From the NCBI RefSeq assembly GCF_056712565.1, contig NZ_CM160072.1: a stretch of DNA of 64,000 nt. One strand, written 5' to 3'. The translations under genes were made by a program, and so were the position numbers. Positions within the stretch are counted from its first letter, which is position 1, and each line of letters opens with the position of its first letter. Positions 1-64,000 of this stretch are shown piece by piece. The notes below the pieces were generated by a model. That model did not search any database, was not told the origin of the DNA, and was given only the letters and a program-made list of their open reading frames with translations.

Positions 1-632
1 ATCGCCTGAGTCATGTCGATAATGAATCGACCTGTATTGTCTGTGGCACTCTTCGGCTGCAACATTCGGCGCGTTATTTTTTAACGTCTTTGCCGGAAAC
101 GCTGTTTGTAGCACCAGTGAACCATAGCGTGGAATATAACTGGCTGAGGGAGGCGATCCCGTTTTTACAACAGGAATCCAGATCGGCAATGCCGGGAGTG
201 GATGCTCTGTGTAGCCAGATCTGCGCTACATTCTTTACCCTCGCGGTGCGTGAGTGGATTGCACAGGTTAATACAGAGAAAAACATTCTCAGTTTGCTTC
301 TGCATCCACGTCTTGGTGCGGTAATACAGCAAATGATGGAAATGCCTGGACACGCCTGGACCGTCGAATCGCTGGCCAGCATCGCCCACATGTCCCGGGC
401 AAGTTTTGCCCAGCTTTTCCGTGATGTTTCCGGAACCACGCCGCTGGCTGTATTAACAAAGTTGCGTCTACAAATAGCGGCCCAGATGTTTTCCCGGGAA
501 ATGCTCCCTGTTGTGGTGATCGCTGAGTCAGTAGGCTATGCCAGCGAATCATCTTTTCACAAGGCGTTTGTCCGCGAGTTTGGTTGTACTCCGGGAGAAT
601 ATCGGGAAAGGGTCAGACAGCTTGCACCCTGA
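1..632 (+). CDS. rclR: AraC/XylS-family transcriptional regulator, C-terminal part; 5' end lies upstream of the window. Position fits RclR (YkgD)
   Basis: Frame is open from window position 3 to the stop at 630-632; translation is an AraC-type HTH domain; sits directly upstream of ykgEFG as in K-12. Symbol assigned by synteny, not alignment. Confidence 0.6.
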   Translation, partial: RLSHVDNESTCIVCGTLRLQHSARYFLTSLPETLFVAPVNHSVEYNWLREAIPFLQQESRSAMPGVDALCSQICATFFTLAVREWIAQVNTEKNILSLLLHPRLGAVIQQMMEMPGHAWTVESLASIAHMSRASFAQLFRDVSGTTPLAVLTKLRLQIAAQMFSREMLPVVVIAESVGYASESSFHKAFVREFGCTPGEYRERVRQLAP

Positions 633-1157
633 ATAAAACCGCCAGAAATCAGGGCAAAGATAATCCGCATTCCGGGAGTTGTGAGCCTTTCAACTATTTC
701 TATTTCCAACGGTAGTTTTGGGCTTTATATATTTTTTTGATGGACTCTAGCTCAGTTTTTAAATAAAAATGCAAACTAAATTGCTTCAATTAAATAAAAT
801 CCCGACTATTACTTGATACGTGATTATTGTCGGTGATTTTTTTGTGCACCATCAGTGTATATCTCAATAACCCCTGAATAAGTAGCTCTGAATAGGTATA
901 AGGGGTGTAGCCTTTTTAAATGGATTTCTTATGCCAAAAATGATCGTCGATTTCCCCATAAAATGTGAGCGATGCCGAAAGAAATAAAATTAGTTATTGC
1001 ATTTGAAGTTTAGATGAAAGATTATTATTTGTCATACAAATGAGGGGTGGTATGTTGCTAGCCAATTAAAAAAGAACGCCATATTTATTGATGATTGATC
1101 CCCCGGAAGGGGGGAACCATCGGGCATAAATGGGCATGAAGTAATGGAGTATTAGTT

Positions 1158-1877
1158 GTGAATGTCAATTTCTTTGTCACCTGCATTGGTGACGCCCTGA
1201 AATCAAGAATGGCACGAGACTCCGTGCTGCTACTGGAAAAACTCGGCTGTCGCGTAAATTTCCCGGAGAAACAAGGATGCTGCGGTCAGCCTGCGATCAA
1301 TAGTGGTTATATCAAAGAAGCGATTCCAGGGATGAAAAATCTGATCGCCGCACTGGAGGATAACGACGATCCCATTATTTCACCGGCTGGCTCTTGCACC
1401 TATGCCGTAAAAAGTTACCCGACGTATCTGGCGGATGAACCTGAATGGGCATCACGTGCCGAAAAGGTTGCCGCGCGTATGCAGGATCTCACCTCTTTTA
1501 TTGTTAATACATTAGGGGTAGTCGATGTAGGTGCCAGTTTGCAAGGGAGAGCGGTGTATCACCCATCTTGTAGCCTGGCCCGTAAGCTGGGGGTGAAGGA
1601 CGAACCACTTACGCTGCTGAAAAATGTGCGTGGACTGGAGCTGTTGACCTTTGCTGAACAGGATACCTGCTGCGGATTTGGCGGCACGTTCTCGGTCAAA
1701 ATGGCCGAAATATCCGGCGAGATGGTGAAAGAAAAGGTTGCGCACCTGATGGAAGTCCGCCCTGAGTATTTAATTGGTGCTGACGTGAGTTGCCTGCTGA
1801 ACATCAGTGGACGATTACAACGGGAAGGGCAGAAAGTCAAAGTGATGCATATTGCTGAAGTGCTGATGAGCCGCTGA
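1158..1877 (+). CDS. ykgE: LutA-like cysteine-rich Fe-S oxidoreductase subunit (YkgE)
   Basis: 239-aa ORF with GTG start after a GGAG motif; cysteine-rich CCG-type motifs; first gene of the ykgEFG gene order. Confidence 0.9.
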   Translation: MNVNFFVTCIGDALKSRMARDSVLLLEKLGCRVNFPEKQGCCGQPAINSGYIKEAIPGMKNLIAALEDNDDPIISPAGSCTYAVKSYPTYLADEPEWASRAEKVAARMQDLTSFIVNTLGVVDVGASLQGRAVYHPSCSLARKLGVKDEPLTLLKNVRGLELLTFAEQDTCCGFGGTFSVKMAEISGEMVKEKVAHLMEVRPEYLIGADVSCLLNISGRLQREGQKVKVMHIAEVLMSR

Positions 1878-1887
1878 GGATATAAAG

Positions 1888-3315
1888 ATGTCGATCAAAA
1901 CCAGTAATACAGATTTTAAGACACGCATTCGTCAGCAAATTGAAGATCCGATCATGCGCAAAGCGGTGGCAAACGCGCAGCAGCGTATTGGGGCAAATCG
2001 GCAAAAAATGGTCGATGAATTGGGGCACTGGGAGGAGTGGCGCGATCGGGCCGCCCAGATACGTGATCATGTTCTGAGTAATCTCGACGCTTATCTGTAC
2101 CAGCTCTCAGAAAAAGTGACGCAAAACGGAGGTCACGTCTATTTTGCAAAAACCAAAGAAGACGCCACCCGCTACATTTTACAGGTTGCCCAACGCAAAA
2201 ATGCCCGGAAGGTGGTGAAATCTAAATCGATGGTGACCGAAGAGATTGGTGTCAATCATGTGTTGCAGGATGCCGGGATTCAGGTGATTGAAACCGATCT
2301 GGGTGAATACATTCTCCAGCTGGATCAAGATCCGCCCTCTCATGTTGTGGTCCCGGCAATTCATAAAGATCGCCATCAGATCCGTCGAGTGCTACACGAA
2401 CATCTGGGCTATGAGGGGCCGGAAACGCCTGAAGCGATGACCTTATTCATTCGGCAAAAAATCCGCGAAGATTTCCTCAGTGCTGAAATAGGTATTACCG
2501 GCTGTAATTTCGCGGTGGCAGAGACCGGTTCGGTATGCCTGGTGACCAATGAAGGTAATGCGCGAATGTGTACCACGCTGCCTAAAACGCATATTGCAGT
2601 GATGGGAATGGAGCGTATTGCTCCCACGTTTGCAGAGGTAGATGTATTGATCACCATGCTGGCGCGCAGTGCCGTTGGTGCACGTTTGACGGGATACAAC
2701 ACCTGGCTGACAGGACCGCGCGAAGCGGGGCACGTTGATGGTCCTGAAGAGTTTCATCTGGTTATTGTCGATAACGGGCGTTCTGAGGTGCTGGCCTCTG
2801 AATTTCGGGATGTGCTGCGCTGTATTCGTTGCGGGGCTTGTATGAATACTTGTCCGGCATATCGCCATATTGGCGGTCATGGATATGGCTCTATTTATCC
2901 AGGGCCAATTGGTGCGGTGATTTCCCCGTTACTTGGCGGCTATAAAGATTTTAAAGATTTACCCTACGCCTGCTCTTTATGCACCGCTTGTGACAGCGTG
3001 TGTCCGGTGCGTATTCCGCTGTCAAAACTGATTTTGCGTCATCGTCGGGTGATGGCTGAAAAAGGGATCACCGCAAAAGCAGAGCAACGGGCGATAAAAA
3101 TGTTCGCTTATGCCAATAGTCATCCAGGATTGTGGAAAGTTGGGATGATGGCTGGTGCTCATGCGGCAAGCTGGTTTATCAATGGCGGCAAAACACCACT
3201 CAAATTTGGCGCGATTAGCGACTGGATGGAAGCACGCGATCTTCCTGAAGCTGACGGAGAGAGTTTCCGTAGTTGGTTTAAGAAACATCAGGCGCAGGAG
3301 AAAAAGAATGGATAA
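1888..3315 (+). CDS. ykgF: LutB-like iron-sulfur protein (YkgF)
   Basis: 475-aa ORF; two ferredoxin-type cysteine motifs visible (CIRCGACMNTCP and CSLCTACDSVCP); 10 bp after ykgE. Confidence 0.9.
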   Translation: MSIKTSNTDFKTRIRQQIEDPIMRKAVANAQQRIGANRQKMVDELGHWEEWRDRAAQIRDHVLSNLDAYLYQLSEKVTQNGGHVYFAKTKEDATRYILQVAQRKNARKVVKSKSMVTEEIGVNHVLQDAGIQVIETDLGEYILQLDQDPPSHVVVPAIHKDRHQIRRVLHEHLGYEGPETPEAMTLFIRQKIREDFLSAEIGITGCNFAVAETGSVCLVTNEGNARMCTTLPKTHIAVMGMERIAPTFAEVDVLITMLARSAVGARLTGYNTWLTGPREAGHVDGPEEFHLVIVDNGRSEVLASEFRDVLRCIRCGACMNTCPAYRHIGGHGYGSIYPGPIGAVISPLLGGYKDFKDLPYACSLCTACDSVCPVRIPLSKLILRHRRVMAEKGITAKAEQRAIKMFAYANSHPGLWKVGMMAGAHAASWFINGGKTPLKFGAISDWMEARDLPEADGESFRSWFKKHQAQEKKNG

Positions 3316-4003
3316 TCGGAGCAAATTTTTGAATAACGTTGCTCAGGCACTGGGGCGCCCGCTGCGACTTGAACCGCAAGCAGAAGATGCGCCGCTTAAC
3401 AACTATGCTAACGAGCGGCTTACCCAACTTACCCAACAGCAGCGCTGTGACGCGTTTATCCAGTTTGCCAGCGATGTTATGTTGACGCGCTGTGAACTGA
3501 CCAGCGAGGCGAAGGCGGCAGAAGCTGCAATACGTCTGTGTAAAGAGCTGGGAGATCAGTCGGTCGTGATTAGTGGTGACACGAGGCTGGAGGAATTGGG
3601 GATTAGCGAACGTTTGCAGCAGGAATGCAATGCCGTTGTTTGGGATCCGGCGAAAGGTATTGAGAACATATCACAAGCAGAGCAGGCTAAAGTGGGCGTC
3701 GTATATGCTGAATATGGTTTAACCGAATCGGGAGGCGTGGTTCTTTTTTCCGCCGCCGGGCGCGGGCGTTCATTGAGCCTGCTCCCGGAATCTTCTCTTT
3801 TTATCCTGCGTAAAAGCACAATCCTGCCGCGTGTAGCGCAACTCGCAGAAAAATTGCATCAGAAAGCGCAGGCCGGTGAACGAATGCCGTCATGTATTAA
3901 CATCATCAGTGGTCCCAGTTCAACGGCGGACATTGAGCTTATCAAAGTCGTCGGGGTTCATGGTCCGGTGAAAGCGGTGTATCTGATTATTGAGGATTGC
4001 TGA
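3308..4003 (+). CDS. ykgG: LutC-like protein (YkgG)
   Basis: In-frame ATG at 3308 overlapping the ykgF stop gives 231 aa (MDNRSKF...), the expected size; the longer ORF from 3155 is an upstream extension inside ykgF. Confidence 0.85.
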   Translation: MDNRSKFLNNVAQALGRPLRLEPQAEDAPLNNYANERLTQLTQQQRCDAFIQFASDVMLTRCELTSEAKAAEAAIRLCKELGDQSVVISGDTRLEELGISERLQQECNAVVWDPAKGIENISQAEQAKVGVVYAEYGLTESGGVVLFSAAGRGRSLSLLPESSLFILRKSTILPRVAQLAEKLHQKAQAGERMPSCINIISGPSSTADIELIKVVGVHGPVKAVYLIIEDC

Positions 4004-4245
4004 GAGAGATATGTAGTCTGGACATAAACCTGAAGGCGGTATACGAGGTTGTGAATAGCGTTAAGGACAACCTGACTTAACCCCGTTCCGTCATGGTTAT
4101 GCAGCTCTTCTGTAAATATCCTGACATTAATAATGCCAGGATATTTACAGTTAAAAAGACAGGAATCCATTCCTGAAGACGGGCTCCCTTCCCGGTCACT
4201 GTCACTATAGTTTTATACAGGCACTCTCTGTCAGAATGCTGTTTA

Positions 4246-4914
4246 TTACTGCCCAGAGTTTTGTTGGTATTCATCTACCATTTTTTTGACAAGGCAAAAC
4301 ATCACAGAAATCACAATACTTAGAAAAAATCCCAGAGCCAGGCAAATGGCAGCAGGGTATTTATTTTTTATTTCTGGTGAGCTTATAGTGACACAGCCAT
4401 CACCGTTCGGATACAGTGACCAGTTCCTGGTCAGGTATATCATTTTTGTATAAAGCTCACTGTTAATTGCTGAAGGCGTTTGTATCTCATCGAGAACTTG
4501 CCTGCCATTATGGTATTCTGACGCATACCATTTGATGATAGACGCCTGCACGCGAGATATTTCCGCTTCAGCAGTTGGTAAATCTCTCTTATTTCCTGAC
4601 CATTCCAGCTTTATTTCTCTGTTCTTGACATCTGGGCTGGTCTGAAAAAATGTAGTAATTCGCTGAATAACATCTTCAGTCATTGTGGTCTGACAGGCAA
4701 AGTTATTATTGCTATCACAGCTAACAAGTATGCCTGGTGTTGTCTGGTTTATTTTTAGACTGTAAGTCACTTTTATATTATCTTTATTGATATACAGAAA
4801 CAACAGCACCATTACCATACAGATAGCTATAATAAAAAGGATAACACGAATCTTTTTCTTCAGATAAAATAAAATCTCAATCAGATCGATATCCTGTTTG
4901 ATTTGTTCATTCAT
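4246..4914 (-). CDS. ykgH: Predicted inner-membrane protein YkgH
   Basis: 222-aa ORF with an N-terminal hydrophobic segment; position after ykgG matches K-12. Confidence 0.85.
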   Translation of the reverse strand: MNEQIKQDIDLIEILFYLKKKIRVILFIIAICMVMVLLFLYINKDNIKVTYSLKINQTTPGILVSCDSNNNFACQTTMTEDVIQRITTFFQTSPDVKNREIKLEWSGNKRDLPTAEAEISRVQASIIKWYASEYHNGRQVLDEIQTPSAINSELYTKMIYLTRNWSLYPNGDGCVTISSPEIKNKYPAAICLALGFFLSIVISVMFCLVKKMVDEYQQNSGQ

Positions 4915-5097
4915 AATATATCCAGAAAATGAAATCTGTCGCAGATAAGATTGTATTAATAGTCTGTATCAGGAATGTTCAGGGTAAATATCAGCAAAAA
5001 GCCAGCATCATGAATACTGGATATTTATAGCCTGCAGGCAGCATACTGCTGCCTGCAGGGGGTATAACAGTCGACAGGGGAACCGACTGCTTTATTC

Positions 5098-7395
5098 TTA
5101 CCAGGTCACATTGATACCAACTACACCCTGTAGCGGGTTCTCAATGTCGTCACCTTTGGTGTAGTCAAGGCTTGCATATGCTCCCATGTTTTTGGTGATA
5201 TCAGCCTGTACACCTGCACCCACGCGGAATGCTGCACCGTCAATGCTGGCATTGACAGACTCATCACCCAGACGGACTTTGTTGCCATCAGAGAATTCGT
5301 TCAGTGCGGCCAGATTCAGATAAGGTTTAACGGTCGCGTTGCCCACAGCGAAGTCATAACCCACGCGCGTACCGGCCTCACCCAGCACAGAGTTATAGCT
5401 GTCAGAATGAACGTCCACGCCGTTGAGTTGATAATCCACACCTTCCAGAGTCAGAGCAGACAGTTTGGCATATGGCTGAATAAACAGGCCATTACCGTCT
5501 TTCCATGTGTAACCGCCTTTAACCATCGCACCAAAACCATTGGTGTTAAAGTCAGCTTTGATGGTACCGCCACCATTCATCAGGCGAACATCTGCCGTGT
5601 TGCTGTAGTGACCAAACTGTGCAGCAGTATCAATGAAGATACCGTTGTTATACTGGCGGCTCAGGTAAGCGTGGAAGCTGTAACCTTCAGTGTCACCTTT
5701 GCTCTGCATGGTAGTCATGTCACCTTTCGCAGAAGACATCGCCACACCGGCCAGCCAGCTACCATCTTCAGTCATGAAGCGGGTATCACCACCCAGCATT
5801 ACACCATTTACATCCAGGTCATAGGATGCATTTCCCGCGGTGGTATGTTTCTGTTTACCGCCAAAGTACTGAATCCATACGCCACCCTTGTCATTTTCGC
5901 TCAGACGGACAGCATCCTGACGGGCGGAGAGCGTGTCAGCCTGCAGATTAGCGACGTTAGCCGGAGCAGCTGCCATTGCCTGAATCACGGAGCTGGCGTT
6001 GGATGCTTTATGCGTGTTTTTTACGAAATAAAAGTTACCATCAGCTCCCTGTGTCAGGTCATATTGATACAGACCACCTTCCGTTGTGCCTGTGGCTTTT
6101 AGAGTGCTGTCTTTGCCGGTAGAAATAAATGCCGTTTGTTCATTGATAAGATCCAATGAACCCGCACTGTAAACACGCAAGTCACCGCTCGCTTTACCGC
6201 TGATATCCAGAGTGTTTTCAGAAGAGGCATCAACAATCAGAGTGCCGTTTTGAGAAGCAAACGTGCCAGTATTGACTGTAGCCTTCGTGATATTAACCGT
6301 ACTGTCTTTTACTGCCAGAGCATCAACAGTTGAGGAACCCGTAACATTCCAGACAGACCCGTTTTGCAGAGATACACTGGCATCTCCTGCCCCTGAAACT
6401 TTGCCTTTCCAGACTGAACTATCGGAAAGATTTATATCCAGATCACTACCCGCTTTATCGCCGCTATTGAAGGTATAAGCATTACCTTCCCAGTAAGAGC
6501 GGGCAACGTTCATATTTACATTTGTTGTGGTACTGGCTGAATTCTCGCTTTCAGAAAGGGCCAGGACATCAGAGTAGATGGTTGAATCAGCAACAGACAA
6601 ATTTAAATTTTGCGTTGCTGAACCTGCGCCTTGTGCCGAAGCAGAGGCATAAATTGTTTGTTTATTATTAGCCGCCCCAATTACTGAGCCATCCTTAATA
6701 TTCAGGTTGACTGTATGAATTCCCGTCTTATTCCCGGCAGTAACTATTGTTTCAATCCCGCCATTAATAATATTTGAGTCAGCAAGGGTGATGTTGTCGG
6801 TTGCATCACCGTCAAAACCCTGCAACAAATTACCCTTTTGAGCAAAAATTGCCGTAGAGCCGTTGCTGTAACTCTTATTACCTTGAGCATTTATGGTTGT
6901 ACCATTGAGCGTTAAATTATTTCCCGTGGTCGCTTCCAGAGATATCCCTGTCGCACTACCTTTTTCATTTTTTGCAACGAAATTACCGCCATTAACAACA
7001 ACATCGCCAGTTGAATCAATGACCATTGCAGTCCGGACATAGGTGCCTTCACCTTGAGCTGTGATGGTGGAGTCTGTAGCATTAATCACAACATTTTTGT
7101 TACCACTAACTTTTACACCTTCAACGAAATCTTGGTTTACCGTTGATGCGGCGGTAATATCGTGACCGCCAAAAGTAACATTAAGGTCTTTATCTGAATC
7201 TGACGTTTCAATTGTTACGGCTGTAATCTTGTTATCACCGTTAATAACAACATCTTGATCCAGAGTCGTCTTCTCTGTATTCAGCGTAACCGGATCAGTT
7301 GATACCGTGCTATCAGTAGCGAATGCTGGTGCAGAAAGAGCCATAACAATAGCTGTCGCTAATGCGCTGCGGTAAAATGCCTTACTGTTTTTCAT
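5098..7395 (-). CDS. upaE: Type Va autotransporter: signal peptide, N/T/G/S-rich beta-helix-like passenger, C-terminal beta-barrel ending in W. Possibly UpaE
   Basis: Long ORF; start chosen at MKNSKAF (7395), which has a GGAG motif 9 nt upstream and a classical signal peptide; passenger is rich in short N/T/G repeats; C-terminal roughly 280 aa is barrel-like and ends GINVTW. Symbol by locus architecture from memory, not alignment. Confidence 0.7.
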   Translation of the reverse strand: MKNSKAFYRSALATAIVMALSAPAFATDSTVSTDPVTLNTEKTTLDQDVVINGDNKITAVTIETSDSDKDLNVTFGGHDITAASTVNQDFVEGVKVSGNKNVVINATDSTITAQGEGTYVRTAMVIDSTGDVVVNGGNFVAKNEKGSATGISLEATTGNNLTLNGTTINAQGNKSYSNGSTAIFAQKGNLLQGFDGDATDNITLADSNIINGGIETIVTAGNKTGIHTVNLNIKDGSVIGAANNKQTIYASASAQGAGSATQNLNLSVADSTIYSDVLALSESENSASTTTNVNMNVARSYWEGNAYTFNSGDKAGSDLDINLSDSSVWKGKVSGAGDASVSLQNGSVWNVTGSSTVDALAVKDSTVNITKATVNTGTFASQNGTLIVDASSENTLDISGKASGDLRVYSAGSLDLINEQTAFISTGKDSTLKATGTTEGGLYQYDLTQGADGNFYFVKNTHKASNASSVIQAMAAAPANVANLQADTLSARQDAVRLSENDKGGVWIQYFGGKQKHTTAGNASYDLDVNGVMLGGDTRFMTEDGSWLAGVAMSSAKGDMTTMQSKGDTEGYSFHAYLSRQYNNGIFIDTAAQFGHYSNTADVRLMNGGGTIKADFNTNGFGAMVKGGYTWKDGNGLFIQPYAKLSALTLEGVDYQLNGVDVHSDSYNSVLGEAGTRVGYDFAVGNATVKPYLNLAALNEFSDGNKVRLGDESVNASIDGAAFRVGAGVQADITKNMGAYASLDYTKGDDIENPLQGVVGINVTW

Positions 7396-7436
7396 GAAGA
7401 AATTCTCCATTCTGGTAACTAATTTCAATTTCCCAC

Positions 7437-8198
7437 TTATTTATATTTATGCAGAGATAAAGCCTGCGTCCCTGCATTTACCACCACGGAATACCTGTTG
7501 GTATTTCCGTTTTCACGCAATGTCATGGCATTCGTTGTTTCCAATGCATTTCCATCACCGTGAAAATTATTGCTGCTCAGCAGCAGGGCTTCCCGCAATG
7601 ACATGCTGTCCGGTATTCCCCAACGCTTTTTTAGCGACTGCTCGGCAAGCCATATCTGTCTTATCCCCGTTTTGAGAAACTGCGCACTGTATTCCCAGCT
7701 GTGTCCGGCAAGAAGTAACGACAACACCTTCTTTTGCTTTTCCGGGAAGCGTTCTGACATGACGATTGTCTTTGTGCGGTTATTCACCTCTTTCATAAAG
7801 ACAGAGTAACTGTCCATAACTGGCAAAATTTCTGCATGCTTCAGCCCTGAAAACCCACCAGAGGCATTTGCAATACTGATGACACGCTCTACTGACATTC
7901 CTGGTTTCAGTAACCTCAGGTTTTTGAGAACGCCAGAAATACTCACATCCGGTGGCAGAAAAAAGGGCGTGACGCACAACACCACCACGAATGAGTGATC
8001 CCGATAAAATCGGAACCACATTTCAGCGCATTCGGCAGGTCGCCCTGCCGATATCACGACACTCTGTGGCCTGTGCCGCAATTTATTGCGTAACTCCTCT
8101 TCTGTTCTGATGCAGGTAACATTGCCGACAGAACCGGTTGATAGAGCTGCGAACTGCGCTGGTACAATTCCTGAGGGACAGAAAAGAACGAAACGCAT
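7437..8198 (-). CDS. Hypothetical regulator with a degenerate LuxR/GerE-type HTH region
   Basis: 253-aa ORF directly upstream of the autotransporter (8-bp gap); segment LSLLLAGHSWEYSAQFLKTGIRQIWLAEQSLKKRWGI loosely resembles a LuxR HTH. Confidence 0.5.
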   Translation of the reverse strand: MRFVLFCPSGIVPAQFAALSTGSVGNVTCIRTEEELRNKLRHRPQSVVISAGRPAECAEMWFRFYRDHSFVVVLCVTPFFLPPDVSISGVLKNLRLLKPGMSVERVISIANASGGFSGLKHAEILPVMDSYSVFMKEVNNRTKTIVMSERFPEKQKKVLSLLLAGHSWEYSAQFLKTGIRQIWLAEQSLKKRWGIPDSMSLREALLLSSNNFHGDGNALETTNAMTLRENGNTNRYSVVVNAGTQALSLHKYK

Positions 8199-8351
8199 CC
8201 TTCCCTCACAGATGTCAGTACGCCAGCACGCTGTACAGGCTGTACAGCGTGCCTCCCAATCCTGCAGCCCAGAACAGTAGAAATATTTTGGCTCCTACAC
8301 TGTAGCGAGTCCGTATGCGCCGCAGTGGGTGGTAGTAACAACGCTGCTGTG

Positions 8352-9146
8352 TCATAACAATCCTGGTCTTTTTTTAGATATATTTTTTCTTTGTCCGGAA
8401 AGTACTTTTCCGGAAATGGCGTCAGAATTTATTGATTCACCAACGGCAACTTTCTCTGGATAAAGGATTCCGGATACCATGTTCTGCACATACTGAGTGA
8501 GTCGATGAGCGGAATGTTGTCCGATATATTTTGCATGTAGCCGTATATTCCGTTTCACTCTGCTGTCACCGCATCCCGTATAGAGCAGCCTGAAATCGCT
8601 CAGTGTTCCCAGTCCAAGTTTCATTAAAGCCCGTGTGGCAATCGCATGCAGGGTCTTTGAACTGCGTTGTTCATAACGGGCAATCTCACTGAAACTCATG
8701 CCCTGCATCAGAATCTTAAGCACGCTCAACTCCCGTGCAGTCAGGAGCCAGAAATCGCTCATATCGCCGGGCAAAGGACGTAGTAACCAGCGGATAATTT
8801 GATTCTGATAACGACTCGCTGTCAGCATGGTGCCGATGCGTGGGAAGCCGTTATACAGACTTGCAGCAGGAGCATTATCGAACCAGTCGGAGTCACCGGT
8901 CAGGCAGACCTGCCATTGCCCGGCATCACTCCGCAAACGGGCGAGACAAGCCAGAAGAACCAACTCCCCCGAAGGAAGCGAAGGGATATCAGCTAACAGG
9001 TAGCCACAGGAGGTCTTTAAAACGAATTCAACCTCTGTAGTGACGTTGCTGTACACCCGCACGATATACCTGTCCGTTGGGATGAGAGACTCCAGTGCCA
9101 GCCTGGTGAACTGACAGGCACTGATAATAACCAGAGGCTTCTTCAT
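8352..9146 (-). CDS. ipuR: LuxR/GerE-family transcriptional regulator, possibly IpuR
   Basis: 264-aa ORF; clear LuxR-type HTH (LTARELSVLKILMQGMSFSEIARYEQRSSKTLHAIATRALMKLGL); first gene downstream of the candidate invertible element. Symbol by architecture only. Confidence 0.65.
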   Translation of the reverse strand: MKKPLVIISACQFTRLALESLIPTDRYIVRVYSNVTTEVEFVLKTSCGYLLADIPSLPSGELVLLACLARLRSDAGQWQVCLTGDSDWFDNAPAASLYNGFPRIGTMLTASRYQNQIIRWLLRPLPGDMSDFWLLTARELSVLKILMQGMSFSEIARYEQRSSKTLHAIATRALMKLGLGTLSDFRLLYTGCGDSRVKRNIRLHAKYIGQHSAHRLTQYVQNMVSGILYPEKVAVGESINSDAISGKVLSGQRKNISKKRPGLL

Positions 9147-9172
9147 TCAGACTCGTCCACGCCATTGCTACA

Positions 9173-9465
9173 AAACCTGACATTTTGATTCAAAATGTCA
9201 GGTTTGGTTTAATAGCCTGAATATTTAATTTTCTTGGAATATAAATCTGATTTGTTTGATTTTTATTGTTTTTAATTTTGTATTATTTAACAATATGGGC
9301 GAAAGTTAATCACTGGTATGACCTTTGTGATTAATCATTTCAAATCATGGGGTTATTTTACTTTAGCTAGAAATATCAACATGTTATGTGTTTTATTTAA
9401 TTGAATGGGCTGTTTTTTTATGGAAGAATTGAGGAAAACGTAGGAATCTGACATTTTGAATCAGA
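9173..9465. promoter_or_regulatory. Candidate invertible promoter switch: 12-bp perfect inverted repeats (tcaaaatgtcag at 9190-9201, ctgacattttga at 9448-9459) flank a 246-bp AT-rich segment; a 33-bp perfect palindrome spans 9173-9205
   Basis: Repeats read directly from the sequence; element sits between the recombinase stop (9476) and the LuxR gene start (9146), the same layout as fimE-fimS-fimA. Confidence 0.6.
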
Positions 9466-9475
9466 AGGTACTGTT

Positions 9476-10039
9476 TTAACGAGGCTTTTTTTTCCACACC
9501 CCTTTAAAACGAGCAGCATTACTGGCTGTGTATCTGACAGTATGCTGAATATTTCGATGACCCAGGTAATCCTGAAGTAGTCGGGTATCGACACCATTGT
9601 CAGCCAGAGCAAAACCACAGGCATGACGTAACATATGAGGATGTGCTTTTACAGCTAATCCTGCACGTTTTCCAGCCTCACGAATGATAGAAAAAAAATG
9701 TTGTCTGCTGATAGGGCGGCGTTTCCGGGAGAGAAAAAGCCAGTCTCCTTCAACTCCGTTTTCAATTAACTTCCTCTGCTTAAGCCACAACTTGATCAAA
9801 TTATATTCATCAGGAAGAAGAGGATGTGTTGTCGAGAAACCATTTTTAATACGCCGAATATTAAGTTGTTTTCCAGATGCATCAATATCGGATAAACGTA
9901 AATCAAGAAGTTCACTGGCCCTAAAACCGTGAATGAAAGCCATCATAATCAGACAGCGATTTCTTTCAGGAAAGGACATGCTCTGGGCTGCATCCATCAG
10001 CCTGTAGACTTCATCCTGTGTGAGATATTTTCTCGTCAT
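9476..10039 (-). CDS. ipuA: FimB/FimE-family tyrosine site-specific recombinase, possibly IpuA
   Basis: About 187-200 aa with FimB-like motifs (HGFRASE, GFSTTHPLL, HPHMLRH, CGFALA, DTRLLQDYLGHRNIQHTVRYTASNA); no fimbrial genes adjacent. ATG at 10039 preferred; alternative GTG at 10078. Confidence 0.8.
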   Translation of the reverse strand: MTRKYLTQDEVYRLMDAAQSMSFPERNRCLIMMAFIHGFRASELLDLRLSDIDASGKQLNIRRIKNGFSTTHPLLPDEYNLIKLWLKQRKLIENGVEGDWLFLSRKRRPISRQHFFSIIREAGKRAGLAVKAHPHMLRHACGFALADNGVDTRLLQDYLGHRNIQHTVRYTASNAARFKGVWKKKPR

Positions 10040-11108
10040 ACGCCACCGTGTACAGTTGTAAAAAAAAGAGAGGCACACCCAGATAAGTATGCCTGCAATC
10101 AGAACGTTATCGATGTAATCTCATTATCTCATTAATAAGATTTTTTGAATAGTAGTTCTACGCAACAGATTAAATATGAACTATTTATTGTGCAGCTTTT
10201 CTACAAGTCATTTTTAATGCGTGTTTTTATCTACTATAATGTGAAAAAAATAAATATTAAAACTATGAGTGACAGGTCGTGTGGGATGTGTATTACGTCT
10301 AATGCTTTAGTAATTTTTTATTATTTCTGAGATATTTAACATCATTTCCTGTGAGATTGTCTTGTTGTGTATCTAATTGATTTTAATTTTGTTTTTTTTG
10401 ATGCATAAATTTGGATGATAGAAAGTAAGATTAGCTTAATATCAATGATATGAATTTATAAATACATATTGTTGCAAGGTGTTCTTTACTTTTTTGGTCG
10501 TTAGTAAATCATTGTTAATGGGTTCTGTTCATAAATTAAAAATATTCATTTAAATGATTTTTACTTTTTGTATATCTCAATTTGTTTATTTTGCATTCAT
10601 TTGATGGAGAGTATTCCAACACTTTTTATTTTTCGCAAAAAACTTATTAACAACTTTTTATTATCAATTGAAAATTAATGTAAACTAAAATGTTAGCGAA
10701 GCGATAATCTTGTGCTAAAAAATATTTAAGCATGATGATTAATTAAAGAAGAGTAAAAATAAATCGCTGCTAATAAATTATACGAACCGTGTTTAAAGCT
10801 CCATGTGGTTTTGGTCTGACTTATTTTTGTACTCGTTACAAGAACCCTTTTCGTACATGCTAACCGTGAGCGGGAATGAACAGGTAACCATAGCCAGGAA
10901 CATTAGCGGCGTAATTCTTAAGCTGAGTGGTATTTCATCTGTAGTTTATCTGTGTATGCATAGCACCTTCATCAGCCAGATTGAGCAAGTCAGCTTAGAA
11001 TTTGCTGGTGAGATTGTCACGATGAAGCATGAGAGTTACCTCAGTGTTTTATATAAGGATTCGGTCCTCATAGTAGAACGGTAACTCTCAATCTGATAGG
11101 TTCCTGAG

Positions 11109-12797
11109 TCAGTTCACATCACGACTCATTTTTTTCGCTCTCACCGGCATCCCATTTGCCACAAAATATCTTGCCGTGCTCCTCGGCAACGCATCCTTCC
11201 CGCGAATCATATCCGCCATTTTCTCGCCAATCATAATCGTCGTGGCGTTCAAATTGCCGGTGATAATCTGCGGCATAATTGACGCATCCACCACGCGCAG
11301 GCCTTCCAGCCCGTGTACGCGGCCTTCGGCGTCAACCACTGCCATCTCGTCATAACCCATTTTGCAGGTACCGCACGGGTGGAAGGCGGTTTCGGCGTGG
11401 TTACGCACGAACTCATCGAGCTGCTCATCCGTCTGGCATTCGACACCGGGGCTGATTTCGCGGCCACGATACTGATCCAGCGCCGGTTGATGCATGATCT
11501 CCCGGGTGATGCGAATTGCGTCGCGGAACTCCTGCCAGTCCTGCTCGTGCGACATGTAGTTAAACAGAATCGCCGGATGCTGGTGCGGGTCGCGGGATTT
11601 AATCCGCACATGCCCACGGCTTGGCGAGCGCATCGATCCGACGTGGCACTGGAAGCCGTGCTCTTTCACTGCGTTCGAGCCGTTATAGTTAATCGCCACT
11701 GGCAGGAAATGGTACTGAATATTCGGCCACGCAAATTCCTCACGGCTGCGAATAAATCCGCCTGCTTCAAAGTGGTTGCTGGCACCAACGCCGGTGCCGC
11801 CAAACAGCCACTCCGCACCGATTTTCGGCTGATTCCACCACTGCAGGGCAGGGTAGAGGGAAACCGGTTCTTTGCACTCATATTGCAGATACATCTCCAG
11901 GTGATCCTGAAGATTTTCGCCGACGCCAGGTAATTCATGCACCAGCGGAATATCAAACTCCGCCAGCAGTTCAGCGTTGCCGACGCCGGAGCGTTGCAGG
12001 ATCTGCGGTGAAGCAATCGCGCCTGCACATAACAGCACTTCTTTATTCGCCGCCGCGCGGGTCGGAATGGTGCTGTCGCCTTCCAGCCACTCGACGCCCA
12101 CCGCGCGTTTGCCGTCAAAAAAGATGTGATCGGTCATGGCGTGAGTACGAATGGTCAGGTTAGGGCGCGATTTGGCCTGATCGAGATAGCCACGCGCGGT
12201 GCTGGCGCGACGGCCATGCGGCGTGACGGTGCGATCCATCGGGCCAAAACCTTCCTGCTGATAGCCGTTGAGATCGTCCGTGCGCGGGTAGCCCGCCTGC
12301 ACGCCCGCTTCAATCATCGCTTCAAACAGCGGATTGACGCCGGGTTTGGAGGTGGTGACGCTCACCGGGCCATCACCGCCGTGGTAGTCGTTCTCGCCCA
12401 CATCGCGAGTCTCGGCCTTGCGATAGTAGGGCAGGCAGTCGAGATAACTCCAGTTCTCCAGACCAGGTGCTTGTGCCCAGTTATCGAGATCCAGCGCATT
12501 GCCACGGATGTAGCACATACCGTTGATCAGCGATGAACCGCCCAGACCTTTGCCGCGTCCGCACTCCATGCGGCGGTTGTTCATAAACGGTTCGGGTTCC
12601 GTCTCATAGGCCCAGTTGTAGCGTTTGCCCTGTAGCGGGAACGCCAGCGCGGCGGGCATCTGGGTGCGGAAGTCAAAGCGATAGTCCGGGCCGCCTGCTT
12701 CAAGCAGCAGCACGGTTGTGTTCGGATCTTCAGTCAGACGGGTAGCGAGAACGTTGCCGGCTGAGCCGGCACCAATAATGATGTAGTCAAATTGCAA
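11109..12797 (-). CDS. betA: Choline dehydrogenase BetA (GMC oxidoreductase, FAD-binding)
   Basis: N-terminal GAGSAG FAD motif; apparent TTG start at 12797 with AGGAGG 5 nt upstream; the ORF-track ATG at 12842 would lie inside betB. Confidence 0.9.
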
Positions 12798-12810
12798 ATA
12801 AACCTCCTGG

Positions 12811-14283
12811 TTAGAATATGGACTGGAATTTAGCCATCTCAACCTGGATGGACTTCACCTGGGTGTAACTCTGGAGCGTCATCACTCCGTTCTCGCGACC
12901 AATGCCGGAGTGTTTGTAGCCGCCAACGGGCATCTCTGCCGGGGATTCGCCCCAGGTGTTGATCCAGCAAATACCCGCTTCCAGCTGATGAATGACGCGA
13001 TGCGCGAGGTTCAGGTCCGCCGTCACGATACCCGCCGCCAGACCGTAGTCGGTATCGTTAGCGCGGCGAATGACTTCGTCTTCCGACTCGTAGGTCAGAA
13101 TGGACATCACCGGCCCGAAAATCTCTTCTCGCACAATGGTCATATCGTCGCTGCAATCGGTGAACACGGTCGGTGCAACCCATGCGCCGTTATCGAAGCT
13201 ATCCCCCTTCAGTACATCGCCGCCGCACAGTACGCGCGCGCCTTCCTCTATGCCTTTGGCGATATAGCGCAGCACGTTATCGCGATGCGGGAAGCTGACC
13301 AGCGGGCCGAAGTTAGTTTGCGGATCGAAAACGTCGCCCGCGCGAATGCGCTCAACGCGCGCCAGAATCTTTTGTTCAAATGCGGCTTTGCATTTCGTCG
13401 GAACGAAGACGCGAGTGCCGTTGGTACACACCTGACCGGAGCTGAAGAAATTCGCCATCATGGTGATATCGGCGGCGAGATCGAGATCCGCATCGTCGAA
13501 AACGATCAGCGGTGATTTACCGCCCAGCTCCATGGTCACTTCTTTCAGGGAGGAAGCTGCCGAGTTAGCCATCACTTTTTTGCCGCTGGCGACACCCCCG
13601 GTAAATGACACTTTGGCAATGCCCGGATGATCGGTCAGATATTGCCCGGTCTCCGCGCCCACGCCCGGCAACACGTTAAATACACCGTCCGGCAGGCCCG
13701 CTTCGCTGTAAATTTCAGCCAGCTTTAACGCGGTAAGCGGGGTGACTTCGCTCGGTTTGAAGATCATCGCGTTACCCGCCGCCAGCGCGGGGGCGGATTT
13801 CCACAAAGCAATCTGGATCGGGTAGTTCCATGCGCCAATCCCCGCCACCACACCCAGCGGTTCGCGGCGGGTATAAACAAATGACGTCTCACGCAACGGG
13901 ATCTGGCTGCCTTCCAGCGCCGGGATCAGCCCGGCATAGTACTCCAGCACGTCCGCACCGGTAACGATATCGACGGTTGAGGTTTCCGAATATGCTTTTC
14001 CGGTGTCGAGGGTTTCCAGTTTTGCGAGTTCGTCATTGCGTTCACGCAGAATATCAACGGCCCGACGCAGAATACGCGAGCGTTCCATAGCGGTCATCGC
14101 CGCCCAGATTTTTTGCCCTTGTTGGGCACTCTTCACGGCGCGATCGACATCCTCACGCCCGGCGGCCTGCACGGTCGCCAGCACGTTACCGTTGGCCGGG
14201 TTAATGGTCTCGAAGGTGCGACCGCTGGTGGCGGAGGTATAACCACCATGTATATAAAGCTGCTGTTCTGCCATTCGGGACAT
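12811..14283 (-). CDS. betB: Betaine aldehyde dehydrogenase BetB
   Basis: 490-aa aldehyde dehydrogenase starting [14 protein letters not shown]; immediately upstream of betA. Confidence 0.95.
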
Positions 14284-14296
14284 CACGTTTCCTCGG

Positions 14297-14884
14297 TTAA
14301 TCGGTGGGTAAATGCTGAGTAATAAAGTGACGGGTCAGCGAGTGTGCGAGAGGTTTATCCAGCGCTTTGCCGCTCAGTGCCGCGCGCAGCCATAATCCGT
14401 CAATTAGCGCGGCAAGGCCGTAGCCCGCTTCCTGTGCCTGTTGGCGCGGTAACTCGCGGCGAAATTCGCTCACCAGATTCGACAATAAGCGGCGGCTACT
14501 GACCTGCTGCAAGCGATAGAGCATCGGCTGATGCATACTGCTGGCCCAGAAGGCCAGCCAGGCTTTCATCGCCGCACTGCTCACCTGGGTTTCATCGAAG
14601 TTTCCGCCAACAATCGCCTGTAATCGCAGCTCTGCACTGCCCTGCGGAAGTGCATGTAATCGATTCAAAACCGCGTCACGCAGCTGACTGGTGATATCGC
14701 GCATGGTTGCTTCCAGCAGACCATTTTTGTCCCTGAAATAGTGGCTGATGATCCCCGTAGAAACGCCTGCACGGCGGGCGATCTGCGCGATCGTTGCATC
14801 GTGCATGCCCACTTCATTTATTGCTTCCAGCGTGGCGTCGATCAGTTGTCTGCGCCGGATCGACTGCATCCCCAATTTGGGCAT
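14297..14884 (-). CDS. betI: TetR-family repressor BetI
   Basis: 195 aa from MPKLGMQS; TetR-type HTH; first gene of betIBA, divergent from betT. Confidence 0.9.
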
Positions 14885-15012
14885 TTTCGCCACTCCATTA
14901 ATCAGCGTTGTTTATCTATTAAAGCGGTTATTGATTGGACGTTCAATATAAAATGTGTCTTAATTGTTACTAATTTGATTTTAAATGGTAACAATAACAG
15001 TGGGGATACTGG
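14885..15012. promoter_or_regulatory. Divergent betI / betT promoter-operator region
   Basis: 128-bp AT-rich gap between divergently oriented betI and betT; operator not pinpointed. Confidence 0.5.
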
Positions 15013-17046
15013 ATGACAGACCTTTCACACAGCAGGGAAAAGGACAAAATCAATCCGGTGGTGTTTTACACTTCCGCCGGACTGATTTTGTTGTTTTCCC
15101 TGACAACGATCCTGTTTCGCGACTTCTCGGCCCTGTGGATTGGCCGCACGCTGGACTGGGTCTCTAAAACCTTCGGTTGGTACTATCTGCTGGCGGCAAC
15201 GCTCTATATTGTCTTTGTAGTCTGTATCGCTTGTTCGCGTTTTGGTTCGGTGAAGCTCGGGCCAGAACAATCAAAACCGGAATTCAGTCTGCTGAGTTGG
15301 GCGGCGATGCTGTTTGCTGCCGGGATCGGTATCGACCTGATGTTCTTCTCCGTAGCCGAACCGGTAACGCAGTATATGCAGCCGCCGGAAGGCGCGGGAC
15401 AGACGATTGAGGCCGCGCGTCAGGCGATGGTCTGGACGCTGTTTCACTACGGCTTAACCGGCTGGTCGATGTATGCGCTGATGGGCATGGCGCTCGGATA
15501 CTTTAGCTATCGTTATAATTTGCCGCTCACTATCCGCTCGGCGCTGTACCCGATCTTCGGTAAACGGATTAACGGGCCGATAGGTCACTCAGTGGATATT
15601 GCTGCGGTGATCGGCACCATCTTCGGTATTGCCACTACGCTCGGTATCGGTGTGGTACAGCTTAACTATGGCTTGAGCGTGCTGTTTGATATTCCCGATT
15701 CGATGGCGGCGAAAGCGGCACTGATCGCCTTGTCGGTGATCATCGCCACTATCTCGGTGACATCCGGTGTCGATAAGGGCATTCGCGTGTTATCGGAACT
15801 CAACGTTGCGCTGGCGCTGGGATTGATCCTGTTCGTGTTGTTTATGGGCGACACCTCGTTCCTGCTTAATGCACTGGTGCTGAATGTTGGCGACTATGTG
15901 AATCGCTTTATGGGCATGACGCTCAACAGTTTTGCCTTCGACCGTCCGGTTGAGTGGATGAATAACTGGACGCTCTTCTTCTGGGCATGGTGGGTGGCAT
16001 GGTCGCCGTTTGTCGGCTTGTTCCTGGCGCGTATCTCGCGTGGGCGTACCATTCGCCAGTTCGTGCTGGGCACGTTGATTATTCCGTTTACCTTCACGCT
16101 GTTATGGCTCTCGGTATTCGGCAATAGCGCGCTGTATGAAATCATCCACGGCGGCGCTGCATTTGCCGAGGAAGCGATGGTCCATCCGGAGCGCGGCTTC
16201 TACAGCCTGCTGGCGCAGTATCCGGCGTTTACCTTTAGCGCCTCCGTCGCCACCATTACTGGCCTGCTGTTTTATGTGACCTCGGCGGACTCCGGTGCGT
16301 TGGTGCTGGGGAATTTCACCTCGCAGCTTAAAGATATCAACAGCGACGCACCCGGCTGGCTGCGCGTCTTCTGGTCGGTGGCGATTGGCCTGCTGACGCT
16401 AGGCATGCTGATGACCAACGGGATATCCGCGCTGCAAAACACCACGGTGATTATGGGCCTGCCGTTCAGCTTTGTGATCTTCTTCGTGATGGCGGGGTTG
16501 TATAAATCTCTGAAGGTAGAAGATTACCGCCGTGAAAGTGCCAACCGCGATACCGCGCCGCGACCGCTGGGGCTTCAGGATCGCCTGAGCTGGAAAAAAC
16601 GTCTCTCGCGCCTGATGAATTATCCGGGCACGCGTTACACTAAACAGATGATGGAGACGGTCTGTTATCCTGCAATGGAAGAAGTGGCGCAGGAACTGCG
16701 GTTGCGCGGCGCGTACGTGGAGCTAAAAAACCTGCCGCCGGAAGAGGGACAACAGTTGGGGCATCTGGATTTGTTGGTGCATATGGGCGAAGAGCAGAAC
16801 TTTGTCTATCAGATTTGGCCGCAGCAATATTCAGTGCCGGGCTTTACCTACCGCGCACGTAGCGGGAAATCGACCTACTACCGGCTGGAAACCTTCCTGT
16901 TAGAAGGCAGCCAGGGCAACGACCTGATGGACTACAGCAAAGAGCAGGTGATCACCGATATTCTCGACCAGTACGAGCGGCACCTTAACTTTATCCATCT
17001 CCATCGTGAAGCGCCGGGCCATAGCGTGATGTTCCCGGACTCGTGA
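15013..17046 (+). CDS. betT: Choline transporter BetT (BCCT family)
   Basis: 677-aa polytopic membrane protein; divergent from betIBA. Confidence 0.95.
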   Translation: MTDLSHSREKDKINPVVFYTSAGLILLFSLTTILFRDFSALWIGRTLDWVSKTFGWYYLLAATLYIVFVVCIACSRFGSVKLGPEQSKPEFSLLSWAAMLFAAGIGIDLMFFSVAEPVTQYMQPPEGAGQTIEAARQAMVWTLFHYGLTGWSMYALMGMALGYFSYRYNLPLTIRSALYPIFGKRINGPIGHSVDIAAVIGTIFGIATTLGIGVVQLNYGLSVLFDIPDSMAAKAALIALSVIIATISVTSGVDKGIRVLSELNVALALGLILFVLFMGDTSFLLNALVLNVGDYVNRFMGMTLNSFAFDRPVEWMNNWTLFFWAWWVAWSPFVGLFLARISRGRTIRQFVLGTLIIPFTFTLLWLSVFGNSALYEIIHGGAAFAEEAMVHPERGFYSLLAQYPAFTFSASVATITGLLFYVTSADSGALVLGNFTSQLKDINSDAPGWLRVFWSVAIGLLTLGMLMTNGISALQNTTVIMGLPFSFVIFFVMAGLYKSLKVEDYRRESANRDTAPRPLGLQDRLSWKKRLSRLMNYPGTRYTKQMMETVCYPAMEEVAQELRLRGAYVELKNLPPEEGQQLGHLDLLVHMGEEQNFVYQIWPQQYSVPGFTYRARSGKSTYYRLETFLLEGSQGNDLMDYSKEQVITDILDQYERHLNFIHLHREAPGHSVMFPDS

Positions 17047-17060
17047 TTGTTATTGCATAA

Positions 17061-17096
17061 AACCGCGCCATGTCTGCATATGGCGCGGTTTCTCTT
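17061..17096 (+). terminator. Intrinsic terminator candidate after betT
   Basis: 11-bp stem aaccgcgccat / atggcgcggtt with 8-nt loop, followed by a T-rich tract, 15 bp after the betT stop. Confidence 0.6.
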
Positions 17097-17923
17097 ACCT
17101 CTTGATACGTTATATCTGTGTACAGTTAAGCCCTTAGTATCGATTGATGATTGCCAGGCAACAGATAATAAAAAAGAAAAGAACTATTGAAGCCCAAAAC
17201 CTACGTTTGGACTGTTGTGAATGTTCAATAAGCTTAGTCTTATTTAATGTAAATATTGGTGCTAATTTGAAATGACGCTTTATTCATGGGGAACGCGTAG
17301 CGCAAATCAACTAAAATCAATGTAACTGTTTGTTGTTTAAGGTTTAATTGTCTGTGTCTGATATTTTATCGATTGTTTTAAATATTGTTTTTATTGTCAT
17401 TGTTATAATGTTGGCTATCTATTGCTGAATGGATTCAGTCTTAAGAAGCAGGTTGTTAAGGGATAGGCATAGAGTAATGACGTGTATGCATAACCAACAT
17501 CTTTACTCATTATGTCATTGAATGTTGACGCTATGTGTTTATGAGGTTGAGGTATTTTCAGTTGATCTGGATTGTTAAATTCATATAATGCGCCTTTACT
17601 CATGAATGGGCGTCAATACGTAGTGGGAAATTATAAATATCGAAATAGTCCAACTACTTCTTTATTACCAAAAATGAGTATCTGAATTTTAATATTGCAT
17701 TATTGCGTGATTATCTCCTGAGTTTGACTTGTGATTACCTTTTTAAGGTATTTAGCGTAACTGTTTTTGAGCGAGCATCAGAGGTAAAGATAATCTTCTT
17801 GATAGTGATGTGGGATGTTATACGTATGGCATCGCTAATGTTTATGGTTACCCCTTATGTGTGCTCAGGAATCCACAGGTAATCACTCATACTGAACAGC
17901 GATAAAAGATAAAAGGTGTGTTC

Positions 17924-19012
17924 ATGAATTCATGTGATTTTCGTGTTTTTCTGCAAGAGTTCGGTACAACGGTTCATTTGTCATTGCCTGGTAGCGTATC
18001 CGAGAAAGAACGACTGCTACTCAAGCTGCTGATGCAGGGAATGTCTGTAACAGAAATATCACAGTACAGAAATCGCAGTGCAAAGACCATTTCACATCAA
18101 AAGAAACAGCTCTTTGAGAAACTGGGGATTCAGAGCGATATTACTTTCTGGCGGGATATTTTCTTTCAGTACAATCCGGAGATCATATCCGCCACGGGTA
18201 ATAATAGTCACAAATATATTAATGATAATCACTATCACCATATCGTCACGCCTGAAGCCATCAGTCTGGCGTTGGAAAACCACGAGTTTAAACCGTGGAT
18301 CCAACCGGTTTTCTGCGCGCAGACTGGGGTACTGACGGGCTGTGAAGTGCTTGTCCGCTGGGAACATCCACAAACGGGAATGATCCCACCGGATCAGTTT
18401 ATTCCTCTGGCGGAGTCATCCGGTCTTATTGTCATAATGACTCGCCAGCTGATGAAACAGACTGCGGATATTCTGATGCCGGTAAAACATTTGCTGCCGG
18501 ACAATTTCCATATTGGTATCAACGTCTCGGCGGGCTGTTTTTTGGCTGCGGGATTTGAAAAAGAGTGTCTGAACCTGGTTAAGAAATTAGGTAACGATAA
18601 AATCAAGCTGGTTCTTGAGCTGACGGAACGTAATCCTATTCCGGTAACGCCAGAAGCCAGAGCGATATTTGACAGCCTTCATCAGCACAATATTACTTTT
18701 GCGCTGGATGACTTTGGTACGGGTTATGCGACCTATCGTTACTTGCAGGCGTTCCCGGTCGATTTTATTAAAATTGACAAGTCGTTTGTGCAAATGGCGA
18801 GTGTCGATGAAATCTCCGGTCATATTGTGGACAATATTGTCGAACTGGCGCGTAAGCCTGGTCTGAGTATCGTGGCGGAAGGGGTAGAAACCCAGGAGCA
18901 GGCGGATTTAATGATCGGTAAAGGCGTTCACTTTTTACAGGGCTATTTGTACTCTCCGCCAGTACCGGGTAATAAATTTATCTCTGAATGGGTAATGAAA
19001 GCAGGTGGTTGA
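17924..19012 (+). CDS. pdeL: c-di-GMP phosphodiesterase PdeL (YahA): LuxR-type HTH plus EAL domain
   Basis: N-terminal LuxR HTH and C-terminal EAL-domain region; long AT-rich upstream region as at K-12 pdeL. Start taken at MNSCDF. Confidence 0.9.
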   Translation: MNSCDFRVFLQEFGTTVHLSLPGSVSEKERLLLKLLMQGMSVTEISQYRNRSAKTISHQKKQLFEKLGIQSDITFWRDIFFQYNPEIISATGNNSHKYINDNHYHHIVTPEAISLALENHEFKPWIQPVFCAQTGVLTGCEVLVRWEHPQTGMIPPDQFIPLAESSGLIVIMTRQLMKQTADILMPVKHLLPDNFHIGINVSAGCFLAAGFEKECLNLVKKLGNDKIKLVLELTERNPIPVTPEARAIFDSLHQHNITFALDDFGTGYATYRYLQAFPVDFIKIDKSFVQMASVDEISGHIVDNIVELARKPGLSIVAEGVETQEQADLMIGKGVHFLQGYLYSPPVPGNKFISEWVMKAGG

Positions 19013-19053
19013 TGTAAACCGCTATTCACAGCGCATCGGGAGGTTGGCAGCGA

Positions 19054-19986
19054 TTAATTCTCCCGATGCAGTAAATCCTGATAGATCCCCGTTAATATGC
19101 CATTTGGCGCAAATTGTTTTTTAATCCACTGCGTCACCTGACCGGTGGCAGAGTGCTGGGTTGCGAGTAACATGCGTGAATCCTGGCGCGGGTTATGGAT
19201 TTGTCGGGTAACCAGCAAGGATTGCGCCATCGCCTCACGGACCATGTAATCCGGCAAAAAACCAATTCCTTCACCTAAAATCTGGCACTGACATTTGGTG
19301 TTGAAATCTGGCACCAGAATTGACTCCTGCCCATGCAGCAACCAGCCCACTTTTTTATTAATCGTATGCGCGGTGTCCTCCACCATGATATTAGGGTAGA
19401 GACGCAGCTGGCTTTCGGCGATCGGCTCCGGCACAAAGGCTAATGGGTGATCCGGGGCGATGGCAAAAGCCCAGCGAATCGCGCCAATCTCCGTGTAATC
19501 AATGCCGCCGCCGTCCAGCAGCGTGTCGGGCGCGCCGATGGCGATATTTGCCTGATTATTAATAATCGCATCCCAGACGCCGTTATACACTTCGGTCGTC
19601 ACGGTAATCTGGCAGGTAGGAAACTGCTTTTTCAGCACCTGTAATAAGCGCGCGGTGTGTTTGGGCGTATAAAGCAGCTGATTAATACAAATGCGCACAC
19701 GCGCTTCTATGCCCTGCGAAATAGTATCGATACTGCGTTTAATGGCGTGAAAATCATTCAGCAGGTCGGTAGCTTTGCGGAAAAAATAACGCCCGGACTC
19801 CGTTAACTCAATGCTGCGGGTACTGCGAGTGAACAGCACCACATCCAGCCCTGTTTCCATACGTTTAATGGTGTAGCTAATGGCGGAAGTGGTTAAACCC
19901 AACTCTTCTGCGGCTTTACTGAAGCTGCCAAAACGCGCAGCGGTAGTAAATGCCAACAGATTCTCTTCGGTAAAAATTGAGTTCAT
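19054..19986 (-). CDS. yahB: LysR-family transcriptional regulator YahB
   Basis: 310 aa with N-terminal LysR-type HTH. Confidence 0.85.
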   Translation of the reverse strand: MNSIFTEENLLAFTTAARFGSFSKAAEELGLTTSAISYTIKRMETGLDVVLFTRSTRSIELTESGRYFFRKATDLLNDFHAIKRSIDTISQGIEARVRICINQLLYTPKHTARLLQVLKKQFPTCQITVTTEVYNGVWDAIINNQANIAIGAPDTLLDGGGIDYTEIGAIRWAFAIAPDHPLAFVPEPIAESQLRLYPNIMVEDTAHTINKKVGWLLHGQESILVPDFNTKCQCQILGEGIGFLPDYMVREAMAQSLLVTRQIHNPRQDSRMLLATQHSATGQVTQWIKKQFAPNGILTGIYQDLLHREN

Positions 19987-20077
19987 CGACTCGCTCCCGC
20001 CATTTTCGATTCTGAATTTCTCCAGCCATGACTGTAGAGGTATCCATTAAAGATGGATAATCATTTTTGAATAACTT

Positions 20078-20575
20078 TTAATACCCGTCGCTTTTGGTCG
20101 TCGCTTCGCTTAATTTTTGTCCGCCGTATTCTGAAATTATCCCCACGCAGTTACCCGCCAGAAAACCCAGTAATGTCACCGTCCAGTTCATCCCGCTGGC
20201 AAAAAATAGCGTCATGCCGAGAAAGCCTCCGGGAATAAAAGACAGTAACCAGAAACGCCCTTGCCAGACCACCACCGCCGAGAAGGGTACAGTCGTAATC
20301 ACGCTCGCCCAGAACGCGGACAGTCCACTCACCGGGGCCAGCCAACCGGCAGCCAGCGCGGCGAAAAACGCCCACACCATCCCGGAATAATTAACCGCCA
20401 GGCTTTTGATAAACCCCGATTTACCGCCGCCTGCGGCATAAAAACTGCAAAAGGCGACGAAGCCAATGGTTCCTAATAATTCCCATCCCTGAGAGAGCCC
20501 GACATGTGAAGACACTAACTGCCAAAGCCCTGCACAAATACCGACGGTGACACCCGTTGCCGTGAGTCCGTTCAT
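20078..20575 (-). CDS. yahC: Inner-membrane protein YahC
   Basis: 165-aa strongly hydrophobic ORF in the K-12 position. Confidence 0.8.
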   Translation of the reverse strand: MNGLTATGVTVGICAGLWQLVSSHVGLSQGWELLGTIGFVAFCSFYAAGGGKSGFIKSLAVNYSGMVWAFFAALAAGWLAPVSGLSAFWASVITTVPFSAVVVWQGRFWLLSFIPGGFLGMTLFFASGMNWTVTLLGFLAGNCVGIISEYGGQKLSEATTKSDGY

Positions 20576-20832
20576 CTTGTTCCCCTCTGGTTAGACATGG
20601 ACGAAAGCTACTCTTACATGTGCAGACTATAGAGAAATAAAACCTGATTGAGTGAAAGGGTATCGGGTCAAAGAAACAAATATTGCACTACCGCACACGG
20701 CGAAAAGATTGTTGAACATCATTCAACAAAAAGGCGAAATACGGCGAATTAAATTTAAGCGGGTTCTTTTATCAGATTATCGTTGCTATTCTCAATTCAT
20801 CGAAAACAGCCACAAAAACCAGGTGAATGTGA

Positions 20833-21438
20833 ATGACTATAAAAAATCTACCTGCAGACTATTTATTGGCTGCGCAACAGGGGGATATCGATAAAGTAAA
20901 AATCTGCCTTGCGCTGGGTGTCGATATTAATACCTGCGATCGTCAGGGGAAAACGGCAATTACGCTGGCAAGTTTATATCAGCAATATGCTTGCGTTCAG
21001 GCATTAATTGACGCCGGAGCGAATATTAATAAACAAGATCATACCTGTTTAAATCCTTTTTTAATTAGCTGTCTGAACGATGATTTAACGCTACTACGAA
21101 TTATTTTACCGGCTAAACCCGATCTTAATTGCGTAACCCGTTTTGGCGGTGTCGGCCTGACGCCTGCCTGTGAAAAAGGCCATTTAAGTATTGTAAAAGA
21201 GCTTTTGGCGCATACGGAGATTAACGTTAACCAGACCAACCATGTTGGCTGGACGCCGCTACTGGAAGCGATTGTGCTTAATGATGGCGGGATTAAACAG
21301 CAGGCGATTGTCCAGTTATTACTGGAACACGGTGCCAGCCCGCATCTGACGGATAAATATGGCAAAACACCGCTGGAACTGGCGCGAGAACGGGGCTTTG
21401 AAGAGATTGCGCAGTTACTGATTGCCGCAGGCGCATAA
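20833..21438 (+). CDS. yahD: Ankyrin-repeat protein YahD
   Basis: 201 aa with tandem ankyrin-like repeats. Confidence 0.85.
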   Translation: MTIKNLPADYLLAAQQGDIDKVKICLALGVDINTCDRQGKTAITLASLYQQYACVQALIDAGANINKQDHTCLNPFLISCLNDDLTLLRIILPAKPDLNCVTRFGGVGLTPACEKGHLSIVKELLAHTEINVNQTNHVGWTPLLEAIVLNDGGIKQQAIVQLLLEHGASPHLTDKYGKTPLELARERGFEEIAQLLIAAGA

Positions 21439-21477
21439 ACCGGGAGGCTTGCTATCAACACACCAGAAAGACGGTGT

Positions 21478-22341
21478 GTGTGGGCGCTAACTGCGGATGC
21501 TGATTTTCTGGCGCAGCGGGGGCAAGGACAGGTTGAACAGGTCTTTGCCAGAGCGGTAAATATCGCACTCCCGGCTCGCCAGCAGTTGCTGACGCTGCTT
21601 TGTGAAGAGTACGACAATGCGCCAAACAGTTGTCGGTTGGCACTCACTCACTTTAATGGTCTGTTCCGGCATGGTGATAAGGTTCAGTTTGACGATCAAG
21701 GCATTACGGTTGGTCAACATCTTCATATAGAGATGAGTCATTGCCAGCGTTGGCTGTCCCCAACCTTGCAAATGACCGCTCTGAATTTTCACCTTATCGC
21801 CTGGCAACAGTGGCACGACATTATTCATCAGCACCTGGGGGAAAATGAAACCCTGTTTAATTATCGCGGCGATAATCCGTTTTATCAGGCGTTAAATAAA
21901 GAACTACATATTAAACGACGGGCAGTTATTCAGGCCGTAAACGATAAACAAAATATCGCCGTAGCGGTCGCCAGTATGATGGGCTTAGGGATTGGCCTTA
22001 CGCCATCAGCCGACGATTATTTAACAGGTCTGGCGCTTATTTTATTTCTTCCCGGACATCCGGCGGAAAAATACAAAGAGGAATTTTATCTCGGTCTGCA
22101 ACGCGGCAGAAATAATACCACGTTATTAAGTGCCATCACGCTGGAAGCCGCATTACAACAACGCTGCCGGGAAAATATTCATCGTTTTATTCACAACATT
22201 ATTTATGACATCCCTGGGAACGCAACTCAGGCAATAGAAAAAATTAAACATATTGGCTCCAGTTCCGGCTGCGACATGCTGTATGGCATGGCCGATGGTT
22301 GTGCGCTGAGTCAAACCTACGGAGGGAATTATGTCAGTTAA
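21478..22341 (+). CDS. yahE: DUF2877-family protein YahE
   Basis: 287-aa ORF; stop overlaps the yahF start. Confidence 0.8.
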   Translation: MWALTADADFLAQRGQGQVEQVFARAVNIALPARQQLLTLLCEEYDNAPNSCRLALTHFNGLFRHGDKVQFDDQGITVGQHLHIEMSHCQRWLSPTLQMTALNFHLIAWQQWHDIIHQHLGENETLFNYRGDNPFYQALNKELHIKRRAVIQAVNDKQNIAVAVASMMGLGIGLTPSADDYLTGLALILFLPGHPAEKYKEEFYLGLQRGRNNTTLLSAITLEAALQQRCRENIHRFIHNIIYDIPGNATQAIEKIKHIGSSSGCDMLYGMADGCALSQTYGGNYVS

Positions 22342-23878
22342 AATAGTCATTAAACCGAATACCTATTTTGATTCTGTCTCGCTGATGTCTATCTCCACGC
22401 GTGCAAATAAACTCGACGGCGTCGAGCAGGCATTTGTGGCGATGGCGACCGAAATGAACAAAGGCGTGTTGAAGAATTTAGGACTGCTGACGCCGGAGCT
22501 GGAGCAGGCGAAAAACGGCGACCTGATGATTGTCATCAATGGTAAATCGGGTGTGGACAACGAGCAGTTGCTGGCGGAGATTGAAGAACTGTTCAACACC
22601 AAAGCGCAAAGCGGCTCGCACGAGGCGCGTTACGCCACTATTGCCAGCGCCAAAAAGCATATCCCGGAAAGTAACCTGGCAGTGATTTCGGTCAACGGTC
22701 TGTTTGCCGCTCGCGAAGCGCGTCAGGCGCTGCAAAATGACCTCAACGTGATGCTGTTTTCCGATAATGTCTCAGTTGAAGATGAACTGGCGCTCAAACA
22801 GTTGGCCCATGAAAAAGGGCTGCTGATGATGGGGCCAGACTGCGGCACGGCGATTATCAACGGCGCGGCGCTCTGCTTTGGTAACGCCGTGCGTCGCGGC
22901 AACATCGGTATTGTTGGCGCATCTGGCACCGGCAGCCAGGAATTGAGCGTCCGTATCCATGAATTTGGTGGCGGCGTTTCACAACTGATCGGCACCGGCG
23001 GGCGCGACCTGAGCGAGAAAATCGGTGGCCTGATGATGCTCGATGCCATCGGGATGCTGGAAAACGATCCGCAAACTGAAATCATTGTGCTTATCTCCAA
23101 ACCGCCTGCGCCTGCGGTGGCCCGCAAAGTGCTGGAACGCGCACGCGCCTGCCGCAAGCCAGTGGTGGCCTGCTTCCTCGGTCGTGGCGAAACGCCAGTG
23201 GATGAGCAGGGGCTACAGTTTGCTCGCGGCAGCAAAGAGGCGGCATTGAAAGCGGTGATGCTCTCCGGCGTGAAACAAGAACATCTCGACCTGCATACGC
23301 TTAACCAGCCGTTGATTGCGGATGTGCGTGCGCGTCTGCAACCGCAGCAGAAATACATTCGTGGTCTGTTCTGCGGCGGTACGCTGTGTGACGAAACCCT
23401 GTTCGCGGTGATGGAAAAACATGGCGATGTCTACAGCAATATCCAGCCCGATCCTGAATTCCGCCTGCAAGATATCAACCGCAGCATCAAACATACCTTC
23501 CTCGACTTTGGCGATGATGACTTCACCAACGGCAAGCCGCATCCAATGATTGACCCGACCAACCGTATCAGCCGCGTGATCGAAGAAGCGCGCGATCCAG
23601 AAGTGGCGGTGATCGTGATGGATTTTGTTCTCGGATTTGGATCGCATGAAGATCCGGTCGGTTCCACCATCGAGGCGATCAAAGAAGCGAAAGCGATCGC
23701 CGCTGCCGAAGGACGCGAGTTGATCATTCTCGCCTATGTGCTGGGCACCGATCTCGATACGCCATCATTAGAACAACAAAGCCAGATGCTGCTTGATGCC
23801 GGAGTGATTCTGGCGAGCAGCAGCACCAATACCGGATTGCTGGCGCGTGAATTTATCTGCAAAGGGGAGGAAGCCTGA
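22331..23878 (+). CDS. yahF: FdrA-like acyl-CoA synthetase / succinyl-CoA ligase alpha-like protein YahF
   Basis: 515 aa with a CoA-binding-like region; start overlaps yahE, stop overlaps the yahG start (ATGA). Confidence 0.85.
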   Translation: MSVKIVIKPNTYFDSVSLMSISTRANKLDGVEQAFVAMATEMNKGVLKNLGLLTPELEQAKNGDLMIVINGKSGVDNEQLLAEIEELFNTKAQSGSHEARYATIASAKKHIPESNLAVISVNGLFAAREARQALQNDLNVMLFSDNVSVEDELALKQLAHEKGLLMMGPDCGTAIINGAALCFGNAVRRGNIGIVGASGTGSQELSVRIHEFGGGVSQLIGTGGRDLSEKIGGLMMLDAIGMLENDPQTEIIVLISKPPAPAVARKVLERARACRKPVVACFLGRGETPVDEQGLQFARGSKEAALKAVMLSGVKQEHLDLHTLNQPLIADVRARLQPQQKYIRGLFCGGTLCDETLFAVMEKHGDVYSNIQPDPEFRLQDINRSIKHTFLDFGDDDFTNGKPHPMIDPTNRISRVIEEARDPEVAVIVMDFVLGFGSHEDPVGSTIEAIKEAKAIAAAEGRELIILAYVLGTDLDTPSLEQQSQMLLDAGVILASSSTNTGLLAREFICKGEEA

Positions 23879-25296
23879 TGAGCCAGTCACTGTTTAGCCA
23901 ACCGTTGAACGTTATTAACGTCGGTATCGCCATGTTTAGCGATGATCTGAAAAAGCAGCATGTAGAAGTGACCCAACTCGACTGGACGCCGCCGGGGCAG
24001 GGCAATATGCAGGTGGTGCAGGCACTGGACAACATTGCCGATTCGCCACTGGCGGACAAAATCGCCTCCGCGAATCAGCAGGCGCTGGAGCGCATTATCC
24101 AGTCGCATCCGGTGCTGATTGGTTTTGATCAGGCGATTAACGTGGTGCCGGGCATGACGGCGAAAACCATTCTTCACGCCGGGCCGCCGGTCACCTGGGA
24201 AAAAATGTGCGGCGCGATGAAGGGCGCGGTCACCGGAGCGCTGGTGTTTGAAGGACTGGCGAAAGATCTCGACGAGGCGGCTGAGCTGGCGGCTTCCGGG
24301 GAGATCACCTTCTCGCCGTGCCACGAACACGACTGTGTGGGATCGATGGCGGGCGTCACCTCGGCCTCGATGTTTATGCACATCGTGAAAAACAAAACCT
24401 ATGGCAACATCGCTTATACCAACATGAGCGAGCAGATGGCGAAGATTTTGCGTATGGGCGCTAACGACCAGAGCGTGATCGACCGCCTCAACTGGATGCG
24501 CGATGTGCAGGGACCCATGCTGCGCGACGCGATGAAAATTATCGGCGAAATCGATCTGCGCTTAATGCTGGCGCAGGCGCTGCATATGGGCGATGAATGC
24601 CATAACCGCAATAACGCCGGGACGACGTTGCTGATTCAGGCGCTGACGCCAGGGATTATTCAGGCGGGCTATTCCGTCGAACAACAGCGGGAAGTGTTTG
24701 AGTTTGTCGCCAGCTGCGACTACTTCTCCGGCCCGACGTGGATGGCGATGTGTAAAGCGGCGATGGATGCGGCGCACGGCATTGAATACAGCACTGTGGT
24801 CACCACCATGGCGCGTAACGGCGTCGAGTTCGGCCTGCGGGTCAGCGGATTACCGGGGCAATGGTTTACCGGTCCGGCGCAGCAGGTGATCGGGCCGATG
24901 TTTGCCGGTTATAAGCCGGAAGATTCGGGGCTGGATATCGGCGACAGCGCCATCACTGAAACCTACGGCATTGGCGGATTTGCCATGGCGACCGCGCCTG
25001 CAATCGTCGCGCTGGTGGGCGGTACGGTGGAAGAGGCTATCGATTTCTCCCGCCAGATGCGTGAAATCACTCTCGGTGAAAACCCCAACGTCACCATTCC
25101 GCTGCTCGGTTTTATGGGCGTGCCGTCGGCAATCGACATCACCCGCGTGGGCAGCAGCGGCATTCTGCCGGTGATCAACACCGCCATTGCCCATAAAGAT
25201 GCGGGCATCGGCATGATTGGCGCGGGCATTGTGCATCCACCCTTCGCCTGCTTCGAGAAAGCCATTTTTGGCTGGTGCGAACGTTACGGCGTCTGA
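23878..25296 (+). CDS. yahG: DUF1116-family protein YahG
   Basis: 472-aa ORF translationally coupled to yahF. Confidence 0.85.
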   Translation: MSQSLFSQPLNVINVGIAMFSDDLKKQHVEVTQLDWTPPGQGNMQVVQALDNIADSPLADKIASANQQALERIIQSHPVLIGFDQAINVVPGMTAKTILHAGPPVTWEKMCGAMKGAVTGALVFEGLAKDLDEAAELAASGEITFSPCHEHDCVGSMAGVTSASMFMHIVKNKTYGNIAYTNMSEQMAKILRMGANDQSVIDRLNWMRDVQGPMLRDAMKIIGEIDLRLMLAQALHMGDECHNRNNAGTTLLIQALTPGIIQAGYSVEQQREVFEFVASCDYFSGPTWMAMCKAAMDAAHGIEYSTVVTTMARNGVEFGLRVSGLPGQWFTGPAQQVIGPMFAGYKPEDSGLDIGDSAITETYGIGGFAMATAPAIVALVGGTVEEAIDFSRQMREITLGENPNVTIPLLGFMGVPSAIDITRVGSSGILPVINTAIAHKDAGIGMIGAGIVHPPFACFEKAIFGWCERYGV

Positions 25297-25314
25297 TCTG
25301 TAAAGTGCGCGTTG

Positions 25315-25405
25315 TTTCTGCCGGATGCGGCGTGAACGCCTTATCCGGCCTACGAGTGGCGCAAGAATCTGTAGGCCTGATAAGCGTAGCGCATCAGGCA
25401 GTCTG
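25315..25405. repeat. REP (repetitive extragenic palindromic) elements
   Basis: gccggatgcggcgtgaacgccttatccggcctac and the inverted tgtaggcctgataagcg...catcaggc motifs between yahG and yahI. Confidence 0.8.
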
Positions 25406-25449
25406 GCGTTGGTCATAACCCCATCACCCTCTGTCGCGGACATAACAAC

Positions 25450-26400
25450 ATGAAAGAACTTGTGGTCGTTGCCATTGGTGGCAACAGCATTATCAAAGAT
25501 AACGCCAGCCAGTCGATTGAGCATCAGGCGGAGGCGGTGAAAGCCGTGGCCGATACGGTGCTGGAAATGCTGGCTTCCGATTACGACATTGTGCTGACCC
25601 ATGGCAACGGGCCGCAGGTCGGGCTGGATTTACGCCGCGCGGAGATTGCCCACGAGCGCGAAGGGCTGCCCTTAACGCCGCTGGCGAACTGTGTGGCGGA
25701 TACGCAAGGTGGCATTGGCTATCTGATCCAGCAGGCGCTGAACAACCGACTGGCGCGTCACGGCGAGAAAAAAGCCGTCACCGTGGTGACTCAGGTAGAA
25801 GTGGATAAAAACGATCCGGGGTTTGCCCATCCCATCAAACCCATTGGCGCATTCTTTAGTGAAAGCCAGCGTGACGAACTACAAAAGGCAAACCCTGACT
25901 GGCGTTTTGTTGAAGATGCCGGACGGGGCTATCGCCGCGTGGTCGCCTCGCCGGAACCGAAACGTATTGTCGAAGCACCTGCCATTAAGGCGCTGATCCA
26001 ACAAGGCTTTGTGGTGATTGGCGCGGGCGGCGGCGGAATTCCGGTAGTGCGTACTGACGCGGGGGATTACCAAAGCGTGGACGCGGTTATCGACAAAGAT
26101 CTCTCTACCGCGCTACTGGCTCGCGAAATTCACGCCGACATTCTGGTGATCACCACTGGCGTCGAAAAAGTGTGTATTCACTTTGGCAAACCGCAGCAGC
26201 AGGCGCTGGATCGCGTAGATATTGCCACCATGACCCGCTATATGCAGGAAGGGCATTTCCCACCTGGCAGCATGTTGCCAAAAATCATCGCCAGCCTGAC
26301 GTTCCTGGAACAAGGCAGCAAAGAAGTGATTATCACCACGCCGGAATGCCTGCCTGCGGCGCTACGCGGCGAAACGGGCACCCATATTATTAAAACCTAA
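25450..26400 (+). CDS. yahI: Carbamate kinase-like protein YahI
   Basis: 316 aa; amino-acid kinase family features at the N-terminus. Confidence 0.85.
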   Translation: MKELVVVAIGGNSIIKDNASQSIEHQAEAVKAVADTVLEMLASDYDIVLTHGNGPQVGLDLRRAEIAHEREGLPLTPLANCVADTQGGIGYLIQQALNNRLARHGEKKAVTVVTQVEVDKNDPGFAHPIKPIGAFFSESQRDELQKANPDWRFVEDAGRGYRRVVASPEPKRIVEAPAIKALIQQGFVVIGAGGGGIPVVRTDAGDYQSVDAVIDKDLSTALLAREIHADILVITTGVEKVCIHFGKPQQQALDRVDIATMTRYMQEGHFPPGSMLPKIIASLTFLEQGSKEVIITTPECLPAALRGETGTHIIKT

Positions 26401-26409
26401 GGACGTAAG

Positions 26410-27792
26410 ATGAAAGAAAACAATAGCCGCCGTGAATTTCTGAGCCAGAGCGGTAAGATGGTCACCGCCGCCGCGCTGTTTGGTCCCTCAGTGCCGCTCG
26501 CCCATGCGGGGGTAGCTGGCACCCTAAACTGCGAAGCGAACAACACCATGAAAATCACTGACCCGTATTACTATCTCGATAACGTGCTGCTGGAAACCGG
26601 TTTTGACTACGAAAATGGCGTGGCGGTGCAGACCCGCACGGCGCGCCAGACTGTGGAAATTCAGAACGGTAAAATTGTTGCCCTGCGCGAGAACAAGCAG
26701 CATCCGGACGCCACGCTGCCGCACTATGACGCTGGCGGTAAGCTTATGTTGCCCACTACTCGCGACATGCATATTCATCTCGACAAAACCTTTTACGGCG
26801 GACCGTGGCGCTCACTCAATCGCCCTGCAGGCACCACCATCCAGGACATGATTAAGCTCGAGCAAAAAATGCTGCCGGAACTGCAACCCTACACTCAGGA
26901 GCGGGCAGAAAAACTGATCGATTTATTGCAGTCGAAAGGCACCACCATTGCCCGCAGCCACTGCAATATCGAACCGGTTTCCGGCCTGAAAAATCTGCAA
27001 AATTTGCAGGCGGTGCTGGCGCGACGTCAGGCGGGCTTCGAGTGTGAAATCGTCGCCTTCCCGCAGCACGGTTTGCTGCTGTCGAAATCGGAACCCTTAA
27101 TGCGCGAAGCGATGCAGGCGGGGGCGCATTACGTCGGCGGGCTGGACCCGACCAGTGTTGATGGCGCGATGGAAAAATCCCTCGACACCATGTTCCAGAT
27201 TGCACTGGACTACGACAAAGGCGTCGATATTCACCTGCACGAAACCACTCCGGCAGGCGTAGCGGCCATCAATTATATGGTTGAAACAGTGGAGAAAACG
27301 CCGCAACTGAAGGGCAAGCTGACCATCAGCCACGCCTTTGCGCTGGCAACGCTCAATGAGCAACAGGTAGATGAACTGGCGCACCGGATGGCGGCGCAGC
27401 AAATTTCTATCGCCTCGACGGTGCCGATTGGCACGTTGCATATGCCGCTCAAACAACTGCACGACAAAGGCGTAAAAGTGATGACCGGCACCGACAGCGT
27501 TATCGACCACTGGTCGCCTTACGGCCTGGGCGACATGCTGGAAAAAGCCAATCTCTACGCGCAGCTCTATATTCGTCCTAACGAACAGAATTTGTCCCGT
27601 TCGCTGTTTTTAGCCACTGGCGATGTATTGCCGCTCAACGAAAAAGGCGAGCGTGTGTGGCCTAAAGCGCAGGATGACGCCAGCTTTGTGCTGGTGGACG
27701 CCTCCTGTTCCGCCGAGGCGGTGGCGCGTATCTCGCCGAGAACGGCGACGTTCCATAAAGGGCAACTGGTGTGGGGGAGTGTGGCAGGTTGA
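26410..27792 (+). CDS. yahJ: Metal-dependent amidohydrolase/deaminase YahJ with Tat-type signal
   Basis: 460 aa; N-terminal SRREFL twin-arginine motif. Confidence 0.85.
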   Translation: MKENNSRREFLSQSGKMVTAAALFGPSVPLAHAGVAGTLNCEANNTMKITDPYYYLDNVLLETGFDYENGVAVQTRTARQTVEIQNGKIVALRENKQHPDATLPHYDAGGKLMLPTTRDMHIHLDKTFYGGPWRSLNRPAGTTIQDMIKLEQKMLPELQPYTQERAEKLIDLLQSKGTTIARSHCNIEPVSGLKNLQNLQAVLARRQAGFECEIVAFPQHGLLLSKSEPLMREAMQAGAHYVGGLDPTSVDGAMEKSLDTMFQIALDYDKGVDIHLHETTPAGVAAINYMVETVEKTPQLKGKLTISHAFALATLNEQQVDELAHRMAAQQISIASTVPIGTLHMPLKQLHDKGVKVMTGTDSVIDHWSPYGLGDMLEKANLYAQLYIRPNEQNLSRSLFLATGDVLPLNEKGERVWPKAQDDASFVLVDASCSAEAVARISPRTATFHKGQLVWGSVAG

Positions 27793-28089
27793 TACGAACT
27801 TGATATGTCTGCAACGGTGAACAGTAAGAGATTTAAGCCCCAGGGAGTGGGGCATCAATGGTTTGCTAATGAATGATCCTGAACTTTATAATCTCCGGGC
27901 ATAATTTCCAGGGGATTATTTGAGAGAAATACACAAAAGTGAGTTTTAACAAAGGTATTTATCAAGCCATAAATGTGACCTGCTTCGGATAAAAAGATTA
28001 AACATAGAAAAACCAATGATCCTCTTGCTGATGGTTATCAACAGTAATTAAGATGTGATTTGTTTTTCCGTAATCGCGAAAATATTCTC

Positions 28090-28500
28090 ATGACCATAAA
28101 AGAAAAAATCTCACAAAAATATCCCCATGCTTCCTTTTGTACTTTTGGCGATTCAGCAGCGTTGGCCGATCACCTCGCAACGTTGATTGCGACTGGTGTT
28201 AAAACAGCTTCCTGTGGTTCGCTGGCGGGATGTATTGAAGACAACGCATTTCCGATGATTGGGGAGTATAAGATTGTAGAAAATAGCCGTGGTGAGCCTG
28301 TCTGTGTTATCAGAGTAATTGGCCTGCATTTACTGCGCTTTTCTGATGTCACCGCGGAGCTTGCCCGTAAGGAAGGTGAAGGTGACCTCAGTCTTGAATA
28401 TTGGCGTAATGAACACCGTCGTTTTTTCCAGGCAGAAGGATGCTATTCACCCGAAATGGACGTTATCTTTGAAGAATATGCCCTTATTGACGTTGTGTAG
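28090..28500 (+). CDS. Hypothetical protein; weak, unverified resemblance to ASCH-type small proteins. Start uncertain (TTG at 28060 or ATG at 28090)
   Basis: 136-146 aa ORF in an AT-rich stretch upstream of the ABC transporter; not in the K-12 gene order as I recall it. Confidence 0.45.
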   Translation: MTIKEKISQKYPHASFCTFGDSAALADHLATLIATGVKTASCGSLAGCIEDNAFPMIGEYKIVENSRGEPVCVIRVIGLHLLRFSDVTAELARKEGEGDLSLEYWRNEHRRFFQAEGCYSPEMDVIFEEYALIDVV

Positions 28501-28750
28501 ATAACTATTTTTCTACGCGAAATAAGCTCACAAACATAAAGTATCGCTAATTTTGTTTATTTTGCTATTTTTTACGTGATGATTGTCACACTTATTGTTA
28601 CTGCCCGTTTTGTCCATATTTATAACCAAATTTTTAATAGCTGCCTGAAATAGGGCTGTTTATTCTGCATAAAAATATTCGAAAATTCTTATTCTCTCCA
28701 GCGCGCTAATTTGGGCGAACACTTCCTGACTACCCTGCAATGAGGCTGAA

Positions 28751-29737
28751 ATGATGAATAAACGTTTTGTTATCAATATGGTGTCTTCGCTGTTATTAGG
28801 CGCTGCGCTAATTTCTGCGCCGCTCCAGGCCGCGGAAAAAGTCGTGGTGAATATCTCTAAAGTCGATGGTATGCCGTGGTTTAATCGCATGGGCGAAGGT
28901 GTGGTTGAGGCGGGTAAAGCCTTTGGTGTTAATGCGTCACAGGTGGGGCCTTCAAGTACTGATGCTCCACAACAAGTTAAAATTATTGAGGATTTAATCG
29001 CCCGTAAGGTTAATGCAATTACAATTGTGCCAAACGATGCCAACGTGCTGGAACCGGTATTCAAAAAAGCGCGAGATGCCGGAATTGTGGTTCTGACCAA
29101 CGAATCCCCCGGTCAGCCAAGTGCTAACTGGGATATCGAAATCATTGATAACGAAAAATTTGCCGCTGAATATGTTGAGCATATGGCGAAACGCATGGGT
29201 GGCAAGGGCGGCTATGTGATTTACGTGGGTAGTTTGACCGTGCCGCAGCATAACTTATGGGCTGACTTGCTGGTGAAATACCAGAAAGAGCATTACCCGG
29301 ATATGCATGAAGTTACCCGCCGCATGCCGGTTGCCGAGAGTGTGGATGACTCACGTCGTACTACACTGGACCTGATGAAAACCTATCCTGACTTGAAAGC
29401 GGTTGTCTCCTTTGGTTCAAACGGTCCGATTGGCGCGGGACGTGCAGTGAAAGAGAAACGGGCGAAAAATAAAGTCGCAGTCTATGGCATGATGATCCCT
29501 TCACAGGCGGCATCACTGATTAAAAGTGGTGATATCACCGAAGGGATTACTTACGATCCGGCCTCTGCAGGTTACGCACTCGCGGCCGTCGCCAGCACGT
29601 TGCTGAAGGGTGAAGAGATCAAACCTGGATTAGAAATGCAGAATCTGGGTAAGGCCGACGTAGATATGGATAAGCGAATTATCCGTTTCCATAAGGTATT
29701 ACTGGTCAACAAAGACAATATCGACTCACTTTATTAA
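28751..29737 (+). CDS. Periplasmic sugar-binding protein of a CUT2-family ABC transporter, LsrB-like
   Basis: 328 aa with signal peptide; C-terminus KVLLVNKDNIDSLY resembles the LsrB C-terminus as I recall it; GAGG motif upstream. Confidence 0.8.
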   Translation: MMNKRFVINMVSSLLLGAALISAPLQAAEKVVVNISKVDGMPWFNRMGEGVVEAGKAFGVNASQVGPSSTDAPQQVKIIEDLIARKVNAITIVPNDANVLEPVFKKARDAGIVVLTNESPGQPSANWDIEIIDNEKFAAEYVEHMAKRMGGKGGYVIYVGSLTVPQHNLWADLLVKYQKEHYPDMHEVTRRMPVAESVDDSRRTTLDLMKTYPDLKAVVSFGSNGPIGAGRAVKEKRAKNKVAVYGMMIPSQAASLIKSGDITEGITYDPASAGYALAAVASTLLKGEEIKPGLEMQNLGKADVDMDKRIIRFHKVLLVNKDNIDSLY

Positions 29738-29785
29738 TCCATTTCTTCGGGGCGAAAGCCCCGATTCTTATTGCCAGGGGATGTT

Positions 29786-31270
29786 ATGGAAACCTTCCTT
29801 TCCCTTCGTCATATCAACAAAACGTTTCATGCCACGCGAGCGCTGCGCGATGTTTCTCTCGACTTTATGTCGGGTGAAGTGCACTGTCTTGCCGGGCAAA
29901 ACGGCTGTGGTAAATCGACGTTGATTAAAATTATGTCCGGTGTTTATCGCCCGGATGAGGGAGCGGAAATTACGCTTGGTGGGAAAAACTGGTCAAAGCT
30001 GACACCCGCCGCTTCGGTGGCGCAGGGGATTCAGGTGATTTATCAGGACCTCTCTTTATTTCCTAACCTGAGTGTCTGGGAGAATATCGCCGTGAATCAC
30101 TATCACCACGGTCTGTTTGTTAACCGACGTCGTCTGCGTGAGGTGGCGCAGGCGGCAATGACCAGTATTAACGTCACATTGCCACTGGATACGCTCGTTT
30201 CTGAGCTTTCAATTGCCCGCTGTCAGCTGGTGGCAATTTGCCGTGCACTGGCGCAGGACGCACGGTTGATCGTGATGGATGAACCAACCGCTTCGCTGAC
30301 CCATCAGGAAGTGCAAGGGTTATTACAGGTGGTGCATCAATTGCGGGAACGCGGGATCTGCGTGGTCTTCGTCAGTCATCGTCTGGAAGAAGTGATGGAA
30401 GTTTCCGACCGTATTTCAGTGCTGAAAGATGGTGAGCTGGTCGGGACCTTTCCGGCCGCAGAGATGACCACAAAACAACTCGGTTTTCTGATGACCGGCC
30501 AGGAGTTTGAATATCAGGTGCGAGAGTTGTGGCAGGGAAAATCCAGCACCCCGGTGCTGGAGGTGCGTAATTTAAGTCGTCATGGGGAATATCTAAATAT
30601 TAACTTGCGGGTGGAAGCGGGCGAAGTGGTATCGATTGTTGGCCTGCTTGGTGCGGGGCGCACGGAATTATGTCTGAGTCTGTTTGGTATGACCCGACCG
30701 GATGCTGGCGAGATCCTCATCAACGGCCAGCTGGTTACACTGCATAGTAACCAGGACGCCATCCGCCACGGTATTGGTTATGTTTCGGAAGATCGCATGT
30801 CGCGCGGTTTGGTGATGGCGCAATCTATTGAAGACAACATCATTAGCACTGTTTTTCACAAGGTAAAAGATCGCTTCGGCTTTCTGAGTGAAGCTAAAGT
30901 GTGTGACCTGGTGGACAGGCTAATCAAGGCATTGACCATCAAAGTCTCTGATCCTCATCTCCCGGTGAATACGCTTTCTGGTGGTAACGCGCAGCGAGTA
31001 TCGATCGCCAAATGGCTGGCGATTGGGCCACGACTGTTGATTCTCGATAGCCCGACAGTCGGTGTTGATATCGCCAACAAAGCAGGAATATACGGCATTA
31101 TCAGCGATCTGGCGGCTCATGGCATTGCGGTATTGATGATCTGCGATGAAATTGAAGAAGCGTGGTATCAAAGCCACCGGATTTTGGTAATGCAAAAAGG
31201 TCAGATCACCCATAGCTTCCTGCCTGACAGCAGTTCTCAGGCCAGGATTGCGGAGGTGGTAAATGGCTGA
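29786..31270 (+). CDS. ABC transporter ATP-binding protein with duplicated ATPase domains (RbsA/LsrA-like)
   Basis: Two nucleotide-binding domains (GQNGCGKST; GLLGAGRTE); start at METFLSL with AGGGGA upstream. Confidence 0.85.
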   Translation: METFLSLRHINKTFHATRALRDVSLDFMSGEVHCLAGQNGCGKSTLIKIMSGVYRPDEGAEITLGGKNWSKLTPAASVAQGIQVIYQDLSLFPNLSVWENIAVNHYHHGLFVNRRRLREVAQAAMTSINVTLPLDTLVSELSIARCQLVAICRALAQDARLIVMDEPTASLTHQEVQGLLQVVHQLRERGICVVFVSHRLEEVMEVSDRISVLKDGELVGTFPAAEMTTKQLGFLMTGQEFEYQVRELWQGKSSTPVLEVRNLSRHGEYLNINLRVEAGEVVSIVGLLGAGRTELCLSLFGMTRPDAGEILINGQLVTLHSNQDAIRHGIGYVSEDRMSRGLVMAQSIEDNIISTVFHKVKDRFGFLSEAKVCDLVDRLIKALTIKVSDPHLPVNTLSGGNAQRVSIAKWLAIGPRLLILDSPTVGVDIANKAGIYGIISDLAAHGIAVLMICDEIEEAWYQSHRILVMQKGQITHSFLPDSSSQARIAEVVNG

Positions 31271-32234
31271 ACTGAAAAAACGCCATGAATTCTGGCTGGC
31301 ATTACTGATTGTGGTGCTGTTTGTTGGCCTTGCCTGGCGCAGCGACGAGTTTCTGACATTCGGTAATTTGTACGATCTCGCCAATAACTATGCCATGTTG
31401 ACTATTCTCGCCTGTGGTTTGTTTGTGGTGTTAATTTCCGGTGGGATTGATATTTCGTTTCCGGCAATGACCATCATTGCGCAATACGGCATGGTGCTGC
31501 TGCTGCAAAAAATTGGTGGCAACTTTGCTGTCGCGTTTGCCCTGGCGGGCGGCATCGGCATTTTACTTGGCTTAATTAACGCCTTACTGGTTAATCGCCT
31601 ACGGGTGCCTTCTATCATCATCACTATCTCGACGCTGAATATTTTTTATGGCCTGCTGTTATGGTTGAGTAAAGGTGTGTGGCTGTACGACTTTCCGCCG
31701 TGGTTTGAGCAGGGGGTAATGTTGTTCAAGTACACCGATGCTGATGGCTATGACTATGGCCTTGGTCTGCCGCTGATCGCCATGATTACGGTGGTGCTGC
31801 TGACAGCGTTTATCATGAATTTCACCAGTGTAGGGCGCAAAATTTATGCCCTTGGCGGGAACCGCGAATCAGCCAGTCGCATCGGCTTTAGTGTGCTGAA
31901 ACTGCAACTTTTCGTCTATGGCTATATGGGATTGATGTCTGGTGCTGCGGGTGTAGTGCAGTCGTGGACGGTGATGACTGTCGCCCCCGATTCTCTTCTG
32001 GGTTATGAGCTGACAGTACTGGCTGCGGTGGTGCTTGGCGGCACTAGTTTGCTCGGCGGGCGCGGCACGTTAACCGGTACTTTGCTCGGCGTGGTGTTGT
32101 TGGCAGTGATGCAAAACGGGCTAAATTTATTGGGAGTCTCGTCTTACTGGCAAACATTGATCACCGGCATCATCATCGTTGCCAGCATTAGCGCCACGGC
32201 GTGGAGTCAGCATCAGAACCGGAGTCTGCTATGA
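31263..32234 (+). CDS. ABC transporter permease (RbsC/LsrC-like)
   Basis: 323-aa polytopic membrane protein; start overlaps the ATPase stop. Confidence 0.85.
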   Translation: MAELKKRHEFWLALLIVVLFVGLAWRSDEFLTFGNLYDLANNYAMLTILACGLFVVLISGGIDISFPAMTIIAQYGMVLLLQKIGGNFAVAFALAGGIGILLGLINALLVNRLRVPSIIITISTLNIFYGLLLWLSKGVWLYDFPPWFEQGVMLFKYTDADGYDYGLGLPLIAMITVVLLTAFIMNFTSVGRKIYALGGNRESASRIGFSVLKLQLFVYGYMGLMSGAAGVVQSWTVMTVAPDSLLGYELTVLAAVVLGGTSLLGGRGTLTGTLLGVVLLAVMQNGLNLLGVSSYWQTLITGIIIVASISATAWSQHQNRSLL

Positions 32235-33187
32235 AAAAATCGTGGCGTAATAACGTTGAGTTTTACTTGATCGGCCTGCTGGTGCTAACTGTTGCCGCCT
32301 TCAGCATTACTATGCCGGAGATTTTCTGGTCGATAAGTAATTTCCAGTCCGTCGCTTCGCAAATGCCCGTGCTGGGCATTCTGGCGTTGGCTATGGCGGT
32401 GACCATGCTTTGCGGTGGCATTAACTTGTCAATTATAGCCACTGCTAACGCCTGTTCACTGGTGATGGCGTGGGTGGCGACTCAGTATCCACCAGGTATT
32501 GCTACGGTTGTCGCTACGCTGCTGGCGGGCGCTGGCGCGGCGGTGATAATCGGTTTATGTAACGGCGTATTGATTGCTGGTATTCGAGTGTCGCCAATTC
32601 TTGCAACACTTGGGATGATGACGTTGCTCAAAGGGGTTAATATTCTGGTGACAGGCGGTAGCGCCATTGCCAATTATCCCTCATGGGTGCTGTGGTTGAA
32701 TCATGCACAGTGGTTCGGTATTCCGCTACCGATGTGGTTGTTTACCGCAGTGGCGCTGGGGCTGTGGATATTGCTGGAGAAAACGCCGCTCGGTAAATCC
32801 ATTTATCTGATTGGTTCTAACGAACGAGCAACACTTTACTCCGGTATTAACACTCGTCGGGTGCTGATATGGGTGTATGTCATTTCCGCCTTGCTTTGTG
32901 CGGTAGCGGCATTTTTGATGATGTCGAAACTCAACTCGGCTAAGGCCTCTTATGGCGAATCTTACTTGCTGGTGTCAATCCTCGCGGCAGTACTCGGCGG
33001 GGTTAATCCGGACGGCGGCAGCGGGCGGATAATTGGTATGGTGCTGGCGCTGTTTCTTCTGCAAATTATTGAAAGCGGCTTCAATATTCTCGGTATAAGC
33101 CCCTACCTGACGATGGCCTTATGGGGAACGTTGCTGCTCTGTTTCATTCAGGCTCGCGGCATGTTAGGGCTGGATCGGGTGGTTTAA
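32231..33187 (+). CDS. ABC transporter permease (RbsC/LsrD-like)
   Basis: About 318-aa membrane protein; ATGA overlap with the upstream permease. Confidence 0.85.
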   Translation: MKKSWRNNVEFYLIGLLVLTVAAFSITMPEIFWSISNFQSVASQMPVLGILALAMAVTMLCGGINLSIIATANACSLVMAWVATQYPPGIATVVATLLAGAGAAVIIGLCNGVLIAGIRVSPILATLGMMTLLKGVNILVTGGSAIANYPSWVLWLNHAQWFGIPLPMWLFTAVALGLWILLEKTPLGKSIYLIGSNERATLYSGINTRRVLIWVYVISALLCAVAAFLMMSKLNSAKASYGESYLLVSILAAVLGGVNPDGGSGRIIGMVLALFLLQIIESGFNILGISPYLTMALWGTLLLCFIQARGMLGLDRVV

Positions 33188-33273
33188 ATATTGGCTATAT
33201 TCAATGGACGCGTTTTGCCGCGATGACATATCAGGCATCGCCAAATACACATAGCTAATCAGGAGTAAACACA

Positions 33274-34323
33274 ATGAAGATCAAAGCTGTTGGTGCATAT
33301 TCCGCTAAACAACCGCTTGAACCGATGGATATCACCCGGCGTGAACCGGGACCGCATGATGTCAAAATTGAAATCGCTTACTGTGGCGTCTGCCATTCCG
33401 ATATCCACCAGGTCCGTTCCGAGTGGGCGGGGACGGTTTATCCCTGCGTGCCGGGCCATGAAATTGTAGGGCGCGTGGTAGCCGTTGGTGATCAGGTAGA
33501 AAAATATGCGCCGGGCGATCTGGTTGGTGTCGGCTGCATTGTCGACAGTTGTAAACATTGCGAAGAGTGTGAAGATGGGCTGGAAAACTACTGTGATCAC
33601 ATGACCGGAACCTATAACTCGCCGACACCGGATGAACCGGGCCATACTCTGGGCGGCTACTCACAACAGATCGTCGTTCATGAGCGATATGTTCTGCGTA
33701 TTCGTCACCCGCAAGAGCAGCTGGCGGCGGTGGCTCCTTTATTGTGTGCAGGAATCACCACGTACTCGCCGCTACGCCACTGGCTGGCCGGGCCGGGTAA
33801 AAAAGTGGGCGTGGTCGGCATCGGCGGTCTGGGACATATGGGGATTAAACTGGCCCACGCGATGGGGGCGCATGTGGTGGCATTTACCACTTCTGAGTCA
33901 AAACGCGAAGCGGCAAAAGCCCTGGGGGCCGATGAAGTTGTTAACTCACGCAATGCCGATGAGATGGTGGCTCATGTGAAGAGTTTCGATTTCATTTTGA
34001 ATACAGTAGCTGCGCCACATAATCTCGACGATTTTACCACCTTGCTGAAGCGCGATGGCACCATAACGCTGGTTGGTGCGCCTGCGACACCGCATAAATC
34101 GCCGGAAGTTTTCAACCTGATCATGAAACGCCGCGCGATAGCTGGTTCTATGATTGGCGGCATTCCAGAAACTCAGGAGATGCTCGATTTTTGCGCCGAA
34201 CATGGCATCGTGGCTGATATAGAGATGATTCGGGCCGATCAAATTAATGAAGCCTATGAGCGAATGCTGCGTGGTGATGTGAAATATCGTTTTGTTATCG
34301 ATAATCGCACACTAACAGACTGA
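33274..34323 (+). CDS. yahK: NADPH-dependent aldehyde reductase YahK (zinc-dependent alcohol dehydrogenase family)
   Basis: 349 aa; GHE..G zinc motif and GxGxxG cofactor motif. Confidence 0.9.
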   Translation: MKIKAVGAYSAKQPLEPMDITRREPGPHDVKIEIAYCGVCHSDIHQVRSEWAGTVYPCVPGHEIVGRVVAVGDQVEKYAPGDLVGVGCIVDSCKHCEECEDGLENYCDHMTGTYNSPTPDEPGHTLGGYSQQIVVHERYVLRIRHPQEQLAAVAPLLCAGITTYSPLRHWLAGPGKKVGVVGIGGLGHMGIKLAHAMGAHVVAFTTSESKREAAKALGADEVVNSRNADEMVAHVKSFDFILNTVAAPHNLDDFTTLLKRDGTITLVGAPATPHKSPEVFNLIMKRRAIAGSMIGGIPETQEMLDFCAEHGIVADIEMIRADQINEAYERMLRGDVKYRFVIDNRTLTD

Positions 34324-34758
34324 AAAAATTAATAAACATCCTGTGGTTTAACATATTAACTTCGCTCCACTTAACTTTTTAGTTAAGGAGAGCGAAATAA
34401 TATCAAAGTAGTGGTAAACCTATAGCGTAAATTCAGATTGTTAAATTAACTCCACTACTTTACACGTTAGTTATGAGCGATTTCTGATAGTGTCTGGTTT
34501 AATCAGAGCTTTATTATCTGCGACGTTTATTTTTATTTAAGAGAGCCACCTGCAAGTTGTTATTCCACCAGAGAGTGAATCGCAAAGCAGGTCATCATTT
34601 CATCTGTATATCTGTATGCCAAATGGCATTCCCCCTCCTTTTTCGCCGATATTTTGTTGTGAACGGCGGAGTTTCGCTTAAAAAAGCACCAGTAGTGGTT
34701 TCGCAGCTATATGGTGTATAAAAAATGTTCTCATACAGATGTTTTGTGAATGTGTGGG

Positions 34759-34787
34759 TTGACATTCATATGAAAAAAATCATAATT
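34759..34787 (+). promoter_or_regulatory. Near-consensus sigma70 promoter candidate (TTGACA, 16-17 bp spacer, CATAAT/ATAATT) with no annotated gene downstream
   Basis: ttgacattcatatgaaaaaaatcataatt read directly; lies in the 880-bp yahK-yahN gap. Confidence 0.4.
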
Positions 34788-35206
34788 CCATCATGTTTGT
34801 GTGGGGTCTTTTCTGTATCTTACGCATCGCACTCAAGCCTGACAGAAAATATGCTGTAAGGCTCATATCAAAAACCGCCATTAGCTCATCAGGAAGAGCA
34901 GACGACAACCAGGATTGTTGTATGGTACGGGGTTCGAGGCCTCGATGGCGGTCCAACTTTTCAAAACTCTTCTGAATCAGATCCCCTTATTTTCATCCCT
35001 GCAAAGTGGAACATTGCCATTGTTTGGCTATTCAGGACGGGTCAGAGCAATGAAAAAAGCCCACACAGGGGAGAGTGGGCTGAAATGGGAAGCTAAAGAC
35101 TCAAGTAAACTTATCGGAAATAAGGACCACGCATTACGGGGGCTATCATCGCCGATGGTCGGGATTCGGCAAATCAGGTTGATTACGTAGAGAGTAAATT
35201 ATCTGC

Positions 35207-35878
35207 TCACCGCTGCGTCACCCCTTCGTAAATCAGGCGTAGCGCGAATACACCAATAATTGCACCAATAACCCGACTGGCAACGCGTTGCATACGCCCA
35301 TAAGCACGACGCACTGCGGGCAAAGAAAACGCCTGACTAAGAAAGACTCGCCAGATAATTGATGCGAGCACAATCCCCGCCCAGGCCATTAAACGTGCCC
35401 ATGTTGGTGTTTCGGCATTTAATGTTACTGAGAAAATACTGATAAAAAATAAAACGGTTTGCGGGTTAGAGAGATCGGTAATTAATCCACGGCGGAAAAA
35501 GACATACCAGGGGGCACTAATCGGTTGTTGTAGTGTGCTCATCTGCGGTGTTGACTGGCGGCGCATGCTACACCACGCAAACCATAAGAGATAAGCGCCG
35601 CCGACGATTCTGATAAGCGAAAAAATCTCCTCACACTGCGTAATTAGCGTTGCAAGACCAAACAAACCCAACCCGGAATAAAACGCATCGCCCAGCGCCA
35701 CGCCCAGTCCGGTCAGCACCCCTGCGCGTCGACCGGAAGCCAGGCTGGTTTGTACTACCACAAAGAGATTGGCTCCCGGATTAAAAAAAGTAATCACGAA
35801 CAGTCCTACGGTCAGATAAACGGCGTGCAAAGGATCCATAGTGATTTCATCCATAAATAAGTGAAGTAACTTCATCAT
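35207..35878 (-). CDS. yahN: LysE/RhtB-family amino-acid exporter YahN
   Basis: 223-aa hydrophobic ORF. Confidence 0.85.
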   Translation of the reverse strand: MMKLLHLFMDEITMDPLHAVYLTVGLFVITFFNPGANLFVVVQTSLASGRRAGVLTGLGVALGDAFYSGLGLFGLATLITQCEEIFSLIRIVGGAYLLWFAWCSMRRQSTPQMSTLQQPISAPWYVFFRRGLITDLSNPQTVLFFISIFSVTLNAETPTWARLMAWAGIVLASIIWRVFLSQAFSLPAVRRAYGRMQRVASRVIGAIIGVFALRLIYEGVTQR

Positions 35879-36024
35879 ATTTCTACCAAAAATAATCGGG
35901 TGCGAGAGAGATCACAAAGTGTCTTATTTCCGGTTACTGGCGTTTATGCCCTGACTGAACTAATTATTAATCAACCCAATAATGTGGGTGGGTGATAGTG
36001 TGATAACAACTCTGGAGCCGTAAT

Positions 36025-36300
36025 ATGAAAATAATCTCTAAAATGTTAGTCGGTGCGTTAGCGTTTGCCGTTACCAATGTCTATGCCGCAGAATTAATGA
36101 CCAAAGCGGAATTTGAAAAGGTTGAATCGCAATATGAAAAAATAGGTGATATTTCAACCAGCAATGAAATGTCGACCGCAGATGCGAAAGAAGATTTGAT
36201 CAAAAAAGCGGATGAAAAAGGGGCTGATGTGTTGGTGCTGACCTCTGGTCAAACTGACAATAAGATTCACGGCACGGCAAATATTTATAAGAAGAAGTAA
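36025..36300 (+). CDS. yahO: Periplasmic DUF1471-family protein YahO
   Basis: 91 aa with signal peptide; ends NIYKKK. Confidence 0.85.
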
Positions 36301-36400
36301 TTCTGAAACCTATGTAAACATCCCCGATGCGTAAGTTTATCGGTGATCATCATCTATTGAAATTTATGCCGGATAAAGCGTTCGCGCTGCATTCGGCAGT

Positions 36401-37987
36401 TCAGTTTTTCAGCCGCCGCCAGAAGGTCGTCCGGCTTATGCCTAAATAATTCGCCGCTGCTGTTTTATCGCCTTTAAATTTCTCCAGTGCCTGTTGTGGT
36501 GTCAGCAAGCGTGGAGCGGGAGTTTTCGCTGACTCGCGCGCCAGCTCCGGCAGTAGCAGCTGCAAAAATTGCGGCGTTAAATCCGGCGTCGGTTCCACAC
36601 TTAAAAACAGCGCCAGTCGCTCCATCATATTGCGCAGTTCACGAATATTGCCCGGCCAGTCGTAGTGCACCAGCACGGTTTCGCTTGCCTGTAATCCCTG
36701 GCGTAATGCGGCAGAAAACGGGGCGGAGAGCGCCGCCAGAGACACTTTCAAAAAGCTTTCCGCCAGCGGCAGAATATCCGTCACCCGCTCGCGCAGTGGT
36801 GGCAATTGCAGACGCAAAATACTCAGCCGATAAAACAGATCACGGCGAAACTGCCCTTGCCGCATATCTTCTTCCAGATTGCAGTGAGTGGCGCTAATGA
36901 CTCGCACATCCACCGGAACAGGCTGATGCCCGCCGACGCGGGTGACCTCTTTTTCTTCCAGCACCCGCAGCAGCCGAGTCTGCAACGGCAGCGGCATTTC
37001 GCCTATCTCGTCAAGAAACAGCGTGCCACCGTGGGCGATTTCGAACAGCCCGGCGCGACCTCCGCGTCGCGAGCCGGTGAACGCCCCTTCCTCATAGCCA
37101 AACAGCTCTGCTTCCAGCAACGATTCGGCAATCGCCCCGCAGTTGACGGCAACAAACGGATGCGACTTTTTGCCCTGTCGCGCATCGTGGCGGGCAAAAT
37201 ATTCCCGATGAATCGCCTGGGCCGCCAGCTCTTTGCCCGTCCCCGTTTCCCCCTCAATCAACACCGCTGCACTGGAGCGGGCATACAGCAAAATAGTCTG
37301 CCGCACCTGTTCCATCTGTGGTGATTGACCGAGCATATCGCCCAGCACGTAACGAGTACGCAGGGCGTTACGGGTGGCATCGTGAGTGTTATGGCGTAAC
37401 GACATGCGCGTCATATCCAGCGCATCGCTGAATGCCTGGCGCACGGTGGCGGCGGAATAGATAAAAATTCCGGTCATTCCGGCTTCTTCTGCCAGATCGG
37501 TAATCAGCCCCGCACCGACCACCGCTTCGGTGCCGTTAGCTTTTAGCTCGTTAATCTGCCCGCGTGCGTCTTCCTCGGTAATGTAGCTACGTTGATCGAG
37601 GCGCAAATTAAAGGTTTTTTGAAACGCCACCAGTGCCGGAATAGTTTCCTGATAAGTGACAACGCCGATAGAAGAGGTGAGTTTTCCGGCTTTTGCCAGT
37701 GCCTGTAACACATCGTAGCCGCTCGGTTTAATCAAAATAACTGGCACTGACAGGCGGCTTTTCAGATACGCGCCGTTAGAGCCAGCGGCAATGATGGCGT
37801 CACAGCGTTCGCTTGCCAGTTTCTTGCGGATGTAGGTCACCGCTTTTTCAAAGCCAAGCTGAATAGGGGTGATATTCGCCAGGTGATCAAACTCGAGACT
37901 GATATCGCGAAACAGCTCGAACAGGCGCGTTACCGATACCGTCCAGATAACCGGTTTGTCGTCATTAAGCCGTGGTGGATGTGCCAT
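36401..37987 (-). CDS. prpR: Sigma54-dependent propionate operon activator PrpR
   Basis: AAA+ sigma54-activator motifs ([13 protein letters not shown]) and C-terminal HTH; start at MAHPPRL; divergent from prpBCDE. Confidence 0.95.
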
Positions 37988-38163
37988 AGCGCACCGCAAA
38001 GTTAAGAAACCGAATATTGGGTTTAGCCTTGTTTCATAATTGTTGCAATGAAACGCGGTGAAACATTGCCTGAAACGTTAACTGAAACGCATTTTTGCGG
38101 ATTACTTCATGACTTTATCTCTAACAAATTGAAATTAAACATTTAATTTTATTCAGTCAATTG

Positions 38164-38178
38164 TGGCACACCCCTTGC
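38164..38178 (+). promoter_or_regulatory. Sigma54 (-24/-12) promoter of prpBCDE
   Basis: TGGCAC-N5-TTGC (tggcacaccccttgc) about 50 bp upstream of prpB. Confidence 0.8.
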
Positions 38179-38225
38179 TTTGTCTTTATCAACGCAAATA
38201 ACAAGTTGATAACAAAGGATGGGCT

Positions 38226-39116
38226 ATGTCTCTACACTCTCCAGGTAAAGCGTTTCGCGCTGCACTGTCTAAAGAAAATCCATTGCAGATTGTTGGCACC
38301 ATTAACGCCAACCATGCGCTGTTGGCGCAGCGTGCCGGATATCAGGCAATTTATCTCTCCGGCGGTGGCGTGGCGGCAGGGTCGCTGGGGCTGCCCGATC
38401 TCGGTATTTCTACTCTTGATGACGTGCTGACAGATATTCGCCGTATCACCGACGTTTGTTCGCTGCCGCTGCTGGTGGATGCGGATATCGGTTTTGGTTC
38501 TTCTGCTTTTAACGTGGCGCGCACCGTGAAATCGATGATTAAAGCCGGTGCGGCAGGATTGCATATTGAAGATCAGGTTGGTGCGAAACGCTGCGGTCAT
38601 CGCCCGAACAAAGCGATCGTCTCGAAAGAGGAGATGGTGGATCGGATCCGCGCGGCGGTGGATGCGAAAACCGATCCTGATTTTGTGATCATGGCGCGCA
38701 CCGATGCGCTGGCGGTAGAGGGGCTGGACGCCGCGATCGAGCGTGCGCAGGCCTATGTTGAAGCGGGTGCCGAGATGTTGTTCCCGGAGGCGATTACCGA
38801 ACTCGCCATGTACCGCCAGTTTGCCGATGCGGTGCAGGTGCCGATCCTCGCTAACATTACCGAATTTGGTGCCACGCCGCTGTTTACTACCGATGAATTA
38901 CGCAGTGCCCATGTTGCAATGGCGCTGTACCCGCTTTCAGCGTTCCGTGCCATGAACCGCGCCGCTGAACATGTCTACAACGTCCTGCGTCAGGAAGGCA
39001 CGCAGAAAAGCGTCATCGACACCATGCAGACCCGCAACGAGCTGTACGAAAGCATCAACTACTACCAGTACGAAGAGAAGCTCGACGACCTGTTTGCCCG
39101 TAACCAGGCGAAATAA
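38226..39116 (+). CDS. prpB: 2-methylisocitrate lyase PrpB
   Basis: 296 aa, PEP mutase/isocitrate lyase family. Confidence 0.95.
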
Positions 39117-39160
39117 AACACAACGAAAAATATCTCGACCCTACAAATGACGAGGACAAC

Positions 39161-40330
39161 ATGAGCGACACAACGATCCTGCAAAACAGTACCCATGTCA
39201 TTAAACCGAAAAAATCGGTGGCGCTTTCTGGCGTTCCGGCGGGCAATACGGCGCTCTGCACCGTGGGTAAAAGTGGCAATGACTTGCATTACCGTGGCTA
39301 CGATATTCTTGATCTGGCGGCACATTGCGAATTTGAAGAAGTGGCGCATCTGCTGATCCACGGCAAACTGCCGACCCGTGACGAACTTGCCGCCTACAAA
39401 ACGAAACTGAAAGCCCTGCGCGGTTTACCGGCTAACGTGCGTACTGTGCTGGAAGCCTTACCAGCGGCGTCGCACCCGATGGATGTTATGCGCACCGGCG
39501 TTTCCGCGCTCGGCTGCACACTGCCGGAAAAAGAGGGGCACACTGTATCTGGTGCGCGGGATATTGCCGACAAACTGCTGGCGTCACTTAGCTCGATTCT
39601 TCTCTACTGGTATCACTACAGCCATAACGGCGAACGCATCCAGCCGGAAACTGATGACGACTCTATCGGCGGTCACTTCCTGCATCTGCTGCACGGCGAA
39701 AAGCCGTCGCCAAGCTGGGAAAAGGCGATGCATATCTCGCTGGTGCTGTACGCCGAACACGAGTTTAACGCTTCCACCTTTACCAGCCGGGTGATTGCGG
39801 GCACTGGCTCTGATATGTATTCCGCGATTATTGGCGCGATTGGCGCACTGCGCGGACCGAAACACGGCGGGGCGAATGAAGTGTCGCTGGAGATCCAGCA
39901 ACGCTACGAAACGCCGGACGAAGCCGAAGCAGATATCCGCAAGCGGGTGGAAAACAAAGAAGTGGTCATTGGTTTTGGGCATCCGGTTTATACCATCGCC
40001 GACCCGCGCCACCAGGTGATCAAACGCGTGGCAAAGCAGCTCTCGCAGGAAGGCGGCTCGCTGAAGATGTACAACATCGCCGATCGCCTGGAAACAGTGA
40101 TGTGGGAGAGCAAAAAGATGTTCCCCAATCTCGACTGGTTCTCCGCTGTTTCCTACAACATGATGGGTGTTCCCACCGAGATGTTCACACCACTGTTTGT
40201 TATCGCCCGCGTCACCGGCTGGGCGGCGCACATTATCGAACAACGTCAGGACAACAAAATTATCCGTCCTTCCGCCAATTATGTTGGACCGGAAGACCGC
40301 CAGTTTGTCGCGCTGGATAAGCGCCAGTAA
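39161..40330 (+). CDS. prpC: 2-methylcitrate synthase PrpC
   Basis: 389 aa, citrate synthase family. Confidence 0.95.
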
Positions 40331-40363
40331 ACCTCTACGAATAACAATAAGGAAACGTACCCA

Positions 40364-41815
40364 ATGTCAGCTCAAATCAACAACATTCGCCCGGAATTTG
40401 ATCGTGAAATCGTTGATATCGTCGATTACGTGATGAACTACGAAATCAGCTCCAGAGTAGCCTACGACACCGCACATTACTGCCTGCTCGACACGCTCGG
40501 CTGCGGTCTTGAAGCTCTCGAATACCCAGCCTGTAAAAAACTGCTGGGGCCAATTGTCCCCGGCACCGTCGTCCCCAACGGCGTGCGCGTCCCCGGAACT
40601 CAGTTCCAGCTCGACCCCGTCCAGGCGGCATTTAACATCGGCGCGATGATCCGCTGGCTCGATTTCAACGATACCTGGCTGGCGGCGGAGTGGGGGCATC
40701 CTTCCGACAACCTCGGCGGCATTCTGGCAACGGCGGACTGGCTTTCGCGCAACGCGATCGCCAGCGGCAAAGCGCCGTTGACCATGAAACAGGTGCTGAC
40801 CGGAATGATCAAAGCCCATGAAATTCAGGGCTGCATCGCGCTGGAAAACTCCTTTAACCGCGTTGGTCTCGACCACGTTCTGTTAGTGAAAGTGGCTTCC
40901 ACCGCCGTGGTCGCCGAAATGCTCGGCCTGACCCGCGAGGAAATTCTCAACGCCGTTTCGCTGGCATGGGTAGACGGACAGTCGCTGCGCACTTATCGTC
41001 ATGCACCGAACACCGGTACGCGTAAATCCTGGGCGGCGGGCGATGCCACGTCCCGCGCGGTACGTCTGGCGCTGATGGCGAAAACGGGCGAAATGGGTTA
41101 CCCGTCAGCTCTGACCGCGCCGGTGTGGGGTTTCTACGACGTCTCCTTTAAAGGTGAGTCGTTCCGCTTCCAGCGCCCGTACGGTTCTTACGTCATGGAA
41201 AATGTGCTGTTCAAAATCTCCTTTCCGGCGGAGTTCCACTCCCAGACGGCAGTTGAAGCAGCGATGACGCTCTATGAACAGATGCAGGCAGCAGGCAAAA
41301 CGGCGGCGGATATCGAAAAAGTGACCATTCGCACCCACGAAGCCTGTATTCGCATCATCGACAAAAAAGGGCCGCTCAATAACCCGGCTGACCGCGACCA
41401 CTGCATTCAGTACATGGTGGCGATCCCGCTGCTGTTCGGGCGCTTAACGGCGGCAGATTACGAGGACAACGTTGCGCAAGATAAACGCATTGACGCCCTG
41501 CGCGAGAAGATCAATTGCTTTGAAGATCCGGCATTTACTGCTGACTACCACGACCCGGAAAAACGCGCCATCGCCAATGCCATTACCCTTGAGTTCACCG
41601 ACGGCACGCGCTTTGAAGAAGTGGTGGTGGAGTACCCCATTGGTCATGCTCGCCGCCGTCAGGATGGCATTCCGAAACTGGTCGATAAATTCAAAATCAA
41701 TCTCGCGCGCCAGTTCCCGACTCGCCAGCAGCAGCGCATTCTGGAGGTTTCTCTCGACAGAACTCGCCTGGAACAGATGCCGGTCAATGAGTATCTCGAC
41801 CTGTACGTCATTTAA
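40364..41815 (+). CDS. prpD: 2-methylcitrate dehydratase PrpD
   Basis: 483 aa, MmgE/PrpD family. Confidence 0.95.
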
Positions 41816-41854
41816 GTAAACGGCGGTAAGGCGTAAGTTCAACAGGAGAGCATT

Positions 41855-43741
41855 ATGTCTTTTAGCGAATTTTATCAGCGTTCGATTAACGAACCGGAGC
41901 AGTTCTGGGCCGAGCAGGCCCGGCGTATTGACTGGCAGACGCCCTTTACGCAAACGCTCGACCACAGCAACCCGCCGTTTGCCCGTTGGTTTTGTGAAGG
42001 CCGAACCAACTTGTGTCACAACGCTATCGATCGCTGGCTGGAGAAACAGCCAGAGGCGCTGGCATTGATTGCCGTCTCTTCGGAAACAGAGGAAGAGCGT
42101 ACCTTTACCTTTCGTCAGCTGCATGACGAAGTGAACGCGGTGGCCTCAATGTTGCGTTCATTGGGGGTGCAGCGTGGCGATCGGGTGCTGGTGTATATGC
42201 CGATGATTGCCGAAGCGCATATTACTCTGCTGGCCTGCGCGCGTATTGGCGCTATTCACTCGGTGGTGTTTGGTGGATTTGCCTCGCACAGCGTGGCGGC
42301 GCGAATTGATGATGCTAAACCGGTGCTGATTGTCTCGGCTGATGCCGGAGCGCGCGGTGGCAAAATCATTCCCTATAAAAAATTACTCGACGATGCGATA
42401 AGTCAGGCGCAGCATCAGCCGCGCCACGTTTTACTGGTGGATCGCGGACTGGCGAAAATGGCGCGCGTCAGCGGGCGGGATGTCGATTTCGCGTCGTTGC
42501 GCCATCAACACATCGGTGCGCGGGTGCCGGTGGCGTGGCTGGAATCCAACGAAACCTCCTGCATTCTCTACACCTCCGGCACGACCGGCAAACCTAAAGG
42601 TGTGCAGCGTGATGTCGGCGGATATGCGGTGGCGCTGGCGACCTCGATGGACACCATTTTTGGCGGCAAAGCGGGCGGCGTGTTCTTTTGTGCTTCGGAT
42701 ATCGGCTGGGTGGTAGGGCATTCGTATATCGTTTACGCGCCGCTGCTGGCGGGGATGGCGACTATCGTTTACGAAGGATTGCCGACCTGGCCGGACTGCG
42801 GCGTGTGGTGGAAAATTGTCGAGAAATATCAGGTTAGCCGCATGTTCTCAGCGCCGACCGCCATTCGCGTGCTGAAAAAATTCCCTACCGCTGAAATTCG
42901 CAAACACGATCTTTCGTCGCTGGAAGTGCTCTATCTGGCTGGAGAACCGCTGGATGAGCCGACCGCCAGTTGGGTGAGCAATACGCTGGATGTGCCGGTC
43001 ATCGACAACTACTGGCAGACCGAATCCGGCTGGCCGATTATGGCGATTGCTCGCGGTCTGGATGACAGGCCGACGCGTCTGGGAAGCCCCGGCGTGCCGA
43101 TGTATGGCTATAACGTGCAGTTGCTCAATGAAGTCACCGGCGAACCGTGTGGCGTCAATGAGAAAGGGATGCTGGTAGTGGAGGGGCCATTGCCGCCAGG
43201 CTGTATTCAGACCATCTGGGGCGACGACGACCGCTTTGTGAAGACGTACTGGTCGCTGTTTTCCCGTCCGGTGTACGCCACTTTTGACTGGGGCATCCGC
43301 GATGCTGACGGTTATCACTTTATTCTCGGGCGCACTGACGATGTGATTAACGTTGCCGGACATCGGCTGGGTACGCGTGAGATTGAAGAGAGTATCTCCA
43401 GTCATCCGGGCGTTGCCGAAGTGGCGGTGGTTGGGGTGAAAGATGCGCTGAAAGGGCAGGTGGCGGTGGCGTTTGTCATTCCGAAAGAGAGCGACAGTCT
43501 GGAAGACCGTGAGGTGGCGCACTTGCAAGAGAAGGCAATTATGGCGCTGGTAGACAGCCAGATTGGCAACTTTGGCCGCCCGGCGCACGTCTGGTTTGTC
43601 TCGCAATTGCCAAAAACGCGATCCGGAAAAATGCTGCGCCGCACGATCCAGGCGATTTGCGAAGGACGCGATCCTGGGGATCTGACGACCATTGATGATC
43701 CGGCGTCGTTGGATCAGATCCGCCAGGCGATGGAAGAGTAG
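41855..43741 (+). CDS. prpE: Propionyl-CoA synthetase PrpE
   Basis: 628 aa acyl-CoA synthetase with AMP-binding motif YTSGTTGKPKG. Confidence 0.95.
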   Translation: MSFSEFYQRSINEPEQFWAEQARRIDWQTPFTQTLDHSNPPFARWFCEGRTNLCHNAIDRWLEKQPEALALIAVSSETEEERTFTFRQLHDEVNAVASMLRSLGVQRGDRVLVYMPMIAEAHITLLACARIGAIHSVVFGGFASHSVAARIDDAKPVLIVSADAGARGGKIIPYKKLLDDAISQAQHQPRHVLLVDRGLAKMARVSGRDVDFASLRHQHIGARVPVAWLESNETSCILYTSGTTGKPKGVQRDVGGYAVALATSMDTIFGGKAGGVFFCASDIGWVVGHSYIVYAPLLAGMATIVYEGLPTWPDCGVWWKIVEKYQVSRMFSAPTAIRVLKKFPTAEIRKHDLSSLEVLYLAGEPLDEPTASWVSNTLDVPVIDNYWQTESGWPIMAIARGLDDRPTRLGSPGVPMYGYNVQLLNEVTGEPCGVNEKGMLVVEGPLPPGCIQTIWGDDDRFVKTYWSLFSRPVYATFDWGIRDADGYHFILGRTDDVINVAGHRLGTREIEESISSHPGVAEVAVVGVKDALKGQVAVAFVIPKESDSLEDREVAHLQEKAIMALVDSQIGNFGRPAHVWFVSQLPKTRSGKMLRRTIQAICEGRDPGDLTTIDDPASLDQIRQAMEE

Positions 43742-43914
43742 GTCGGATAAGGCGCTCGCGCCGCATCCGACACCGTGCGCAGATGCCTGATGCGACGCTG
43801 ACGCGTCTTATCATGCCTACAGGCCTGAACCGTAGGTCGGATAAGGCGCTCGCGCCGCATCCGACACCATGCGCAGATGCCTGATGCGACGCTGACGCGT
43901 CTTATCATGCCTAC
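43738..43914. repeat. Two tandem ~83-bp REP-containing units (BIME-like) after prpE
   Basis: Near-identical units at 43738-43820 and 43832-43914, each built from inverted REP motifs. Confidence 0.85.
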
Positions 43915-44065
43915 CCACTGTTTTTACACAGATAAGTTTCCCCCGCCTTTTTGCACTCATTCATATAAAAAATATATCCCCCTACGAAAACGATTGCTTT
44001 TTATCTTCAGATGAATAGAATGCGGCGGATTTTTTGGGTTTCAAACAGCAAAAAGGGGGAATTTC

Positions 44066-45325
44066 GTGTCGCAAGATAACAACTTTAGCCAGGGGCCAGT
44101 CCCGCAGTCGGCGCGGAAAGGGGTATTGGCATTGACGTTCGTCATGCTGGGATTAACCTTCTTTTCCGCCAGTATGTGGACCGGCGGCACTCTCGGAACC
44201 GGTCTTAGCTATCATGATTTCTTCCTCGCAGTTCTCATCGGTAATCTTCTCCTCGGTATTTACACTTCATTTCTTGGTTACATTGGCGCAAAAACCGGCC
44301 TGACCACCCATCTTCTTGCTCGCTTCTCGTTTGGTGTTAAAGGCTCATGGTTGCCTTCACTGCTGCTGGGCGGCACCCAGGTTGGCTGGTTTGGCGTTGG
44401 CGTGGCGATGTTTTCTATTCCGGTGGGCAAGGCAACCGGGCTGGATATTAATTTGCTGATTGCCGTCTCCGGTTTACTGATGACCGTCACCGTCTTCTTT
44501 GGCATTTCGGCGCTGACGGTTCTTTCGGTGATTGCGGTTCCGGCTATCGCCTGCCTTGGCGGTTATTCCGTGTGGCTGGCCGTTAACGGCATGGGCGGCC
44601 TGGACGTATTAAAAGCGGTCGTTCCCGCACAACCGTTAGATTTCAATGTCGCGCTGGCGCTGGTTGTGGGGTCATTCATCAGTGCGGGTACGCTCACCGC
44701 TGACTTTGTCCGGTTTGGTCGCAATGCCAAACTGGCGGTGCTGGTGGCGATGGTGGCCTTTTTCCTCGGCAACTCGTTGATGTTTATTTTCGGTGCAGCG
44801 GGCGCTGCGGCACTGGGGATGGCGGATATCTCTGATGTGATGATTGCTCAGGGCCTGCTGCTGCCTGCGATTGTGGTGCTGGGGCTGAATATCTGGACCA
44901 CCAACGATAACGCGCTCTATGCGTCGGGTTTAGGTTTCGCCAACATTACCGGTATGTCGAGCAAAACCCTTTCGGTGATTAACGGTATTATCGGTACGGT
45001 CTGCGCATTATGGCTGTATAACAATTTTGTCGGCTGGTTGACCTTCCTTTCGGCAGCTATTCCTCCAGTGGGCGGCGTGATCATCGCTGATTATCTGATG
45101 AACCGTCGCCGCTATGAGCACTTTGCGACCACGCGTATGATGAGTGTCAATTGGGTGGCGATTCTGGCGGTCGCGCTGGGGATTGCCGCAGGCCACTGGT
45201 TACCGGGAATTGTTCCGGTCAACGCGGTATTAGGTGGCGCGCTGAGCTATCTGATCCTTAACCCGATTTTGAATCGTAAAACGACAGCAGCAATGACGCA
45301 TGTGGAGGCTAACAGTGTCGAATAA
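44066..45325 (+). CDS. codB: Cytosine permease CodB
   Basis: 419 aa; GTG start after a G-rich Shine-Dalgarno; NCS1-family membrane protein. Confidence 0.95.
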
Positions 45326-46598
45326 TGCTTTACAAACAATTATTAACGCCCAGTTACCCGGCAAAGAGGGGCTGTGGCAGATTCATCTTCACGACGGAAA
45401 AATCAGCGCCATTGATGCGCAATCCGGGGTGATGCCCGTAACTGAAAACAGCCTGGATGCCGAACAAGGTTTAGTTTTACCGCCGTTTGTGGAGCCGCAT
45501 ATTCACCTGGACACCACGCAAACCGCCGGACAACCGAACTGGAATCAGTCCGGCACGCTGTTTGAAGGCATTGAACGCTGGGCCGAGCGCAAAGCGTTAT
45601 TAACTCATGACGATGTGAAACAACGCGCATGGCAAACGCTGAAATGGCAGATTGCCAACGGCATTCAGCATGTGCGTACCCATGTCGATGTCTCCGACGC
45701 AACGCTGACTGCGTTGAAAGCGATGCTGGAAGTGAAACAGGAAGTTGCGCCGTGGATTGATCTGCAAATCGTCGCCTTCCCGCAGGAAGGGATTTTGTCG
45801 TATCCCAACGGTGAAGCGTTGCTGGAAGAGGCGCTACGCTTAGGGGCAGATGTTGTTGGGGCGATTCCGCATTTTGAATTTACCCGTGAATACGGCGTGG
45901 AGTCGCTGCATAAAACCTTCGCCCTGGCGCAAAAATACGACCGTCTCATCGACGTTCACTGTGATGAGATCGATGACGAGCAGTCGCGCTTTGTCGAAAC
46001 CGTTGCTGCCCTGGCGCACCGTGAAGGCATGGGCGCGCGAGTCACCGCTAGCCATACTACGGCAATGCACTCCTATAACGGGGCGTATACTTCGCGCCTG
46101 TTCCGTTTGCTGAAAATGTCCGGTATTAACTTTGTCGCCAACCCGTTGGTCAATATTCATCTGCAAGGACGTTTCGATACGTATCCAAAACGTCGCGGCA
46201 TCACGCGCGTTAAAGAGATGCTGGAGTCCGGCATTAACGTCTGCTTTGGTCACGATGATGTCTTCGATCCGTGGTATCCGCTGGGAACGGCGAATATGCT
46301 GCAAGTGCTGCATATGGGGCTGCATGTTTGCCAGCTGATGGGCTACGGGCAGATTAACGACGGCCTGAATTTAATCACCCACCACAGCGCCAGGACGTTG
46401 AATTTGCAGGATTACGGCATTGCCGCCGGAAACAGCGCCAACCTGATTATCCTGCCGGCTGAAAATGGGTTTGATGCGCTGCGCCGTCAGGTTCCGGTAC
46501 GTTATTCGGTACGTGGCGGCAAGGTGATTGCCAGCACACAACCGGCACAAACCACCGTATATCTGGAGCAGCCAGAAGCCATCGATTACAAACGGTAA
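45315..46598 (+). CDS. codA: Cytosine deaminase CodA
   Basis: 427 aa from a GTG start (MSNNALQ) overlapping the codB 3' end; amidohydrolase HxH motif. Confidence 0.95.
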
Positions 46599-46627
46599 TC
46601 GGCTGGGTTACCGCGAGCGTAGTTTAT

Positions 46628-46705
46628 GCCGGATGCGGCGTGAACACCTTATCCGGCCTACGTAGATCTCTGAAATTGTAGGCCTGATAAGCGGAGCGCA
46701 TCAGG
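46628..46705. repeat. REP elements in the codA-lacA gap
   Basis: gccggatgcggcgtgaacaccttatccggcctac and inverted tgtaggcctgataagcggagcgcatcaggc. Confidence 0.8.
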
Positions 46706-46718
46706 CAATTTTGCTTAT

Positions 46719-47330
46719 TTAAACTGAAGACTCAACTTTAAAATCTTTGAAATAATATTGCTTATCCCGGTCGTTTATTTCGCGAATAACCCGACAAGGA
46801 ACGCCAGCAGCCACGACGTTTGGTGGAATGTCTTTTGTGACGACACTACCCGCGCCAATAACAGAATTATCCCCGATGGTGACGCCTGGATTAATAACCA
46901 CATGACTTCCGATCCAGACGTTATTGCCAATCGTTATCGGAAAAGAGTACATCTCTCCGTTTTTTCTCAATTCATGGTGTACCGGGTGTCCCGTAACGGA
47001 AAGAGTAACGTTGGGTGCAATCAGTACGTTATCACCGATCGTTACCGTGTAGTCGTCGACAATGGTTAAATTGAAATTTGCATAAAAATTGCGGCCTATA
47101 TAGATGTTGGAACCGTAAGAGAAATAGACGGGGGGTTCTACCCAGGCGTTTTCCCCTACCGTGGCAAACATTTCTTTAATCAGACTTTCTCTTTTATCAA
47201 CTTCTGATGGATGCGAGTGATTAAACTCATACATTAACGTTTTTCCACGAAGTCTTTTTTCAGGTAAGCCTTCGCACATATCGGTAAATAGCTTGCCTGC
47301 TTTTATTCTTTCTGTCATCGACATGTTCAT
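46719..47330 (-). CDS. lacA: Galactoside O-acetyltransferase LacA
   Basis: 203 aa from MNMSMTERIKAGK; hexapeptide-repeat acetyltransferase. Confidence 0.95.
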   Translation of the reverse strand: MNMSMTERIKAGKLFTDMCEGLPEKRLRGKTLMYEFNHSHPSEVDKRESLIKEMFATVGENAWVEPPVYFSYGSNIYIGRNFYANFNLTIVDDYTVTIGDNVLIAPNVTLSVTGHPVHHELRKNGEMYSFPITIGNNVWIGSHVVINPGVTIGDNSVIGAGSVVTKDIPPNVVAAGVPCRVIREINDRDKQYYFKDFKVESSV

Positions 47331-47339
47331 TGCGATCAT

Positions 47340-47395
47340 TCCGCCCTGATATGTTGGTCGGATAAGGCGCTCGCGCCGCATCCGACATTGATTGC
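47340..47395. repeat. REP element between lacA and lacY
   Basis: ggtcggataaggcgctcgcgccgcatccgac motif; its translation explains the spurious MRRERLIRPT N-terminal extension of the lacA ORF. Confidence 0.75.
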
Positions 47396-48694
<1,299 letters not shown>

Positions 48695-48700
48695 TTATTA

Positions 48701-51813
<3,113 letters not shown>

Positions 51814-51819
51814 TCACAC

Positions 51820-51849
51820 AACATACGAGCCGGACACATAGAGTGTAAA
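51820..51849 (-). promoter_or_regulatory. lac promoter (-35 TTTACA, 18-bp spacer, -10 TATGTT)
   Basis: Reverse complement reads tttacactctatgtgtccggctcgtatgtt immediately upstream of O1. Confidence 0.85.
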
Positions 51850-51862
51850 GACTGGGGTGCCT

Positions 51863-51884
51863 AATGAGTGAGCTGACTCACATT
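51863..51884 (-). promoter_or_regulatory. CRP (CAP) binding site of the lac promoter
   Basis: aatgtgagtcagctcactcatt palindrome (TGTGA ... TCACT). Confidence 0.8.
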
Positions 51885-51905
51885 AATTGTGTTGCGCTCA
51901 CTGCC
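51885..51905 (-). promoter_or_regulatory. lac auxiliary operator O3
   Basis: ggcagtgagcgcaacacaatt overlapping the lacI 3' end. Confidence 0.7.
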
Positions 51906-52980
51906 CGCTTTCCAGTCGGGAAACTTGTCGTGCCAGCTGCATTAATGAATCGGCCAACGCGCGGGGAGAGGCGGTTTGCGTATTGGGCGGAAGGGTGGTT
52001 TTTCTTTTCACCAGTGAGACGGGCAACAGCTGATTGCCCTTCACCGCCTGGCCCTGAGAGAGTTGCAGCAAGCGGTCCACGCTGGTTTGCCCCAGCAGGC
52101 GAAAATCCTGTTTGATGGTGGTTAACGGCGGGATATAACACGAGCTGTCTTCGGTATCGTCGTATCCCACTACCGAGATATCCGCACCAACGCGCAGCCC
52201 GGACTCGGTAATGGCGCGCATTGCGCCCAGCGCCATCTGATCGTTGGCAACCAGCATCGCAGTGGGAACGATGCCCTCATTTAGCATTTGCATGGTTTGT
52301 TGAAAACCGGACATGGCACTCCAGTCGCCTTCCCGTTCCGCTATCGGCTGAATTTGATTGCGTGTGAGATATTTATGCCAGCCTGCCAGACGCAGACGCG
52401 CCGAGACAGAACTTAATGGGCCTGCTAACAGCGCGATTTGCTGGTGACCCAATGCGACCAGGTGCTCCACGCCCAGTCGCGTACCGTCTTCATGGGAGAA
52501 AATAATACTGTTGATGGGAGTCTGGTCAGAGACATCAAGAAATAACGCCGGAACATTAGCGCAGGCAGCTTCCACAGCAATGGCATCCTGGTCATCCAGC
52601 GGATAGTTAATGATCAGCCCACTGACGCGTTGCGCGAGAAGATTGTGCACCGCCGCTTTACAGGCTTCGACGCCGCTTCGTTCTACCATCGACACCACCA
52701 CGCTGGCACCCAGTTGATCGGCGCGAGATTTTATCGCCGCAACAATTTGCGACGGCGCGTGCAGGGCCAGACTGGAGGTGGCAACGCCAATCAGCAACGA
52801 CTGTTTGCCCGCCAGTTGTTGTGCCACGCGGTTGGGAATGTAATTCAGCTCCGCCATCGCCGCTTCCACTTTTTCCCGCGTTTTCGCAGAAACGTGGCAG
52901 GCCTGGTTCACCACGCGGGAAACGGTCTGATAAGAGACACCGGCATACTCTGCGACATCGTATAGCGTTACTGGTTTCAC
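51898..52980 (-). CDS. lacI: Lactose repressor LacI
   Basis: 360 aa from the classic GTG start (GTGAAACCAGTAACG, MKPVTLYDVAEYAGVSYQTVSRVV). Confidence 0.97.
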   Translation of the reverse strand: MKPVTLYDVAEYAGVSYQTVSRVVNQACHVSAKTREKVEAAMAELNYIPNRVAQQLAGKQSLLIGVATSSLALHAPSQIVAAIKSRADQLGASVVVSMVERSGVEACKAAVHNLLAQRVSGLIINYPLDDQDAIAVEAACANVPALFLDVSDQTPINSIIFSHEDGTRLGVEHLVALGHQQIALLAGPLSSVSARLRLAGWHKYLTRNQIQPIAEREGDWSAMSGFQQTMQMLNEGIVPTAMLVANDQMALGAMRAITESGLRVGADISVVGYDDTEDSSCYIPPLTTIKQDFRLLGQTSVDRLLQLSQGQAVKGNQLLPVSLVKRKTTLPPNTQTASPRALADSLMQLARQVSRLESGQ

Positions 52981-53181
52981 ATTCACCACCCTGAATTGAC
53001 TCTCTTCCGGGCGCTATCATGCCATACCGCGAAAGGTTTTGCGCCATTCGGCGAGGCTGACGCCGAAGTGAGATTTAAAATGCTGACGCCAGGTCACAGG
53101 TGAGAGAAAACCCACGCCAATACACCTACGGCGTTTACAGGTATACTCGCTAAAAATTATTCAGCGGGTTTGGAAACAAAG

Positions 53182-53721
53182 ATGGCAAAACTTACCTTAC
53201 AAGAGCAGTTGCTCAAAGCGGGACTAGTCACCAGCAAAAAAGCGGCGAAGGTGGAGAGAACGGCGAAAAAATCGCGCGTTCAGGCGCGTGAAGCTCGGGC
53301 TGCGGTAGAAGAAAATAAAAAGGCACAGCTTGAGCGTGATAAACAGCTTAGCGAACAGCAAAAACAAGCGGCGTTGGCGAAAGAATATAAAGCCCAGGTG
53401 AAGCAGCTCATTGAAATGAACCGAATCACCATTGCCAATGGCGATATTGGTTTTAACTTCACTGACGGCAATCTGATTAAGAAGATTTTTGTCGATAAGC
53501 TCACACAGGCGCAGTTGATTAATGGTCGTCTGGCGATTGCTCGCTTGTTGGTCGATAACAATAGCGAAGGTGAATACGCCATTATTCCCGCCAGCGTTGC
53601 CGATAAAATTGCTCAGCGTGATGCCAGCAGTATTGTGTTGCACAGCGCGCTCAGCGCCGAAGAGCAGGATGAAGACGATCCGTATGCCGACTTCAAAGTG
53701 CCTGATGATTTGATGTGGTAA
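53182..53721 (+). CDS. yaiL: DUF2058-family protein YaiL
   Basis: 179 aa from MAKLTLQEQLLKAG; lysine- and alanine-rich N-terminal half. Confidence 0.85.
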   Translation: MAKLTLQEQLLKAGLVTSKKAAKVERTAKKSRVQAREARAAVEENKKAQLERDKQLSEQQKQAALAKEYKAQVKQLIEMNRITIANGDIGFNFTDGNLIKKIFVDKLTQAQLINGRLAIARLLVDNNSEGEYAIIPASVADKIAQRDASSIVLHSALSAEEQDEDDPYADFKVPDDLMW

Positions 53722-53946
<225 letters not shown>

Positions 53947-54780
53947 TCAACGCATATTCAGTTTATTGGCGTGGTACGCAATATGCTCGCCAATAAAACT
54001 GGAGACAAAATAATAGCTGTGATCATAACCCTCGTGATAACGGATTAACGTCTTGATATTCATCTCCTGGCAGATCTTTTCAAGATTTGGAGTCCGCAGC
54101 TGTTCTGCGTAAAAATCATCACTCAATCCCTGATCAACCATGATTTCCGCAACGCGTTGACCTTGTGAAATAAGACTCACCGGGTCGTAATCCAACCAGG
54201 CATCTTTATTTTCACCAAGATATGCGGCAAAGGCTTGCTGTCCCCACGGTACTTGCGATGGGGAGACAATGGGCGAAAACGCCGAGACGCTGACATATTC
54301 ATCTGGGTTACGTAACGCCAGCACCAGCGCGCCCAGCCCGCCCATAGAATGACCTGAGATAGACTTTCTGGCCGTTGCTGGAAAATGATGCATCACTAAA
54401 TTCGGCAGCTCGTTGCGGATATAGTCATACATTTTGTAATGTTCATTCCACGGCGCTTGCGTCGCGTTCAGGTAAAACCCGGCACCTTGCCCGAGATCGT
54501 AACGGTCAGCATCTGCGACATGACTGCCTCGCGGACTGGTGTCCGGCGCAACAACAATAATGTTGTGCTCAGCCGCGTAACGCTGCATCCCCGATTTAGT
54601 AATGAAATTCTGCTCGTTGCAGGTCAGGCCTGAAAGCCAGTACAACACCGGCAATTTTTCATTCTCGGCTTTTGGTGGGAGATAGACGCCGACATTCATT
54701 TCACATTTCAGTGATTGGGAATAATGCCGATACACATTTTGCCAGCCGCCAAAGCTGGCATGTTTTTCAATGAGTTCCAT
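53947..54780 (-). CDS. frmB: S-formylglutathione hydrolase FrmB
   Basis: 277 aa esterase with GHSMGG serine motif. Confidence 0.95.
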   Translation of the reverse strand: MELIEKHASFGGWQNVYRHYSQSLKCEMNVGVYLPPKAENEKLPVLYWLSGLTCNEQNFITKSGMQRYAAEHNIIVVAPDTSPRGSHVADADRYDLGQGAGFYLNATQAPWNEHYKMYDYIRNELPNLVMHHFPATARKSISGHSMGGLGALVLALRNPDEYVSVSAFSPIVSPSQVPWGQQAFAAYLGENKDAWLDYDPVSLISQGQRVAEIMVDQGLSDDFYAEQLRTPNLEKICQEMNIKTLIRYHEGYDHSYYFVSSFIGEHIAYHANKLNMR

Positions 54781-54872
54781 CAGTCATTATCTCACGGTTA
54801 ATCCCCCGGACGGCTGCCCGGGGAGAGTATTAAGAACCCCATCTGAACTGGACGGGGTAAACCAGCGGGAAA

Positions 54873-56012
<1,140 letters not shown>

Positions 56013-56016
56013 TCAG

Positions 56017-56292
56017 CTATTTAAGATAGGCACGAACCAGTTCAATAGTGTCGTCAACGGATTGGCTGACTTCGCGGCTGTAGCAGTCATTTCGGTCAAA
56101 CGTTTCCCGGATATGGCTTTCAAGCACTTCTGCCATCAGTCCGTTAGCCGCGCCCCGAACGGCAGCGATCTGTTGGAGTATGGCACGGCATTCGGCATCA
56201 CCCTCCAGCGACCGTTCCAGAGCATCAATCTGCCCCCGAATACGACGAACTCGAGTAAGGACCTTTTTCTTCTCTTCCGGAGTACTGGGCAT
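56017..56292 (-). CDS. frmR: Formaldehyde-responsive repressor FrmR (CsoR/RcnR family)
   Basis: 91 aa from [29 protein letters not shown]. Confidence 0.95.
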
Positions 56293-56316
56293 TTCGCACC
56301 TCATCATCTGCACGCA

Positions 56317-56369
56317 ATATACTATAGGGGGGTATGCTATATGTCAATGCATACCCCCCTATAGTATAT
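56317..56369. promoter_or_regulatory. frmRAB operator: perfect 21-bp inverted repeats carrying G6/C6 tracts
   Basis: atatactataggggggtatgc (56317-56337) and its exact reverse complement (56349-56369), 25 bp upstream of the frmR start. Confidence 0.8.
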
Positions 56370-56480
56370 AACACTGGAGAATAAAATTTATCCGGTGAAT
56401 GTAGTCGGAAAACAAAGAGGAAAGGGGATAGGGGCTAATCGGCAGGGAAGGCCGCCCCGGATAGCGGGCGGCAGAAGGAA

Positions 56481-57254
56481 TCAGAATTTCCAGGTCAGAT
56501 GGGCTGCAAGTTGCAGACCGTTATAATCATCGGTTGGGGTGTCGTACCACACTTTACCTGCCGTCAACCCGAGATTAAGTTGCTCAGTCAGCGGTTGAAT
56601 ACGTTGCAAACTGATGCTCTTCATGCTGCCGTAGCGTGTTTCTGGCGTCCAGTCGTAGGTGTAAGCACCTGTTCCGCGGCTTAGCCATAGTTGCGTGTAA
56701 CCAGTGCCGCGCGGGTCATTCAGACGCACGGAAATCATATTGCTGTAACTACCACCTGCATCGCTGGAGTCATAATGGGTATAGCGATAGCTGGTGATCA
56801 CCGGGCCAGTATAGAGTGATATGCCACCTTGCCAGGCATCGACTTCGACATCATCGTAATATTTAGTGTAGCGATAACCGGTCGTGAAAAGCGTTTTTGG
56901 CAACAGGGCCAGGTTAATATCCTGACGAAAATCCTGGCGGGCAAAGACCGGCGTATTATCCGCAAAGGCAATACCCGTTCGGGTTGTCAGCCAGTTATTC
57001 CATTTGTACCAGACTGCACCCTGGCCGCGAGTGGCATTGAAATGTTCAGTTTCATAATCACGACGCCCCTGGGAAAGATTAAAAAGCAGCGTTGCGTTTT
57101 CAACTTTCGCCACCAGTTCAGCATACGCTAAATTACGGTTGCCATGATCGCCAGAATAATCGGTAAAATCGTAGCCCGCGGTAATGGAAGTTAACCCGGC
57201 ATAAACGGGTAATGCGCTAAAAATTGCCGCCGCTAATAACGTCCGTTTTATCAT
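56481..57254 (-). CDS. yaiO: Outer-membrane beta-barrel protein YaiO
   Basis: 257 aa with signal peptide; ends with aromatic residue (WKF). Confidence 0.9.
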   Translation of the reverse strand: MIKRTLLAAAIFSALPVYAGLTSITAGYDFTDYSGDHGNRNLAYAELVAKVENATLLFNLSQGRRDYETEHFNATRGQGAVWYKWNNWLTTRTGIAFADNTPVFARQDFRQDINLALLPKTLFTTGYRYTKYYDDVEVDAWQGGISLYTGPVITSYRYTHYDSSDAGGSYSNMISVRLNDPRGTGYTQLWLSRGTGAYTYDWTPETRYGSMKSISLQRIQPLTEQLNLGLTAGKVWYDTPTDDYNGLQLAAHLTWKF

Positions 57255-57255
57255 T

Positions 57256-57948
57256 TTAATCTCCTGTACGGATAAGTTCTTGTCGGAGTGAATAAGTTCC
57301 GGTAGGTAAATTACGTTCTACAATCACGCGCGGGCCAAGTTGCGTGTTCGGGGAAATAATTCGCCCAGGCAAAATAATAACTTGTACGCCAAGGCGTGAA
57401 CGCTGCCCGATATAACAACCTAATTTATCGCATCCGGTAGCGATAATTCCATCTGGAGTTCGAACAGACACGGGCTGTTCATCCAGACGATGATTACTGG
57501 TTCGTACTTGTGCGCCCAAATATGCCTGGTTTGCAACTACCGAGTCGGCAATAAAGCATTGCGGACCAATCGTGGCTTCCGCTTCAATAACCGCATTTTT
57601 AATTTCGGTGGCAAAACCAATTCTTACGCCATTGCTGATTATTGTGCCAGGACGAATAAACGCATAATTACCTATTAGGCAGTTTGCGCCAATCACTACC
57701 GGACCCTGAATAACGGCACCGTGGCAAATACGGGTATTCGCGCCGATAACAACCTCACCGGCACTTTCATCAATAATCACCTGGTCTGCAATCTGAATAT
57801 TTTTCTCTTTAACATTAAGCTTCAGATAGTTTTTCAGTTCCTGTGACAGAAGGGTGGGAATAAGCGGTTGACACTTCCACCAGTGCGGAATAGCGGGTGG
57901 GTTTGTCGCGCTGAGGTTCGCGTCCAGTAAAAAAGGCAATAAGTCCAT
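57256..57948 (-). CDS. yaiX: Hexapeptide-repeat acyl/acetyltransferase YaiX, apparently intact; start uncertain
   Basis: Left-handed beta-helix repeats; any ATG start (57948 or 57966) overlaps the yaiP 3' end by more than 130 bp. Confidence 0.65.
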   Translation of the reverse strand: MDLLPFLLDANLSATNPPAIPHWWKCQPLIPTLLSQELKNYLKLNVKEKNIQIADQVIIDESAGEVVIGANTRICHGAVIQGPVVIGANCLIGNYAFIRPGTIISNGVRIGFATEIKNAVIEAEATIGPQCFIADSVVANQAYLGAQVRTSNHRLDEQPVSVRTPDGIIATGCDKLGCYIGQRSRLGVQVIILPGRIISPNTQLGPRVIVERNLPTGTYSLRQELIRTGD

Positions 57949-59071
57949 AAATAATCCAGATGGCATAAGCTAATAATACATACACAACGGAAAGCGGTGC
58001 TAAAGGCACCAACAACCAGCAACGATGAAACCAGGCGCTAAATGCACCAATAACACAAACTACGCCGACCCAGATAAGCGGGAACATTGCCAACACCACA
58101 CCATGTGGCCCGGTGGTGATGAATTCATTAAACCAGGTAGTGAGATAAATACCAACGCCATAAAGCACAACCAACAGCATAGGAAATATACTGAAGATAC
58201 CGAAGCGGCTAAATAAAAGTCTTTTATGCAGGCGCATACAGACCGCGTAGCCCACAATCCAACGCCGCCAGCGGCGCCACTCCTCACGCGGACTGTTACA
58301 TTCCTGTGGGTATACGATGCAGCGATTCGCCTGCCGAATACGGTAGCCGTTTGCCACCAATGTCCAGGTGAGATCAAGGTCTTCGACTTTAGTACGATCC
58401 GAGAAACCGAACTTACGCAATACATCAGTACGGAACATCCCGCAGGCACCGCTGATGATAAACGGTGCGCCGCCCAGAAGCTGCTGTAGCGTGCGCTTCA
58501 TAACAATCATCGGCAACTTTACGGTCGCGCGGATGTGTAGCTGCTGTAGCGTGCGCTTCATAACAATCATCGGCAACTTTACGGTCGCGCGGATGTGTGG
58601 TAACAGACCCGCGCCTTTCAACGCAGTAGAGGGAATGCCGCCTACGGCATCAGCGCCACGCTCAATTTCCGCCAGCATATAGCCCATTCCGTCTTGATCG
58701 GGCGGAACATAGGTGTCGGCATCACTTAAAAAAACCTGATCGCAGGTGGCGTAATTGAGGCCATTCATCAGCGCACCACCTTTACCGGTATTTTTTTGCG
58801 TGACGGCAACAAAGCGGTCGCCCCATTTGCGTTTGACTTCCGCCATGACCGCTTCGGTATTGTCCATGGAGCCGTCGTTAACGCAAATTACCCGGCAAAA
58901 ATAAGGGTTACGCAGCAGATTATCCAGTGACTGCGCCAGACACGGGCCTTCGTTATAAGCAGGTATAATGGCGTCAATACAGCCTTTCTTTTGGCTGGGC
59001 TTACGCCTTAACGTACTCAGAAACCATAGCAATATTGCTACGGCCATACATATAAAGATCCAGGTTTTCAT
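57815..59071 (-). CDS. yaiP: Family-2 glycosyltransferase YaiP, carrying an in-frame 20-aa tandem duplication
   Basis: 418 aa (398 expected without the duplication); glycosyltransferase-like N-terminus, C-terminal membrane segments. Confidence 0.85.
   Translation of the reverse strand: MKTWIFICMAVAILLWFLSTLRRKPSQKKGCIDAIIPAYNEGPCLAQSLDNLLRNPYFCRVICVNDGSMDNTEAVMAEVKRKWGDRFVAVTQKNTGKGGALMNGLNYATCDQVFLSDADTYVPPDQDGMGYMLAEIERGADAVGGIPSTALKGAGLLPHIRATVKLPMIVMKRTLQQLHIRATVKLPMIVMKRTLQQLLGGAPFIISGACGMFRTDVLRKFGFSDRTKVEDLDLTWTLVANGYRIRQANRCIVYPQECNSPREEWRRWRRWIVGYAVCMRLHKRLLFSRFGIFSIFPMLLVVLYGVGIYLTTWFNEFITTGPHGVVLAMFPLIWVGVVCVIGAFSAWFHRCWLLVPLAPLSVVYVLLAYAIWIIYGLIAFFTGREPQRDKPTRYSALVEVSTAYSHPSVTGTEKLSEA
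58481..58600. repeat. Tandem duplication of a 60-bp unit (units differ at 1 position) inside yaiP
   Basis: ctgctgtagcgtgcgcttcataacaatcatcggcaactttacggtcgcgcggatgtgt occurs twice consecutively. Confidence 0.9.
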
Positions 59072-59080
59072 GCAATTTGC

Positions 59081-59767
59081 TCAAAGAATCATTTTATGAA
59101 TAACAAAACCTTCACCCAGATCGCTATTGACCTGTTGCCCGCGAAATTGAGCAACTGCACGCAGACGCTCCGGGCGCATATAATCTCGCTGGCTCTGACT
59201 TTTATGTTTTTTTAACGCAGTCAGTTTAAGAGAAAAATATTCTTCTTTCACGGATTCAAAAACCTGAGGCATAAATGAAAGCCAGGTACTTGGTGTTTCA
59301 TAGCCGAGAATTTGCGGAATAGCGCGACAGGCAACCATTGAGGCTTGATAGACTGCAAGATGATCCTGATGGCGGTCAGCATCATGCATGGTATATACAC
59401 GTATAATTTCAACATCAGAGGGAATTTGATTTTTTATGATGTTTTCCAGGGCAGAAATCATATCATTGAGCTGTAAATGAGCGCGGGTGTCAGCAAAATT
59501 AAGATGAATAGTTTGGTGGCACCCTAATATCTTTAGAGCGTTGCGTGATTCTTCGTGGCGATCGATTATTCCATCTACGCCAGAATTACCGGTAGTCATC
59601 ACTACGGTAGCAATATAAATTCCTTTTTGCGCAAGGCGAGCTAGCGATGCGCCACAGCCTAATTCTATATCGTCAGGATGCGCGCCAATGGCAAGGATAC
59701 CCTTTCTTTTATTTGCCGAAGAAAGGATCGCTGAATCTAAAACCTTATCCACTTTATGACACTCCAT
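59081..59767 (-). CDS. yaiS: PIG-L/LmbE-family deacetylase YaiS
   Basis: AIGAHPDDIELGCG motif near the N-terminus; start may lie further in. Confidence 0.8.
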   Translation of the reverse strand: MECHKVDKVLDSAILSSANKRKGILAIGAHPDDIELGCGASLARLAQKGIYIATVVMTTGNSGVDGIIDRHEESRNALKILGCHQTIHLNFADTRAHLQLNDMISALENIIKNQIPSDVEIIRVYTMHDADRHQDHLAVYQASMVACRAIPQILGYETPSTWLSFMPQVFESVKEEYFSLKLTALKKHKSQSQRDYMRPERLRAVAQFRGQQVNSDLGEGFVIHKMIL

Positions 59768-60359
59768 TTTATTTATTATACTACAAGCACAACGACGCCC
59801 CCAGAGACGTAACCTCTGACGCAGACAGATGCTAATTTTTAAGTGTTAAAAATAGCTGATAGCTGAAAAACAAGGGGCTGTCAGGTACGGGGGTAAGAGT
59901 GTGTAATCTTTTATGTAGTTCATATGTTAAGTGTTTGTGTGTTTGGTTTGTATGGTTATTTTATTTTATATATTGTATTTAAATGTGATTTAGTTTGTCA
60001 ATTAATTGCATATTAAAAATATGTTCTATGCACAAATATTGATTATATACATTATGTGAATACATTATGTGGTTGATTGAGAATGATACATTTATATATG
60101 CAATGTGAATATAATGGTTTCATTATATGTGTTGCTGTTAATAAAATAACAGACATTAGAACCTGCTTGTTTATGCATTAATAAAATGAAGTGCAGTAAT
60201 TTACTGAGTTATCAGAGTGGGCGTAATTGCATATTTAATCTTTCCTTTGCCGCTTTTTTGCTAAGAATAAAATCATCTGTACGATAACGACTAATTCTTT
60301 TAATGAATGTTTTTATTCCTGAATACTGCTCCCATAACAAGACGGGGGAGCAGACAATC

Positions 60360-61322
60360 ATGGTAATTTCATCGCGTAACACATTTCTTGCCGCACTGGC
60401 ATTCATCGCTTTTCAGGCGCAGGCGGTGAACGTCACCGTGGCGTATCAAACCTCCGCCGAACCGGCGAAAGTGGCTCAGGCCGACAACACCTTTGCTAAA
60501 GAAAGCGGAGCAACCGTGGACTGGCGTAAGTTTGACAGTGGAGCCAGCATCGTGCGGGCGCTGGCTTCGGGCGATGTGCAAATCGGCAACCTCGGTTCCA
60601 GCCCGTTAGCGGTTGCAACCAGCCAACAGGTGCCGATTGAAGTCTTCTTGCTGGCGTCAAAACTGGGTAACTCCGAAGCGCTGGTGGTAAAGAAAACTAT
60701 CAGTAAACCGGAAGACTTGATTGGTAAACGCATCGCCGTACCGTTTATCTCCACCACCCACTACAGCCTGCTGGCGGCGCTGAAACACTGGGGTATTAAA
60801 CCTGGGCAAGTTGAGATTGTGAACCTGCAGCCGCCCGCAATTATCGCCGCATGGCAGCGGGGAGATATTGATGGTGCTTATGTCTGGGCACCGGCGGTTA
60901 ACGCCCTGGAAAAAGATGGCAAGGTGCTGACCGATTCTGAACAGGTCGGGCAGTGGGGCGCGCCGACACTGGACGTCTGGGTCGTGCGGAAAGATTTTGC
61001 CGAGAAACATCCAGAGGTCGTGAAAGCGTTCGCTAAAAGCGCCATCGATGCTCAGCAACCGTACATTGCTAACCCAGACGCGTGGCTGAAACAGCCGGAA
61101 AACATCAGCAAACTGGCGCGGTTAAGCGGCGTGCCGGAAGGTGACGTTCCGGGGCTGGTGAAGGGAAATACCTATCTGACGCCGCAGCAACAAACGGCAG
61201 AACTGACCGGACCGGTGAACAAAGCGATCATCGACACCGCGCAGTTTTTGAAAGAGCAGGGCAAAGTCCCGGCTGTAGCGAATGATTACAGCCAGTACGT
61301 TACCTCGCGCTTCGTGCAATAA
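60360..61322 (+). CDS. tauA: Taurine ABC transporter periplasmic binding protein TauA
   Basis: 320 aa from MVISSRN with GGGGAG upstream and a signal peptide; long AT-rich upstream region. Confidence 0.95.
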   Translation: MVISSRNTFLAALAFIAFQAQAVNVTVAYQTSAEPAKVAQADNTFAKESGATVDWRKFDSGASIVRALASGDVQIGNLGSSPLAVATSQQVPIEVFLLASKLGNSEALVVKKTISKPEDLIGKRIAVPFISTTHYSLLAALKHWGIKPGQVEIVNLQPPAIIAAWQRGDIDGAYVWAPAVNALEKDGKVLTDSEQVGQWGAPTLDVWVVRKDFAEKHPEVVKAFAKSAIDAQQPYIANPDAWLKQPENISKLARLSGVPEGDVPGLVKGNTYLTPQQQTAELTGPVNKAIIDTAQFLKEQGKVPAVANDYSQYVTSRFVQ

Positions 61323-61334
61323 AAGGAGGCGCAG

Positions 61335-62102
61335 ATGCTGCAAATTTCTCATCTTTACGCCGATTATGGCGGCAAACCGGCACTGGAAGATATCAACCTG
61401 ACGCTGGAAAGCGGCGAGCTTCTGGTAGTTCTGGGGCCGTCTGGCTGCGGCAAAACTACGTTGCTGAATTTGATTGCTGGTTTTGTGCCTTATCAGCATG
61501 GCAGCATTCAACTGGCGGGTAAGGGTATTCAGGGACCGGGAGCAGAGCGTGGCGTAGTTTTTCAGAATGAAGGGCTGTTACCGTGGCGCAATGTACAGGA
61601 CAACGTGGCGTTCGGCCTGCAACTGGCAGGTGTAGAGAAAATGCAGCGACTGGAAATCGCACACCAGATGGTGAAAAAAGTCGGGCTGGAAGGCGCAGAA
61701 AAACGCTACATCTGGCAGCTTTCCGGTGGTCAACGTCAGCGGGTGGGGATTGCCCGCGCGTTGGCGGCAAATCCCCAGCTGTTATTACTCGACGAACCGT
61801 TTGGTGCGCTGGACGCCTTCACCCGCGACCAGATGCAAACTCTGCTGCTGAAACTCTGGCAGGAGACGGGAAAGCAGGTGCTGTTGATTACCCACGATAT
61901 AGAAGAAGCGGTGTTTATGGCGACTGAACTGGTTCTGCTTTCACCCGGCCCAGGCCGTGTGCTGGAGCGGCTGCCGCTCAACTTTGCTCGCCGCTTTGTT
62001 GCGGGAGAGTCGAGCCGCAGCATCAAGTCCGATCCACAATTCATCGCCATGCGCGAATATGTTTTAAGCCGCGTATTTGAGCAACGGGAGGCGTTCTCAT
62101 GA
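61335..62102 (+). CDS. tauB: Taurine ABC transporter ATPase TauB
   Basis: 255 aa with Walker [10 protein letters not shown] and signature LSGGQRQR. Confidence 0.95.
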
Positions 62103-62926
62103 GTGTGCTCATTAATGAAAAACTGCATTCGCATCGGCTGAAATGGCGCTGGCCGCTCTCGCGTCAGGTGACCTTAAGCATTGGTACGTTAGCGGTTTTG
62201 CTCACTGTATGGTGGGCAGTCGCGGCGCTGCAACTGATTAGCCCGCTGTTTTTGCCGCCACCGCAACAGGTACTGGCAAAACTGCTCACCATTGCCGGGC
62301 CGCAGGGATTTATGGACGCCACGCTGTGGCAGCATCTGGCAGCCAGCCTGACGCGCATTGTGCTGGCGCTACTCGCGGCGGTGTTGATCGGTATTCCGGT
62401 CGGGATCGCCATGGGGCTAAGCCCGACGGTGCGCGGCATTCTGGATCCGATAATCGAGCTTTATCGTCCGGTGCCGCCGCTGGCTTATTTGCCGCTGATG
62501 GTGATCTGGTTTGGTATTGGCGAAACCTCGAAGATCTTACTGATCTATCTAGCGATTTTTGCGCCGGTGGCGATGTCGGCGCTGGCGGGGGTGAAAAGCG
62601 CGCAGCAGGTTCGCATTCGTGCCGCCCAGTCGCTGGGTGCCAGCCGTGCGCAGGTGCTGTGGTTTGTCATTTTGCCCGGCGCGCTGCCGGAAATCCTCAC
62701 CGGATTACGCATTGGTCTGGGTGTGGGCTGGTCTACGCTGGTGGCGGCGGAGCTGATTGCCGCAACGCGCGGTTTAGGATTTATGGTTCAGTCAGCGGGT
62801 GAATTTCTCGCGACTGACGTGGTGCTGGCGGGGATCGCGGTGATTGCGATTATCGCCTTTCTTTTAGAACTGGGTCTGCGCGCGTTACAGCGCCGCCTGA
62901 CGTCCTGGCATGGAGAAGTACAATGA
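62099..62926 (+). CDS. tauC: Taurine ABC transporter permease TauC
   Basis: 275-aa membrane protein overlapping the tauB stop. Confidence 0.95.
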
Positions 62927-63774
62927 GTGAACGTCTGAGCATTACCCCGCTGGGGCCGTATATTGGCGCACAAATTACGGGGGCCGACTTAACGCGCCCG
63001 TTAAGCGATAATCAGTTTGAACAGCTTTACCATGCGGTGCTGCGCCATCATGTGGTGTTTCTGCGCGATCAAGCTATTACGCCGCAGCAGCAACGCGCGC
63101 TGGCCCAGCGTTTTGGCGAGCTGCATATTCACCCTGTTTACCCTCATGCTGAAGGGGTTGACGAGATCATCGTCCTGGATACCCATAACGATAATCCGCC
63201 GGATAACGACAACTGGCACACCGATGTGACATTTATTCAAACGCCACCCGCAGGGGCGATTCTGGCGGCGAAAGAGTTACCCTCGACCGGCGGCGATACG
63301 CTCTGGGCCAGTGGTATTGCCGCATATGAGGCGCTCTCTGTTCCCTTCCGCCAGCTGTTGAGCGGGTTGCGTGCGGAGCATGATTTCCGTAAATCGTTCC
63401 CGGAATACAAGTACCGCAAAACCGAGGCTGAGCATCAACGCTGGCGTGAGGCGGTCGCGAAAAATCCACCGTTGCTACATCCGGTGGTGCGAACGCATCC
63501 GGTGACCGGTAAACAGGCGCTGTTTGTGAACGAAGGTTTTACCACACGAATTGTTGATGTCAGCGAGAAAGAGAGCGAAGCCTTGTTAGGTTTTTTGTTT
63601 GCCCATATCACTAAACCGGAGTTTCAGGTGCGCTGGCGCTGGCAACCGAATGATATTGCGATTTGGGATAACCGCGTGACTCAGCACTATGCCAATGCGG
63701 ATTACCTGCCACAGCGGCGGATTATGCATCGGGCGACGATTCTTGGGGATATTCCGTTTTATCGGGCGGGGTAA
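62923..63774 (+). CDS. tauD: Taurine dioxygenase TauD (alpha-ketoglutarate-dependent)
   Basis: 283 aa; HxD...H motif. Confidence 0.95.
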
Positions 63775-63781
63775 GGGGGAA

Positions 63782-63805
63782 ATGCCGGGTTGGATAACCC
63801 GGCAT
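63782..63805. terminator. Hairpin between convergent tauD and hemB (bidirectional terminator candidate)
   Basis: atgccgggtt / aacccggcat 10-bp stem with 4-nt loop. Confidence 0.55.
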
Positions 63806-63813
63806 AATGATCA

Positions 63814-64000
63814 TTAACGCAGAATCTTCTTCTCAGCCAAATCCAGCGCAAAGTAGCTGAAAATCAGATCCGCACCCGCACGCTTAATCGAACCTAAGCT
63901 TTCGAGCACGACTTTCTCTTCATCTATAGCACCCGCCAGCGCGGCGAACTTAATCATCGCGTACTCACCGCTCACCTGATACGCGCCAATCGGCAATTCA
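63814..64000 (-). CDS. hemB: Porphobilinogen synthase HemB, C-terminal part; 5' end lies beyond the window
   Basis: Translation ends ...[19 protein letters not shown]; frame open to the window end. Confidence 0.85.

Follow-up and report, generated by a model that had tools for sequence, protein, structure and literature searches.

A long palindrome upstream of frmR in Escherichia coli as a probable double FrmR operator interleaved with the frmRAB promoter

Introduction

The window analysed here, by which we mean the whole 64,000-nucleotide stretch of DNA, carries a long perfect palindrome immediately upstream of frmR. The question it raises is what such extensive symmetry is for: does the palindrome act as one long operator, as a pair of repressor sites, or as a structure in RNA or DNA to which repressor binding is incidental? 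A sequence-only reading of the window had taken it for a G-tract-containing operator of the kind used by CsoR/RcnR-family repressors. This identification is borne out: frmR begins 25 bp downstream, and the same inverted repeat of the frm promoter (Pfrm), drawn as tandem sites, appears in Figure 6a of Denby et al. (2016; Sci Rep 6:38879, PMC5146963). We put at about 0.92 the probability that the palindrome serves the frmRAB formaldehyde-detoxification operon as its operator-promoter and is made up of two complete type I sites at which FrmR occupancy would block the promoter. The element is already known (Denby et al., 2016) and is a well-understood regulatory site, in which there is nothing new to biology; the proposal that it could serve as a positive control for regulatory-site calling held good, in that the scan picked out an operator with published experimental support.

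The frmR locus

Over this region the DNA of the window is 100% identical to that of E. coli ATCC 11775, from whose RefSeq annotation the coordinates of frmR (56017..56292, minus strand) were taken. Annotation, NCBIfam match and identity to K-12 agree that the gene encodes a formaldehyde-responsive repressor of the CsoR/RcnR family (DUF156): its ORF scores 189 bits against the NCBIfam FrmR equivalog (cut-off 133) and 68 bits against the RcnR model, under that model's cut-off, and its product is 100% identical to K-12 FrmR, with Pro2, Cys35 and His60 all present. Located 3' of frmR on the same strand, according to the ORF list and the ATCC 11775 annotation, are the regulated detoxification genes frmA (54873-55982) and frmB/fghA (53947-54780), which together span 53947..55982. 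A Shine-Dalgarno-like GAGGTG, read directly from the sequence, precedes the frmR ATG at 56297..56302 (minus strand) and is unchanged throughout the Escherichia alignment.

Upstream of frmR, and on the same strand, lies yaiO, which ends 112 nt before the palindrome. Its stop codon is followed by a G+C-rich hairpin (56449-56475, GCCGCCCGCTATCCGGGGCGGC on the minus strand) that has no T-run and drew no terminator call; between yaiO and the frm promoter there is thus no obvious intrinsic terminator. Polymorphism is seen in the yaiO-frmR spacer at about 56424-56434, which reads CCCCTATCCCC here as against an unbroken run of about 10 C in K-12 MG1655. Further differences are seen in the adjoining genes. 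The acetyltransferase gene yaiX, next to yaiO, is an intact ORF here (57256-57966) and a pseudogene split by IS2A in K-12 MG1655 (comparison locus 3845-5873). The gene yaiP holds a perfect 60-bp tandem duplication (58479-58598; 2.0 copies, 100% match), which gives rise to an in-frame 20-residue repeat (HIRATVKLPMIVMKRTLQQL twice). This stretch matches most E. coli genomes in two pieces, and just 419 records fall in the band of at least 99% identity; since the two-piece match spans 181 bp rather than 241 bp, most E. coli lack the duplication.

Geometry of the inverted repeat

The palindrome occupies 56317..56369 and comprises 53 bp: two arms of 21 nt at 56317-56337 (ATATACTATAGGGGGGTATGC) and 56349-56369 (GCATACCCCCCTATAGTATAT), and an 11-nt spacer between them (TATATGTCAAT). 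A repeat finder and our own script concur in complementarity of 100% between the arms, and locate one tract in each arm, G6 at 56327-56332 and C6 at 56354-56359, just as the sequence-only reading had described them. The arms are exactly 21 nt long because the bases just outside them, 56316 and 56370, are both A. Read on the minus strand, in the direction of frmR, the order is GTT, ATATACTATAGGGGGGTATGC, ATTGACATATA, GCATACCCCCCTATAGTATAT, TGCGTGCAGATGATGAGGTGCGAA and ATG; the edge of the near arm falls at -25, leaving 24 nt between arm and start codon, in line with the 25 bp first reported.

Among perfect inverted repeats with a spacer of at most 40 nt, this is the longest in the window. When the window was shuffled 40 times the longest such repeats reached only 9-12 nt, a result that excludes a chance origin for arms of 21 nt; by a rough calculation, ~6e-7 repeats with arms at least that long would be expected per window (64000 x 41 x 0.25^21). 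The runner-up in the window has 16-nt arms and a 1-nt spacer (9173-9205, AACCTGACATTTTGA t TCAAAATGTCAGGTT) and is flanked by two ORFs of the minus strand, 9476-10078 and 8352-9146; as TTTTG comes next on that strand, it is possibly a terminator.

Two type I sites and an interleaved predicted promoter

Type I sites of the CsoR/RcnR family are defined by a G/C tract of 3-8 bp with AT-rich inverted-repeat flanks (PMC5146963). Both arms have this constitution: their tracts are G6 and C6, and each tract is flanked by ATAC and GTAT. They lie in the promoter of an operon encoding a DUF156 repressor, with frmR 24 nt downstream and the promoter hexamers interleaved with them, and sites of the same pattern recur at the matching position upstream of frmR homologues (61/79). 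Each arm has its own internal 17-bp dyad, ATAC-N9-GTAT, of which the exact pattern is matched in the window only twice, once per arm. On the frmR coding strand the frmR-proximal type I FrmR site reads ATACCCCCCTATAGTAT (56319..56335, minus strand) and shares bases with the -10 hexamer; the frmR-distal one reads ATACTATAGGGGGGTAT (56351..56367, minus strand) and ends shortly before the -35 element. The two are inverted relative to each other, with 32 bp between their centres. Judged by its sequence, each 21-bp arm is therefore a complete 17-bp site and not a half-site of one operator.

The predicted sigma-70 -35 hexamer, TTGACA (56342..56347, minus strand), falls within the 11-nt spacer of the palindrome, and the predicted -10 region (56319..56326, minus strand) falls inside the proximal site. 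The latter can be read in two ways: as TAGTAT (56324..56319), at a spacing of 17 nt from the -35 element, or as TATAGT (56326..56321), at 15 nt. A scan of 56000-56600 with a sigma-70-like consensus returned a single promoter, TTGACA-17-TAGTAT, which by itself is not significant (1 match against 0.8 expected). Two further lines of evidence support a promoter at these positions (56342-56347 and 56319-56326) beyond the scan: genomic SELEX with the RpoD holoenzyme assigned a constitutive promoter, TTGACA-15-TATAGT, to the frmR-yaiO spacer (PMC3946193), and TTG(AC) is found 2-3 nt past the distal core in 14/14 of the two-site loci compared. In loci where the sites are 34 bp apart, TATAGT is, by our own reading, 17 nt from TTGAC.

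Transcription is predicted to start at 56311..56314 (minus strand), 6-8 nt past the -10 hexamer. Denby et al. (2016) placed the centre of the repeat at -29 relative to their predicted start (PMC5146963); as the centre is at 56343, this would put the start at 56314. We found no experimentally mapped frmR start site in the accessible literature, in which the published start is termed 'predicted'.

Experimental evidence from characterized operators

The behaviour of these sites has been studied in several systems. Among them, K-12 Pfrm is this very element at this very locus, and it does not differ from the window in either 17-bp core, in the -35 hexamer or in the spacer. Denby et al. (2016) saw in the E. 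coli Pfrm repeat a pair of CsoR/RcnR-family type I sites (ATAC-N9-GTAT) and stated a distance of 31 bp between site centres where we measure 32 (PMC5146963). K-12 FrmR binds Pfrm with a Kd of ~220 nM, as against ~3600 nM for unrelated DNA, and is freed from Pfrm DNA by formaldehyde; in vitro transcription from Pfrm is repressed by FrmR and this repression is relieved by formaldehyde, which cross-links Pro2 of FrmR to Cys35 with release of the protein (PMC5146963). As FrmR is 100% identical and both 17-bp cores are identical to K-12, these experiments transfer directly to the window. Two differences are nonetheless seen in K-12 MG1655: a G>A change just 3' of the -10 hexamer, and GAATAC in place of the GCATAC of the window strain at the inner end of the proximal arm, as a result of which the K-12 repeat consists of 19 perfect bases, one mismatch and one matching base.

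The frmRA operator of Salmonella Typhimurium (frmRAPro), whose locus we retrieved by the exact FrmR sequence, has the same 17-bp core, ATACCCCCCTATAGTAT, as the proximal site. This 17-mer is contained in the 33-mer probe TTCTGATAGTATACCCCCCTATAGTATATGGAG of Osman et al. (2015; supplementary Table S1), which matches 20/21 of the arm bases and binds FrmR as two tetramers with K ~1e-7 M (PMC4528141). The C6 tract of frmRAPro lies within a T/A-rich inverted repeat that is needed for binding, mutation of one of the flanking repeats having abolished FrmR binding (Osman et al., 2016; PMC5016687); Figure 2D of the same study aligns the E. coli and Salmonella promoters. The Salmonella operator differs from that of E. 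coli in being a single site, 13 nt before the ATG, and the region upstream of Salmonella frmRA has no second ATAC-N9-GTAT and no TTGACA nearby. Its FrmR is just 53% identical to that of the window, and the operon is without frmB.

The paralogous DUF156 repressor RcnR offers a comparison from within E. coli. The rcnR-rcnA operator (TACTGGGGGGNAGTA, tandem type I sites) has two sites, as does frm, and shares with the frm sites a TACT-N7-AGTA frame and a G-tract. The K-12 rcnR-rcnA spacer contains these as the direct repeats TACTGGGGGGTAGTA and TACTGGGGGGGAGTA, 20 bp from start to start, whereas the frm sites are inverted and 32 bp apart. Moreover, the G6-7 tract of the RcnR sites abuts TACT, that of the frm sites is offset by ATA/TAT, and the last base pair of the half-site in the E. 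coli frm sites (GGTAT) differs from that of the RcnR sites. An RcnR operator was accordingly rejected as an identity for the frm sites, at which TACTGGGGGGNAGTA has no match with up to two mismatches allowed.

The layout has also been rebuilt in a synthetic context. In a 2024 study two ATACN9GTAT sites were put into the promoter J23100, one 5' of the -35 and one over the -10 element, and conferred FrmR-dependent repression that was relieved by inducer (PMC11127321); this arrangement copies that of native Pfrm. The same study reports that a truncated native PfrmR in which both sites were kept lost repression (PMC11127321), which hints that flanking DNA also matters. According to a review, sort-seq of Pfrm identified critical repressor binding sites (Rohlhill 2017; ACS Synth Biol 6:1584). 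We found no base-resolution FrmR footprint on E. coli Pfrm in the accessible literature, in which binding was followed on whole Pfrm fragments. A 2026 study of formaldehyde-resistant clinical isolates reports nothing beyond changes in the FrmR coding sequence and frmA carried on plasmids, and nowhere uses the words 'promoter' or 'operator'.

Distribution of the sites across frmR loci

A survey of frmR homologues, with one genome per species, yielded 80 loci, of which 79 were scanned for the pattern. An exact ATAC-N9-GTAT was present within 200 nt upstream of the start codon in 61/79, its centre usually 20-43 nt before the ATG. The genera with such a site include Brucella/Ochrobactrum, Pseudorhodoferax, Xenophilus, Actinobacillus, Tatumella, Providencia, Edwardsiella, Aeromonas and Deefgea; the proximal site, together with its distance from the ATG, is conserved in alpha-, beta- and gamma-proteobacteria. 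The homologous sites have a C/G tract and an end, TATAGTAT, that doubles as a -10-like element. From 39 distinct frmR-proximal sites outside Escherichia (consensus ACATACTCCCCTATAGTATAT) we built a matrix on which both arms score 29.4 of a possible 33.3 bits, no other position on either strand of the 64 kb exceeding 11.6 bits; eight flank positions of this matrix are partly circular, having been used for picking the sites, and the inner positions are not.

The distal site has a narrower distribution: it is found mainly in Enterobacterales and also in Aeromonas and Deefgea-type loci. Where both sites are present their centres are 32-35 bp apart. Edwardsiella-type loci keep arms of 18-21 nt; in Erwinia and Deefgea the inner tracts are directly oriented, not inverted. 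Other genera thus tolerate arms that do not pair perfectly, spacings that differ and even sites in direct orientation. On this comparison the conserved functional unit is the 17-bp core; the long perfect palindrome is a form of the broader two-site layout that is specific to certain lineages. Across the inner N9 the arms of one locus are 0.73 identical and different loci 0.64; with 14 non-independent loci this difference is too weak for a claim of concerted evolution of the two arms.

Two groups of frmR upstream regions are near-identical across unlike genera, one from Citrobacter freundii, Klebsiella grimontii and Maribrevibacterium, in which the distal site is degenerate with N10 instead of N9, and the other from an Edwardsiella plasmid, an Enterobacter and Morganella. 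This near-identity suggests that frmR loci move horizontally along with their operators.

Variation within Escherichia

The exact 53-mer is present in 3554 of 5426 complete E. coli genomes (~65%), and a further 1578 have one or two changes. The median number of places occupied by the element in a genome is 1, and that place is always frmR (5415 genomes with a 108-bp query, 5134 with the 53-mer). In the Escherichia variants sampled, the inner arm ends are changed from GC to GA or TC, C6 is extended to C7, or the distal tract is altered; E. albertii has ACTCCCC in the proximal site as against GGGGGG in the distal one. The C7 in the proximal site occurs in some E. coli assemblies (G5, ETEC1716) and would alter the N9 spacing within the site as well as the distance from the -35 to the -10 hexamer; it may reflect genuine slippage in the homopolymer or a mistake in assembly.

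The description of the palindrome as perfect is hence correct for this strain but does not extend to the element in general, K-12 having a mismatch in one arm and the exact form being confined to 3554 of the 5426 genomes. Together with the direct sites of Erwinia and Deefgea, the K-12 mismatch and the ~65% share of the exact 53-mer establish that perfect 21-bp symmetry is not essential.

Alternative explanations

It could still be that the near-perfect 53-bp symmetry seen in most E. coli and in the cryptic Escherichia clades has been selected beyond what two independent sites call for: a single FrmR tetramer or a sandwich of tetramers might bridge the sites with the -35 element looped out, or a hairpin or cruciform might help to insulate the operon from yaiO read-through. 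Other genera tolerate imperfect, variably spaced and even direct sites. Our data are compatible with such selection but do not require it, and we regard it as unlikely.

A related explanation is that of a single symmetric operator, in which the 21-bp arms are the half-sites for one repressor assembly and the symmetry is itself functional. The perfect symmetry of the arms, here and in 3554/5426 E. coli genomes, and the 18-21-nt arms kept in Edwardsiella-type loci would be expected of such an operator, and Denby et al. speculated that one tetramer might bridge both sites, with both tetramer faces engaged (PMC5146963). However, each arm has an internal ATAC-N9-GTAT dyad of its own, and one site can suffice: Salmonella and most alpha- and beta-proteobacterial frmR loci are single-site, and the Salmonella site binds FrmR tightly. 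K-12 is fully regulated despite its arm mismatch, the spacing of the sites varies from 32 to 35 bp, the inner tracts are direct in Erwinia and Deefgea, and the arm-to-arm identity of 0.73 in the inner N9 is only slightly over the 0.64 between loci. With these observations against it, we consider a single operator of this kind very improbable.

The palindrome might alternatively act in RNA, as a hairpin in yaiO read-through transcripts that terminates, pauses or stabilises them and so insulates frmRAB. Compatible with this are the position of yaiO, on the same strand and 112 nt upstream, the failure to find a canonical terminator in 56000-56600, and the fold of the 21-bp stem as RNA (minimum free energy -44.7 kcal/mol, z-score -6.3); any perfect palindrome necessarily folds well, though, so that the fold gives no independent support. 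Against it, the stem is followed by UGCGUGC (TGCGTGC in the DNA) without a U-run, and a scan for intrinsic (Rho-independent) terminators returned 0 sites in 56000-56600, for which reason a terminator was rejected. Furthermore, the two-site layout tracks frmR, not yaiO, in genera with other upstream sequence, where the arms are often imperfect. A role as a read-through hairpin is accordingly scarcely plausible. Membership in an Rfam family was also rejected: the only matches are to eukaryotic miRNA-hairpin models, below threshold at 20-27 bits against gathering cut-offs of 73-139, and are generic hairpin artefacts.

An 11-nt spacer disfavours the extrusion of a cruciform. Despite a single-stranded DNA fold of -21.5 kcal/mol (z-score -7.3) and AT-rich lower stems, we give hardly any credence to a DNA cruciform or a remnant of a mobile or repetitive element at which FrmR binding is incidental, as the repeat lacks target duplications and further copies in the window, occurs at a median of 1 place per genome and always at frmR, where a repetitive extragenic or miniature mobile element would require dispersed copies, and is tied to FrmR by direct binding and transplant data (PMC5146963, PMC4528141, PMC11127321).

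Regulatory model and implications

Under the two-site reading, which we prefer, regulation may be pictured as follows. Without formaldehyde, tetrameric FrmR would be on both sites and would keep the sigma-70 RNA polymerase off the promoter: the proximal site would cover the promoter spacer and the -10 hexamer, and the distal site would abut the -35 element. From this placement over the -10 hexamer and spacer and against the -35 element we infer that RNA polymerase would be excluded. Formaldehyde then cross-links Pro2 to Cys35, upon which FrmR leaves the DNA and frmRAB is transcribed. With frmR at the head of the operon, the circuit would be autoregulated.

We likewise infer exactly which contacts the protein makes, how many tetramers sit on the double site, where transcription starts and that repression works by steric occlusion. 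One Salmonella site is enough to bind two tetramers, so between two and four could occupy the double site of E. coli. The 32-bp spacing of the sites is close to three helical turns, but the 34-35 bp found in other loci argues against strict helical phasing.

Searches of further genomes should look for the functional unit, the 17-bp ATAC(T)-N7-(A)GTAT core over the -10 hexamer, and not for the long palindrome. The distal site and the perfect symmetry are lineage-specific additions, a distinction relevant to the engineering of Pfrm-based formaldehyde biosensors.

Follow-up and report, generated by a model that had tools for sequence, protein, structure and literature searches.

The yaiX gene of the window (the whole stretch of DNA analysed, 64,000 nucleotides) most likely starts at the ATG at 57948, within yaiP, as judged from its sequence and those of its relatives, giving a true dual-coding overlap of 134 nt. 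The RefSeq annotation most likely misses this overlap, which appears on sequence grounds to have evolved from one of 14 bases. Taken as a whole, the best explanation, in which a start at 57948 is combined with an origin by overprinting and a GlcNAc-type glycan cassette, is considered probable. Bacterial overlaps of this length are usually annotation errors; here, constraint backs both frames. The trail from 14 nt to 83–149 nt, together with an internal control clade, would make the locus a clean example of overprinting.

The four-gene cassette and its annotation

An ORF check placed yaiS, yaiP and yaiX on the minus strand at the positions given in the earlier note, and the gene identities were borne out in Pfam. 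YaiS matched PIG-L (PF02585; 86.7 bits, cut-off 28.2, E = 2e-24), YaiP matched Glycos_transf_2 (E = 1e-25) and YaiX matched Hexapep (PF00132; 62.5 bits, cut-off 27, E = 2e-17). The unit has a fourth gene, yaiO, which the earlier note's three-gene module did not include; 1 nt separates the yaiX stop codon from the yaiO ATG. The features are listed in Table 1.

Table 1. Features of the yaiS-yaiP-yaiX-yaiO locus (positions in the window).
Feature	Position	Strand	Basis or remark
yaiS-yaiP-yaiX-yaiO cassette, four genes in that order (E. coli)		-	
yaiO, outer-membrane 14-strand β-barrel	56481..57254	-	TIGR04390 / PF19413
yaiX, stand-alone left-handed β-helix acyltransferase-like, 230 aa	57256..57948	-	Pfam Hexapep; predicted start
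GTG, RefSeq/PGAP yaiX start (174 aa), probably not the start	57778..57780	-	PGAP; codon unconserved
Dual-coding overlap yaiP/yaiX, 134 nt	57815..57948	-	Last 44 codons and stop of yaiP, first 44-45 codons of yaiX
Equivalent of ancestral yaiP stop, GTG here	57872..57874	-	Distant YaiP end in RDKPTRYxxVVx-stop
YaiX WW codons (W29-W30, 236-aa numbering)	57877..57882	-	Ancestral N-terminus M-W-W
Nearly invariant block ATGGACTTATTGCCTTTTTTACTGGAC	57922..57948	-	YaiX MDLLPFLLD, YaiP (Y)GLIAFFTG
yaiP, membrane GT2 synthase	57815..59071	-	Pfam GT2; 418 aa here, 398 aa canonical
Perfect 60-bp tandem duplication in yaiP	58479..58598	.	TRF period 60, 2.0 copies, 100% match
yaiS, PIG-L/LmbE-type de-N-acetylase, 223 aa from GTG	59081..59752	-	Pfam PIG-L
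yaiS ORF from alternative ATG 59767, 228 aa	59081..59767	-	
Candidate σ70 promoter of the cassette	59972..60001	-	TTGACA-18-TACAAT, 11/12 consensus; consensus match only

The segment 55959–61118 matches E. coli SF-468 at 100% identity. The candidate promoter lies in an intergenic region of 29% GC (GC 0.29 at 59800–60199). Genome contigs were scanned with two peptide patterns, which gave 15 loci, and the taxonomic spread is to be read as a lower bound. The order yaiS-yaiP-yaiX-yaiO is conserved across Proteobacteria, being kept in 13 of the 15 species loci as well as in metagenome contigs, and roughly 90% of the complete E. coli genomes carry the cassette. The locus is already known as a little-studied 'cell clumping' operon.

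At least five starts of yaiX are in public use, giving proteins of 236 aa (KEGG), 230 aa (EcoCyc/K-12) and 197, 193 and 174 aa (RefSeq). The current RefSeq form probably drops 56 N-terminal residues, including the family-wide WW motif, and the choice of start matters for any cloning or expression of YaiX; a 2026 overexpression study used forms of 71 and 236 aa. As the earlier note had said, yaiX is uninterrupted here but disrupted in K-12; in K-12 MG1655 it is a pseudogene split by IS2A. There the M7 ATG is the annotated start of the 5′ fragment, whose overlap with yaiP is 134 nt. The K-12 yaiS gene is damaged by an amber codon, a defect absent from the earlier note. Breakage of the K-12 cassette at both genes would explain why a possible aggregation or biofilm glycan pathway has stayed unstudied.

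Start of yaiX and constraint in the overlap

The yaiX frame is open at 57256–57966 on the minus strand and encodes 236 aa from its first ATG (ORF list). Its only ATG codons are M1 (57966) and M7 (57948), with no further Met in the protein. The earlier note had put the overlap of any ATG start with yaiP at more than 130 bp, and the arithmetic holds: the overlap is 152 nt from 57966 and 134 nt from 57948. The M1 codon (the KEGG form) was rejected as the start; Citrobacter lacks it, the second C. braakii copy has a stop in between, and no synonymous constraint was seen upstream of 57948.

Constraint was analysed in eight divergent enteric-clade sequences (GC3 0.30–0.64), whose independence is incomplete because they include two close pairs (L010 with L011, and L014 with L027). 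Relative to yaiP, yaiX lies in the +1 frame, and yaiP codon position 3 is therefore yaiX position 2. The synonymous codon identity of yaiP was 0.72 in the overlap and 0.42 over its remaining codons; other 48-codon blocks reached a maximum of 0.50 with a standard deviation of 0.034, so that the overlap stands about 9 s.d. above them. Third-position identity rose from 0.39–0.46 at codons 373–374 to 1.00 at codons 375–383, with the step exactly at the ATG. Over the nearly invariant block (Table 1) it was 0.97 in the eight enteric-clade sequences, compared with 0.36 for the same codons in ten distant relatives. The M7 ATG and the open frame that follows it were kept in 12 of 12 enteric-clade sequences, and in several distant relatives stops close the yaiX frame upstream of their MWW start. 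Since the conserved (Y/H)-G of YaiP forces conservation of ATG 57948, the codon itself is not independent evidence. The last 22 codons were better conserved in the yaiX frame than in the yaiP frame (0.51 and 0.32, respectively). At residues 16–28 of YaiX the yaiX frame itself showed little conservation (0.44), and the constraint there therefore stems from YaiP. Across E. coli the junction was at least 95% identical in 4856 of 4861 records, with the whole cassette mostly at 90–95%. A literature search for ribosome profiling or proteomics of yaiX found none.

A downstream start, at GTG 57780 (174 aa) or at CTG 57837 or 57849 (193 or 197 aa), with the conservation of the upstream frame a by-product of YaiP, is improbable. 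Such starts are used in PGAP annotations, many database entries have 174, 193 or 197 aa, similarity to the solved LbH domains begins at about residue 57–63 and codon 44 is GTG in Citrobacter. The Shine–Dalgarno sequence of ATG 57948 is also weak (GGA, 6 nt upstream), and the lack of one has been noted elsewhere as well (PMC13058169). However, GTG 57780 reads GTA in K-12 and GTC in Citrobacter, while at codon 44 Escherichia has CTG and Superficieibacter has no start codon. A downstream start would also leave out the WW motif, which is N-terminal in distant homologues, and against it stand the yaiP third positions frozen from exactly 57948 and a tail that is better conserved in the yaiX frame. 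The onset of constraint, the WW motif and the unconserved GTG likewise argue against the non-ATG start downstream of 57815 that the earlier note had raised. A 'relay' was also tried and rejected, in which an ATG overlapping the end of yaiP (TAATG) opens a 12-codon mini-ORF whose TGA lies over GTG 57780 (GTGA); the GTG is not conserved.

Two isoforms of YaiX, the full-length protein from ATG 57948 and a shorter one from an internal start at about codons 40–63, would account for the recurrence of start-like CTG, GTG or TTG at codon 44 across several genera. AGGA stands just before CTG 57837, yet its 1-nt spacing is poor, and no single downstream position has a conserved canonical start or Shine–Dalgarno sequence; the sequences make a second isoform unlikely.

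It is very unlikely that the freeze at 57922–57948 marks a non-coding element (an RNA structure, a binding site for an sRNA or a protein, or a promoter of yaiX-yaiO inside the unit). A nucleotide-level element could also give the conservation that the 27-nt block shows at every codon position, but RNAalifold around ATG 57948 gave −1.35 kcal mol−1 with no meaningful covariation or consensus structure and no promoter-like site was called in the block. Moreover, the block begins exactly at the ATG of a 230-codon frame that is open in all enteric-clade sequences, and in the distant relatives a signal of the same kind sits where their yaiX starts, (A/G)TG-TGG-TGG. A programmed +1 frameshift on the T-run (GCC TTT TTT ACT, 57927–57938) that would yield a YaiP–YaiX fusion is barely credible: tRNA-Phe could re-pair from TTT to TTT within the invariant block, but Enterobacter sp. 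PGRG2 has an interrupted run (TTTTTC) and distant relatives have none, no stimulatory element was identified and in the ancestral arrangement the two genes are clearly distinct, yaiX having its own start.

Origin of the overlap

Distant YaiX homologues (about 205 aa) begin with MWW or VWW, aligned to the WW of E. coli. At ten distant Gram-negative loci the junction reads (A/G)TGTGGTGGNNTGA, in which yaiP and yaiX overlap by 14 nt; alpha- and gammaproteobacterial relatives thus retain the ancestral-type arrangement. In the ancestral state, (A/G)TG TGG TGG NNT GA, YaiX would have started with M-W-W and YaiP would have ended with V-V-x-stop. The 19 yaiP codons past the ancestral stop position form an enteric-specific tail; residues 374–398 of YaiP are predicted to be disordered (pLDDT below 50 in the AF2 model) and have an amino-acid identity of 0.32.

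The change would have taken place in the clade of Escherichia, Citrobacter, Salmonella, Enterobacter and Superficieibacter. The yaiX start ahead of WW would have been lost, and a pre-existing ATG in the conserved (Y/H)-G codons of YaiP captured once the +1-frame stops had been removed. Loss of the yaiP stop would have produced the disordered, fast-evolving tail of variable length. As in other cases of overprinting, the enteric form would thus combine start relocation with stop loss. The compact 14-nt stop/start overlap of the distant relatives resembles short coupled overlaps (ATGA, TAATG), whereas the out-of-frame, same-strand overlap of 134 nt here is far longer than is usual in bacteria. 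The earlier note had raised translational coupling for the genes of the window. Coupling by termination and reinitiation is plausible for the ancestral overlap, but it does not fit a yaiX start that lies 134 nt upstream of the yaiP stop; at 57948 ribosomes would have to initiate independently, within the yaiP message.

Proteins of the cassette and their proposed product

YaiP is PgaC-like but is not PgaC. Its best NCBIfam match was PgaC_IcaA (TIGR03937; E = 1e-25), at 90.4 bits, well short of the equivalog cut-off of 422.3; there were also weak matches to GT21 and NodC (Pfam and NCBIfam). Residues D66, D117-A-D119, V209-E-D211 and R247-W-R-R-W251 were invariant in 21 sequences, and the motifs DGS, DAD, VED and RWRRW correspond to the GT-A series D, DxD, (T/V)ED and Q/RxxRW. 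An AF2 model (pLDDT 80) has transmembrane helices at the N- and C-termini, and a channel is suggested by the model only. The best PDB folds were class I hyaluronan synthases (HAS; Chlorella virus HAS and Xenopus HAS1), with TM scores of 0.65–0.69 over about 420 columns. In the model YaiP appears to have, like HAS, a transmembrane helix at the N-terminus, a GT-A domain and, at the C-terminus, helices of a putative channel, although the identity is 14–16%, YaiP is about 100 residues shorter and HAS makes an alternating GlcA/GlcNAc product.

The translation of YaiS contains GAHPDDIELG and RHQDH (the AHPDD and HxDH metal/catalytic motifs) and has no visible signal peptide. Its score in NCBIfam is below the BshB1 equivalog cut-off (78.9 versus 182.5), and its nearest solved relatives act on small GlcNAc glycosides (diacetylchitobiose and GlcNAc-malate). 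GTG 59752 is more likely to be its start than ATG 59767 because GGAG lies upstream and because in K-12 and E. whittamii the ORF opens with this GTG and does not reach the ATG; the PGAP call is also 223 aa.

YaiX matched the C-terminal half of TIGR03992 (E = 2e-37), covering positions 233–393 of 393 only, and stayed under the cut-off (129 versus 292 bits), with the N-terminal nucleotidyltransferase domain missing. Its closest solved relative is the C-terminal acetyltransferase domain of the archaeal-type GlmU ST0452 of Sulfolobus (PDB entries 2ggo and 5z09; E = 3e-22, residues 63–219 of the 230-aa form). Unlike ST0452, YaiX has its own WW-containing N-terminal segment, no nucleotidyltransferase domain and an invariant SNHRLD motif, in which its invariant His sits. 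In a gap-free HMMER alignment YaiX has Pro, not His, within an invariant G-P-Q-C, at the position of ST0452 His308, which we take to be the catalytic His, equivalent to E. coli GlmU His363. A signal peptide is absent from YaiX.

YaiO scored 183.5 bits against a cut-off of 32 (TIGR04390 / PF19413), and the score, signal peptide and β-barrel that define the family were all found. The AF2 model (pLDDT 90) has 14 strands. A sequence search of the PDB gave no match, and the fold comparison was informative, with CymA, OmpG and FadL as the structures found. CymA and OmpG are likewise 14-strand monomeric channels, but their identity to YaiO is 7–11% and they import oligosaccharides, whereas YaiO is a putative exporter. 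No TPR scaffold was found in the cassette (Pfam, NCBIfam and AF2), YaiO being a bare 14-strand barrel, and no c-di-GMP receptor of the PilZ, PgaD, Alg44 or PelD type was found in the four proteins (Pfam and NCBIfam), although a remote or unlinked one may exist.

The earlier note had suggested a glycan or glycolipid modification pathway; a glycan pathway in general is upheld, with the glycolipid version as a rival reading. In the favoured reading, the four genes would form one cassette for a GlcNAc-type surface glycan. A further-reaching and less likely version is a compact, uncharacterized type of synthase-dependent glycan secretion, sporadic in Proteobacteria, with a HAS-like GT2 enzyme, a cytoplasmic N-acyl swap by a PIG-L deacetylase and an atypical LbH acyltransferase (chemistry like that of NodB/NodA but with unrelated enzymes), a TPR-less porin and aggregation, whose synthase and acyltransferase genes would have become tied to each other by the 134-nt overprinted overlap in enteric bacteria. 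In the favoured reading YaiP, as a processive synthase resembling hyaluronan synthase and PgaC, would polymerize and translocate a GlcNAc-type chain. YaiS and YaiX would edit the N-acyl group of a donor, a primer or the chain end, and this step is placed on the cytoplasmic side because neither protein has a signal peptide. YaiO, as a CymA/OmpG-like barrel, would give passage through the outer membrane, and the product would promote cell–cell clumping.

The cassette has in common with PgaABCD/IcaADBC, the PNAG systems, an inner-membrane GT2 enzyme with D, DxD, (T/V)ED and QxxRW-type motifs, a de-N-acetylation step, an outer-membrane β-barrel and cell aggregation. It differs in having a cytoplasmic PIG-L enzyme in place of the periplasmic CE4 deacetylase PgaB, in having no PgaD-like c-di-GMP partner, in the barrel (14 strands without TPR, versus 16 strands with TPR in PgaA) and in its additional LbH acyltransferase. 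The NodC–NodB–NodA pathway follows the same logic of a GT2 oligomer synthase, a cytoplasmic de-N-acetylase and an N-acyltransferase, but homology is limited to the GT2 enzyme, with NodB belonging to the CE4 enzymes and NodA falling outside the LbH proteins. Export in the Nod pathway also relies on an ABC transporter, whereas the cassette encodes an outer-membrane barrel.

That the product is instead a membrane glycolipid or short lipo-oligosaccharide, with GlcNAc on a lipid or a chitin-like oligomer de-N-acetylated and then N-acylated (the logic of NodC/NodB/NodA, PIG-A/PIG-L and LpxC/LpxD), is rather doubtful. A cytoplasmic pair of deacetylase and acyltransferase suits the editing of small molecules, and such a product would agree with the small GlcNAc glycosides used by the nearest YaiS relatives, with the action of the nearest YaiX relative on GlcN-1-P, with the weak GT21 and NodC matches and with the resemblance of YaiO to channels for oligosaccharides or hydrophobic substrates (CymA, OmpG and FadL). 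Against it, the whole YaiP fold best matches channel-forming processive synthases, the reported clumping suggests an adhesive surface polymer, and in bacteria of the Candidate Phyla Radiation (CPR), where PIG-L and YaiX are linked to a chitin-synthase-like GT2 enzyme, the clusters add a CE4 polysaccharide deacetylase. The clumping comes from a meeting abstract cited in EcoGene 3.0, according to which repair of yaiX′ in K-12 led to YaiP-dependent vegetative clumping (PMC3531124). The repair also relieves the polarity of IS2 on yaiO, and K-12 clumped despite the amber codon in yaiS.

The 60-bp duplication in yaiP, absent from the earlier note, is in frame, with HIRATVKLPMIVMKRTLQQL as the repeated unit. 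The duplicated segment is among the most conserved of the family (R161, A162, K165, I169, R173 and Q176 are invariant) and in the AF2 model corresponds to helices 156–178, directly before GGAPFIISGACGMFR. A 20-aa duplication in this conserved helix probably impairs the synthase of the source strain. An E-value-filtered search found the duplication in 10 of 5426 complete E. coli genomes, and it is the mark of a small sublineage of ExPEC/APEC whose synthase is probably altered.

Layout and genomic setting of the cassette

The deacetylase, glycosyltransferase and acetyltransferase genes lie on the minus strand where the earlier note had placed them, and its observation as a whole is confirmed. 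With yaiO they form the cassette yaiS-yaiP-yaiX-yaiO, which has frmRAB and tauABCD as neighbours; the coordinates are collected in the table. NCBIfam domain calls for the four proteins were consistent with those of Pfam. The spacing is tight, with 9 nt between the yaiS stop and the yaiP ATG, and the yaiO ATG 1 nt past the yaiX stop and preceded by GGAG 7 nt upstream. The cassette matched 4933 of 5426 complete E. coli genomes, and the human blood isolate E. coli SF-468 is identical over window 55959–61118. The yaiS–tauA intergenic region (59768–60302) contains a near-consensus σ70 promoter-like site and is in part very AT-rich (GC 0.29 at 59800–60199). Such features would fit an operon that was acquired horizontally and is silenced.

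The 39-aa K-12 small protein YkiC has an intact homologue antisense to yaiS, wholly within its 3′ end, and newer PGAP runs list it as a 'hypothetical protein'. In S88 and SF-468 these runs then treat the 223-aa PIG-L gene, although intact, as a pseudogene 'missing C-terminus'; this call, beside the YkiC homologue, looks like an annotation artefact.

Coordinates of the cassette and of associated features (window positions unless another locus is named)
Feature	Position	Strand	Remarks
yaiS	59081–59767	−	228 aa counted from first ATG; Pfam PIG-L
yaiP	57815–59071	−	418 aa; Pfam GT2
yaiX frame	57256–57966	−	236 aa counted from first ATG; Pfam Hexapep/LbH
yaiO	56481–57254	−	257 aa; Pfam YaiO
60-bp tandem duplication in yaiP	58479–58598		perfect, in frame
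YkiC homologue	59096–59215	+	39 aa
σ70 promoter-like site	60001–59972	−	TTGACA-18-TACAAT; yaiS–tauA intergenic region
CPR cluster L019 (Kaiserbacteria)	L019 4350–7434		variant order, without outer-membrane barrel
CPR cluster L020 (Paceibacterota)	L020 4297–7531		variant order, without outer-membrane barrel
YaiX homologue/yaiO, Enterobacter sp. PGRG2 (L026)	L026 3501–4226/4141–4917		overlap 86 nt

The start of yaiX and its overlap with yaiP

The ATGs of the yaiX frame are limited to those at 57966 and 57948, and the frame has no further Met, so that any ATG start overlaps yaiP by 152 or 134 nt. On these facts the earlier note was correct, as it was on K-12 MG1655, where the yaiX pseudogene is interrupted by IS2A. 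The start differs among public annotations. PGAP uses GTG 57780 (174 aa) in DSM 30083 and SF-468, and an S88 record uses CTG 57849 (197 aa); 193-aa and 230-aa forms are also found among database clusters, and KEGG-derived work has a 236-aa form (PMC13058169). The curated K-12 5′ fragment starts at the 57948-equivalent ATG (MDLLPFLLD...) and overlaps yaiP by 134 nt. At the position of GTG 57780, K-12 has GTA and Citrobacter has GTC, and the 57966 ATG is absent from Citrobacter. The Shine–Dalgarno sequence before ATG 57948 is merely GGA at −9 to −7.

A protein search returned 530 YaiX homologues. Distant members (about 50% identical, about 205 aa) open with M-W-W-(R/K/N)-(E/D)-L, and this opening aligns with H28-W29-W30-K31 of the window ORF (numbered on the 236-aa form), within the overlap. 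Junction DNA was taken from metagenome contigs, 15 species loci and four further enterobacterial loci. All ten distant Gram-negative loci share the junction (A/G)TG TGG TGG NNT GA, giving an overlap of 14 nt; YaiX opens with MWW or VWW, and YaiP terminates in RDKPTRYxxVVx and a stop. In the enteric-type clade (Escherichia, E. whittamii, Citrobacter with two copies, Superficieibacter, Enterobacter, Salmonella and the Ignatzschineria/E. coli second-copy type) a non-start codon precedes WW, YaiP is extended to 381–403 aa, and the next start upstream, a conserved ATG, begins the sequence M(D/E)LLPF(L/S)L(D/E). The overlap in this clade is 83–149 nt (134 nt in Escherichia and Citrobacter). Conservation of the ATG is forced by the conserved (Y/H)-G of YaiP; the same embedded ATG in the distant relatives opens a dead-end ORF of just 4–17 codons. 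Among E. coli records, 4856 of 4861 show at least 95% identity over the 301-nt junction; over the 3.9-kb cassette, identity is 90–95% in most records.

Codon position 3 of yaiP is position 2 of yaiX, and a translated yaiX frame would therefore freeze the synonymous sites of yaiP. Eight divergent enteric-clade sequences (GC3 0.30 to 0.64) were compared. The synonymous codon identity of yaiP was 0.72 in the last 48 codons versus 0.42 over residues 1–375; the other 48-codon blocks had a mean of 0.417 (sd 0.034) and none exceeded 0.50. Third-position identity was 0.46 and 0.39 at residues 373 and 374, and 1.00 at residues 375–383 except for residue 381 (0.75), with a mean of 0.97. The jump coincides exactly with the A-T-G of 57948. 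As a control, the ten distant relatives scored 0.36 at those codons versus a gene mean of 0.38, and their invariant third positions sit at their own yaiX start (xAT GTG GTG). By amino-acid identity the overlap falls into three zones. Both frames are under constraint at M7–D15 (YaiX frame 0.91, YaiP frame 0.90), the YaiP motif REPxRDKPTRY prevails at A16–H28 (0.44 and 0.92), and yaiX prevails at W29–L50 (0.51 and 0.32), where the YaiP tail is a passenger. This tail (residues 374–398) is predicted to be disordered. No conserved RNA structure was found near 57948 by RNAalifold.

The comparative evidence argues strongly for ATG 57948 as the start of yaiX. The earlier note's interpretation is thus supported in part: the overlap is both unusual and real, but it points to this ATG, and a downstream non-ATG start is not supported. 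Of its other proposal, translational coupling, the termination–reinitiation form could not serve a start that precedes the yaiP stop by 134 nt. The ancestral junction would have been a coupled 14-nt overlap. The enteric-type clade would then have lost the MWW start, and YaiX would have gained a 22-residue N-terminal extension once the +1-frame stops that separated the embedded ATG from WW were removed. Loss of the yaiP stop at lineage-specific positions (YaiP of 381, 385, 398, 399 or 403 aa) would have added the disordered tail; in the window the ancestral stop position corresponds to GTG 57874–57872, with a 19-residue tail beyond it. Initiation at 57948 would have to be independent, inside a message translated in another frame.

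The genes had been described before, as had the overlap in the K-12 annotation. New are the comparative case for dual coding, its proposed origin from the 14-nt overlap and the RefSeq start of yaiX as a likely mis-start, as well as the breadth and architecture of the cassette and a strain-specific yaiP duplication.

Altered alleles in the window strain and in K-12

The 60-bp duplication, which the earlier note missed, lengthens YaiP from 398 to 418 aa. It repeats HIRATVKLPMIVMKRTLQQL, a highly conserved 20-residue segment with six family-invariant residues that directly precedes the GGAPFIISGACGMFR active-site region. It is absent from close relatives identical across the remainder of the 3.9-kb query. 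Ten of the 5426 complete E. coli genomes carry it, all of them ExPEC/APEC isolates from humans, dogs and chickens and one of them an APEC O2:K1:H7; it is therefore a real lineage marker. The duplication probably impairs the YaiP synthase, so that 'intact' is too simple a word for the module in the window strain; PGAP still calls the 418-aa yaiP intact.

In K-12 MG1655, yaiS codon 186 is amber (CAG to TAG) and the conserved last 38 residues are lost. With IS2 in yaiX, the K-12 cassette is thus broken in two genes; the earlier note had only the first of these. Repair of yaiX′ in K-12 is reported to lead to vegetative clumping that requires YaiP (EcoGene 3.0, PMC3531124, from a meeting abstract). 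Overexpression of the 71-aa K-12 YaiX fragment is reported to confer drug tolerance by a mechanism not given there, and the 236-aa form has a weaker effect (PMC13058169).

Proposed function, breadth and mobility

Identity among the YaiP sequences compared is 52–97%, and their DGS, DAD, VED and RWRRW motifs are invariant. Its AF2 model (pLDDT 80) best matched hyaluronan synthases (E 9e-14, TM 0.65–0.69), followed by PcManGT and BcsA; the protein is PgaC-like, yet far under the PgaC equivalog cut-off. YaiS has AHPDD and HQDH motifs, with diacetylchitobiose deacetylase and BshB1 as its nearest matches. For YaiX the nearest match is the acetyltransferase half of archaeal-type GlmU/ST0452; YaiX is without the nucleotidyltransferase half, and has Pro at the position of ST0452 His308, the catalytic residue of the GlmU type. 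The family alignment also contains three invariant cysteines (C81, C96 and C137) and an invariant SNHRLD motif. Because of these features and the Pro, the chemistry of YaiX may differ from that of a standard acetyltransferase. No signal peptide is visible in YaiS or YaiX. YaiO was modelled confidently as a 14-strand barrel (pLDDT 90), with CymA, Omp33, OmpG and FadL as its closest likenesses. In the best functional reading, to which we give an even chance, the cassette is a compact system in which a synthase makes a GlcNAc-type surface glycan (synthase-dependent type), the N-acyl group of which is edited in the cytoplasm. The main rival, in which the product is a lipo-oligosaccharide or glycolipid, seems rather unlikely.

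The order PIG-L, GT2, LbH, YaiO is kept in 13 of the 15 species loci, among them those of Citrobacter, Superficieibacter, Ignatzschineria, Pseudomonas viridiflava, Acinetobacter, Sphingomonas and further MAGs of alpha- and gammaproteobacteria, and also in metagenome contigs. Two genomes of the Candidate Phyla Radiation (CPR), both without an outer membrane, have a variant order (PIG-L, YaiX-like LbH, chitin-synthase-like GT2, CE4 polysaccharide deacetylase) that has no YaiO. The CPR YaiX-like gene opens with MWW or VWW and does not overlap the GT2 gene.

A further, divergent copy of the four-gene cassette occurs in some E. coli (L027, GCA_035795235.1; YaiX about 60% identical). It adjoins genes for EAL-domain and fimbrial proteins and is very similar to the Ignatzschineria MAG copy. 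Citrobacter braakii ATCC 51113 has two copies, and about 30 cassette matches are plasmid-borne. Together, the second copies and plasmid matches suggest that the cassette is mobile. Enterobacter sp. PGRG2 has a YaiX homologue that is longer by about 25 residues at its C-terminus and there runs into yaiO, making a second long overlap in the cassette, unless a frameshift or annotation issue is possibly behind it.

Follow-up and report, generated by a model that had tools for sequence, protein, structure and literature searches.

An inherited in-frame 60-bp tandem duplication in the glycosyltransferase gene yaiP of an Escherichia coli ST95 sub-lineage

The glycosyltransferase gene yaiP of E. coli contains, in one sub-lineage of sequence type ST95, an in-frame tandem duplication of 60 bp that is real and inherited and does not represent an artefact. 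The comparison of carrier genomes points to one origin, after which the allele was inherited vertically. With one, two or three copies, the site behaves like a slow minisatellite; it is to be regarded as a marker of its lineage that changes slowly and not as a fast switch. We favour, with considerable confidence, a joint explanation that comprises one duplication, vertical inheritance, slow minisatellite behaviour, and a neutral to hypomorphic allele that hitch-hikes as a marker of its lineage. ST95 strains belong to the extraintestinal-pathogenic E. coli and include K1 serotypes.

The window, i.e. the whole stretch of DNA that was analysed, comprises 64,000 nucleotides of contig NZ_CM160072.1 (assembly GCF_056712565.1). 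According to an exact string test, the sequences 58479-58538 and 58539-58598 are two identical, adjacent 60-bp units. Tandem Repeats Finder assigned to this array a period of 60, 2.0 copies, 100% matches, 0 indels, and a score of 240, and two identical adjacent 60-mers within 64 kb cannot be a matter of chance. At least two head-to-tail copies of one unit, as expected for a tandem duplication or a variable-number tandem repeat (VNTR), are thus present. An earlier note on this DNA had proposed an in-frame 60-bp tandem duplication inside this family-2 glycosyltransferase (GT2) gene, and this is borne out by two perfect units in the minus-strand ORF. However, the note had also reported that the units differ at one base. 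This apparent mismatch results from a phase shift of 2 nt: if the array is placed at 58481-58600, the last base of the two units differs (58539 A versus 58599 G). The features of the region are listed in Table 1.

Table 1. Position of the tandem array, its units, and the neighbouring genes in the window
Feature	Position	Strand	Basis or remark
yaiO, outer-membrane beta-barrel protein, last gene of the yaiS-yaiP-yaiX-yaiO cluster	56481..57254	-	PF19413
yaiX-like hexapeptide-repeat (left-handed beta-helix) acetyltransferase, downstream gene	57256..57780	-	ORF list, annotation
yaiP CDS, 418 aa, RefSeq WP_024186107.1, membrane GT2 with synthase-like architecture	57815..59071	-	ORF, alignment, structure matches
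Tandem array, two perfect 60-bp units in frame in yaiP	58479..58598	-	Tandem Repeats Finder, exact string test
Gene-distal DNA unit, approximately the second peptide copy (residues 179-198)	58479..58538	-	AlphaFold: predicted in native IF1 position
Gene-proximal DNA unit, approximately the first peptide copy (residues 159-178)	58539..58598	-	AlphaFold: predicted low-confidence loop and N-terminal helix extension
yaiS-like PIG-L/LmbE-family deacetylase, upstream gene, same orientation	59081..59767	-	Intact 228-aa ORF

The ORF of 418 aa contains the segment HIRATVKLPMIVMKRTLQQL twice, at residues 159-178 and 179-198, which agrees with the 20-residue repeat described before. In the DNA, the junction is located within codon 178, where CTA is found in place of the original CTT. 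Because both triplets encode Leu, the two peptide copies are exact. As 60 is a multiple of three, the reading frame is always kept when the number of copies changes. Single-copy relatives encode a protein of 398 aa (WP_000860417.1); YaiP has therefore been lengthened to 418 aa with an intact frame, as had been stated. If the repeat is disregarded, yaiP of the window and its counterparts in classic ST95 strains, for example S88, APEC O1, and ATCC 11775, are 100% identical.

An 80-nt query covering the junction split 5,426 complete E. coli genomes into two classes. A stricter junction-only query of 54 nt, which comprises 27 nt per side and cannot seed on single-copy genomes, matched exactly ten of the 5,426 genomes, at one place each. 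This comparison with yaiP from other E. coli, which the earlier note had suggested as a check, thus separates the carriers from the single-copy relatives; independent duplications in other lineages were not detected, as the junction-only query matched only these ten genomes of the clade. All ten carriers contain the exact unit twice in tandem and encode the same annotated protein of 418 aa. The human isolates originate from faeces (China), blood (USA, Australia, Thailand, and UK), and cerebrospinal fluid (Sweden), with a further human isolate from China; the animal isolates were obtained from a dog (Korea) and from chickens (Korea and Australia). The carriers are independent isolates from four continents and were deposited by several independent projects. 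The carrier SF-468, which belongs to the fimH-1 sublineage of ST95, was isolated between 2007 and 2010, and its PacBio assembly was polished with 300-bp MiSeq reads. In a collection of 15 billion proteins, the exact 418-aa protein was found on 209 contigs. It is indexed in 221 blocks, and contigs larger than 1 Mb occur in 32 of these. The allele is therefore already contained in sequence databases as an annotated protein, and no paper describing it was found in the literature searched.

A 39.3-kb alignment of the ten carriers, their seven nearest non-carriers, and the window was analysed. A SNP in iprA, located approximately 10 kb from the repeat, is a T in all ten carriers and a C in all seven nearest non-carriers. 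The iprA-T allele occurs in 11 of the 5,426 genomes, namely in the ten carriers and in AH19D088. In the latter genome, ykgG has been joined to tauA by an IS3-associated deletion, which comprises the whole prp-cod-lac-frm-yaiOXPS region. AH19D088 was considered as a revertant, because it possesses iprA-T without the junction; this was rejected, since yaiP is deleted altogether and the genome cannot be scored for copy number. The codA-T allele is present in 13 of the 5,426 genomes and unites the ten carriers with the single-copy sister strains ZJ3920, E16002 (APEC), and E18006. Among the carriers, HS13-1, APEC 16-1068, and AF6 have three SNPs in common, and SF-468, MS15052, 10035004-3, and UID2404240036 share a 1-bp deletion in lacY and one SNP. 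The basal haplotype is retained by Z0117EC0054, E18055, and the window. The monophyly of the carriers is thus based on one perfectly co-segregating SNP and on local substructure within approximately 40 kb. Given the distribution of the iprA and codA alleles and the nested SNPs of the carriers, the duplication is best explained by a single origin on the branch leading to this sub-lineage. The copy-number states are heritable and track the phylogeny, as is expected for a VNTR. Over 16,186 bp, which include a SNP at 62903 that is otherwise private, the window is identical to a 5.12-Mb contig of GCA_027274065.1. A further 24.8 kb of the window match many ST95 genomes completely or almost completely.

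With respect to the founding event, the junction exhibits no microhomology (0 bp), and around the two breakpoints no more than 10 of 24 positions match in register. Slippage between short direct repeats at the flanks was therefore rejected as the origin, and the slippage mentioned in the earlier note is probably not applicable in its classical form. Both breakpoints are located at predicted hairpin loops. The corresponding folds are no better than those of shuffled sequence (z -0.2 to -1.7), and a hairpin-guided origin is thus unsupported. We infer that the founding event was an illegitimate, homology-independent duplication. The situation differs for the existing array: since the copies are perfect direct repeats of 60 bp, the site is now minisatellite-like, and repeats of this kind would be expected to gain a third copy by slippage or unequal exchange. 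In the scenario that we propose, a single homology-independent duplication of 60 bp in yaiP would have occurred in the ancestor of one ST95 sub-lineage. It would then have been transmitted vertically, while the sub-lineage diversified and spread worldwide in humans, dogs, and poultry. Replication slippage or unequal sister-strand exchange would occasionally add a unit; the removal of a unit by the same processes is presumed as well, and none was seen.

A protein with three copies (438 aa) was built hypothetically and then looked up. It was found on 13 contigs, including the chromosome OZ040249.1 (5.10 Mb). The loci of six of these contigs were fetched, and all six contain three perfect tandem units on the basal carrier haplotype. 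The iprA-T allele of the clade is present in all four fetched loci that cover this site, and three of the six have private changes. As judged from iprA-T, where covered, and from the basal carrier haplotype, the third copy arose inside the two-copy clade and is itself inherited. The plesiomorphic local haplotype shared by the six loci fits one or several origins of the third copy. Three-copy alleles account for approximately 4% of the contigs of the clade, which is an approximate count from public drafts, and represent the one expansion state seen. Together with the single copy of the sister ST95 strains, related strains are thus polymorphic for one, two, and three copies, as is typical of a VNTR. 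The same protein cluster contains two- and three-copy alleles that are cut at contig ends, and N-terminal fragments of 157, 164, and 196 aa. These fragments end at or inside the array. Short-read assemblies thus sometimes break at this site and can break or collapse arrays of at least three copies, and public copy counts are therefore approximate. In addition, 104 draft contigs all end at nt 710 of yaiP, which may reflect either an IS insertion in a sub-clade or a fork in the assembly. Single-copy revertants were found in none of the ten scorable genomes of the clade, which corresponds to an upper 95% bound of approximately 26% on the frequency of revertants. Of the length variability and reversion that had been anticipated, the former is thus supported in part, namely by the 438-aa allele, which belongs to the same clade in all six fetched cases; frequent switching is not evident, and reversion was not observed.

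yaiP is part of a cluster with yaiS, yaiX, and yaiO. The yaiS-like gene is 223 aa in length where it is annotated as intact. PGAP also assigns a longer start to the yaiX-like gene (594 bp), which runs into the end of yaiP. Other lineages often have a truncated yaiP: a version of 250 aa, for example, was found on 185 contigs and one of 276 aa on 82 contigs. These 'partial' YaiP proteins were considered as assembly breaks caused by the repeat. This was rejected, as they are single-copy alleles from other lineages that are truncated elsewhere. The frequent truncations of yaiP and the deletion of the whole region in one member of the clade suggest that the yaiS-yaiP-yaiX-yaiO cluster is dispensable. 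A literature search on yaiP, on the yaiOXPS cluster, on yaiP and ST95, and on yaiP and tandem repeats yielded nothing functional and no description of the allele.

The sequence and the predicted structure of YaiP were compared with those of related enzymes. YaiP matches the Pfam families PF00535, PF13641, and PF13632 (family-2 glycosyltransferase). An alignment of 55 homologues with 20-98% identity showed that residues D66, D70, G96-K97, D117-x-D119, G188, E210-D211, and W251 (wild-type numbering) are invariant; R250 is near-invariant. At the level of sequence, this is the signature of a synthase-type GT2 enzyme, and the GT-A domain possesses the D, DxD, (T)ED, and Q/RxxRW motifs of processive GT2 synthases. 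AlphaFold predicted the 398-aa protein with a mean pLDDT of 88.5; in this model, residues 159-178 constitute most of a 25-residue helix (156-180). The best solved folds retrieved by Foldseek were 8smn, 7sp7, 6yv7, and 4p00 (probability 1.00, TM 0.60-0.66); the matches comprise the hyaluronan synthases from Xenopus and a Chlorella virus (TM 0.66), PcManGT, and BcsA (TM 0.60). The predicted model contains interface helices and a transmembrane (TM) bundle similar to those of solved synthases.

In chitin synthase, the interface helix IF1 is located between the DxD-equivalent and the gate loop and carries a QHFEY motif; IF1 and the QxxRW helix IF2 flank the channel entrance (PMC9556331). In our alignment of 55 sequences, distant homologues contain Q, E, and Y with a frequency of 92% each at the positions of YaiP R161, V164, and K165. 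YaiP orthologues conserve R161 (97%), K165 (100%), R173, and Q176. Based on the QxxEY alignment and the order of motifs, the duplicated segment 159-178 is taken as most of the IF1-equivalent helix. Amphipathicity was considered as evidence for a membrane interface; however, the hydrophobic moment is not significant in comparison to shuffled sequences (p ~0.1), and the segment was therefore assigned to IF1 by the two criteria named above. The stretch of residues 148-190 comprises 40-44 residues in all 55 homologues. Among the best 120 homologues, none is longer than 403 aa, with the exception of one fusion protein. As judged from these sequences, an insertion of 20 or 40 residues at IF1 is without precedent in the family.

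For the 418-aa allele, AlphaFold (pLDDT 87.9) predicts the rest of the fold at the same confidence as for the 398-aa protein. The second copy adopts the native position as part of a helix comprising residues 168-200 and is contiguous with the downstream LGGAPFIISGACG strand. The first copy is modelled as a helix extension and a loop, with pLDDT values below 50 at residues 157-163 and means of 54, 53, and 72 for blocks of ten residues. Confidence is low only at residues ~151-170 and in the C-terminal tail (~398-418), which has low confidence in the wild type as well. According to the model, the extra copy of IF1 would be pushed out as a floppy extension, and the copy beside the downstream strand would hold the native place. 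The consequences for YaiP can be read in two ways. The insertion is perhaps tolerated, because the rest of the model is of unchanged confidence. It is perhaps not harmless, because the length of the region (40-44 residues) does not vary across the homologues. The function of YaiP may thus be retained, weakened, or lost, and the net effect is probably neutral to hypomorphic. Because this holds for a cluster that is often lost in E. coli, the allele is best interpreted as a marker that hitch-hikes with its lineage rather than as an adaptation.

Alternatively, the duplication might inactivate or alter the YaiP synthase and might have been selected in the ST95 sub-lineage, for example because a polysaccharide at the cell surface that is recognised by host immunity or by phages is removed or modified. 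In line with such a benefit, the insertion is located in the conserved IF1 at the channel entrance, in a region of otherwise invariant length, the allele is globally spread and persistent (SF-468 dates from 2007-2010, and the other carriers stem from several independent projects), and a further expansion to three copies has been kept as well. However, a neutral marker that hitch-hikes in a successful clone would spread globally to the same extent. Only one origin was seen, with no convergent duplication in the other 5,416 complete genomes, and the literature search gave nothing functional on the yaiP cluster. Moreover, yaiP is simply truncated in other lineages, an observation that suggests relaxed selection rather than a benefit specific to this allele. 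We consider selection for the duplication unlikely, and the neutral to hypomorphic marker remains the preferred reading. A related idea, to which we assign about half of that small likelihood, is that the alleles with one, two, and three copies form an allelic series in which the length of IF1 tunes or gates a putative YaiS-YaiP-YaiX-YaiO exopolysaccharide machine. If true, this series would be a reversible, in-frame variation of protein length at the surface of the ST95 sub-lineage, unlike phase variation that is based on frameshifts.

A contingency locus, in which the copy number would change rapidly and reversibly within populations and YaiP activity would be switched in frame, is very improbable. 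It is true that perfect direct repeats of 60 bp are substrates for slippage and that the states with one, two, and three copies all occur in nature. However, each of the ten complete genomes of the clade has exactly two copies despite their divergence in SNPs. Likewise, a single local haplotype is common to the six fetched three-copy loci (of 13 contigs), in agreement with a small number of events, and exact proteins with four, five, six, or seven copies were not found in the collection of 15 billion proteins. Furthermore, known phase-variable genes contain multi-copy tracts of 1-7 bp, whereas the unit in yaiP has 60 bp, is present in two to three copies, and never shifts the frame; a short unit in a long tract whose length alters frame or promoter spacing is thus not found here. 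Least probable, to a degree that makes it negligible, is the assembly artefact raised by the earlier note, i.e. a single-copy sequence in which the assembler duplicated the unit: nothing was found in its favour beyond the prior possibility that applies to any short tandem repeat in an assembly, and the feature is neither confined to one assembly or platform nor irreproducible, given the identical junction in ten independent complete genomes from different laboratories, the 209 contigs, 221 index blocks, and 32 blocks with contigs over 1 Mb for the exact protein, the MiSeq reads of SF-468 that span the 120-bp array, and the perfect co-segregation with an unlinked SNP 10 kb away.

As a slowly changing marker, the junction is of practical use. 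It is specific for a globally distributed ST95 sub-lineage, which was isolated from human blood and CSF, dogs, and poultry, and can be sized by PCR: an amplicon over 58400-58700 would have a length of 241, 301, or 361 bp for one, two, or three copies, respectively. The three-copy state splits the sub-lineage further. The array is also a warning that short-read assemblies may break or collapse at such a site. Finally, the natural series of one, two, and three copies of IF1 offers a probe for the tolerance of a synthase-like enzyme at its channel entrance.

A comparison with known systems places these findings in context. Like hyaluronan synthase, BcsA, chitin synthase, and PgaC/IcaA, YaiP contains the GT-A signature (D, DxD, ED, RW), and it shares with processive GT2 synthases an N-terminal TM helix, a C-terminal TM bundle, and three interface-type helices in the predicted structure. 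The helix that is duplicated corresponds in the alignment to IF1 with its QxxEY motif; YaiP orthologues, in contrast, contain RxxVK in place of QxxEY, and a doubled IF1 is absent from the sample of 55 sequences. The layout of the locus is reminiscent of pgaABCD, with genes for a deacetylase and an outer-membrane barrel in the neighbourhood of yaiP. The best family match of YaiP is the NCBIfam equivalog TIGR03937 (PgaC/IcaA), with a score of 99.7 bits. This value is far below the cut-off of 422.3, and the assignment as a PgaC/IcaA poly-beta-1,6-GlcNAc synthase was therefore rejected; by sequence, YaiP is related to PgaC without being a PgaC.

With regard to the duplication, FLT3-ITD in human leukaemia is likewise an in-frame head-to-tail duplication of a short segment, which leaves the rest of the protein intact and may change regulation or activity. 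The similarity to yaiP is an analogy only, as the two cases differ in kingdom, protein class, and consequence. Simple-sequence contingency loci of Neisseria, Haemophilus, and Campylobacter consist of units of 1-7 bp and mediate phase variation. They have in common with yaiP a repeat-mediated change of copy number in a gene that is likely involved in surface carbohydrate synthesis; in contrast to these loci, yaiP shows no sign of rapid switching. The closest correspondence exists with intragenic VNTRs such as the MIRU-VNTR of Mycobacterium tuberculosis and the MLVA loci of E. coli. These are head-to-tail repeats of tens of bp, which are often in frame, change by slippage or unequal exchange, and have a strain-variable, clonally inherited copy number that can be used for typing. 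The yaiP array shares with them the tandem copies, the copy-number polymorphism, and the clonal inheritance. It was not encountered in published typing schemes in the literature searched. Compared to the MIRU-VNTR and MLVA loci, it is very young and small (two to three perfect copies), is restricted to one ST95 sub-lineage, and shows one expansion step and no contraction. Thus, the yaiP duplication reveals no new mechanism; it is mainly a useful lineage marker and otherwise biologically ordinary.

In other E. coli lineages, single-copy yaiP is often truncated (protein records P0004, P0005, P0008 and P0009). The truncated single-copy forms include one of 250 aa on 185 contigs and one of 276 aa on 82 contigs, and further lengths exist as well. 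A 481-aa product (P0045), which represents a protein cluster of 15 members, combines the C-terminal GT2 family of YaiP (PF13632) with hexapeptide-repeat (LbH) families. In K-12, yaiX is disrupted. The truncated alleles, the 481-aa product and the disruption of yaiX suggest that the yaiS-yaiP-yaiX-yaiO cluster is frequently decaying.

The two-copy allele is also recorded in a partial form, P0136, a 237-aa YaiP on 104 draft contigs. All of these contigs stop at exactly nt 710 of yaiP, 118 nt past the array, and up to this point the contig sequence is that of the window (L025, DATSYI010000009.1; L026, DBJUAP010000009.1). A disruption at nt 710 was found in none of the 10 complete genomes of the clade. 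The common end point could reflect a deterministic assembler fork; alternatively, an IS may have inserted at this site in a sub-clade that is over-sampled.

Loss of the whole cluster was observed in AH19D088 (L018, NZ_CP196239.1), which belongs to the duplication clade and has the iprA-T allele. In this strain, ykgG is linked directly to tauA via an IS3-family element (locus 10199-11973), and everything that normally lies between the two is absent, including prp, cod, lac and frm as well as yaiO-yaiX-yaiP-yaiS. AH19D088 should be Lac-negative. The lacY gene of the window is intact. A 1-bp deletion at about window position 47776 shifts the lacY frame in the carriers SF-468, MS15052, 10035004-3 and UID2404240036 (L002, L004, L007 and L009), where the gene is annotated as a pseudogene. 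The single-copy sister strains ZJ3920 and APEC E16002 share a separate 1-bp deletion close to the 5' end (about window 48577), by which the lacY annotation is lengthened to 1287 bp.

At position 62903, near the tauC/tauD junction, the window contains a T; all 17 complete genomes compared contain a C. The T otherwise occurs only in L027 (GCA_027274065.1, JAPXBK010000001.1), whose sequence matches that of the window without a difference across 16,186 bp. Beyond hemB, L027 contains an IS3-family transposase gene at the place occupied in the other strains by the autotransporter gene and iprA.

Features of the yaiS-yaiP-yaiX-yaiO region (window coordinates)
Feature	Position	Strand	Remarks
Gene set: PIG-L deacetylase, synthase-like GT2, LbH acetyltransferase, outer-membrane barrel	56481-59767		
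yaiS-like PIG-L deacetylase ORF	59081-59767	minus	228 aa, intact in window
YkiC-family small protein WP_418885884.1, MNNKTFTQIAIDLLPAKLSNCTQTLRAHIISLALTFMFF	59096-59215	plus	39 aa; most PGAP annotations; inside yaiS-like ORF

The annotations of the yaiS-like locus are in conflict. The Pfam PIG-L domain comprises residues 25-146 of the window's ORF, and in one genome a 223-aa protein (WP_000362014.1) is annotated for it. In most PGAP annotations of DNA identical to it (loci compared: L001-L017), the ORF is instead a pseudogene "missing C-terminus", accompanied by the opposite-strand YkiC-family protein.

No functional account of the four-component gene set was found in the literature searched. 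By gene content, the set looks like a small module for the synthesis and export of an exopolysaccharide, analogous to pgaABCD.
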